From positions 270,001 through 302,000 of the forward strand of contig NC_021219.1 of assembly GCF_000392435.1 (NCBI RefSeq): DNA of 32,000 bases, given 5' to 3'. Of the stretch, positions 1 to 32,000 are shown one piece after another. Each line of letters starts with the position of its first letter. The first letter of the stretch is position 1. The notes below the pieces were generated by a model. It made no database searches and was not told where the DNA came from. It saw only the letters and a program-made list of their open reading frames with translations. Position numbers and translations under genes: made by a program. This DNA is from Candidatus Saccharimonas aalborgensis. GTDB lineage: Bacteria; Patescibacteriota; Saccharimonadia; Saccharimonadales; Saccharimonadaceae.

Positions 1-225
1 TGTTCCGGTCAGGCGTGGTGCACCCTCGATACGTCCCTCATCAATATCTCTAGGATCAACAACACGCTCATGCGCAGCAGCGGCGCGCAGAGCTAGCTCA
101 GTCAAGACCCCTACAGGAGGGAATTCAGCAGTTCGTGAGTCAGGGGGTTGGTCATGAGAAAATGGAGCCGTCCCGTCTGGAAAGGCTTCGTCTCTTGGTG
201 TATACGGTGTCATTACATCTGTCAT
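1..225 (-). CDS. hypothetical protein, N-terminal part only (runs off left edge)
   Basis: The minus-strand frame is open from ATG 225-223 to position 1 (MTDVMTPYTPRDEAFPDGTAPFSHDQPPDSRTAEFPPVGVLTELALRAAAAHERVV...). Its ATG overlaps the TGA stop of the upstream tatD-like gene as ATGA (222-225). No motif recognised. Confidence 0.45.
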   Translation of the reverse strand, partial: MTDVMTPYTPRDEAFPDGTAPFSHDQPPDSRTAEFPPVGVLTELALRAAAAHERVVDPRDIDEGRIEGAPRLTGT

Positions 226-983
226 GTCATTTTCCCAAACACTCTCTCGGCGTTGTCAGTAGTTGCCTGCTCGACATCCTCGACGCGTACTCCTTTGAGG
301 GCGGCTTGGTGTCTAGCAACCAGACCAACATACGCTGGTAAGTTCATTTTACCACGGAAAGGCTTTGGTGTCAAGAACGGAGCATCTGTCTCAAGGACTA
401 TTTTTTCGAGCGGCACCTCAGTATAGAGACGCTGTTGACTCTCTTCCTTTGTAAACGTACTGATGCCATTTATACCGACAAGCAGTCCCCGTTTTAGCCC
501 TTGCTCAAGGTTGTGCTGCGTATCAGTAAAACTGTGCATAATACCTCTGATGCCGCTAAAGGAATCAAAAATAGGCCAGAAGTCATCGTAGGCATCTCGC
601 ACATGAAAACTGACTGGCAAGTTAAACTCCTGTGCTAAGGCCAATTGATCATGCAGTAGCTGTCGCTGCACGTCACGCGGGCTGTGTTCATAAAAATAAT
701 CAAGGCCGATCTCTCCAATAGCGACAATTTTTTTATGACCCTCTTCAAGAAGCTGGCGAATACCGGCAACGTCCTCATCTTTACCATCGTGAGGATGAAT
801 CCCGACAGCCGCATAACAGCCCTCATGTGTCTCGGCAAACGCGACTGCTTCCCGAGAACTACGCACGGTTGTCCCAATACAAAGCATCACAACACCAGCA
901 TCACGTGATTGCCGATAAACATCCTCTCTATTCTCTGGGTAGAACTCACTGTCGTGAATATGACAATGGGTATCGATCACCAT
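222..983 (-). CDS. tatD: TatD-family metal-dependent hydrolase/DNase
   Basis: 253 aa. It has the N-terminal VIDTHCHIHD metal-binding motif, internal GIHPH and EIGLDY motifs, and a C-terminal LETDAPFLTP motif. These and the length are typical of TatD/YcfH. Confidence 0.9.
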   Translation of the reverse strand: MVIDTHCHIHDSEFYPENREDVYRQSRDAGVVMLCIGTTVRSSREAVAFAETHEGCYAAVGIHPHDGKDEDVAGIRQLLEEGHKKIVAIGEIGLDYFYEHSPRDVQRQLLHDQLALAQEFNLPVSFHVRDAYDDFWPIFDSFSGIRGIMHSFTDTQHNLEQGLKRGLLVGINGISTFTKEESQQRLYTEVPLEKIVLETDAPFLTPKPFRGKMNLPAYVGLVARHQAALKGVRVEDVEQATTDNAERVFGKMT

Positions 984-2479
984 TAGTTTGCCTTTGGTGC
1001 GCGGGGATCGGGGGTATGGAGATATAATTTGGGGAAAAGTGGCGAGGCTTGCTCAGATGGTACGACTCCTGATTCAAACAGATTTCGAATCGCATCAGCG
1101 GTAGCGGGCATGAAGGGCGTGAGCAAGTCGGCAATTTGTAGCAACGTACTCACGGCGTGTGCCAAAACTTCCTCTAGGTGACCAGCAGCCTCCGCATCCT
1201 TCTCGCGCTGCTTTGCAATTTCCCAGGGTTTGACGTGCTCAAGATATTGATTGAGTGAGCGCACCATCACCCATGTTTCATCAAATGCTTTGTTGAACTC
1301 GAGATCTTCGACAGCTTTGCGATAAGGTCCCATGTCGTGCTCAGCCCTCGGCGCATCCCCGATCACGCCTGCCTGGTATCGCGTAATCATCGCCGCAACG
1401 CGCTGAACCAAGTTACCAAGATCATTGCCCAACTCGGTGTTGTAGGCTGTCTCAAACTTTTCCCACGTAAAGTCACCGTCTTCTTGGGTCGGAATATGCC
1501 TCATAAAGTAATAGCGAAACGCATCAGTACCATACTGGGTAATTACTTCTGTCGGACTGACACCGTTCCCCAGTGATTTGCTCATTTTTGTCCCACCAAC
1601 ATTAACAAAACCATGTACCAATAATACTTTTGGCAGTGATAGCTCAAGGCCCATCAGCATTGCCGGCCATATGCCAGCATGAAAACGCAGGATATCCTTG
1701 CCGATAACCTGTAGATCGGCCGGCCAATACTCTTGCCACGCGGGATTATCTGGATAACCAAGCACCGTGATGTAATTTGACAGCGCGTCGAGCCACACAT
1801 ACATTACCTGTGTATCATCTCCGGGAACACTGACACCCCAGCTAAGATTTTTGCGCGGGCGAGATACCGAAACGTCCTGGAGACCATCTTTTATGAGTTC
1901 CAGGAACTCGTTTTTGCGGAACTCTGGTACGATCTTCATGCGCCCGGTTTCGATGACTTCTCGAATCTTGTCGGAGAATGCACCTGTCTTGAAATAGTAG
2001 TTTTCTTCACTAAGACGCTGATAGGGCGCCTGATGATCGGGGCAAGAGCCATTGTTTTCGGTTGCTTCTTTGTCGGTCACAAAGTTCTCACACCCCTGGC
2101 AATACCATCCCTCATACACGCCTTTATAGAGATAGCCCTTTTGCATCAGTTGTTGCCAGATGTACTGAACTGCCCCCTTATGATGACCGTCAGTGGTACG
2201 AATAAAATCAGTGTACTCAACATTAAGCGCCTTCATGAGTGATGCAAAATTGCCATACATGCTATCAACATAGGCTTGCGGCTCCATGTTATTTTCGGCC
2301 GCTTTGGCAGCGATTTTATTGCCGTGTTCATCTGTCCCTACCTGAAAACGAACGTCACGACCGTTCTGGCGCTGATAGCGAGCCCAGGAGTCTGCCAGTG
2401 AATAATCAAGCGCATGCCCAATATGGGGTGTTCCGTTGACATAGGGTATTGCTGTACAGACGTAGAGTTTTTTTGCCAT
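983..2479 (-). CDS. metG: methionine--tRNA ligase
   Basis: 498 aa. It has the HIGH-class motif (YVNGTPHIGHALDY), the KMSKS motif (GTKMSKSLGNG) and a Cys-rich knuckle (CQGCENF...CPDH). The overall layout is class I MetRS. Confidence 0.95.
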   Translation of the reverse strand: MAKKLYVCTAIPYVNGTPHIGHALDYSLADSWARYQRQNGRDVRFQVGTDEHGNKIAAKAAENNMEPQAYVDSMYGNFASLMKALNVEYTDFIRTTDGHHKGAVQYIWQQLMQKGYLYKGVYEGWYCQGCENFVTDKEATENNGSCPDHQAPYQRLSEENYYFKTGAFSDKIREVIETGRMKIVPEFRKNEFLELIKDGLQDVSVSRPRKNLSWGVSVPGDDTQVMYVWLDALSNYITVLGYPDNPAWQEYWPADLQVIGKDILRFHAGIWPAMLMGLELSLPKVLLVHGFVNVGGTKMSKSLGNGVSPTEVITQYGTDAFRYYFMRHIPTQEDGDFTWEKFETAYNTELGNDLGNLVQRVAAMITRYQAGVIGDAPRAEHDMGPYRKAVEDLEFNKAFDETWVMVRSLNQYLEHVKPWEIAKQREKDAEAAGHLEEVLAHAVSTLLQIADLLTPFMPATADAIRNLFESGVVPSEQASPLFPKLYLHTPDPRAPKAN

Positions 2480-2556
2480 TGCCTTTCATTATACCAGAGG
2501 TGCGTTGTTACTTTCTTTTTTTGGGTGTGGTGCTCGAGGCAATTGACGTTTATACT

Positions 2557-3087
2557 ATGGATATGGCAAAAACCAAAAGCGGTTTTACGATTATTGAGCT
2601 GGTCATCGTCATTGTGATCATCGGTATTCTTGCTACTATCACCCTCGTTGCTTACAACGGTACTCAGGGGCGTGGCCGTGACGCAAAACGACGCACCGAT
2701 ATCAACAATATGGTCAAAGCACTCGAACTTTACTATGCAGATAACGGCACGTATCCTGTTCCTTCTGGCTCACCATCGCCGCTCGGATCTTCGTGGTACG
2801 CGTCAAGCGATAGTACTTGGAATACGTTTAAAACAACATTGACGACCATAGACAACTTGCCGAGTGACCCACGAAACGCTGGCTCACCACTCGCTGCCGG
2901 AGGATATGCATACGCATATTATTCGGGAAGTAACTGCGGCCATACCGCTGGTCAATGGTACCTGATCGTCTACCGCTATGAGGTGCAGACGAAAGAAAAA
3001 TACAGTGGTGAGGGCACGTGTCCCTCGGGCGAATTAGGTGATACCTACTACGCAGGTGGCGCAAGCTACTACCGAGTGTTGCGTTAG
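2557..3087 (+). CDS. type IV pilin-like protein (prepilin-type N-terminal cleavage/methylation domain)
   Basis: I moved the start to ATG 2557 (MDMAKTKSGFTIIELVIVIVIIGILATITLVAYNG). This gives a short basic leader, a G|FTxxE cleavage/methylation motif and a hydrophobic helix. The 5' part of the track ORF (2449-) overlaps metG and looks non-coding. Confidence 0.8.
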   Translation: MDMAKTKSGFTIIELVIVIVIIGILATITLVAYNGTQGRGRDAKRRTDINNMVKALELYYADNGTYPVPSGSPSPLGSSWYASSDSTWNTFKTTLTTIDNLPSDPRNAGSPLAAGGYAYAYYSGSNCGHTAGQWYLIVYRYEVQTKEKYSGEGTCPSGELGDTYYAGGASYYRVLR

Positions 3088-3809
3088 TGAAGCACCGCAA
3101 CAACCGCAAAGCGACCTGATGTATCGCCGCTGCTGTGCGAAAAATAGTTTCGATCAGTAGCCGTATTGACGGGTGATTCATAGATGTGACTTTCCTGAAC
3201 ACCCGCCTCAATTGCTCGCGCCCGGTTATATCCTTGCAAATCAAGATAGATGCCATCGGCCGTTTCATTAACAAACGGCCGCCATTCTGGGGCATCCTTG
3301 TACACAAAGTAGTCTAGCCAATAGTCGGAACGCTTGACGCTTGGTGCCATCCAGATTAATAGATTACGAACATCGCTTCCCTGTTTCTCAAAATAGCGAA
3401 TTGTTTTTTGTAGTGTATTTGCGATCGAGGCATGACGACCAATATGAGCCACTGCTAGCGCACCCATCTGCGGATCGTAGATGACAGTGCCAATACAATC
3501 AGCTATCGGCAGAAATAGCCCCACTCCTTTTGACTGTGTGTAGAGGACGTCCGCGGATACACCCAGCGTATTCGGTGCATCAACCTGGCAAATAGTGTCA
3601 TACGTATTCTCATCATCATAGCTAATTATCTGATAGACACACTGCCGATAGTCGATATTGACTTCTTTGCAGAACATCTGACGGTTTGTGACAATATCAT
3701 TGGCGTGGCGATTGCCCTGTGTACGATCAAGCATTGTGCCATCCTGGCGCGATGAAACCGCTGCACAAACTTTCTCGGGAAAACAAGTTGGTTGATCCTG
3801 CGCGATCAT
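3084..3809 (-). CDS. pgeF: YfiH/PgeF-family (DUF152, laccase-domain) protein
   Basis: I moved the start to ATG 3809 (MIAQDQ...), giving 241 aa; it overlaps the upstream stop as ATGA. LPIADCIGTVIYDPQMGALAVAHIGRHAS matches the family pattern xADCxP...AAHAGWRG (Cys/His metal site). Confidence 0.7.
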   Translation of the reverse strand: MIAQDQPTCFPEKVCAAVSSRQDGTMLDRTQGNRHANDIVTNRQMFCKEVNIDYRQCVYQIISYDDENTYDTICQVDAPNTLGVSADVLYTQSKGVGLFLPIADCIGTVIYDPQMGALAVAHIGRHASIANTLQKTIRYFEKQGSDVRNLLIWMAPSVKRSDYWLDYFVYKDAPEWRPFVNETADGIYLDLQGYNRARAIEAGVQESHIYESPVNTATDRNYFSHSSGDTSGRFAVVAVLH

Positions 3810-4186
3810 TTCTTTTTTACAACTCCTCTTTTTGATAGAAAATCGTAACTGTATGGCCATATGATGTAGATGACATAGAAATAATACACGGCGAGCATAA
3901 AGATATATAACAGCTGCCACCACCACTTGTTTTGTACCCAATATTCTGAAGGGAAAGAAAATGAGAGGAGTAGGACGGTAATAGCCATAGCAATGATCAA
4001 CCCATATGCCCAACCTAAAACCAAGATGTTGAACCACATCACAGCCTTCCGATCGTCGAACTCATATCTGGTATGAAGATGGGCGCGGTACTTTTTGAAC
4101 CAGATATTGCGATTCATACTCATAAATGACCCGAAGAACTCATTTGAATTCGCAAGCAATTCCTTGTAGTTCATTGTCTGTGTCAT
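3806..4186 (-). CDS. small integral membrane protein, unknown function
   Basis: 126 aa with two clear hydrophobic helices (WAYGLIIAMAITVLLLSF; WWWQLLYIFMLAVYYFYVIYIIW). It overlaps rsmA upstream and pgeF downstream by 4 nt each (ATGA at the pgeF junction). Confidence 0.55.
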   Translation of the reverse strand: MTQTMNYKELLANSNEFFGSFMSMNRNIWFKKYRAHLHTRYEFDDRKAVMWFNILVLGWAYGLIIAMAITVLLLSFSFPSEYWVQNKWWWQLLYIFMLAVYYFYVIYIIWPYSYDFLSKRGVVKKK

Positions 4187-4950
4187 ACGCTATTCTTTGT
4201 TAGGCGAAGCCATTCTTCTATACTCAAATCTTGCGCGCGATTATTCGCATCAATCCCCGTCCGCTCCAAGAGCTTCTCGGCCTCAGGCGTAGAAATCGCA
4301 AGACCTGCGGCTATCGAATTACGAAGTTTTTTACGTTTTTCTCGAAACCCAGCTTTTACGATACGAAAGAATCTCTTTTGATCCTCTGCCTCAACGCGCG
4401 GCTGCTTCAGTGTCTCGAGGATCACAACCTGAGAATCAACTTTCGGTTCAGGGAAAAACAGTTCTCTTCTCACCACCTTACCAAGAGAAACATCGGCAAA
4501 CACCTGCGTTGCAACCGCAAGCACGCTCATATCGCCAGGTTTTGCCGCCAAACGGCACGCTACTTCTTTTTGAACCAACAATACCGCGAGCGAGGGTCTA
4601 TTAGGAGCGGTCATCAACTTTTCAACAATGCTGCTCGTAATATAGTAAGGGACATTTGCGACCACTTTGTAGCCTTTCGGAAGCTGGTTCAGATCAAATT
4701 GTAGGATGTCTTGGTGGATAACGGTGAGGTTTTTGCCAGGAAACTGCCCTGGCAGTTTGCGGGCTAGCTCGCTATCATATTCAACCGCAATCACCGCTTT
4801 TGCCCGCTTCAACAGTTCACTCGTTAATGTACCGAGACCAGGCCCAATCTCAAGAATGGTATCCTGCTCTGTTATGGCCGCTTCTTCAGCAATCAAGGAG
4901 AGTACCTGACGATCCTGGAGCCAGTGTTGTCCAAGAGATTTGTTAGGCAT
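4183..4950 (-). CDS. rsmA: 16S rRNA (adenine1518/1519-N6)-dimethyltransferase
   Basis: I moved the start to ATG 4950 (MPNKSLGQHWL...), giving 255 aa. It has the SLGQHWL motif, the SAM-binding ILEIGPGLGTLT motif and the NVPYYITS motif typical of KsgA/RsmA. Confidence 0.9.
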   Translation of the reverse strand: MPNKSLGQHWLQDRQVLSLIAEEAAITEQDTILEIGPGLGTLTSELLKRAKAVIAVEYDSELARKLPGQFPGKNLTVIHQDILQFDLNQLPKGYKVVANVPYYITSSIVEKLMTAPNRPSLAVLLVQKEVACRLAAKPGDMSVLAVATQVFADVSLGKVVRRELFFPEPKVDSQVVILETLKQPRVEAEDQKRFFRIVKAGFREKRKKLRNSIAAGLAISTPEAEKLLERTGIDANNRAQDLSIEEWLRLTKNSV

Positions 4951-6236
4951 TAGTGACTCGCGAGAATATTGTAAGCAAATTGAATCCGACGATCTTCGAC
5001 ACAAATGCCACAGCGCTCGTATTGATTTTGGAACGTGATGGTTGCGCCCTCGACCGTGGTCTGAGCGCGAATGGCATTCAGCACCTTCGCGTATGGTTCA
5101 CTCAATTCGTACCAGAGGTAGTCAAGTTGTGACTGAATTGTCATATAGCTATCGGGAAACATTGATCGAAGCCGAGACTGCCGTGAGCCAGTCCATTGAG
5201 CCAAGCCATCTCCGCTGGTCTGAAATCCGTGCTCCTGCATGAGATTGCCCATGATACCTGCGGTTTGCTCTCGAGTTAATCCCTTGCCCACCAGAAACTC
5301 CCACGTGATCTGTTCATTCTCACTTGGCGTAGTATACATTCCTTTGACGCCAATCACTTCGACTTGTTGAATAGGTTGCTTAGTGATAGTACTATTTATC
5401 TCTTTTCGAGCGACTTCGACTCCATTTTTTGTGCTAATTTCGTAGCTCACCGTACGCCGTCCAGGTTCGCCCTTTGTTTGGACTTCTTTGTATCCCCGTT
5501 CGTGATTGGCATCTCTGATTTGTTTGGTATCAAATGCAACATCCTCGTCAACCGTCACCGTCTGGGTGCCATCACGCCAAACTTTCACTGTCATACCGGT
5601 GGAGAGTGGCGTGTTTAAGCTAGGCGAGACACCATCTTTTTCGGTCAAAGTAATGCGCTTTTCGGTCAGCATAGCGGCGACCGTTGACGCCTGTGAATAG
5701 GCTGTTTCGGTTTTTCCATAAAACACAAAGGTGAAGGCTTTGGCACGCGTAATAGTCATCACTTCGGCAGTCCCATCAGTCATAACATTCTTCGATGCCG
5801 CCAACGAAACAGTATCTTCATCATGCAGTTGAATCGCTGCCTCTTTCGCTATCTGACGGGCAGTACGATACGCCGACACGACGCGTGTCTCCGTAGAACC
5901 GTCTCTAATAATAACCGGGCGAGCTCGATAGATATTTGCTTCGTACGAATTTGCAACAAGCTGTTCATCAAGCCGCGGCTCGGTTCGATCGCGTTGATCA
6001 ACGCTGATACCAGCCTCTTTGAGAGCGTCTCGCAACGTTGTTGCTTTGGTGTAAAAGCCTTTTGTCTTGCCATCGTCATGAACCGTTATCACCCTTTCGC
6101 CAGAACCTGACAGCGAAGATGCAGCGTGAGCAGTTTTGAGCGCCAAAATAAGTCCAACAAAAATCGTCAACAGAGAGGCAATTGCCAAGAGAAGGATACG
6201 ATGAGAGCGTGGTGTAGTAGTCAAAATTTGCTTCAT
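4950..6236 (-). CDS. secreted/anchored cell-wall hydrolase with RpfB-like architecture (DUF348 repeats + G5 domain + C-terminal lysozyme-like domain)
   Basis: 428 aa with an N-terminal signal/anchor (ILLLAIASLLTIFVGLILALKTAHA). DUF348-like segments are present (VITVHDDGKTKGFYTKATTLRDALKEAGI...). A G5-like segment follows (VTVDEDVAFDTKQIRDANHERGYKEVQTKGEPGRRTVSYEISTKNGVEV...VIGVKG). The C-terminus (TREQTAGIMGNLMQEHGFQ...GLAQWTGSR...QLDYLWYEL) resembles phage-tail-type lysozyme domains, by my recollection of the pattern. Confidence 0.7.
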   Translation of the reverse strand: MKQILTTTPRSHRILLLAIASLLTIFVGLILALKTAHAASSLSGSGERVITVHDDGKTKGFYTKATTLRDALKEAGISVDQRDRTEPRLDEQLVANSYEANIYRARPVIIRDGSTETRVVSAYRTARQIAKEAAIQLHDEDTVSLAASKNVMTDGTAEVMTITRAKAFTFVFYGKTETAYSQASTVAAMLTEKRITLTEKDGVSPSLNTPLSTGMTVKVWRDGTQTVTVDEDVAFDTKQIRDANHERGYKEVQTKGEPGRRTVSYEISTKNGVEVARKEINSTITKQPIQQVEVIGVKGMYTTPSENEQITWEFLVGKGLTREQTAGIMGNLMQEHGFQTSGDGLAQWTGSRQSRLRSMFPDSYMTIQSQLDYLWYELSEPYAKVLNAIRAQTTVEGATITFQNQYERCGICVEDRRIQFAYNILASH

Positions 6237-6305
6237 AAATCCCGAACTCGCCTCACGAGCGCGTACCTCTCATTGTATCAAATCATTACCGCAAAGACTA
6301 GGCCG

Positions 6306-8408
6306 TTAGCATTTTTCGAGGCGCGCGTACTCGACATTTAGTTTTTTTGTCTGGCCGCTATCGAACGAAACGGTCACTGCGAGCCCATCAATATCAATGA
6401 TTTCCCCCTGACCAAACTGTGGCGATCGCACTCTATCCCCAATATCAAGCGAAAAAGAAAACTCGTCGAATTCGTTCGTCATTGATCGTTGATAGGGAGA
6501 TACACTGGCGGCCACATATCCCATATCCTCTAAAAAACGTGATGGAGTGGTGTAGGATCGTTGTCCAAACTGAAGACGGCTTCCGGCATAGAGCAGATAG
6601 AGCTCCTCTCGGGCACGTGTCATGCCGACATAACATAACCGACGCTCTTCCTCGAGCTGACGCGGCCCCTCCTCGAGTGCTCGCATACTGGGAAACAGCC
6701 CTTCCTCCATGCCCACTATAAAAACAACGGGAAACTCGAGTCCTTTTGCAGCATGAAGTGTCATGAGCGTCACGACAGACTCGGTGCTACCTACATCGGC
6801 ACTCGACATCAGCGCGACTTCCTCTAAAAAGTCGTCGAGCGATGCATACGATTTCGCATCAGATATCAATACACCCAGGTTTGCCTCTCGCTCCTCGGCT
6901 TGTGGTGATCCATCAAGTAGCATGTCTCGATAACCAGTCGCAGACAACAGCTCCTCTATCAGCTCGCTAGGACCAACACCTAACTCACTTTTTACCTGCA
7001 CGCGCCGCAATAATTCTCCCAGTCCGCTCAGCGCCTGTCGCGCTCTGGAGGTCAGGGTTGCTGTCTGCTCAGCATTGACAAGTGCTGAGAGAATGTCCAT
7101 GCCCGACTGGCTCTGCCATACAAGAAACTTTTCCAGACTAGTTGCACCAATTCCTCTTGTGGGCACATTGACAATGCGGCTAAAGCTCATACGATCGTTT
7201 GGTTGGTAAAGTAGACGCAGATATGCCACGATATCTTTTATTTCTTTACGGTCATAAAACCTCACGCCACCAACCAGTTGATAGGGTATCCGCTGCTGCA
7301 CGAGCGCACGTTCGAGGGCATAACTTTGTGCGTTAGTACGATAGAGTACAGCAAAATCACCGAACGATCTCGCACCAATTGCAGTCTGTGCGGCAATCCG
7401 CGTTGCTACCACGCCCGCCTCTTCTGTTTCATCATAAACACCCTGCACCTGGACAGGAGCGCCTGCACCAGCGGTGGTCCACAGCTTCTTCTCTGTACGT
7501 TCAATGTTCTTTGAAATCACGTTATGCGCTGCTTCGAGAATAGCGCCAGTCGATCGGTAATTCTGTTCGAGCTTGATAACTGCGGCGCCTGGAAAATCTC
7601 TCTCAAATCCCAATATATTTTTGAAATCAGCACCGCGCCAACTATAGATTGACTGCCAATCATCACCAACAACACAGATATTCTTTTCTGGCCCGATAAG
7701 TGCCTTCATGATTGCGTACTGTGCTGCATTTGTATCTTGATATTCATCGATGAGAATATGACGAAATTGTGCTTGGTAGTGGTTGCGAGTCTTGGGCGAA
7801 TCACGAAATAGTCGTACTGTTTCGAGTAGCAGATCATCGAAATCCACCGCACCCGCCTCCTTGCGTCGCTGTTCGTAGCGTGCGTACAACTTGGCGACCG
7901 ATTTCTGGAAAGGGAACTGTGCAACATCGGCGTATTCTTCTGGACCCACCATTTCATTTTTTGCACTTGATATCGCCGCACTAACGGCTCGTGGCTTTAC
8001 CATATCGGCGCTGAGCGACAGTTCTTTCATCGCCTGTTTGATAAGACCCTGACGATCATCGTCGTCGTAGATCACAAAGTTACTTGCGATACCAATCTCG
8101 CTGCCATGCTGCCGCAAAATCCTTACGCAAACTGCATGAAATGTGCCCATCCAGGGCATAAAAGAGCGTGTTATCTGCTGGTCTAACAGCTTTGCCAGGC
8201 GTTCTCGCATCTCTTTGGCAGCCTTATTAGTGAATGTGACGGCGAGTATCTGATTTGGCCAGATACTCTCATGGGCAAGAAGATAGGCGATACGATGCGT
8301 GAGCGTCTTTGTCTTGCCGCTTCCCGCTCCTGCAAGAAGCAATAGCGGACCGCTCGTGGTTGTCACAGCAGTTTTTTGCGCATCATTAAGTCCGTCGAGG
8401 ATATCCAT
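6306..8408 (-). CDS. pcrA: ATP-dependent DNA helicase PcrA/UvrD (SF1)
   Basis: I moved the start to ATG 8408 (MDILDGLNDAQKTAV...), giving 700 aa. It has Walker A (AGAGSGKTKTLTHR), motif II (IDEYQDTN), TFTNKAAKEM, the NYRS and TLHAAKGLEFPVVF helicase motifs, and a PcrA-type C-terminal Tudor-like tail. Confidence 0.92.
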   Translation of the reverse strand: MDILDGLNDAQKTAVTTTSGPLLLLAGAGSGKTKTLTHRIAYLLAHESIWPNQILAVTFTNKAAKEMRERLAKLLDQQITRSFMPWMGTFHAVCVRILRQHGSEIGIASNFVIYDDDDRQGLIKQAMKELSLSADMVKPRAVSAAISSAKNEMVGPEEYADVAQFPFQKSVAKLYARYEQRRKEAGAVDFDDLLLETVRLFRDSPKTRNHYQAQFRHILIDEYQDTNAAQYAIMKALIGPEKNICVVGDDWQSIYSWRGADFKNILGFERDFPGAAVIKLEQNYRSTGAILEAAHNVISKNIERTEKKLWTTAGAGAPVQVQGVYDETEEAGVVATRIAAQTAIGARSFGDFAVLYRTNAQSYALERALVQQRIPYQLVGGVRFYDRKEIKDIVAYLRLLYQPNDRMSFSRIVNVPTRGIGATSLEKFLVWQSQSGMDILSALVNAEQTATLTSRARQALSGLGELLRRVQVKSELGVGPSELIEELLSATGYRDMLLDGSPQAEEREANLGVLISDAKSYASLDDFLEEVALMSSADVGSTESVVTLMTLHAAKGLEFPVVFIVGMEEGLFPSMRALEEGPRQLEEERRLCYVGMTRAREELYLLYAGSRLQFGQRSYTTPSRFLEDMGYVAASVSPYQRSMTNEFDEFSFSLDIGDRVRSPQFGQGEIIDIDGLAVTVSFDSGQTKKLNVEYARLEKC

Positions 8409-8430
8409 TTCCTCTATTATACGGACTTCG

Positions 8431-9510
8431 TTAGCGGGGAGCAAAATAAAAGTATGCAGCGGCAGCGGCAGCACCAATCAGAATGAGACTCAGCATCCAT
8501 ATCACAATTCCGAGTATAGACCGTTTCTTGGGCGTATGGTCGAGCGGCTGATGGTAAGTGTCGGTATCATAAATAGCACCAGTACTTGTCGCCGAGGTAC
8601 TGGGTTTTTCGGCGTATTGTTGCGCGATAGATCCCGTCTGCGTAGTATCGCTCGCCGCAGGAGTATCCATGACTGGCTCCGATGATGGAGAGATATCTCG
8701 CTCGATCTCGCTTTCAATTTCACTATGGGTACCACCAGTTGATTCAATCGCAAGCACTTCGGTACCCAGTTCGGCAGGCAATATAACCGGAGGAGCGCTA
8801 TCACCTTCAACCTCAGTGGAAACGGTAGAGATATCCTGTGAGCCAAGAGGTCGCTTCTCGACCTTCGCATCCGGCAAAAATGGTGAACTAAGCGGTTCAT
8901 CATCCACTGGCATATCTTGATGCTGGTCACTTGTATCGACAACAGGATCATTCTGCGTCGTGCTCTCCGCTTCCTCTATAGACGAGTCGGAGGTATGGTC
9001 GGTGGCTTCATCCTTACCTGTAAACTCCATCGGATCAGGATACCCCACTTCATCAGTACTATCAGTAGGAGTTTCTAGGAGGCTGTTGCCCGACTCAATA
9101 ACCGGTGGTTGCTCGTCATTTGGCTCCGCCTCGCTCGTTGTACCATTCTCGGTAGGAGCGGGAGAGGCCACCATATCTTCATGAGGCTGTGTGGGAGAAG
9201 GCTGAATGGTAATACCTTCCCTCTTTACGCCAGGAGTAGCGGCTTTCTTCATGTCCGAGGAAGGATGGATCATATCCATAAACTGTCCCCTTCGCTTGAT
9301 AGCAGGTGGGACGGTGCTAGCGCTAGCTGTAACACCCTGAACACTCTCCTCGGCTATCTGGGTAGACGGCGACGAAGTAGCTGGTGAGCTATCAAGCTTG
9401 ACAATTTTTTCCTCAGGATCATCAAGCCCGGAAGGGCGCTTGGTCGTATCAACATCCTGCATCAGATCATTGACAGCACGGTCGAGTTCATCAAAATCTA
9501 GCTCGGTCAT
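8431..9510 (-). CDS. acidic, low-complexity protein with single C-terminal transmembrane anchor
   Basis: 359 aa, rich in D/E/S/T/P, ending in ILGIVIWMLSLILIGAAAAAAYFYF. Its ATG overlaps the tpiA stop as ATGA (9507-9510). No catalytic motif recognised. Confidence 0.6.
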   Translation of the reverse strand: MTELDFDELDRAVNDLMQDVDTTKRPSGLDDPEEKIVKLDSSPATSSPSTQIAEESVQGVTASASTVPPAIKRRGQFMDMIHPSSDMKKAATPGVKREGITIQPSPTQPHEDMVASPAPTENGTTSEAEPNDEQPPVIESGNSLLETPTDSTDEVGYPDPMEFTGKDEATDHTSDSSIEEAESTTQNDPVVDTSDQHQDMPVDDEPLSSPFLPDAKVEKRPLGSQDISTVSTEVEGDSAPPVILPAELGTEVLAIESTGGTHSEIESEIERDISPSSEPVMDTPAASDTTQTGSIAQQYAEKPSTSATSTGAIYDTDTYHQPLDHTPKKRSILGIVIWMLSLILIGAAAAAAYFYFAPR

Positions 9511-10289
9511 CGTCGTTCCTTTATTCCTTTCAATTGATCATGGGTGTTGTTGATAATTGTTGAAAAAACATGTGCATCTAGGCTCGCACCGCCTATCAGG
9601 AGTCCGTCGATACCTTGGATACTCAGATAGCTTGCAGCAGTATCAAGCGTCACACTTCCGCCGTACAAAATGCGCACCGACTCCGCAACCTGTTCACCAA
9701 ACAGATGCTTAAGCTGGGTGCGAATCATCTTTGCTGCCGCGCGGACCTCCGTAGGAGAGGCGTTATTGCCAGTACCGATCGCCCACACTGGTTCGTACGC
9801 GATGACAAGTTCGGCAGCTTCTTCACTAGTAATGTTGGCAAGCCCTCCCGTTACTTGATCATGTAGAACATCTCTCGTCTCTCCGGCTACCCGCTCGCTT
9901 ACCGTCTCACCTACACAGAGCACTGGTACGATTCCATTGCGATAGGCGGCTTGAACCTTATGCCGAGTATCTTTGTCATGCTCGTTGAATATGTGGCGGC
10001 GTTCCGAATGACCAACCAACGCATACTGTACGAGACCGCGCAGCTGATGGGCCGATACTTCGCCTGTGAAAGCTCCTTCGTCGCGCCAATAAAAGTTTTG
10101 AGCGGCAAGTTTGAATTGTCGGTAATTTATCTGCAACGAAACTGGCTGAAGAGCCAAATGACTCGGCGCCAAGACTACCTCGACACCTTGGTGTATCTTT
10201 ACAAGATCGGCCAACTTATGCACATACAAACTCGCCTCATGGATGGTGAGGTTCATCTTCCAGTTACCGATGATAAGTTTTTTGCCCAC
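9507..10289 (-). CDS. tpiA: triose-phosphate isomerase
   Basis: 260 aa with IIGNWKMN, GHSERR and AYEPVWAIGTG signatures. Confidence 0.93.
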   Translation of the reverse strand: MGKKLIIGNWKMNLTIHEASLYVHKLADLVKIHQGVEVVLAPSHLALQPVSLQINYRQFKLAAQNFYWRDEGAFTGEVSAHQLRGLVQYALVGHSERRHIFNEHDKDTRHKVQAAYRNGIVPVLCVGETVSERVAGETRDVLHDQVTGGLANITSEEAAELVIAYEPVWAIGTGNNASPTEVRAAAKMIRTQLKHLFGEQVAESVRILYGGSVTLDTAASYLSIQGIDGLLIGGASLDAHVFSTIINNTHDQLKGIKERR

Positions 10290-10335
10290 AGATGATATTG
10301 CTTATGTTCTTTTCTACAGTGTACGCTATTTATGC

Positions 10336-11568
10336 TCAGGCGTCTAGCAGTGCTTCAACCCCTGGCAGTTTTTCTCCCGCCATCAATTCAAGACTGGCCC
10401 CTCCACCAGTTGATACATGCGAGAAACTTTCTCCATGATGCGGGTCCCAGTGAATCACAAAATCCGCCGTATCCCCACCCCCAACAATAGAGGTAATGTC
10501 GGGGTGCCCGGCTAACAGTTGCGCCAAGCGGGTAGAGGCTTGAGCAAATGTAGGCAATTCATCCATGCCGAGAGGACCATTCCAGATAACAGTCCGCGCC
10601 TTCGCAATGATTGACTCCATACGAGCGATTGAATCTGGCCCGATATCAAGTGCATAACTGCCTGCAGGAATTGCTTTTACCGATACATCTAGGCGCGTTG
10701 CCGTCAGCTCCAGCGACGTACCGACACCTACGTCGGTAGGCAAAACAATATAGTTATCGGCATTCTGTCGGCCGACCTTTTGAGCCGCCGCCTCATAGAT
10801 TGCATCGATTGTCTCTGCTTGATCGGGCTCGATATGACTGCTCCCCATGAAGTTACCTCGGCGTGCCAGAAAAGTGTTTGCCATTGCACCGCCAACGATA
10901 ATGGTATCTGCGGCATGTTCAAGTGCTTTGATGATAGGGATTTTGTCACTTACTTTTGCACCACCAAGTACCGCGACGAGTGGTTTCTCTGGATGCTTCA
11001 TCGCCTTTGTGATAACAGAGTACTCCCGCTCCAGGAGCAGACCCGCTACACTAGGCAAAAACTGTGTAATCGCACTGGTACTCGCATGTGCTCGATGTAC
11101 CACCCCAAACCCGTCCTGAACAAAGTAGTCTGCGTGTGTTTGCTTTGCGAGTTGCTGCGCAAAAGCTGAATCATTTGCCTCTTCTCCAGGGTAGAAGCGT
11201 AGGTTTTCGAGCAACGTCACGCTCCCTTTTGGTGCCTTTTTGGTTGCCATAAACACCTTATGTCCAATACAATCGTCAATAAATCTCACCTCTCGCCCGA
11301 GAAGCTCCGAGAGTCGCTTAGCAACGGGCTGCAGCGTATACTGCAGGTCTTTCTTGCCATCCGGGCGTCCCAAATGGCTTATAATCGTCACCGTGCACCC
11401 ATCAGTGAGGAGTGCTTGTACAGTCGCGAGACTCGAACGAATGCGGAAATCATCGGCTATCTGACCATCATCGGTCAGCGGAACATTATAATCCGCGCGC
11501 AAGAGAATGTTTTTGTTTGTGAGCGGTACGTCCGCCATCGTTTTTTTGAAGAAATGTCCACCAGTCAT
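10336..11568 (-). CDS. pgk: phosphoglycerate kinase
   Basis: 410 aa with LRADYNVPL and SHLGRP motifs and a C-terminal STGGGASLE motif. An alternative start at 11538 (MADVPL...) is possible. Confidence 0.92.
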   Translation of the reverse strand: MTGGHFFKKTMADVPLTNKNILLRADYNVPLTDDGQIADDFRIRSSLATVQALLTDGCTVTIISHLGRPDGKKDLQYTLQPVAKRLSELLGREVRFIDDCIGHKVFMATKKAPKGSVTLLENLRFYPGEEANDSAFAQQLAKQTHADYFVQDGFGVVHRAHASTSAITQFLPSVAGLLLEREYSVITKAMKHPEKPLVAVLGGAKVSDKIPIIKALEHAADTIIVGGAMANTFLARRGNFMGSSHIEPDQAETIDAIYEAAAQKVGRQNADNYIVLPTDVGVGTSLELTATRLDVSVKAIPAGSYALDIGPDSIARMESIIAKARTVIWNGPLGMDELPTFAQASTRLAQLLAGHPDITSIVGGGDTADFVIHWDPHHGESFSHVSTGGGASLELMAGEKLPGVEALLDA

Positions 11569-11602
11569 ACCACTTATGGTATCACGAGTTGGGGGACCGA
11601 GA

Positions 11603-13027
11603 CTACTCGATCGTACGAACTTTTATGGTATCTGTTCCCCCGACCTTACCGGGTTGAAGACCGCTCACGATAACGACATTAAATGGTTTGTCCAGTTCAA
11701 AGAAATTGCGTTCCGCCAACTCTTTTGCTAGCTCGTAGCCTACCTCGGTGTTATCGGGACGAATAAAGCTGCGGTTCGCAAAACTGAGAGCAAGCTGTTG
11801 AGCCGAGCGTGGCTCACTTGTGACGCTGATAATGGGCAGGTTGGGACGCCACGCCCCAATATTTGCCGCCGTTGCGCCCGATTTCGTCTCGGCAATGATA
11901 GCAACAGCGTTGATCTCACTAGCAAGGCTAACTGCCGCATGCGAGATAGCATGACGAATCGGCATTTTTTTATCGACAAACAGCGCGTCGTCTAGGCGCG
12001 CTACCCCTGTATTCTCTTGGGTATAGAGAATCGTTTTGCGCATTGCGTCAATCGTCTCGATTGGATACATACCGTTTGCCGTCTCGTCAGACAACATGAC
12101 CGCATCGGCACCCTGAATGACGGCCGTGGCTACATCACTCACCTCAGCACGGGTTGGCTCAGGATTGTCGACCATACTACTCATCATCTGGGTAGCAATG
12201 ATGCTCAATTTACCATGCTTGCGGCAGAGCGCAACAATTTTTTGCTGGATAACTGGCACCATTTCGAGTCCCACCTCTGGAGCAAGATCGCCACGAGCCA
12301 CCATCACGCCATCGCTTACCTTGACGACTTCCTCAAGCACACCGTCCTGAATAGCCGCGCGTGTCTCAATCTTTGCAATCACATGTGCTGCACTGCCGTT
12401 ACTCACCAAGAGCTGACGCAGATTCTGAATATCCTCGGCTGACTGAATAAAACTAAGTGCCACATAGTCTATATCTTTTGTGGCGCCATACTCGATGTCC
12501 TTGATGTCTTTTGGGGTGATAATGTCGCCGCCAAAATCGGTATCAGGTAGGTTGACGCCCTTTTTGCTCATCAAAAACCCGTCGTTTTCAACTTCAACGT
12601 TAACTGCTGTCGCAGAAACAATTTCGGTCACGTGAGTACGAATCTTGCCGTCAAAGAGATAGATGCGTTCACTAACCTTCACCTTTTCGGCAAGATTGTA
12701 TTGCATCGGCAGGGTCAACCCATTGTGTTCTGCTGCGCTGTCGAGAGTCAGAATATCGCCTTTTTTGACCTCTTGATGATTGTCGTTGAGCACACCCAGA
12801 CGCACCTTTGGACCCTGGAGGTCTTCAACAATCGCCACTGGGCGACCTTTTCGCTTGCTTACCTCACGAATCCACTCGATTTGCCGATCTCGCTCCTCGT
12901 AGGTACCGTGAGAAAAGTTCATTCGATAGCCGTTGACACCGGCATCAAACATTTGCTCAATTTTTTCATGTGAGTTGGTAGCTGGACCAACACCGGCAAG
13001 GATTTTGGTTCGTTTTAGTATGTGCAT
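11603..13027 (-). CDS. pyk: pyruvate kinase
   Basis: I moved the start to ATG 13027 (MHILKRTKILAGVGPAT...NFSHG...), giving 474 aa. It has the MVARGDL and IATQMM motifs. The longer track ORF (to 13192) overlaps the upstream GH5 gene and looks non-coding. Confidence 0.9.
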   Translation of the reverse strand: MHILKRTKILAGVGPATNSHEKIEQMFDAGVNGYRMNFSHGTYEERDRQIEWIREVSKRKGRPVAIVEDLQGPKVRLGVLNDNHQEVKKGDILTLDSAAEHNGLTLPMQYNLAEKVKVSERIYLFDGKIRTHVTEIVSATAVNVEVENDGFLMSKKGVNLPDTDFGGDIITPKDIKDIEYGATKDIDYVALSFIQSAEDIQNLRQLLVSNGSAAHVIAKIETRAAIQDGVLEEVVKVSDGVMVARGDLAPEVGLEMVPVIQQKIVALCRKHGKLSIIATQMMSSMVDNPEPTRAEVSDVATAVIQGADAVMLSDETANGMYPIETIDAMRKTILYTQENTGVARLDDALFVDKKMPIRHAISHAAVSLASEINAVAIIAETKSGATAANIGAWRPNLPIISVTSEPRSAQQLALSFANRSFIRPDNTEVGYELAKELAERNFFELDKPFNVVIVSGLQPGKVGGTDTIKVRTIE

Positions 13028-13061
13028 AGGGTCTCCACTATAGCAACTCTCCGCAATTTGA

Positions 13062-14066
13062 TCAAGACTTCCTAAGGGGTAAGTGGCCGTCTTCAACCAT
13101 TGACCTGAAATGCCAGACTCCTCGCTCCTGGGTCTTGTAACTCCAATAAAACCATGCATCTGCCCGCTCATAGACCTTGAGCTGACGTGCAATATGCTCA
13201 GCCACTATGGCTGCATGCTCGCTCTCGGGGTACTTTCTCAGTAGCTCGCCGCTCAGTACCCCACTCCACTCGCCCACAATTACTCCCTGCCAGCGTTTCA
13301 GGCGGATAAGCAACCGCCGGTGAGTAGGTAGTACAAGCCGATAATACCAAGCAGGAGACACCCAGCGGTGAAGGGGAAAAAATCCATGATACCAATGAAT
13401 ATCCATCACGACTGGCTGATGCTTGCTATTCCAAATGGCTCCAGACAACATACGGGGACTAAATGCATCGTGAAATACAATGTTTACGTGAGGTGGTAGT
13501 ATGTCCGCTAATACCCTATAGGCGTGGTTATAAAACCGCCTCAGTTTCCACTGTATAATTCCCACTCGAGGCTCGTTGAGAAGCTCTAGTCCCCAGAGTG
13601 CGGCCTTGTTACCATATCGATCAGCCAAACGACATAAGATATCGATTGTCTGCTGCCGATAGACGGCAGAGCGATACCAATTCGCCTTTCCCACCTTACC
13701 GCTGTGATCTTGACCGTTTTGACTCCCAGGCGCACCGTGCAGGCAGAGCAAAATACCGATCTGGTATTTTGCAGCCATACGAAACGCCCAATCCAACCGC
13801 TTAATCGCCGAGATATAGGGCCCATCACCGTCAAGTATCCAATAACCAACTGGTATGCGAACCAGTTTGATACCATGACTACTCATCCACTGCCAATCTT
13901 CTTCACCGATAAACGTATTGTGATGCTTGCGCAACCTTGCGCGAGCACCAGGGTACTGCAAAAAAGTATATTCATCTACTGCATCAGTATCGGCAAACAG
14001 GTCCGGCGTCATCCACTTTTCTAAGACGAGCCAGCCACCAAGATTGACACCCTGCAAGGCCATCAC
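13062..14066 (-). CDS. glycoside hydrolase family 5-like (beta-glucanase/cellulase-type)
   Basis: 334 aa. The N-terminal GVNLGGWLVLEKWMTP and the catalytic-type ELLNEP motif are typical of GH5 exo-beta-1,3-glucanase-like enzymes. No signal peptide is evident. Confidence 0.7.
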   Translation of the reverse strand: MMALQGVNLGGWLVLEKWMTPDLFADTDAVDEYTFLQYPGARARLRKHHNTFIGEEDWQWMSSHGIKLVRIPVGYWILDGDGPYISAIKRLDWAFRMAAKYQIGILLCLHGAPGSQNGQDHSGKVGKANWYRSAVYRQQTIDILCRLADRYGNKAALWGLELLNEPRVGIIQWKLRRFYNHAYRVLADILPPHVNIVFHDAFSPRMLSGAIWNSKHQPVVMDIHWYHGFFPLHRWVSPAWYYRLVLPTHRRLLIRLKRWQGVIVGEWSGVLSGELLRKYPESEHAAIVAEHIARQLKVYERADAWFYWSYKTQERGVWHFRSMVEDGHLPLRKS

Positions 14067-14073
14067 TCAATAC

Positions 14074-14793
14074 CTATCCCGCCTGAGTTCCAAACAACGT
14101 ACCGATACCATAAGTGATAAGCATCGCCAGTAGTCCCCCCACCACGACGCGCATAATCGCCCTTAGCTTTGACGCATTGCCAGCAACTGCAGAGATATAT
14201 CCCACCCCAATAAGGCACAGCAATACCGCCACAATCGTCGCCAGTACCCGCATATGCACCGGAAATAGTACGATCGTCAAAAATGGTACAAGCCCACCCG
14301 CCGTAAAGGCGAGGAGTGAGGCAATGGCCGCATGCATCGGACTATTGATATCTTCAGGATCAAGATTGAAATGCACGTGCAGATGAGCCTTCAGCGCATT
14401 TTTCTCAGTCAGTTCTGCAGCGACTCTGTGTGAGGTCTGCTTTGAGAGACCGAGTTTTTGATATTCCCGCGCCAGCTCGTCGAGCTCGTCTTCGGGGTTG
14501 TCTTTCAGATCAGCCTTTTCCAGCTCGATATAGGCTTTCTCGGCGTCACTCTGACTGCTGACGCTCACATACTCGCCTACCGCCATACTGAGAGCACCTG
14601 CGATCAGTGCCGCCAGGCCGGCAATCAATATCGATCGGCTATCGCTTGTCGCTCCGGCTACACCCATGACGAGGCTTGAGATGCTGACGATACCGTCGTT
14701 TGCCCCAAGCACTGCCGCTCGCAATTTGTTCAGTTTACCGTTATTCGCCATATCAGAGGGCAAATCATATTTTGTGTTGTCGTATTCGGCCAT
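14074..14793 (-). CDS. VIT1/CCC1-family iron/manganese transporter
   Basis: I moved the start to ATG 14793, which is preceded by AAGGAG; this gives 239 aa. It has LRAAVLGANDGIVSISSLVMGVAG, a cytosolic acidic helical insert, and C-terminal transmembrane helices, as in the VIT family. Confidence 0.8.
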   Translation of the reverse strand: MAEYDNTKYDLPSDMANNGKLNKLRAAVLGANDGIVSISSLVMGVAGATSDSRSILIAGLAALIAGALSMAVGEYVSVSSQSDAEKAYIELEKADLKDNPEDELDELAREYQKLGLSKQTSHRVAAELTEKNALKAHLHVHFNLDPEDINSPMHAAIASLLAFTAGGLVPFLTIVLFPVHMRVLATIVAVLLCLIGVGYISAVAGNASKLRAIMRVVVGGLLAMLITYGIGTLFGTQAG

Positions 14794-14980
14794 GGATTCT
14801 CCTTGTATCTCCCTAAGAGTATACCTTGTTTTCGCCGTATCATAAAACAGTTCTCTACATGATAAATACAATTATTACTCATTGTTGTCAAGTCAACATC
14901 GCCCCTCTCTATTTTTGGTGAACGATGCTATTTAAAGATACGAATGCTATGTGTTGTGGGGTTGACATCGGGGGGGTTCG

Positions 14981-14999
14981 TGGTAATCCCACCGGGAAT
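14981..14999 (-). pseudogene. orphan 3' fragment of tRNA-Glu (T-loop end, T stem, acceptor strand, CCA)
   Basis: The minus-strand sequence ATTCCCGGTGGGATTACCA matches the 3' end of the intact tRNA-Glu (ATTCCCGGTGGGATCACCA) at 18/19 positions. It lies 145 nt downstream of the intact gene. Confidence 0.7.
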
Positions 15000-15109
15000 A
15001 TCTAAAGATGTAAACCATCCTCACTCGGAAAAATAAGCAAGCTGATTTTTCTCTCATTTCGTCGGTTTATCGAACCCTCCAGGTTCGGTTTCATGACTGA
15101 AACCAACCA

Positions 15110-15144
15110 GAGAAAAAACACCACGCAAGGTGATGTTTTTTCTC
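15110..15144 (-). terminator. 15-bp hairpin immediately after tRNA-Glu CCA (putative terminator/processing stem)
   Basis: Stem arms are GAGAAAAAACACCAC (15110-15124) and GTGATGTTTTTTCTC (15130-15144) with a 5-nt loop. The stem contains one G-U pair and a U6 run. Confidence 0.4.
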
Positions 15145-15219
15145 TGGTGATCCCACCGGGAATCGAACCCGGATTGCCAGGATGAAAACCTGGTGTCCTA
15201 ACCGTTAGACGATGGGACC
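15145..15219 (-). tRNA. tRNA-Glu (anticodon UUC)
   Basis: Minus strand: GGTCCCATCGTCTAACGGTTAGGACACCAGGTTTTCATCCTGGCAATCCGGGTTCGATTCCCGGTGGGATCACCA. It folds as a cloverleaf with the anticodon loop TTTTCAT (TTC), a GTTCGATT T-loop and an encoded CCA. TATAAT lies ~9 nt upstream. Confidence 0.9.
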
Positions 15220-15264
15220 GTAATTATATTGTAAGATACTTTAGTTCGATTCCGCGCGGGAATC

Positions 15265-15354
15265 GGCCACCTTGCCGGCGGCCCCGCCTCGACCCACTTG
15301 AAGCATAGCTTCAAATCGGTCTCCGGCCTTGCGAAGTGCCACTGGCACTTCTCA
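15265..15354 (-). repeat. tRNA-associated structured repeat, copy A (~90 nt)
   Basis: Minus strand: TGAGAAGTGCCAGTGGCACTTCGCAAGGCCGGAGACCGATTTGAAGCTATGCTTCAAGTGGGTCGAGGCGGGGCCGCCGGCAAGGTGGCC. It is homologous to copies at 25967-26055 and 26280-26367 and shares three hairpins with them. Confidence 0.75.
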
Positions 15355-15406
15355 CCCGGATTGCCAGGATGAAAACCTGGTGTCCTAACCGTTAGACGAT
15401 GGGACC
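15355..15406 (-). pseudogene. 5' fragment of tRNA-Glu (first 52 nt, through 5' strand of T stem)
   Basis: It is identical to nt 1-52 of the intact tRNA-Glu. It is then interrupted by repeat copy A. After the repeat only CGATTCCCG resembles tRNA, and then the sequence diverges. Confidence 0.75.
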
Positions 15407-15565
15407 ATCGTGCCGCGAAATTGGCTCCCGTTATTCTATCAAATCTATAAAGACATATCAAGAAAAATATATTCGAAATAACATTTTTAGTTATTTTGCA
15501 ACATATTTTGCCCATCACCCCTGTTATACACTATAGCCATAAGCGTTAAAACATGGCAAAATATA

Positions 15566-15594
15566 TTGACATATAAGCATATTTGTGATAGAAT
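15566..15594 (+). promoter_or_regulatory. sigma70-type promoter (TTGACA-17-TAGAAT with TG extension)
   Basis: The -35 is TTGACA at 15566-15571, the spacer is 17 nt, and TGATAGAAT carries the -10 at 15589-15594. It faces the high-GC island. Confidence 0.5.
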
Positions 15595-15944
15595 GTAATG
15601 GTCACTGGGCGTGAGGTGGAAGCCACGACCTAGCGGAGGATCGTTGACAATCAGGCTATACCTTATAGGTACGAATTGCCTGTGTATGCGGCCACGAGAA
15701 TAGGACGTCACCAAGCCATCATTCTTTTCCTATTTTTGTGGCTGCATATGCAGCATGAAGTACACTTGAGAATACAATCAAATCTGGTTGTTCTCCTTTA
15801 GCGCCATTGCTCATCAGCAAGGGGTACGCACGTCATACGTGTGTGTCACCGGCCGATGAGCAATGCGCAAGCTCGTCGACCGGCATCTCTGCCCCATCAT
15901 ACAAGTTGGGGCACCCGCCCCTCGACCAGTCCAGGAGGACAATC

Positions 15945-16373
15945 ATGAACAACGCAACCCGTCAGCACTACTTCCGTGCCCTCCTCGCCGCGCTCAACGC
16001 CGGCGACGAGCGGTACTGGGCCACGAAGGCCGAAGCCTTCGTAGTGGAGCTCGCAAAGGGCGACAAGGCCCTTGCGGACTTCGTCGCGGCCGTCAAGGCC
16101 GCGACTCCGCCCGGCTCCAACACGTACTTCGCGACGTTCAGCGCCCTCATCCATCAGGTCGCCAACACTGGCGACCTCGGGCGTGGCATCGCCCTCGGCC
16201 GCCAGATCGCCGGTATCAGCGCGTCCACGAACCCCTACGACCCGCAGCCCAAGGGCCCCGGCGTCGTCGGGGCGTTCAAGGACAGCTACCACAAGGGCCG
16301 CGACAAGGCGCGCTCGCGCGCCGTCCGTCCCACGGCTCCCGCTGCCGGCACCCGCCGGCGAGTCGGTCTCTGA
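15945..16373 (+). CDS. hypothetical protein (high-GC island gene 1)
   Basis: ATG at 15945 follows AGGAGG (15933-15938); 142 aa (MNNATRQHYFRALLAALNAGDERYWATKAEAF...). Third codon positions are almost all G/C in this frame. The C-terminus is basic. No motif recognised. Confidence 0.65.
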   Translation: MNNATRQHYFRALLAALNAGDERYWATKAEAFVVELAKGDKALADFVAAVKAATPPGSNTYFATFSALIHQVANTGDLGRGIALGRQIAGISASTNPYDPQPKGPGVVGAFKDSYHKGRDKARSRAVRPTAPAAGTRRRVGL

Positions 16374-16399
16374 ACACCCACTAGAAGAAGGGAGAAGGC

Positions 16400-17821
16400 A
16401 TGGACTTCATGCCGCAGTGGCCCACCTGGATCGTCTCCGGTGGGTGGCTCATCGTCCTCGCGATGGTGGCGTGTGCCATCATCGCGACCCGCATCAACCG
16501 AACGGCGGGCATCCTGCTCGGCGCCCTGGTGTTTTTCGCCGGGTTCGCCTGGGTCGCCCCCGTCTGGCTGACCTTCCTGTTCGTCATCTTGGCCGTGATC
16601 GGGCTCATCACCTGGCTCACGCAGGGCGGCGACAAGAACTACCTCAGTCTCGGTGCAATCGGAGCGCTGATCATCAGCGCGCTCCTGGCCTCGAACCTCG
16701 CCGCGGGATGGCCCCAATGGTCCAACCCGCTCGGCTGGTTCAACCGGGACGAGCCGGTTGTCAACCTGTCCGTCGGTCCCAACAGCCTCATCCCCGACTC
16801 CGCCAAGTGCGAGAGCAAGGTCTACACGGCCAAGTCTCTCGTCAAGGTCGGGCCGTCGGGCCGGCTGTGGGCCGACGGCGTGTCGACGCCGTTCGTCGCC
16901 ACCGACAACGACGGACGCCTCGGTGAGACGCTCGACGAGGTCTGTGGCAACACGACCCTCGGCGATGCCTATGCCCAGGCTCTGGTCGACCCGCACGCCA
17001 CGATCAACGGCGTGCCGATCGTCGACCGCAACCTGTGGCTTCGCGACATGCTCGCGAAGTCCCAGGCCAAGGGCCTGAGGGCGGCGTGGCTCACCTACCG
17101 CTTGGGCGACGACGGCAAAATCATCACGGACGCCAACGGCAAACCGGTCATCTACGTGACCGACGAGTACAGCCACTACGCGTCCATGATCAACACCCTC
17201 CTGCTCGGGCTCGAGAACCAGGGCACCAAGGACGGTACGTCCATCGTGCACTGGCCCCTCATGGCCCTGACGGCCGATGAGCTGCCGCGCGCCAGCGCCG
17301 TCACCGACCCGAAGAAGCAGGATGGGAGGCCGTTCCTCGCCCTGACCTTCACCCAGAAGGACGGCGAGGCCTGCCCCTTCGTCCTGGCCATCAACATCCA
17401 GGACAAGCGGCCGGAGTATGTCGGCTGCGAGAAGGCCAAGGTGATCGCCCCCGCGCGCGTCACCACGGTCTCCAAGCAGGCGAAGGCCAAGACCACGGTG
17501 CGCCGCACTGTGGTGCACACCTGCGCCGAGCGCGGAATGACCGGCACCTACCCGCTCTGCACCGAGCCCAAGAAGCCCGGTCAGGACGGTGGTGCCTCGG
17601 GTGGGAACGCCAACCCCGGCACGGACGAGTCTGTCGCGCCGACGGACGCTGGTCAGCCCCCGGCGGTCTACACACCGCCGGCAGTGCCGGCTCCGCCCGT
17701 CGTGGACACGCCTCCGGCCCCCACGCCGGAGCAGCAGGCCCCCAAGCCGGACAAGCCGGCCACGGGCGTCAGCTGCCCGCCGGGCCTGCATGACAATGGT
17801 CACGGCGTCTGCACGACGTGA
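16400..17821 (+). CDS. hypothetical multi-pass membrane protein with Pro-rich C-terminus (high-GC island gene 2)
   Basis: 473 aa, with GGGAGAAGG preceding the ATG and strong GC3 bias in this frame. About four N-terminal transmembrane helices are followed by a ~300-aa soluble region with conserved-looking Cys. The tail is PPAVYTPPAVPAPPVVDTPPAPTPEQQAPKPDKP, ending CPPGLHDNGHGVC. Confidence 0.7.
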   Translation: MDFMPQWPTWIVSGGWLIVLAMVACAIIATRINRTAGILLGALVFFAGFAWVAPVWLTFLFVILAVIGLITWLTQGGDKNYLSLGAIGALIISALLASNLAAGWPQWSNPLGWFNRDEPVVNLSVGPNSLIPDSAKCESKVYTAKSLVKVGPSGRLWADGVSTPFVATDNDGRLGETLDEVCGNTTLGDAYAQALVDPHATINGVPIVDRNLWLRDMLAKSQAKGLRAAWLTYRLGDDGKIITDANGKPVIYVTDEYSHYASMINTLLLGLENQGTKDGTSIVHWPLMALTADELPRASAVTDPKKQDGRPFLALTFTQKDGEACPFVLAINIQDKRPEYVGCEKAKVIAPARVTTVSKQAKAKTTVRRTVVHTCAERGMTGTYPLCTEPKKPGQDGGASGGNANPGTDESVAPTDAGQPPAVYTPPAVPAPPVVDTPPAPTPEQQAPKPDKPATGVSCPPGLHDNGHGVCTT

Positions 17822-17827
17822 CTATCC

Positions 17828-17865
17828 GGTGCAGGGGAGACGGCTACGCCGCGCTCCCCTGCACC
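17828..17865 (+). terminator. GC-rich 12-bp perfect hairpin directly after island gene 2
   Basis: GGTGCAGGGGAG (17828-17839) pairs with CTCCCCTGCACC (17854-17865). It starts 7 nt after the TGA stop and has no U-tract, which is the actinobacterial style. Confidence 0.5.
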
Positions 17866-17943
17866 ACCCCAGCGTATTACTCAAGGTACTTCTACGATCC
17901 AGCGGAGCTCATCGCTCGTAGGAGGAACTATGTTCCACCCCCA

Positions 17944-17974
17944 GTGATGACTCCGCTGGTCATCACACTTTTTC
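17944..17974 (+). terminator. intrinsic terminator (hairpin + T-run)
   Basis: GTGATGAC-TCCGCTG-GTCATCAC is followed by ACTTTTT, at the right edge of the high-GC island. Confidence 0.55.
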
Positions 17975-18175
17975 ATTCGTGTCATAAGGTATAGTCTGGT
18001 TGCCCCTACTATCGTCCGGTATATGTGCGTTATTTAACAATACAGATTGCAGCATGTACCGTTTCAATTTTTACTATTCACTCTTGTTTAACTGATAGTT
18101 AATTAAACTAACCCGTAGTTTCAATGTTTCTAGCGAGATACATCGAGACTACACCAATCCATATAAGGAGAATGT

Positions 18176-20038
18176 ATGAACAAAGTTATTTCGTTTGTAC
18201 GCCGAGCTCCTACGCGTGTTGTCGCTCTGGCGACACTAGTTGTGGCAAGCCTCATTGTGCCTGCTTCGCTCCACGCGTGGGGTCCGTCTCGTGCAACATT
18301 TACGATGCAAAATCCTGCGACCTATGTGACATTCAACTCTATTACCGACAATCCAAATCTCGGTGATGAGCGTAATTTCACGAGTGTTCGCGAGGTCGGT
18401 TCGACTGGTGACTGGCAAGATGCCGTCACTGTCCAACCTGGCAAAGAGTATGAGGTTCGCGTCTATGTACACAATAATGCCGCAAGCAACCTCGGACTTG
18501 TCGCTAACGATGTAAAAGCAAAGGTAAACGTGCCAACAACGACCGGTAACTCAGTTCGTGTGATGGCATATGTAAACTCAAGTAACGCTACCCCTACAGA
18601 GGTATATGATCAGGCTGATTTCAACAGCACCCAGACATTTAACCTCGCCTACATTGCGGGCAGCGCCAAATATTACAACAACGTGTTTGGTAAGTACGGT
18701 GTCGGTAGCGGCGTCAGCTTGCCTGACAGTCTTGTCACCAGTACTGGTGCAACACTTGGTTACGACAAACTTGATGGACACATCCCTGGCTGTATGCAAT
18801 ACGCCGGCGTTGTTGTCTTTCATGTCAAACCACAGTTTGCCGGTACGCAAAACTTCACGATGAGCAAGCTCGTCAGCAAGCATGGTGCCAATACCTGGGT
18901 TGAGAACTATACTGCTCAGCCTGGCGAAACCGTTGATTATCTGCTCCAGTACCAAAACACTGGTACGCTGCAGCAAGACAATGTCACCTTTCGTGACACG
19001 TTGCCTGCACACATGACCTACGTTGCCGGTAGCACCATCTATGGTAATTCGCAGCACCCAAGTGGTACCCCCGCAAGTGACAATGTCACTGGCGCTGGTA
19101 TCAATGTTGGTTCGTATGCCGCTGGTGCCAACGCATGGGCTATCTTTAGCGCCAAGGTTGATGCCGAAAGTGCGCTTGCCTGCGGCGTAAACTCACTGCA
19201 CAACGTTGCTTCTGTCACCCCTCAGGGTGTTGGTGTGAAGTCTGACGGTGCAGATGTGACGGTAACACGTACTTGCGTGCAGCCAAAACCAATCGAAGTC
19301 TGTCGTTTGGCCGATAAGCAAATCGTCACTATCGACGAAAAAGATTTTGACAGTGCGAAGTACTCGAAGAATCTTGATGATTGTAAATCGCCCGTTACGA
19401 TCAAGGTCTGTGACCTGACAACAAATCAGGTAGTAACAATCAACGAAAAAGACTTCAACTCTACCAAATATTCAAAGAATCTTGATGATTGTGCACCCAT
19501 AAAGGTGTGTGAACTATCAAGCAGTACAGTAATCACCATTGCTGCGCATCAATTTGATAGCACAATGCATTCAAAGAATCTTGATGATTGTGTCAAGATG
19601 CAAGTATGCCGCCTCGATGACAAGCAAATTGTCACGATCAAAAAGAGTGAATTTGATAGCAAGAAGTATTCGGAGAACCTCGACAACTGTCGCGAAATCA
19701 AGGTATGTCGACTTGCCGATAAGCAAGTTGTGACTATCGTGAAGAGCCAGTTTGACAGCAAGAAGTATTCGATGAATCTCGATGATTGTAAAGAAACTCC
19801 AAAACCAGTCATGATCGACGTTTGCCGCTTAAGCGACAAAAAGATCGTATCGATTGATGAGAAAGACTTTACGACCAGCAAGTACTCGAAAACACTTGAT
19901 GACTGCAAGGAAGTACCTCAGCCTCCGAAAGAGCTTCCACACACCGGTGTCGTTGATGGCATCGCTTCAGTAGTTGGCCTTGGCTCACTTGTAGCTGCAG
20001 GTGGATACTACCTAGCAAGCCGACGCGTACTGCGCTAA
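18176..20038 (+). CDS. LPXTG-anchored cell-surface protein with six Cys-bracketed tandem repeats
   Basis: 620 aa; AAGGAG lies 5 nt upstream. It has a signal peptide (VVALATLVVASLIVPASLHAWG) and a DUF11/CARDB-like segment (TAQPGETVDYLLQYQNTGTLQQDNVTFRDTLPAHMTYVAGST). The C-terminal sorting signal is LPHTG, a hydrophobic stretch and RRVLR. Confidence 0.85.
   Translation: MNKVISFVRRAPTRVVALATLVVASLIVPASLHAWGPSRATFTMQNPATYVTFNSITDNPNLGDERNFTSVREVGSTGDWQDAVTVQPGKEYEVRVYVHNNAASNLGLVANDVKAKVNVPTTTGNSVRVMAYVNSSNATPTEVYDQADFNSTQTFNLAYIAGSAKYYNNVFGKYGVGSGVSLPDSLVTSTGATLGYDKLDGHIPGCMQYAGVVVFHVKPQFAGTQNFTMSKLVSKHGANTWVENYTAQPGETVDYLLQYQNTGTLQQDNVTFRDTLPAHMTYVAGSTIYGNSQHPSGTPASDNVTGAGINVGSYAAGANAWAIFSAKVDAESALACGVNSLHNVASVTPQGVGVKSDGADVTVTRTCVQPKPIEVCRLADKQIVTIDEKDFDSAKYSKNLDDCKSPVTIKVCDLTTNQVVTINEKDFNSTKYSKNLDDCAPIKVCELSSSTVITIAAHQFDSTMHSKNLDDCVKMQVCRLDDKQIVTIKKSEFDSKKYSENLDNCREIKVCRLADKQVVTIVKSQFDSKKYSMNLDDCKETPKPVMIDVCRLSDKKIVSIDEKDFTTSKYSKTLDDCKEVPQPPKELPHTGVVDGIASVVGLGSLVAAGGYYLASRRVLR
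19286..19906 (+). repeat. in-frame tandem coding repeats (6 copies, ~31-37 codons each) inside the LPXTG gene
   Basis: The consensus is VC(R/D/E)L.DKQ(I/V)VTI.EKDFDS.KYSKNLDDC, with two Cys exactly 26 residues apart in every copy. First-Cys codons lie at 19301, 19409, 19508, 19607 and onward. Confidence 0.85.
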
Positions 20039-20104
20039 CGTACCTGAGACTGACCGCTCCAAATCTGACGGCCGTTGCCTCAGAGTCTCCCATGACCACC
20101 CCTC

Positions 20105-22231
20105 TCAATTTGATGGGTGGTCTTTGGGTTGGCGACTCATTTCTGTAGGTGGTGCGCTACTCAGTTTCTTGATGGGTAGGCTAAATCCAAAGGTGCTTCC
20201 CTTACCGGGCAGAGACTCAAACACCAGTGCCCCCCCATGAGCGTCAACCACTTTCTTGGCGAGAAACAGTCCGATACCCGTGCCATCGGGGCGTTGCTTG
20301 CGGGCGTTTTCGGCCCGGAAAAACTTAGTAAACAGATGCTTTTGCTCGGATTTTGGTACTCCCATGCCACTATCTTTGACAGTGAGAACTGCTGCTCCAG
20401 CCTCAACTTTGAGCCGAATCGCAATCGTCGATCCCTCGGGAGAATAATAGATAGCATTGTCGATAAAGTTCATGATAACTTGCCGCATTTTTCCTTCATC
20501 GAGATACAGTATGGGAAAACGTGCGGGTTTGCGGTAGGCAATTACTATCGAATGTGAAGCAGCTATCTTTTTGATGCCGTCCACCTCCTGCTCAACGATC
20601 TTCGCGAGATTGCATTCCCTGCGCTCAACCATGAACTTACCCGTTTGTAGCCGCGACACATTGAGAAAGTCGCCGATAAGATGTACCATGCGCTCACTAC
20701 TCACAAATGCCTCCATGAGTAGTTTTCGTTGGACTGGTGAAATCTCTCCCGCGTCCCCCTCCAATACCATACTGAGATATCCCTTTATGCTCGTCAGCGG
20801 CGTTCGTAATTGGTGACTTGCCATACTAACAAACTCATCCTTGGTCGCATCCATCTCGAGAAGCTTTTTGTTTGATGCGCGTAGCTCTTTTGTCGCATCG
20901 CTGACTTCAGTCTCAAGTGTACGAGCAAATGAACGAATTTCCTCGAGACGGAAAATATTTTGAACAGCGATGGATAATTCATCAGTTACCACTGCGAGCA
21001 TGCGCATATCTTCACGCAAATAGCGGCTACTATTGAGCCTCTCTCCTAGAAGCAAACAACCGATATGTTGCGACGGGGTTTCGAGCTGCAATACCTGCCC
21101 CCCACCGCTGCCGAGATGACCGCGCTTGAGGTCCCTCAGCGCTGGCAATGTGCGGGGTGACTTACCGATCGCAATAGTATCGATACGCTCACTATCAAAG
21201 ACAACCGCTAAATACTCAGGATGAAGCGCCGACTCAAGCGTCTGAAGGACGGCAGTTGTTAACGTAGTCAGGTCGGACTGTTCCACGCACAGCGCACTCA
21301 CTCGATCGAGTATCGCCTGAGAGTCGTATCGATCTCGATAAAATATTCTGTCTGTCACACGATCAAAAAACCGACGCAATGGACCAAATAACAGAGAAAT
21401 AAGGATAATCAATGCAACATTGGCAACAAGCTCAAAACCAGTGAGACGGATGGCAACGCCAACCACAGACGAAACACCCGCCGCAATCAAGTAATACAGT
21501 GCCGTAACAGTCAGAATAGCTACGATGTATGCGGCACTCCGTATGAGAGCTAGTCGTATACCAAGGAACCCCCTGCGAATAACTGTGTAAGCGAGGGTGA
21601 CGGTCCAAATTGTCGTCGCAATCCAGGCCCATCGTGATGATTGCCAGGATGGTAAGAGATTAGCGAGTACTACGTTGCTCATCACTCCTACCACGACGCC
21701 AAGAAGTGAGCCACAAAAGATAATGAATGCTCTTTTTTTGGCACGCGATGTGCCGACCTCACGATAATGCGCATACAGGATAGTGAGTCCTGCAACAAGT
21801 TGGGCGCAAATCAAGGAGATGACGAGGTAGTAGAGAGGCTGGCGTTGAAAAACAATAGCTGGTTCAGTTGATACAATTTGCGATAAAACAAGCGGTGTCA
21901 TACTCAGAACACTGAGGATAACCGATGAGCCAAGTAAAAGCCTTGTGAGGTGAGGATACTGGTGAGCTGCAATCGCACAGGCAAACCGGTATAACGCATA
22001 CGACAGACAAATAGCTGCGACAAATGCGAGCCGCCCTAAGACAAGATTCACTTCCGATGGAAAGGCAGGTTGCGCGACACCAGCCGCCAGTGCCCACACG
22101 CCTATCGAAAGGAGAAAAACCGAAAGGTAGATATGTGTAGCCGTGAGGGGTCTGCTGACAAACACTACGACAGTCGCCGCAAAGGTCACGATAACACTCA
22201 CGAGCATTATGCCCATCACCACTGCATCCAT
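20105..22231 (-). CDS. sensor histidine kinase with large polytopic N-terminal membrane domain
   Basis: 708 aa with about 8 N-terminal transmembrane helices. It has the H-box SMASHQLRTPLTSIKGY, the N-box NFIDNAIYYS, and the G-boxes DSGMGVP and GTGIGLFLAKK. Confidence 0.9.
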   Translation of the reverse strand: MDAVVMGIMLVSVIVTFAATVVVFVSRPLTATHIYLSVFLLSIGVWALAAGVAQPAFPSEVNLVLGRLAFVAAICLSYALYRFACAIAAHQYPHLTRLLLGSSVILSVLSMTPLVLSQIVSTEPAIVFQRQPLYYLVISLICAQLVAGLTILYAHYREVGTSRAKKRAFIIFCGSLLGVVVGVMSNVVLANLLPSWQSSRWAWIATTIWTVTLAYTVIRRGFLGIRLALIRSAAYIVAILTVTALYYLIAAGVSSVVGVAIRLTGFELVANVALIILISLLFGPLRRFFDRVTDRIFYRDRYDSQAILDRVSALCVEQSDLTTLTTAVLQTLESALHPEYLAVVFDSERIDTIAIGKSPRTLPALRDLKRGHLGSGGGQVLQLETPSQHIGCLLLGERLNSSRYLREDMRMLAVVTDELSIAVQNIFRLEEIRSFARTLETEVSDATKELRASNKKLLEMDATKDEFVSMASHQLRTPLTSIKGYLSMVLEGDAGEISPVQRKLLMEAFVSSERMVHLIGDFLNVSRLQTGKFMVERRECNLAKIVEQEVDGIKKIAASHSIVIAYRKPARFPILYLDEGKMRQVIMNFIDNAIYYSPEGSTIAIRLKVEAGAAVLTVKDSGMGVPKSEQKHLFTKFFRAENARKQRPDGTGIGLFLAKKVVDAHGGALVFESLPGKGSTFGFSLPIKKLSSAPPTEMSRQPKDHPSN

Positions 22232-22258
22232 ATCTTCTATACTAAGCGCTTATGCTTC

Positions 22259-22957
22259 TTAGCGCAATTGTGATAGAGGAATGAGGGAGTGAAATGAGGG
22301 AACTCGCTGAGCATAATATTCGATAACGAGTAGCCGAGCAACACGATCGGCGAGGCTGCCGACAAGGGTATCGTGCCGGTATTCTTGGTAGGCATTTGTG
22401 ATATCCATATAGATCCCTACTTGATCACTATTAAATCCTTTGTATTTGAGAAGCACATCTTCGGGGTGCATACGCTCGATCCCCGAACCGAACAATTGTT
22501 TGTATCTCGGCCAAGCATGAAATTCAAGTCCTGCGACCATCGCCTCGATACCCCGCTCCTCAGCCAAACGATACACCTCTCTTAGCACACCGAGCGTCGC
22601 TACTTGTGATACTCCGCGCTCCTTTGCGAGTGAACCCAGCTCACCGAGAGTTCCTGGTGCGTGCGCAAACAAACGCTCCCTCGATGCCGGGTATAGATCG
22701 GCGAGAGGTGTGCGCAAATCAGCCGCTTCAACCCCTGGTTCCCAAAGTAATTTACCGACAGAAACAAGCCTGCCGCCATAGTGGGAATCATAGGTGCTGA
22801 TATAGGTGGCAAGTCCTGCATCATGGATAGCGTCCACCTTTGGTAGACCATCGCTTCCTACCGTCTCAGGATCAATCTTGCCTACATCGAGATAGCGGCG
22901 CGTGGCTAGACGGCGGTTCTCCGCAATCTCCTCCTCGGTTGTCGCAATCTTTGTCAT
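22259..22957 (-). CDS. hypothetical protein, possible GNAT-fold N-acyltransferase (FeeM/LuxI-like clan)
   Basis: I moved the start to ATG 22957, which is preceded by GGGAGAGGA; this gives 232 aa. The N-terminal EEEIAENRRLATRRYLDVGKI and the C-terminal ELGSLAKERGVSQVATLGVLREVYRLAEERGIEAMVAGLEFHAWPRYKQLFG resemble N-acyl amino acid synthase-type proteins. That resemblance is my pattern recollection only. Confidence 0.35.
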   Translation of the reverse strand: MTKIATTEEEIAENRRLATRRYLDVGKIDPETVGSDGLPKVDAIHDAGLATYISTYDSHYGGRLVSVGKLLWEPGVEAADLRTPLADLYPASRERLFAHAPGTLGELGSLAKERGVSQVATLGVLREVYRLAEERGIEAMVAGLEFHAWPRYKQLFGSGIERMHPEDVLLKYKGFNSDQVGIYMDITNAYQEYRHDTLVGSLADRVARLLVIEYYAQRVPSFHSLIPLSQLR

Positions 22958-23107
22958 ATAGCGTCCTCTCCCTACGAGCCGTTCTCTCGTAACTTCGAGA
23001 GCAAGTTCGACGGCAGCAGGTACACGGAGCGAATTGTGATGTCGAGTCGGGACAGTCAAGATGCTTGTGGTCTTTCTATTTATTGTTCACCCTATTATAC
23101 TGTAGGT

Positions 23108-23482
23108 ATGACAAAGATTGCCATTATCGAGGACGATCAAGTTATCAACCAGATGTACCGAATGAAGTTTGAGGCGGCAGGATTTGAAGTGTCAACTGCG
23201 GGCGACGGTGAAACTGGTGTTGCGCTCGTCAAAAAGGTGACACCTGATATCATTTTGCTTGATCTCCAAATGCCTCATATGAACGGCGCGGAGGCCCTCA
23301 CAGCCATACGCGGTAATGCTGCTAGTAGCAAAACCCCGGTGATTATCCTCACCAACCTTGGCGAAGAAGAAGCTCCAAAAAACCTACGCTCACTGGGCAT
23401 CCATAGCTATATCGTCAAGGCAGAGCTCACACCAAGTCAGGTTGTCGAGCGAGTCAAAGACGCGCTCGCTGCTTCTGCCTAA
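23108..23482 (+). CDS. single-domain response regulator (CheY-like receiver)
   Basis: I moved the start to ATG 23108 (MTKIAIIEDD...), giving 124 aa. It has the phospho-acceptor context IILLDLQMPHMNG, the conserved T (ILTN) and K (YIVKA), and no output domain. Confidence 0.88.
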   Translation: MTKIAIIEDDQVINQMYRMKFEAAGFEVSTAGDGETGVALVKKVTPDIILLDLQMPHMNGAEALTAIRGNAASSKTPVIILTNLGEEEAPKNLRSLGIHSYIVKAELTPSQVVERVKDALAASA

Positions 23483-24303
23483 TCCCCACGAGCTGCTACT
23501 TGTGCGAGGGCAACTCGGATCACATGATCAAACATGAGGACGATCGTGAGTGGACCAACGCCACCCTTTTCGGGAGTGATATCGATATCGGTCCGATTGC
23601 GTAGTTCGGGGTCTACATCGCCGACGATCACACCACTCTCGCTCGCCGTGCCTGCATCGATGATGATTGTGCCTGCCGATACCATATCAGTCGTCAGGAT
23701 TCTAGGCACTCCTGTCGCCGCTACGACGACATTACTCCTGCGTAGTAGCTTTTTTTGATCAAGTGAATCTGAATTGATAACAGTAACATCATAGCCTCTG
23801 GACCGCCACAGCATGTCCAGTGGACGACCGACAAGCTTGCCATGTCCTATGAGTGCGATATGCTTATCTGACAATTCGATGTTGTAGCCAGCGAGCAACC
23901 AATCAATCGCCTCGGCTGTCGCACTGACAAACTCAGCCTTCGGGCCCAAGCCGTCGACATCTTTATGGGGATCAATTAGTGAGACAATCTCGTCTGTCTG
24001 TTCCGGTCGATCTATCGGTAGCTGCACCACAATGCCGTGTACCAGCGGATCGTTATTTGCGTCGCGAATTGCCTGTATCATTTCCTCTTGCGAGCACTCA
24101 ACCACAGTCACTTCAATCAGAATATCAGCCGCATAGCGCATCTTCATTCGTACATAGGTGTTGATGACCTCCCCCGCCATCACACTTTTTATGATTACCA
24201 AACGAGGTATCACGCCATACGCTTGACGTAGCATCCTGACCTGTTTCGCTTGCCGCTCCTTAATATATCCGGCTAGCTCTATCCCGCTCAATTCTTTTGC
24301 CAC
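23479..24303 (-). CDS. folD: bifunctional methylenetetrahydrofolate dehydrogenase/cyclohydrolase
   Basis: 274 aa with VQLPI, DVDGL, the Rossmann motif GHGKLVGRP, and PEKGGVGPLTIVLMFDHV at the C-terminus. Confidence 0.9.
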   Translation of the reverse strand: MAKELSGIELAGYIKERQAKQVRMLRQAYGVIPRLVIIKSVMAGEVINTYVRMKMRYAADILIEVTVVECSQEEMIQAIRDANNDPLVHGIVVQLPIDRPEQTDEIVSLIDPHKDVDGLGPKAEFVSATAEAIDWLLAGYNIELSDKHIALIGHGKLVGRPLDMLWRSRGYDVTVINSDSLDQKKLLRRSNVVVAATGVPRILTTDMVSAGTIIIDAGTASESGVIVGDVDPELRNRTDIDITPEKGGVGPLTIVLMFDHVIRVALAQVAARGD

Positions 24304-25872
24304 TTACGTGATACGGTCCTTTCGATCGTCGATAAAGGCACCCCATTGACGAACAAGGCGAAGGACAGTCTTGAGCGGCAACTCTATCAACATATCAAGA
24401 ATGATAGTGACAATATTTAGCTTCGAATATTTGTCACTCATCCATCGTCCCACCACCACAAATGGCAGATAGATGAGATCGCGTACAAATGTCATTCCGT
24501 TACTACTACTGCGGACCACTTCGAGTTCTCTGATGAGGCGACTAAGGCGAAAACCTAAGAAGCTTGCTGCTGAGATAAATACGAGGAAGATCGCGATATG
24601 AACAAGTGAGAATCCTAGCAGGAGCAACACCCACATAACTGCTCCAAAGATGACCAAGCTCGTCACTGCATATATCGCCGAGAATATAGGTCCATAGCCG
24701 CGATCGGCCAACTGCTTCTTCATGAGCACCACCCGCTCACCATAGAGCATGGTATCGGCGCGATCAATCAGCGCAGAAGTATTAGCAAAGCCAGGAAGCG
24801 TATGTGTCAGGCGCAGAGCAATCATGTAAAATGGCGGGAATAACAAGTTGATTAGGAGCGGCTGCCATCCGATCTTGCCATGAGCCCATATATCGTAAGG
24901 AACCTCGATGGCAATGCCGATGAGAAATTTGGTAATGATCAGGAAAATAACGGAGCGAATGATGGCACGGTTGATACGCTTACCGATGCGTGAATACTCA
25001 GTATTGACTTGTTTTTCGAAGGCATCCAAAAAAGCTTCTCGTCGAGGCAACAGCTCGGCAAAATCTGCCCTATCTTCGATCATGCGCCGAATGATGCGTA
25101 GCGGCGCACCCTGACGATCAACAATATGCAGCAGCGTATCAACTTGCGGAGATACCAAGAGGTTGTCAATTTGTTTGTTGTATGTCACATACTCCTCAAG
25201 GTGCTTAATACTCACTCCGTAGCGCATGAGTAACGTGGTACGAATAACGGCCGTGTCGGATTTGAGCAATGATTTGTGAATCGCAGCATAGAGAGCAGCA
25301 CTGTAGTCCTCGGTTCGCATCCGACTGGTGATTGCCTCCTCGGGGATCAACATCATGAGATATGAATAGGCGAAGTCGATAAATGCTGTATCGCGGCGAT
25401 GATCGTTAAGGATTGACTCAACTTGGACCGCAAGCGTATCCAGCACCCAACTTGTGGTTTTGTCGGAGGCAAGTGAGCGACGCTTTTGGAGCAACTCATA
25501 CGCCTTATAATGTTCAACCGCGAGCCCAGATATTGTATCTAACTGTGAGCGGAGCAGACTGTCGTTTGGGATGTAGCCCGCGAGTGTCAGCTCGACAGCA
25601 AGCTCATTTCCGCTCGTTCGAATAAGCGCATCATCACGAGTCACAAACAGCTGTCGATAGAATCGCTTTATGGCGTTTTGGAGAAGTAGATGCTCCTCTG
25701 TGTTTTCGGCAGCGTTACGGAGTTGCTCATATGCTGCCGTCAGGGCCCCCCCAGCACCAACTATATTCACTTTTTGGGCATGGAGAAGCTCTCTGTTGTT
25801 CGCGGTTTCCCACTGTTTTGCGGCCAAGAGACTCGCAGCAAGCCGCTGACCAATATGATTCAAGGTTGTCAT
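24304..25872 (-). CDS. large membrane protein of unknown function (helical N-terminal domain + ~5 C-terminal TM helices)
   Basis: 522 aa. It lies directly upstream of folD; its stop codon is immediately followed by the folD start codon. Hydrophobic helices occur from about residue 330 onward (VIFLIITKFLIGIAIEV, LLINLLFPPFYMIAL, VTSLVIFGAVMWVLLLLGFSLVHIAIFLVFISAASFLGF). Confidence 0.6.
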   Translation of the reverse strand: MTTLNHIGQRLAASLLAAKQWETANNRELLHAQKVNIVGAGGALTAAYEQLRNAAENTEEHLLLQNAIKRFYRQLFVTRDDALIRTSGNELAVELTLAGYIPNDSLLRSQLDTISGLAVEHYKAYELLQKRRSLASDKTTSWVLDTLAVQVESILNDHRRDTAFIDFAYSYLMMLIPEEAITSRMRTEDYSAALYAAIHKSLLKSDTAVIRTTLLMRYGVSIKHLEEYVTYNKQIDNLLVSPQVDTLLHIVDRQGAPLRIIRRMIEDRADFAELLPRREAFLDAFEKQVNTEYSRIGKRINRAIIRSVIFLIITKFLIGIAIEVPYDIWAHGKIGWQPLLINLLFPPFYMIALRLTHTLPGFANTSALIDRADTMLYGERVVLMKKQLADRGYGPIFSAIYAVTSLVIFGAVMWVLLLLGFSLVHIAIFLVFISAASFLGFRLSRLIRELEVVRSSSNGMTFVRDLIYLPFVVVGRWMSDKYSKLNIVTIILDMLIELPLKTVLRLVRQWGAFIDDRKDRIT

Positions 25873-25907
25873 TACTAGTGGTTATCATACCATAATTTCG
25901 CCGCCAA

Positions 25908-25951
25908 CTCTATAGAAAAACCACCCCATAGCGGGTGGATTTTCTATAGAG
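25908..25951. terminator. long inverted repeat / bidirectional terminator
   Basis: The sequence is CTCTATAGAAAAACCACCC-CATAGC-GGGTGGATTTTCTATAGAG. The GC core CCACCC/GGGTGG is flanked by A/T runs on both strands. It sits between the tRNA-Lys locus and the 522-aa gene. Confidence 0.5.
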
Positions 25952-25966
25952 GGCCAGGAGAGACTT
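25949..25966 (-). pseudogene. orphan 3' fragment of tRNA-Lys (T-loop end, T stem, acceptor strand)
   Basis: The minus-strand sequence (C)AAGTCTCTCCTGGCCCTC is identical to the 3' part of the intact tRNA-Lys up to the first C of CCA. It follows repeat copy B directly. Confidence 0.7.
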
Positions 25967-26055
25967 GGCCACGTTCCGCGGCCCCGAAACTTCACCTATG
26001 AAAGCATAGCTTTCAAGGGAAGGTTTCCTTGCGAACTGCCGACTGGCAGTTCTCA
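25967..26055 (-). repeat. tRNA-associated structured repeat, copy B (~89 nt)
   Basis: Minus strand: TGAGAACTGCCAGTCGGCAGTTCGCAAGGAAACCTTCCCTTGAAAGCTATGCTTTCATAGGTGAAGTTTCGGGGCCGCGGAACGTGGCC. It is preceded by GAGAG, which is the tRNA-Lys T-stem 5' strand. Confidence 0.75.
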
Positions 26056-26101
26056 CTCTCTCCACCCCACGGGTGTGGAGAATTCAAGCCGCCCAAACTC
26101 C

Positions 26102-26140
26102 AAGTAAATTCACCGACCACAGGGATCGGTGAATTTACTT
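26102..26140 (-). terminator. 15-bp perfect hairpin immediately after tRNA-Lys CCA (putative terminator/processing stem)
   Basis: AAGTAAATTCACCGA (26102-26116) pairs with TCGGTGAATTTACTT (26126-26140) around a 9-nt loop. There is no clear U-tract. Its placement parallels the hairpin after tRNA-Glu. Confidence 0.35.
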
Positions 26141-26216
26141 GGAGGGCCAGGAGAGACTTGAACTCTCGACACCCTGCTTAAGAGGCAGGTGCTCTAACCA
26201 GCTGAGCTACTGGCCC
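26140..26216 (-). tRNA. tRNA-Lys (anticodon CUU)
   Basis: Minus strand: GGGCCAGTAGCTCAGCTGGTTAGAGCACCTGCCTCTTAAGCAGGGTGTCGAGAGTTCAAGTCTCTCCTGGCCCTCCA. It forms a full cloverleaf with the anticodon loop CTCTTAA and an encoded CCA. TATAAT lies ~12 nt upstream. Confidence 0.9.
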
Positions 26217-26279
26217 ATAATATTAATTATACCGAAATGTGCGATGAACGATATAGCAAGCGGAGCTTGCAAGAGGCAG

Positions 26280-26367
26280 GGTCACATTCTGCGACCCCCG
26301 AACTTCGCGATTGACAGCGTAGCTGTCATCGGAAGGTTCGTTTCCGAACTGCCACTGGCAGTTCTCA
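26280..26367 (-). repeat. tRNA-associated structured repeat, copy C (~88 nt)
   Basis: Minus strand: TGAGAACTGCCAGTGGCAGTTCGGAAACGAACCTTCCGATGACAGCTACGCTGTCAATCGCGAAGTTCGGGGGTCGCAGAATGTGACC. It is followed by CTGCCTCTT, which matches the tRNA-Lys anticodon-arm sequence. Confidence 0.75.
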
Positions 26368-26392
26368 CTCTAACCAGCTGAGCTACTGGCCC
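26368..26392 (-). pseudogene. 5' fragment of tRNA-Lys (acceptor strand + D arm, 25 nt)
   Basis: The minus-strand sequence GGGCCAGTAGCTCAGCTGGTTAGAG is identical to nt 1-25 of the intact tRNA-Lys. It is then interrupted by repeat copy C. Confidence 0.75.
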
Positions 26393-26504
26393 ATACCTCG
26401 GAAAAGTATAGCAAACAGAGGCCAATTTGTAAATATTACCTCTCGCCTTGTATCCAAAGATGCTCAGGGTTATACTCTATACATAGCTAGTGAGGAGAGT
26501 AGCC

Positions 26505-27863
26505 ATGTTAAAAAAACTTTTACTGTTCGTTGCAATTATTATTGGTTCGTTTGTTCAAAGCTCTCCTTCACAAGCCCTCTCGCTCATTAACGGTCAAACG
26601 CATTTCTACACTGTCCAGTTCCGTAGCGATAGCCGTGCGATTGTGTATGCAAAGTTCGTGTTCCAAAATAGTAGTATGACCGTCAGTCGCGATACCTACA
26701 CATTCACCTTGCCTGACGGCATATCAGTAGAAAACCTCACTACAGACCAAATCCTTGTCAAGTCGAACCCGGTTGTTGTTCGTTGCATCAAGGAGCCGTG
26801 TCCCGAATCTCTTCCTGCGGATGACACATACAGTGACAATACGGACTTCCTGAGTTCATCATCCGCAAATTATTACGATTACTACTCCCCAAGTTACCGC
26901 TACACATCTGCCTACACTTACCAACCACTTAGCTACGATACGTCCGGTACAACCTATACACTAAAACTCGCTCATCCCATCAAACCCGGCAAACAGGGAG
27001 CAATTCTGGTCACATTCACAACCGATAGCTATGCCAAAAGCATGTTTGGCCGTTTCTCGTACACCTTCAAAACTCTCAAAACTGATGAGTTGATCGATAA
27101 CGCTAATGTTGCGATCGTGTTTGACCAAGAGCTCTACTCCAGAGATGTTACCCAAAAACGGACGACAGATTCCTCAAGCACACCCACAATCAACAGCGGA
27201 GCCTCGACGTCCTCTACGGGTAAATCACTCGACTCTCTCATCGGTACGATTGGACGGGGCGGAGCCTACACTAGGGTACAGAGCAGACTGTTACCAGGTG
27301 ACATTATGTCTGTTTCGGGGGTATACGCTACAACTCCATTTATGCTCTATTTCACTGAGATTATCGTCTGGTGTCTCGTGCTAATTGCCGTCATTGCTGC
27401 TGCATGGGTTGGTCGACAGATGTGGCATTTACGTCACCCCAAGTCTGTCAGTTCCGACCATACTCATGATACTCAGCATGCAGCAGTATCGGCTTCTTCA
27501 CCGCAGCGACACCTCACAAGCCTGCATCTTTTGGCTGTTTCTGCAGCCAGCGCAGCAGGCTCCATCATTACCGTCATTATCATTATCGGTCTGGCATCAC
27601 TCCACGGAAATAGTTGGTCGTGGAGCATAGGTGAGCAAATTGTCTTGACGCTGTATAGCCTATCTGCATTCTTTATGACAATGTTTGCATTCCCCTATAG
27701 CTACCTGTCGAGGATAAATAGACAGCAGCTATTTAGCTGGTTCATCATTCATTTTGTTGTTATCACGATACTCACACTCTGCGCCATGCTCATCCTAAGT
27801 GCGATCAATCAACATTCGGCGCCTATTCCTGCCATTGGCACAATCGACGATCGTGTTTACTAA
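26505..27863 (+). CDS. hypothetical protein: signal peptide, ~290-aa extracytoplasmic region, C-terminal polytopic membrane domain
   Basis: I moved the start to ATG 26505, which is preceded by GAGGAGAG; this gives 452 aa. It has the signal peptide MLKKLLLFVAIIIGSFVQSSPSQALS, S/T-rich linkers and several C-terminal transmembrane helices. No motif recognised. Confidence 0.65.
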   Translation: MLKKLLLFVAIIIGSFVQSSPSQALSLINGQTHFYTVQFRSDSRAIVYAKFVFQNSSMTVSRDTYTFTLPDGISVENLTTDQILVKSNPVVVRCIKEPCPESLPADDTYSDNTDFLSSSSANYYDYYSPSYRYTSAYTYQPLSYDTSGTTYTLKLAHPIKPGKQGAILVTFTTDSYAKSMFGRFSYTFKTLKTDELIDNANVAIVFDQELYSRDVTQKRTTDSSSTPTINSGASTSSTGKSLDSLIGTIGRGGAYTRVQSRLLPGDIMSVSGVYATTPFMLYFTEIIVWCLVLIAVIAAAWVGRQMWHLRHPKSVSSDHTHDTQHAAVSASSPQRHLTSLHLLAVSAASAAGSIITVIIIIGLASLHGNSWSWSIGEQIVLTLYSLSAFFMTMFAFPYSYLSRINRQQLFSWFIIHFVVITILTLCAMLILSAINQHSAPIPAIGTIDDRVY

Positions 27864-28406
27864 AAAACTCCCTTGCTGAGGGAGCACCCGGAAGGATATC
27901 GCTGCGCTCCTTCGCTCAAAAGGGACACGTGCGAGCACGAGTTTCTTTTTTCGCTACGCCGAACCTTGACGGTTCTCGCATTCTTGCAGAATGCTACCAA
28001 GAGAATAGACCCATCGTTGATGAGTCTATTCTCTTGGTACACCACTGATAAGAAAGTTTACACACAACTCAAGCAAGAAGGTAGACGCTGGCGAGAGATA
28101 TTAGACCCTATGTACAGAGAGTATAAATTACAGATACACAGTCGTGATTAGTATATTCCCAGCCTGAATGTACACCTAGTAATAGAAGTATAAGTAAGTG
28201 TCTAAGTTTTTAGATGTTTGTTTGTGTTTCTATTGTTTGTTGCATACGTGGGGTGGCGTAGGGGCAGCCAAGCCTAGCAGTGCAAGTCCTGTTTATGGGC
28301 TACTACTGTATGCCATAAGCATAACATAAGCAAAAAACTAAAACTCAATACTTCTACCCCTGTAAATCGGCGGATTCCTAGCGGTTTTGGGTATCTACGT
28401 GCATAT

Positions 28407-29180
28407 TCATTTGACGGTGTTAGCTTTCAGTGCCGTAACAATACCCTGAGTTTCTATAGCCTGATTGAGATTGGTTATAACTGAGGTATTCTCCATCAAT
28501 AATATGAGGTCATTTTTATCCTTACCCATCGTTTCATTCATCAACTTCGAGTATTCCCACAGCAGTGTACCGCCTAGGTTCCCTGAATTGGCATTTGAAA
28601 GAGGTAAACTTCCATATTTTCTAGACAGTTCACCTATTAGTCTATTAAGTTCAGTGTATGCTTTTTGCTCAAGTTCTGGGGGATTGCTGTTTTTTGCTAT
28701 TGTTCGCAATACCTCACTAATAAACTCTCGGCTTTTGCGAGGCTCAACAGATGCGTCTTGAAGCTCTCGCATGAGCATTATAATGCAGAATCCCATGATC
28801 CGAACTACAAGGGTGTTCGCTTGAGCCTCTGTTAGATGGTGTTTTTCTTGTAAATCATTAACTATTCTTATTGTTACGCCTTGCAAAATTGTGCCATAAG
28901 CATCAGGATTTTTCGTTCTTGCTGTGGTTTTTGTCTGTTCTTTCGTGGGATTAGATTTACTATGCCTAGAGATAGTGCGTTGCTTGGTGCTACTGTGTCG
29001 CTCATTTTTTCGTGTCCACGATAAACCAAATCCACGCAGTATGATAACTAATGCACAAGCCTGAATAATGCTAACCATTAGACCACCGCCAATCTGTGAG
29101 CGTAGTGATGTTATGGCAACTAATAAGATTATGCCTACAATAATGAGGGGTATGTTCTTAGTTCTGTTCTTGGTCTTCAT
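28407..29180 (-). CDS. hypothetical membrane-anchored protein (low-GC block)
   Basis: 257 aa with two N-terminal transmembrane helices, a basic S/T/K-rich linker and a helical C-terminal domain. It is the last gene of a three-gene minus-strand array. Confidence 0.55.
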   Translation of the reverse strand: MKTKNRTKNIPLIIVGIILLVAITSLRSQIGGGLMVSIIQACALVIILRGFGLSWTRKNERHSSTKQRTISRHSKSNPTKEQTKTTARTKNPDAYGTILQGVTIRIVNDLQEKHHLTEAQANTLVVRIMGFCIIMLMRELQDASVEPRKSREFISEVLRTIAKNSNPPELEQKAYTELNRLIGELSRKYGSLPLSNANSGNLGGTLLWEYSKLMNETMGKDKNDLILLMENTSVITNLNQAIETQGIVTALKANTVK

Positions 29181-29197
29181 TTGCTTGCCTTCTCCTA

Positions 29198-29851
29198 CTA
29201 TGGGTTACAGTTTATTGATGATAGATTCTGGTAATACTGAGTCTGTAGCTGTGCAAGCCTCGCATCGTGAGCAGGCTTGTTTTCGTTAATCATACTCTGG
29301 ACATAGCCGCTAAATGCTCCGCCGACACCGTTTCCAGCAGCGTAGTTGTTCCAAGCCTCTATCTGGTTATACCAAATAGCATTTTCTGCATTCACCTTTG
29401 AATTGTAGAGGCTTGTATATGATGACTTCATAGTCTCGTTACACGTTGGAGCAGTGACGGGGGTCGGGGCTATAGTCGTAGTTGTAGTTTGCTGTGGGGT
29501 TGTAGGAGTTTGCGTTGGCTGAGTCGTGGTAGTCTCGGTATTTTGTGTCGTTTTCTTTATTGGATTAGTGGCGACCGGTTCATTAGCTGTCTGCTCTGCT
29601 GGCGTTGTGTCTATCTGTTCGCTATCGCTAGACGTAAACGGCTTGCTATCAGTATCACCTGCAACATTGCCACTTTCGCTAGTCGTACTATGAGTTGATG
29701 TCTCGTTCTTGTTTGGCGTTGCCACCATTACCGCAACTGTCGCAGTACCTGCAATTATGCCAATAGCAGAAGCTACAATTACTAGCTGTATGACAAGGCT
29801 GCTCTCCTTGAAGAATGTAGTGAATCGTCCTAAATGGTGTGTGATTTTCAT
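29198..29851 (-). CDS. hypothetical membrane-anchored protein with Thr/Gln/Pro-rich linker (low-GC block)
   Basis: 217 aa. It has an N-terminal transmembrane helix (VIQLVIVASAIGIIAGTATVAVMVA) and a mucin-like linker (TTQNTETTTTQPTQTPTTPQQTTTTTIAPTPVTAPT). The ~85-aa C-terminal domain is bracketed by two Cys. Confidence 0.55.
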   Translation of the reverse strand: MKITHHLGRFTTFFKESSLVIQLVIVASAIGIIAGTATVAVMVATPNKNETSTHSTTSESGNVAGDTDSKPFTSSDSEQIDTTPAEQTANEPVATNPIKKTTQNTETTTTQPTQTPTTPQQTTTTTIAPTPVTAPTCNETMKSSYTSLYNSKVNAENAIWYNQIEAWNNYAAGNGVGGAFSGYVQSMINENKPAHDARLAQLQTQYYQNLSSINCNP

Positions 29852-29856
29852 ATTGT

Positions 29857-30780
29857 TTATCTGCTAACACGCACTAAACGTGTCTCACCATTATAAGTGA
29901 CTTTTAAATCAATGTTCTTTTCGTCATTTCTAACATCTGCTTTAATCTCGCCCTGTCTGGTTATGCCTTTGTTTATATCACCGCCTAGGTCAGATTGACT
30001 GTATGGCTTATAGGCATAATTAAAAGGTGGAACATAGCGGTCGCTTAATAATGAATCATAATCGAAGTGTGTTTCATCCGTCTTAAGTTCTCTCCCGCTA
30101 TCGGGTAGCAGAGAGATACTAATCTTTGAACTGTCCACATTACTATTAGCGGTCAATTCATAGTTGAGAGTTAATCGTTGATTATTTGCAATGTATTTAT
30201 TAATAGAGGTGCGTGAATCGTTTCTCCACTCACAATACCGCCTAGTGGGGTGGTCTTTTTCCCACTTTTCTTCATCATGGAACACCCATTTGCCAGTAGC
30301 CTCATTGAAATAATCTTCTGGTTGATTGTTATCTTCTGGGTATTTAGAACAATCCTCACTTACGCCCAAGTCTCCGTATCTGCTGACCTTATCTTGTGGA
30401 ACATTAATCTCTACAGTTTTAAACGAAGGTTCTTTTATAGATAGCGTAAAGTCTGAAAAATTAATTACATCACTAGTGCTATAAATCTTATCGTTTAGAT
30501 GTTGCTGGTACTTGTTGTAGGTAAAGAATCCGCCAGATACTAGCAGGAGTAGCAGGACTGGTAATACAAGCCATTTAATGGACTTCTTGCCCTTAGACCT
30601 AACTACGTTTACTGCAAAAAACGTATAAGCAGATAGTAAGATAATTGAACCCATAATCAGAGACAAGCCAATAGTGCTAGATGGGTCAATGAAGAAAGAT
30701 GGTATCAGAATACCTAATACAAGAATAGTTAATCCTATAACTACTAGGTGTACGGGTTTGATGCTTAGTTTTTTACTCAT
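29857..30780 (-). CDS. hypothetical membrane protein with extracytoplasmic C-terminal domain (low-GC block)
   Basis: I moved the start to ATG 30780, which is preceded by AAGGAG; this gives 307 aa. It has three N-terminal transmembrane helices. The soluble domain (FSDFTLSIKEPSFKTVEINVPQD...) is vaguely DUF4352-like, at low confidence. Confidence 0.6.
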   Translation of the reverse strand: MSKKLSIKPVHLVVIGLTILVLGILIPSFFIDPSSTIGLSLIMGSIILLSAYTFFAVNVVRSKGKKSIKWLVLPVLLLLLVSGGFFTYNKYQQHLNDKIYSTSDVINFSDFTLSIKEPSFKTVEINVPQDKVSRYGDLGVSEDCSKYPEDNNQPEDYFNEATGKWVFHDEEKWEKDHPTRRYCEWRNDSRTSINKYIANNQRLTLNYELTANSNVDSSKISISLLPDSGRELKTDETHFDYDSLLSDRYVPPFNYAYKPYSQSDLGGDINKGITRQGEIKADVRNDEKNIDLKVTYNGETRLVRVSR

Positions 30781-31152
30781 TTGTTTTGACTCCTTAAATA
30801 AAAAGCGACAACTCGCTAGGTTGTCTAGGCCAAACACAAAGAGCTGAGCTCCTGAGTCTTTCACGAGTTGCCGCATTTATAGCTCAACTACGTGTGAGAA
30901 CTCACACCATTCTTTGTGTATAACCTAGACAATTACAATTGTACAACATACCCCTCAAAACGCAAAACAGGCGTTCTAAAATAAAAGATGACTATCTACC
31001 CATTTCAACAATAAAAACGTCTAATTCGATTCAGGCTCAGGGGTGTTTCTTGCAATGTTGGGTATTCTAGCAGGGTCTATTTACTAGCATGAAAACATTG
31101 ACAATTCAATACTATTGTTGTCTATACTACAACATATTTTAGCATAAGCCTA

Positions 31153-31181
31153 TTGACTTTTAGCCTCAAGTTTGATATAAT
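31153..31181 (+). promoter_or_regulatory. near-consensus sigma70 promoter (TTGACT-17-TGnTATAAT)
   Basis: The -35 is TTGACT at 31153-31158, the spacer is 17 nt, and the extended -10 TGATATAAT carries TATAAT at 31176-31181. Confidence 0.55.
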
Positions 31182-31187
31182 ACCAGC

Positions 31188-31285
31188 ATAGTAAACGAAG
31201 CAATTTCGTAGACCACTCGGTCAAGTTCTATACTCACAATTAGCCCATCTAGGTGAATCACCTCGAATCGGGCATTTTTTATTTT
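31188..31285 (+). ncRNA. candidate small RNA (~100 nt) between strong promoter and intrinsic terminator
   Basis: There is no ATG-initiated ORF in this stretch. A terminator-like imperfect stem GCCCATCTAGGTG-AAT-CACCTCGAATCGGGC (31243-31273) is followed by ATTTTTTATTTT (31274-31285). Confidence 0.35.
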
Positions 31286-31809
31286 CAGCGAGTTTGCGTC
31301 TCGTTTGTGGGATTTGCTATATCAAAATATCTAATAACAACCATAAAGCATGCCTCAATATGCAGGTGTCAATTTGGTGTGGTCGAAAGGAATAAGAATG
31401 ACCAACCAACAACCAGAAGATGAGCGTATAACACTCACAGAGATGTTAGAGATTATCTTCACAACCATACGGGAATACGAAGGCGAAACTGGTATTTTCC
31501 GAAACCATAATAAGAAGCAGTAGCTCGCATGAATGGTGATATAGTGAGCCGTTATTTTGACGGTAATGTGCAGGATTTGAAGAAGTCCAAGCCTAGCCAA
31601 GAAGCACTGGAACAAGCTAGGTTTTTTCTCTCACTTTTTAAGCATCAAAAGTTGATTTTACAGGGGTGAAAGAGTACAATTAGAAGTGCTACAATATAAT
31701 GACATTAGTTGAAGATACAGACGGCGGTTTCTGGTTTCCTGTCATTAGGATGTAGCACTAGGAGCCGCCGTTTGTGTATCTAAAACTAATTACAAGGAGT
31801 ATTAAAATA

Positions 31810-32000
31810 ATGAAAAACGACAATCAAAAAGTAAAGGCTATAGCACTCTGTCGAGTGTCTACGGTCAAGCAAGGTATTGAGGGGTCAAGCCTTGAAGCAC
31901 AAGAAACACGAGTTTATGACGCAGCAGCGTATTTTAACGCTGAGATAGTGAAGTTATGGAGCATTAAACAGTCTAGTCGCAAGGGTAAAAACTACCAACG
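31810..32000 (+). CDS. serine recombinase (resolvase-type catalytic domain; probably a large serine recombinase), N-terminal part, runs off right edge
   Basis: ATG at 31810 follows AAGGAG (31794-31799). The translation is MKNDNQKVKAIALCRVSTVKQGIEGSSLEAQETRVYDAAAYFNAEIV.... The (A/Y)xRVSTxxQ catalytic-Ser motif and the SLxxQ motif are both present. Confidence 0.8.
   Translation, partial: MKNDNQKVKAIALCRVSTVKQGIEGSSLEAQETRVYDAAAYFNAEIVKLWSIKQSSRKGKNYQ

Follow-up and report, generated by a model that had tools for sequence, protein, structure and literature searches.

A short three-hairpin element in the loops of duplicated tRNA gene fragments of Saccharibacteria

Introduction

In the stretch of Candidatus Saccharimonas aalborgensis DNA analysed here (32,000 nucleotides in all; the window), two intact tRNA genes are accompanied by broken pieces of tRNA genes, and each broken piece abuts a copy of the same short, structured sequence. 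The locus therefore raises the question of what kind of sequence occupies the loops of tRNA genes, how it reached them, and how the cell retained working tRNAs. Saccharibacteria have genomes of roughly 1 Mb and are thought to carry few mobile elements. The sequence described below is a tiny element found at very many Saccharibacteria tRNA loci.

Element copies at the two tRNA loci of the window

A sequence-only reading of the window had proposed three minus-strand copies of a structured repeat, each fused to tRNA gene pieces. The copies are present at the proposed places: the window contains the conserved 5' motif three times, where zero occurrences are expected, and a covariance model (CM) built from 58 copies of other genomes assigns 74.7, 99.5 and 97.4 bits to copies A, B and C, respectively, with nothing else in the window above noise. 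The core of the proposed bounds is correct; the last base included in them belongs to the tRNA, and the leading T is part of the element, not T54 of the tRNA. The element properly runs from TGAGAA to GTG(A/G)C. Two target bases are replaced by each copy (TT, TT and CA for A, B and C, respectively). The fusion to tRNA pieces holds for all three copies, with A and C following 5' fragments and B preceding a 3' fragment.

All features of the tRNA-Glu locus lie on the minus strand. A sigma-70-like promoter, TTGATA-17-TAGAAT with TG (15433..15461), is located 5' of the displaced tRNA-Glu fragment, which comprises nt 1-52 (15355..15406) and shows 0 mismatches with the intact gene. Copy A (15266..15354) is situated in the T loop of this fragment. 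Its inner flank (15244..15265) is a fold-back junction, formed by cgattcccg, the remainder of the T loop, and then by the inverted T arm cgcggaatcgaac. The inverted T arm corresponds to uninterrupted sequence, with gap positions 4-22 matching tRNA positions 52-69 in inverted orientation. A further 24 AT-rich bases separate it from the intact tRNA-Glu(UUC) gene (15145..15219), which lies 46 nt downstream of copy A; in the window, no such promoter exists directly 5' of this intact gene.

In the case of tRNA-Lys, again on the minus strand throughout, the intact tRNA-Lys(CUU) gene (26140..26216) is flanked by an element copy on each side. Upstream, a sigma-70-like promoter, TTTACA-17-TATACT with TG (26405..26433), precedes the displaced 5' fragment, nt 1-25 (26368..26392), and copy C (26281..26367) follows nt 25 of this fragment, at the D stem/position 26. 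The gap between copy C and the intact gene (26217..26280) begins with the anticodon-stem piece cctgcctctt, continues with the small hairpin gcaagctccgcttgc and contains a -10-like TATAAT (26226-26231). Downstream, the gap between the intact gene and copy B (26056..26139) contains three features: a hairpin taking in the CCA end (26100-26142), tRNA nt 43-60 in inverted orientation (26071-26088), and a direct piece comprising the variable loop and the 5' strand of the T stem (26056-26070), which adjoins copy B (25968..26055). Copy B sits in the T loop of the displaced 3' fragment, which extends from C56 to the first C of CCA (25949..25967). An intrinsic-terminator-like hairpin with a T run (25921..25938) lies 3' of this fragment; the locus has no other consensus terminator.

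Both intact tRNA genes of the window thus carry the element alongside. Full sigma-70-like promoters of the window tRNA loci are found only 5' of the two 5' fragments; because these promoters and the terminator flank the fragments, the element copies and the intact tRNAs are nested within the original transcription units.

Two minor features of the window can be added. The 15-nt hairpin gcaagctccgcttgc (26256-26270, minus) stands in place of an anticodon loop after the short flank of copy C, and equivalents occur in L021, L099 and L103 (L-numbers denote loci of the family search described below). The P2 apex of the family CM matches weakly at 26249-26275, in the same gap, and from this similarity the hairpin may be what is left of a second element after most of it was deleted. 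Meanwhile, a GC-rich stretch between the two tRNA loci (about 15800-18000; GC fraction 0.67-0.72 in the CM noise hits, much higher than in the rest of the window) contains long overlapping open reading frames (ORFs), 16286-17803 on the minus and 16400-17821 on the plus strand, without a Pfam match.

A conserved fold on the tRNA-sense strand

Folded individually, the three copies each form the three hairpins previously described; their z-scores relative to shuffled sequences lie between -5.0 and -6.8. In the consensus of 58 different aligned copies, P1 comprises 8 bp and starts 3 nt from the 5' end, P2 is long, variable and central, with 8+5 bp and internal loops, and P3, with 7 bp, ends flush with the 3' end. 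Standard pairing is found in 98% of the alignment cells. Changes on both sides affect 19 of 28 pairs (304 cells, against 76 in shuffles), and the covariation score reaches 0.545, whereas shuffles give 0.16 and slid partners about 0.07. The compensatory helix changes noticed in the three copies are therefore real and hold family-wide, and this pairing and covariation confirm the selection on structure that had been proposed from them.

One P3 pair (columns 79-89) is G·U in 49 of the 58 copies, and another P3 pair is G·U in 15. Simultaneously, the complementary strand folds worse, DNA parameters included. Owing to these G·U pairs and the weaker folding of the complement, the fold is assigned to the tRNA-sense strand, on which it could act either as RNA or as single-stranded DNA. 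The invariant single-stranded bases are UGA, the AGU loop and the GG linker. The conserved parts of the element are its two termini, together about 45 bp; the 5' end lies in an extension of P1 and the 3' end in P3, the ends do not pair mutually, and inspection reveals no dyad symmetry when the termini are joined.

Extent of the family

The 5' motif pattern TGAGAANNGCCAGTN{0,1}GGCNNTTCG was run over species-representative genomes. Further copies were found outside the window in at least 120 loci, nearly all of them in Saccharibacteria/Saccharimonadia metagenome-assembled genomes (MAGs) or untitled "bacterium" bins; other labels belong to two loci of one Parcubacteria MAG, one "Patescibacteria group" and one Acidobacteriota. 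Among the listed loci, L049, L082 and L093 are chance matches. A search by nhmmer, with an HMM from canonical copies, yielded 151 copies in the 120 loci and the window. The window itself is near-identical to a Ca. Saccharimonas aalborgensis MAG (L088, L067). Any two element copies are about 74% alike, and copies within one genome differ by 20-35% while the tRNA fragments beside them still match the intact gene exactly.

The element has no ORF, and no long version with its ends occurs among the 120 loci. No transposase, integrase or reverse transcriptase gene is present in the window, where the proteins are housekeeping or of unknown function; nor was a Y1 transposase found within 1.5 kb of the copies or a reverse transcriptase near them. 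At the gathering score, Rfam 15 returned tRNA only, and at E<=10 nothing relevant appeared in the two copy regions, in agreement with the earlier failure to recognise an RNA family. Hammerhead, twister, pistol, hatchet, HDV-like, group I/II intron and omega-RNA models of Rfam 15 gave no match to the element. Viral contigs, phage records and plasmid records contained no copies. A full-text literature search found no description of the element, and a group II intron paper includes a Saccharibacteria genome solely as an outgroup. The element represents an undescribed family, common in Saccharibacteria.

A subfamily with another central helix, CCGGAG...GAGGCGG (CAAGGCCGGAG...GAGGCGG), was also observed. 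It includes copy A, as a short member, together with L009, L013, L014, L016, L077, L096, L100, L101 and L113; P3 often holds an extra hairpin, which brings the length to 100-160 nt.

Target rule and insertion sites

The element is inserted at RRG^NN^Y, where it replaces the two N bases. The previously suggested target ending in G is borne out, as a G immediately precedes the element in all 109 copies; position -2 is a purine in 104 and position -3 in 101, and the first base after the element is a pyrimidine in 103 of 109. Where both flanks of a copy can be placed on the neighbouring intact tRNA, the target is short by exactly 2 nt (36 of 37 copies). Terminal inverted repeats are absent (the 5' TGAGAAC mismatches the reverse complement of the 3' end, GTCACG), and the flanks show the 2-nt loss instead of a target duplication.

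T-loop sites account for 55 copies, of which 42 follow the final T-stem G and 12 lie one base earlier. A further 16 copies occupy the D stem/position 26, and one the anticodon arm; insertions in the D loop of tRNA-Glu were recognised by eye in L020, L030, L073 and L107. Two copies (L008, L023) lie on the antisense strand of a tRNA-Phe remnant and obey the target rule, and L019 and L095 show a non-tRNA site of RRG^NN^Y form. In L001 (5699-6193), a tmRNA gene (66.6 bits) is followed, about 70 nt on, by a P1-start sequence and a fragment of the tmRNA 3' end; this tmRNA-side element is related, and beyond the P1 start it is unlike the family.

The variable P2 was considered as a guide RNA for the target and rejected: by eye, the same tRNA-Gly site carries unrelated P2s, and identical element copies occupy different tRNAs.

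Architecture of the interrupted loci

The element is co-oriented with an intact tRNA, of any identity, at a distance of 36-90 nt, and two layouts are found. In type I (35 copies), the native upstream region is followed by a 5' fragment, the element, a gap and the intact tRNA. In type II (46 copies), the intact tRNA is followed by a hairpin or terminator, an inverted piece, a short direct piece, the element, a 3' fragment and a terminator. The antisense tRNA-Phe cases share this general layout. At tRNA-Lys, the fragment-element-tRNA-element-fragment layout is kept across species (window, L088, L099). Flanking fragments accompany 10 of 44 tRNAs without the element, against 76 of 93 with it, and many tRNAs within the element loci are free of it. 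The orientation of the element follows that of the tRNA in 81 cases against 2, and that of local genes in 23 against 14; given the latter ratio, an explanation of the orientation by replication-strand bias is not supported.

On the side facing the intact gene, the interrupted copy retains 6-12 tRNA bases, followed by an inverted stretch of uninterrupted tRNA sequence around the insertion site. In type II gaps, the inverted match spans about nt 41-77 in nearly all loci. By strict criteria, the hairpin centres are located 8-14.5 nt from the element, essentially only on the intact-gene side. The duplications share 0-8 nt 5' of +1 and mostly extend 0-3 nt beyond CCA; in L004, L011 and L038 they include the whole terminator. 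The direct tRNA repeats lie only 36-90 nt apart, with no integrase gene or kilobase-scale element between them.

Two readings of these loci were tried and discarded. As an intron of working tRNAs, the element should leave a complete tRNA upon removal, whereas removing it and restoring the two bases yields none in 104 of 105 copies; the sole exception is copy A of the window, in which the acceptor stem would mostly mismatch by inspection. Because no complete interrupted tRNA exists, the intron reading is rejected. The motif TTGAACC near the element was examined as a -35 box; by eye, its spacing to -10-like sequences is 4-15 nt. It is an inverted T-loop copy instead, because it tracks the T-loop variant of each tRNA.

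Some tRNAs without the element have other fillers or degenerate relatives of it beside them. Fragment-plus-filler arrangements with other inserts occur in L022 (3' of the second tRNA-Met), L036 (5916-5962) and L112 (3' of tRNA-Tyr); the fillers include an unrelated insert of about 100 nt, the 16-nt perfect palindrome ttcgccgtacggcgaa, and a short degenerate relative with a P1-like hairpin only. In addition, the native tRNA promoters of many loci (e.g. window 26405-26433) share a spacer motif, ACCCCTGT / CCTCTGTT, between -35 and -10.

Mobility of the element

Near-identical copies span different species and different targets in unrelated flanks. L091, in a tRNA-Leu T loop, and L108, in that of a tRNA-Pro, carry copies that are 100% identical; the figure is 99% for L098 (Lys) and L112 (Thr) and 98% for L021 (Lys D arm) and L057 (T loop). 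The similarity in such pairs begins exactly at TGAGAA and ends at GTGAC. Furthermore, one element lies within another, each time just before P3, in L018, L031, L036, L081, L086 and L090. The element is a discrete mobile unit without coding capacity, with a target rule, a strand-specific structure and a constant architecture. It persists only in partial tRNA copies that are dispensable. Very probably it is a mobile, non-autonomous element whose movement depends on its structure.

Sharp bounds, nested copies and unrelated targets favour one of the readings offered before, a hairpin-ended, non-autonomous mobile element. Its comparison to PATEs and MITEs stands as far as a mobile hairpin element is concerned; classical MITEs have the terminal inverted repeats and target-site duplications that are lacking here, and PATE (IS200/IS605) membership is not established. 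A stand-alone non-coding RNA gene is unlikely, as the element always occurs in the context of a broken tRNA or tmRNA. The remaining suggestion, a conserved arm of an integrative element, is not supported: the mobile unit is exactly the element, no integrase is present in the window, and a large-serine-recombinase island in a related genome ends without the element.

Among multiple insertions, one tRNA-Glu fragment in L020 carries one element in the D loop and another in the T loop, and whole fragment-element-gap units are tandemly repeated in L069 (about 1730-2010) and L055 (36-317).

Proposed route of insertion

The explanation that we prefer, with a probability of roughly 0.55 for the whole statement, is an element of 86-88 nt, confined to Saccharibacteria and a few other Patescibacteria, that is mobilised in trans, has a strand-specific fold, targets tRNA and tmRNA loops, and survives beside an intact copy. 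The element would be recognised through the fold of one strand, the tRNA-sense strand, and an enzyme encoded elsewhere would move it into RRG^NN^Y in or near the loops of tRNA and tmRNA genes. Insertion would replace the two N bases, generating neither a target duplication nor inverted termini. The intermediate may be single-stranded DNA, handled by a trans-acting enzyme of IS200/IS605-like logic; by analogy with such systems, this route is possible, at slightly less than an even chance.

The targeted tRNA genes are presumably single-copy and essential in these roughly 1-Mb genomes, and for this reason insertions would persist only with an intact tRNA copy alongside. The interrupted copy would retain the native promoter in the case of 5' fragments, or the native terminator in the case of 3' fragments, and the duplication could be either a consequence of a surviving insertion or a condition for it. 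The fold-back junction, 8-14 nt from the element, suggests that insertion is coupled to template switching or fold-back repair.

Several observations stand against this explanation. The mobilising enzyme was not found, and the two-base loss and the weak RRG target are unlike IS200/IS605 insertion. No circular element junction was found, and uninterrupted tRNA-Lys or tRNA-Glu with the native upstream flank, which would represent an empty site, gave 0 matches in metagenome contigs. The orientation follows the tRNA more than local genes, which also fits a process at the RNA level; the duplications end near tRNA or transcript ends, which a purely DNA-level model does not predict; and the constant spacing of about 10 nt between element and fold-back is left unaccounted for by the model. 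Only tentatively do we suggest that the element is moved by a mechanism undescribed in bacteria, either as an RNA-level invader of exposed tRNA and tmRNA loops, by reverse splicing or retro-copying, or as a new class of single-strand transposon with target-regenerating fold-back duplication. Such a mechanism would be a self-rescuing way to colonise single-copy essential genes in minimal genomes.

Such an element shows how essential single-copy genes can be colonised by a parasite, each surviving insertion being accompanied by a regenerated gene copy, and it explains tRNA-like debris that confuses the annotation of Saccharibacteria MAGs. The three-hairpin fold, the sharp ends and the RRG^NN^Y rule provide a handle for finding the mobilising enzyme, which could represent a new type of activity for site-specific, single-strand insertion. 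Should the RNA of the element be processed or active, it would constitute a new class of bacterial RNA linked to the biogenesis of tRNAs.

Alternative explanations

Movement at the RNA level would account for several features of the loci. An intron-like or retro-mobile element would be co-transcribed with the tRNA and would enter exposed loops of the transcripts, or a reverse transcriptase would copy it; chimeric cDNA would then re-enter the tRNA locus, the inverted pieces arising from snap-back and template jumps of the polymerase. The element indeed lies inside tRNA transcription units, between native promoter and terminator, in sense orientation in 81 of 83 cases and at loop or elbow positions of the folded tRNA, and its single-stranded UGA, AGU loop and GG linker are invariant. 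The fixed 2-nt target loss resembles that of the site-specific retrotransposon R2, and the duplications stop where transcripts end, 0-8 nt before +1 and mostly 0-3 nt past CCA or just past the terminator. Nevertheless, this explanation is unlikely: no reverse transcriptase is present in the window or was noted near the copies, antisense insertions exist, no known ribozyme or intron model matches the element, the inverted segments copy uninterrupted tRNA gene sequence, and complete interrupted tRNAs, which full-length cDNA should produce, were never found.

Still less probable is that the element serves, or has come to serve, tRNA operons as a functional RNA domain; this could be a module for processing or stability, or a decoy, that is made with the tRNA precursor and maintained by host selection, not by mobility. 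The conserved tRNA-Lys layout (window, L088, L099), the predicted transcription from the native tRNA promoter, and the divergence of same-genome copies beside fragments identical to the intact gene agree with it, and a host function is weakly suggested by pairs at the same tRNA and site across genomes, in which the element is more alike than the adjacent gap in 80 of 87; this excess over the gap is small, given that any two copies are about 74% alike. Nested, tandem, antisense and degenerate copies resemble parasitic spread, many tRNAs in the same loci lack the element, and conservation of structure is expected of any active mobile family. It is very improbable that the element is an att-site arm, the conserved end of integrative elements that target tRNA genes and depend on a large serine recombinase for movement, with the short forms as decayed or miniature islands. 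Large serine recombinase genes do overlap intact tRNA 3' ends in 9 loci, 4 of them beside a type I element; serine recombinases cut around a 2-nt centre, which parallels the 2 nt replaced, and the conservation of both termini would suit an att site. However, conservative recombination leaves the same dinucleotide at both junctions, while the element begins with TG, ends with AC and causes a net loss of two bases; by this junction arithmetic, conservative recombination at the element ends by serine or tyrosine enzymes is rejected. Identity between copies also stops at the element's own ends, the joined termini lack symmetry, the window has no recombinase, and the island in L044 ends in a tRNA-Gly fragment without the element.

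Comparison with known systems

PATEs, miniature derivatives of IS200/IS605 elements, whose Y1 HUH transposase acts on single-stranded DNA, are similar to the element in being small and non-coding, with one-strand hairpins near both ends, without terminal inverted repeats or target duplication, and with insertion 3' of a short motif; they are mobilised in trans, as proposed here. There are, however, significant differences. The element replaces two target bases, recognises only RRG..Y and not a fixed motif of 4-5 nt, and is limited to tRNA/tmRNA gene loops, and a Y1 transposase was not found near the copies. Its P1 and P3 are dissimilar, P3 is flush with the end, and a long conserved hairpin occupies the centre; in IS608, the two end hairpins resemble each other. 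With two target bases lost, a weak target, unlike end hairpins and no Y1 transposase near the copies, PATE membership is not established.

Integron attC and CTX-phi attP sites share with the element a strand-specific fold in which structure is conserved more than sequence, and CTX-phi likewise integrates into an essential site and leaves a working copy. Compared with these sites, the element has three perfect hairpins instead of one imperfect hairpin, lacks the R''/R' (RYYYAAC / GTTRRRY) or R/L core boxes, has no integrase nearby, and is itself the whole mobile unit. The bulge-helix-bulge introns of archaeal tRNAs (Thermoproteales) are also related short inserts at many tRNA positions, D and T arms included. 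They reside in complete functional genes and are spliced at the bulge-helix-bulge, whereas the bacterial element interrupts truncated copies and shows no end-to-end pairing; exons that reconstitute a tRNA and splice sites with 3-nt bulges and a 4-bp helix are both absent. R2 retrotransposons of rRNA genes resemble the element in having a stable-RNA gene target, sense orientation, co-transcription and a fixed 2-bp loss, and differ from it in that the element, at 87 nt and bacterial, has no reverse transcriptase ORF and both its junctions are precise.

Partial tRNA duplicates beside an intact gene are likewise left by tRNA-targeting islands and tandem-inversion duplications, and the latter share the direct-inverted-direct order with junctions at palindromes. 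At the element loci, by contrast with islands, only 36-90 nt and no island separate the copies, and the inverted junction is tied to the element at about 10 nt.

Islands of this kind were encountered in the same genomes. Serine recombinase genes (Resolvase, Recombinase and Zn_ribbon_recom domains) run antisense into intact tRNA 3' ends in L044 (1108-2688), and the same arrangement is found in L059, L092, L103, L105, L036, L108, L022 and L117. In L044, an island of 5.3 kb ends in a fragment of tRNA-Gly, nt 57-71 (6438-6452). Serine-integrase islands that target the tRNA T loop thus seem to exist in Saccharibacteria, separate from the element.

Follow-up and report, generated by a model that had tools for sequence, protein, structure and literature searches.

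Group I introns lie in the anticodon loops of bacterial tRNA genes, and archaeal bulge-helix-bulge introns are found at non-canonical positions. In small symbiont genomes, Rickettsia palindromic elements and similar selfish repeats, structured sequences of ~100 nt, have spread inside genes, including RNA genes. PATEs and REP/REPIN sequences, miniatures of IS200/IS605 elements served by Y1 HUH transposases and RAYTs, form another class of small repeats, while integrases leave partial copies of tRNA ends behind, as attL/attR of islands, prophages and large-serine-recombinase elements or through tandem accretion. Finally, template switching at inverted repeats during replication gives inverted triplications (DUP-TRP/INV-DUP; quasipalindrome). 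Here we set these systems against a tRNA-Lys(CUU) locus in a 32,000-nucleotide stretch (the window) of the Candidatus Saccharimonas aalborgensis chromosome. We give a probability of roughly 60% to the reading that a single functional tRNA-Lys(CUU) gene here has a separate, non-functional partial copy of itself on either side, and that both of these copies were colonised by an 87-nt mobile element.

The locus, which belongs to a tiny Saccharibacteria genome, is read on the minus strand throughout, and on re-reading that strand the positions of all elements in a preliminary description held. An outer promoter, TTTACA-17 nt-TATACT (26405–26433; 10/12 match in a promoter scan), would drive a 5′ partial copy consisting of tRNA-Lys nt 1–25 (26368–26392), which is identical to the intact gene at 25/25 positions, with identity extending 3 nt further upstream. 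Copy C of the 87-nt element (TGAGA...GTGAC; about 26281–26367, covariance-model match of 98.4 bits) comes next and, with the junction read from the sequence by the general rule given below, stands in place of tRNA-Lys nt 26–27 (CA). It is followed by nt 28–37 of the tRNA (CCTGCCTCTT, 26271–26280), that is, the 5′ strand of the anticodon stem and the loop up to the anticodon, a piece also found in Lys modules of the genomes G023 and G039. At the truncated end of the 5′ copy is a short hairpin, GCAAGC-TCC-GCTTGC (26256–26270), whose 3′ arm plus TATA (CTCCGCTTGCTATA) resembles the outer promoter stretch CTCTGTTTGCTATA at 12/14 positions, a match that alone is not significant (p=0.16).

The inner promoter block CGCACATTTCGGTATAAT (26226–26243), made up of CGCACATTTCGG and a TATAAT at 26231–26226, had no –35 match before its TATAAT in the promoter scan of the locus. 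Behind it lies the intact tRNA-Lys(CUU) (26140–26216; ARAGORN; Rfam tRNA, 70.5 bits), presumably the functional gene and the only one in the genome with a CUU anticodon. The 15-bp hairpin previously placed after its CCA is present, but folding gives a longer stem of 21 pairs that includes the CTCCA of the tRNA (26098–26144). This inner terminator hairpin forms the centre of a larger palindrome, one arm of which is an inverted copy of tRNA nt 73→43 that the preliminary description lacked: at 26071–26094 we found the reverse complement of nt 73–70 and 62–43, uninterrupted (score 28, p=0.005).

Between the inverted arm and the second element copy is a forward copy of tRNA nt 43–54 (GGGTGGAGAGAG, 26056–26067), which matches at 10/12 positions and is closer to the tRNA in orthologous modules than at this locus; the 11/13 match of GGGTGGAGAGAGT to the tRNA reported earlier was reproduced. 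Copy B of the element (about 25968–26055; 101.7 bits) stands in place of nt 55–56, the TT of the T loop, a junction that recurs in 15 T-loop copies. The tRNA then resumes with nt 57–75 (CAAGTCTCTCCTGGCCCTC, 25949–25967; 19/19 identical to the intact gene), and an outer intrinsic terminator closes the locus (about 25908–25948, with a hairpin at 25938–25921 and a T run). The covariance model described below placed both repeats where they had first been seen (C, 26367–26280; B, 26055–25967), and both outer fragments do derive from tRNA-Lys, with one repeat family interrupting them in the T loop and where the D stem meets the anticodon stem. ARAGORN and Rfam detected the intact gene at the locus and nothing else.

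The covariance model was built from nine aligned copies of this genome and then used for genome searches. It found 12 copies in the 1,013,781-bp genome, every one next to a tRNA gene: Leu-CAG, Leu-UAG (two), Gln-CUG (three, one of them 9 kb away), Gly-GCC, Glu-UUC, Lys-CUU (two), Ser-GGA and Val-UAC. Surveying the tRNA genes of the genome revealed the same layout at nine loci, and at tRNA-Lys in other genera; the two-module form at tRNA-Lys is shared with G023 (at Lys-UUU) and G039. Across the family, 45 of 151 genomes carry the element, with 1–19 copies each. Among members of the same genus, G023 has 8 copies and G108 none, its tRNA-Lys(CUU) and tRNA-Lys(UUU) being plain single genes free of fragments. 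Elsewhere in the phylum, one of about 146 sampled genomes has the element, from the same order and another family. The pattern seen at the Lys locus is thus far beyond chance, and its recurrence at nine loci here and in 45/151 related genomes upholds the proposal of a shared mechanism.

The element consists of three hairpins and is non-coding. In the nine copies from this genome, 20 of the 28 predicted pairs covary. When 40 copies from 30 genomes were considered, 97.8% of pair cells were paired and 23/28 pairs showed changes on both sides, a value reached by 0/500 shuffles, while slid and shuffled controls collapsed. Of 38 distinct copies, 36 retain a G.U wobble in P4, the last hairpin, and because this wobble is conserved we assign the fold to the sense strand. 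The fold is thus under selection, and the selection acts on the tRNA-sense strand.

The family is apparently undescribed. No Rfam family matched the element at the gathering threshold, and nothing meaningful appeared over the locus at E≤10, the tRNA alone passing; collections of phages, plasmids and viral contigs matched the intact tRNA part of the locus and never the element. Literature searches found no description of it. By eye and with Rfam, none of the hammerhead, hairpin, hatchet or HDV-like ribozyme motifs fitted.

Like tRNA introns, the element is a structured sense-strand insert in tRNA loops that also lies outside the anticodon loop. A spliced intron is nevertheless improbable, since the host copies lack nt 42–77 or 1–42 and 2 nt are missing, so that excision would be predicted to restore no tRNA, and an intact gene is adjacent. 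We also discarded a group I intron, as an element of this size leaves no room for a group I core and Rfam gives it no match.

We could map 25 junctions stringently on the neighbouring intact tRNA. At 25/25 of these, exactly 2 nt are replaced, within a target of the form RG-NN-C, where NN is the pair lost. The bases ahead of the element are GG in 19 cases and AG in 6, and the base after it is C in 24/25. The replaced pair is the T-loop TT (54–55) at 15 junctions, nt 25–26 at the D-stem/anticodon-stem junction at 9, and otherwise falls at anticodon-loop positions. A few copies end in T rather than C and look like clean insertions between T54 and T55. The adjacent cognate tRNA and the element are always on the same strand; with respect to replication, copies occur on both strands within one replichore (0–520 kb by GC skew).

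These properties bring the element close to PATEs and REP/REPIN sequences, which are likewise small, non-coding and multi-copy, with hairpins conserved on one strand, a single orientation and no target-site duplication. The differences are, however, several. PATE and REP sequences enter 3′ of a fixed target of four or five nucleotides and leave it whole, whereas two target nucleotides are lost at 25/25 junctions here; their orientation towards the lagging-strand template is not seen, the element instead following tRNA sense on both strands; and the element is confined to pieces of tRNA genes. They also need a Y1 transposase or RAYT, and this complete genome has neither. Compared with Rickettsia palindromic elements, which are tolerated in functional genes, the element has been seen only in redundant, broken tRNA copies, follows a strict 2-nt replacement and lacks terminal inverted repeats. 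A classical MITE derived from a DDE element was excluded: the ends TGAGA and GTGAC are not inverted repeats, and target bases are deleted rather than duplicated.

What moves appears to be this discrete 87-nt unit and not a larger cassette. In G023, the element copies in the 5′ modules of Lys-UUU and Lys-CUU are identical at 88/88 positions, while the surrounding module sequences differ. At Lys-UUU of the same genome, the T-loop copy shares 97% identity with a Leu copy from a different genus and 94% with the copy in the D arm of that locus. For copy B of the window, the closest copy (89%) is a His copy, again from another genus. A nested pair exists in G135, where the last hairpin of one copy contains a second copy at the site GACGGG-GT-CGCC; the central 2 nt are again replaced. 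Because near-identical copies sit in different tRNAs, at different positions and in different genera, and because one copy lies inside another, we conclude that the unit probably moves alone. In these comparisons, no single spare copy turned up both with and without the insertion.

A cassette of repeat, promoter and tRNA part had been raised as a possible mobile unit, in view of the resemblance between the Lys and Glu loci. The repeat and the identical T-loop junction are indeed common to the two loci; the TATAAT boxes and post-CCA hairpins that completed the parallel are generic and lose their value as evidence of a cassette. A hairpin of this kind follows 32 of the 46 tRNA genes of the genome, the stem including the tRNA end in 12 of the 32, and TATAAT-like boxes are common. 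Alignment of the Lys and Glu spacers gave only TATAATTA in common (p=0.30), and it is the 87-nt element alone that recurs, near-identical, in unrelated contexts.

A search of the complete genome (99.9% complete) for a mobilising enzyme returned no match to the Y1 transposase (PF01797), with positive controls, and none to the IS110 DEDD transposase (PF01548) expected of a bridge-RNA element; TnpB (PF07282) and RtcB are absent from it as well. The genome has two reverse transcriptases. RVT_1 is present in 45/151 genomes of the family and overlaps with the element-bearing genomes in 18, against 13.4 expected, which is no meaningful association, and none was seen in the genomes that carry 19, 9 and 6 copies of the element. 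The mobility that we propose is hence read from comparison, with no transposase, recombinase or reverse transcriptase tied to the element.

We then considered how the spare tRNA pieces relate to one another. In the preliminary description, the outer fragments were one ancestral tRNA-Lys interrupted twice by the repeat and now enclosing a complete, separately promoted tRNA-Lys; spelled out, this model has the anticodon arm split later by a foreign cassette of promoter, tRNA-Lys and terminator. In its favour, the outer fragments amount to nt 1–41 and 43–75 of a single gene, with a promoter before and a terminator after, and the inner promoter differs from the one ahead of the locus, while other loci have inner promoters similar to it. 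Yet the 5′ and 3′ modules prove to be independent at many loci. Loci with a 5′ module only (Gly-GCC, Ser-GGA, Pro-CGG), with a 3′ module only (at Lys in G027, G069, G026 and G085) and with both all occur. At these four orthologous Lys loci, the other module has left no trace, which tells directly against one nested gene. A gene disabled twice, moreover, could not have been the sole tRNA-Lys(CUU) before its rescue, and the inverted arm is left unexplained.

The promoters and terminators point the same way. At the Pro-CGG module of G023 (L035), the 39 nt upstream of the fragment match those of the intact gene at 38/39 positions, so this young 5′ module is a simple tandem duplication, promoter included, and the promoter is duplicated likewise at Pro-GGG in G135 (L043). 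The inner and outer Lys terminators align with a score of 27, reached in 0/500 shuffles, and are homologous. Both observations go against an ancestral gene hit twice, a history that we now regard as quite improbable; our preferred reading of the locus is a single promoter-tRNA-terminator unit present as three partial repeats in tandem. One residue does favour the earlier account. The 18-nt block CGCACATTTC(A)GGTATAAT occurs genome-wide, at ≤3 edits, only before the intact Lys-CUU, Gln-CUG and Leu-UAG genes, and an inner-promoter block common to these three has no explanation in our main reading.

In the 3′ modules, the spare copy has a more elaborate form. An ungapped antisense-arm search proved too crude, and gapped alignment, used instead, detected an inverted arm in 15/20 3′ modules at p≤0.025, belonging to Lys, Gln, Glu, His, Val and Leu. 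In the Lys case, the arm (GGGC..GGCTTGAATTCTCCACACCC) is located between the inner terminator and the forward nt 43–54, and its stretch CTTGAATTCTCCACACCC agrees with the expected sequence over the T arm at 16/18 positions. The arm often starts just behind the terminator, with the reverse complement of CCA. The 3′ third of the tRNA thus occurs three times: direct in the gene, inverted, and again direct but carrying the element. The palindrome has its centre in the terminator loop, and a second turn lies at the base of the anticodon stem. The inverted arm derives from an uninterrupted T loop, and therefore the palindrome was not copied from an element-bearing strand. C-to-T changes are frequent in the arm, with G.U pairing to the forward arm kept.

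This arrangement is that of an inverted triplication: in the 15/20 3′ modules, Lys included, the copies run direct-inverted-direct and the centre of the palindrome falls on a pre-existing inverted repeat, the terminator hairpin, with the second junction at the base of the anticodon stem. The likeness bears on the origin of the spare copies and not on the element, and a random error would not usually recur at many tRNA loci. A mirror arrangement exists in upstream full-length pseudo-copies of Glu and Gln in this genome and of Leu in G135. Spare copies also occur with no element, at tRNA-Phe (an inverted and a direct copy) and at Lys-UUU (a 5′ pseudo-copy), and with other insert families, at Met, Ser-UGA and Glu.

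On our main reading, then, the upstream copy (promoter plus nt 1–41) would be a partial tandem duplication, and the downstream copy (nt 43–75 plus a copy of the terminator, preceded by the inverted copy of the same tRNA third) would be a direct-inverted-direct triplication such as results from a switch of template at the hairpins of terminator and tRNA. One copy of the element would subsequently have entered each spare copy in tRNA sense, at RG-NN-C, replacing the two N. We infer this order of events, and template switching as the source of the spare copies, from the arrangement of the pieces. Because each tRNA gene here is single-copy and essential, insertion into a working copy would be lethal, and the survivors would be insertions into redundant copies; such lethality may thus act as the filter. 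By splitting a direct repeat, an insertion should also slow the collapse of the duplication. Two observations sit uneasily with this account: the exact 25-nt and 19-nt identity of the tRNA flanks needs gene conversion or constraint, and, in a genome streamlined to 1.0 Mb, so dense a set of spare tRNA pieces would be surprising if they were neutral junk.

The main rival is that the modules are integration scars, the ends of small integrative cassettes or islands that recombined with the tRNA gene through large serine recombinases or Campbell-type homology. The tRNA segment of such a cassette would already have been interrupted by the element, and a crossover in its longer arm (nt 1–25 or 57–75) would restore the gene and leave an element-bearing copy; in the 5′ case, the new promoter would come from the cassette too. 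Several features would fit. The exact repeats are precisely the arms adjoining the element (25/25 and 19/19), the short inner pieces being imperfect, and the 18-nt block common to the inner promoters of Lys, Gln and Leu-UAG would be accommodated. As in integrase-made duplications, there are partial copies of tRNA ends, cargo arrays and, at some of the same loci, recombinase islands: in arrays of 3′ modules behind tRNA-Lys, modules are separated by an unknown ORF in G147 and by a RelE/RelB-like pair in G135. The genome encodes five large serine recombinases, three of which are next to tRNA loci carrying the element or near such a locus, namely in a 9-kb island between tRNA-Gln and its 3′ module, after tRNA-Gly-GCC and about 6 kb from the Lys locus. 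The cargo-bearing arrays and the Gln island suggest that the 3′ modules, at least, may be integration scars and not replication errors.

Other observations are harder to reconcile with integration. The Lys locus has the 19-nt and 25-nt exact repeats and no recombinase within it; large serine recombinases are found at the Gln, Gly and nearby Arg loci, the nearest being about 6 kb off. A Lys ‘cassette’ would measure only about 176–193 bp. Within 6 kb of the serine-recombinase element near tRNA-Gln(UUG), no tRNA-derived repeats of ≥10 nt were found. Catalysis of the insertion itself by a serine recombinase was rejected, as its chemistry would keep the central dinucleotide on both sides and here it is lost. 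The inverted arm covers a whole tRNA third and abuts the terminator, a better fit to fold-back copying than to an att half-site, and the element also appears to move alone, even into another copy of itself. Integrase-made duplication leaves the 87-nt folded insert, the 5′ modules and the inverted arm unexplained. Overall, we consider integration scars an unlikely origin for the modules.

A different possibility is that the modules encode a functional RNA, a structured domain expressed from tRNA promoters in which the tRNA-derived arms would be handles for processing or stability, or docking sequences for the cognate tRNA, with the antisense arm of the 3′ modules partnering the T arm much like a guide. 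Speaking for it are a fold specific to the sense strand, in which a G.U wobble and the loops are conserved, the presence of promoters and terminators in the modules, and flanks that remain identical to the cognate tRNA. Moreover, the antisense arm spans the uninterrupted insertion site, its C-to-T changes retain G.U pairing, and orientation tracks the tRNA rather than the direction of replication. The patchy distribution nonetheless speaks against a cellular function: the element is absent from a congener and from 106/151 genomes of the family, and its copy number varies between 1 and 19. Some copies are orphaned, truncated or nested, the context changes between the D arm, the anticodon loop and the T loop, and no partner protein was found. 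We consider a functional RNA very improbable.

The same observations could be combined in another way, which we think doubtful. The element would then be a new kind of mobile nucleic acid that folds on one strand and relies on a host mover or an unrecognised one; it would recognise exposed loops of tRNA genes or of tRNAs and take the place of exactly two nucleotides there. Next to every T-loop copy, the inverted antisense arm would act as splint or guide by pairing with the two flanks of the insertion site, making it a part of the mechanism and no by-product of duplication.

At the Lys locus itself, the main gains are a corrected anatomy, with two independent modules and an inverted arm, and the rejection of the cassette model. 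The colonisation of spare self-copies that we favour would, if true, mean that Saccharibacteria carry lineage-specific, tiny structured elements whose only visible niche is the redundant pieces of essential single-copy tRNA genes, and an exact 2-nt replacement with no duplication would fit no standard scheme of transposition or recombination. The finding bears on annotation, as scans for tRNAs and for Rfam families miss both the fragments and the elements, on tRNA genes as hubs of mobile DNA, and on how duplications of gene fragments are generated and tolerated in ultra-small genomes.

Some of the spare tRNA pieces carry inserts other than the 87-nt three-hairpin mobile element. Downstream of tRNA-Glu(UUC), the 3' module, a partial copy of the tRNA 3' end followed by a copy of the terminator (window 14981-15144, minus strand), contains a different insert, ~66 nt long, that follows T59 of the T loop. 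A near-identical copy of this module, including the terminator, follows tRNA-Glu(CUC) at genome 853,2xx-853,5xx, so isoacceptor loci can share entire 3' modules. A second family of T-loop inserts, ~100-130 nt in length and ending in ...GCGGAAGAGGCTTTAGCCGAT, was found in the 3' modules of tRNA-Met (genome 382,350-382,630) and tRNA-Ser-UGA (546,060-546,300), where the inverted arm, a reverse-complement copy of the tRNA 3' third, is also present. Similar ends were seen at two further loci, L010 and L024.

Spare copies also occur without the element. At tRNA-Phe (genome 181,470-181,640), an inverted copy (nt 50 to 28) is accompanied by a direct one that covers nt 45-76, includes a duplicated terminator and has a T loop free of any insert; it is a spare copy lacking the element. 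The degenerate 5' pseudo-copy of tRNA-Lys(UUU) (genome 351,490-351,610) likewise lacks it, carrying 8 extra nucleotides (GTCGAGTA) at the place where the orthologue in G023, a genome of the same genus, has the element, and this stretch could be a deletion remnant.

Multiple insertions were observed in a relative, G135, where the pseudo-tRNA-Pro copies at both the tRNA-Pro-UGG (L042) and tRNA-Pro-GGG loci hold three inserts each: a 31-nt hairpin in the D loop (CCCGCCTGTCTGGNCGACAGGACGGACAGGG) and two element copies, at 25/26 and 38/39. At L042, one element copy is nested in another.

The inner promoters, before the intact genes, of Lys-CUU, Gln-CUG and Leu-UAG have in common an 18-nt block, CGCACATTTC(A)GGTATAAT (window 26226-26243; genome 126,945 and 37,763), with three mismatches in the Leu-UAG version. 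A related sequence, CGTACATTTCAC, precedes Lys-CUU in G135.

Five large serine recombinase genes lie at genome 127.8, 151.4, 302.4, 476.5 and 916.5 kb. Those at 127.8 and 151.4 kb are directly behind the element-bearing tRNA-Gln and tRNA-Gly loci, and that at 302.4 kb, just past the window end, has tRNA-Lys on one side and tRNA-Arg on the other. A reverse transcriptase (genome 819,696-820,739) with the motifs PIGNYTSQ and YMDD appears DGR-like by eye and showed no link to the element. Separately, window 19291-19909 contains five or six tandem repeats (period 99-117 nt, identity 65-85%), probably reflecting a repeated protein domain.

Genes were also found between successive 3' modules in two relatives, namely a RelB-like and RelE-like pair at the G135 tRNA-Lys-CUU locus (L045, positions 700-1240) and an ORF of unknown function at L024 in G147 (1900-2400). 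The arrangement of these cargo genes resembles a cassette array.
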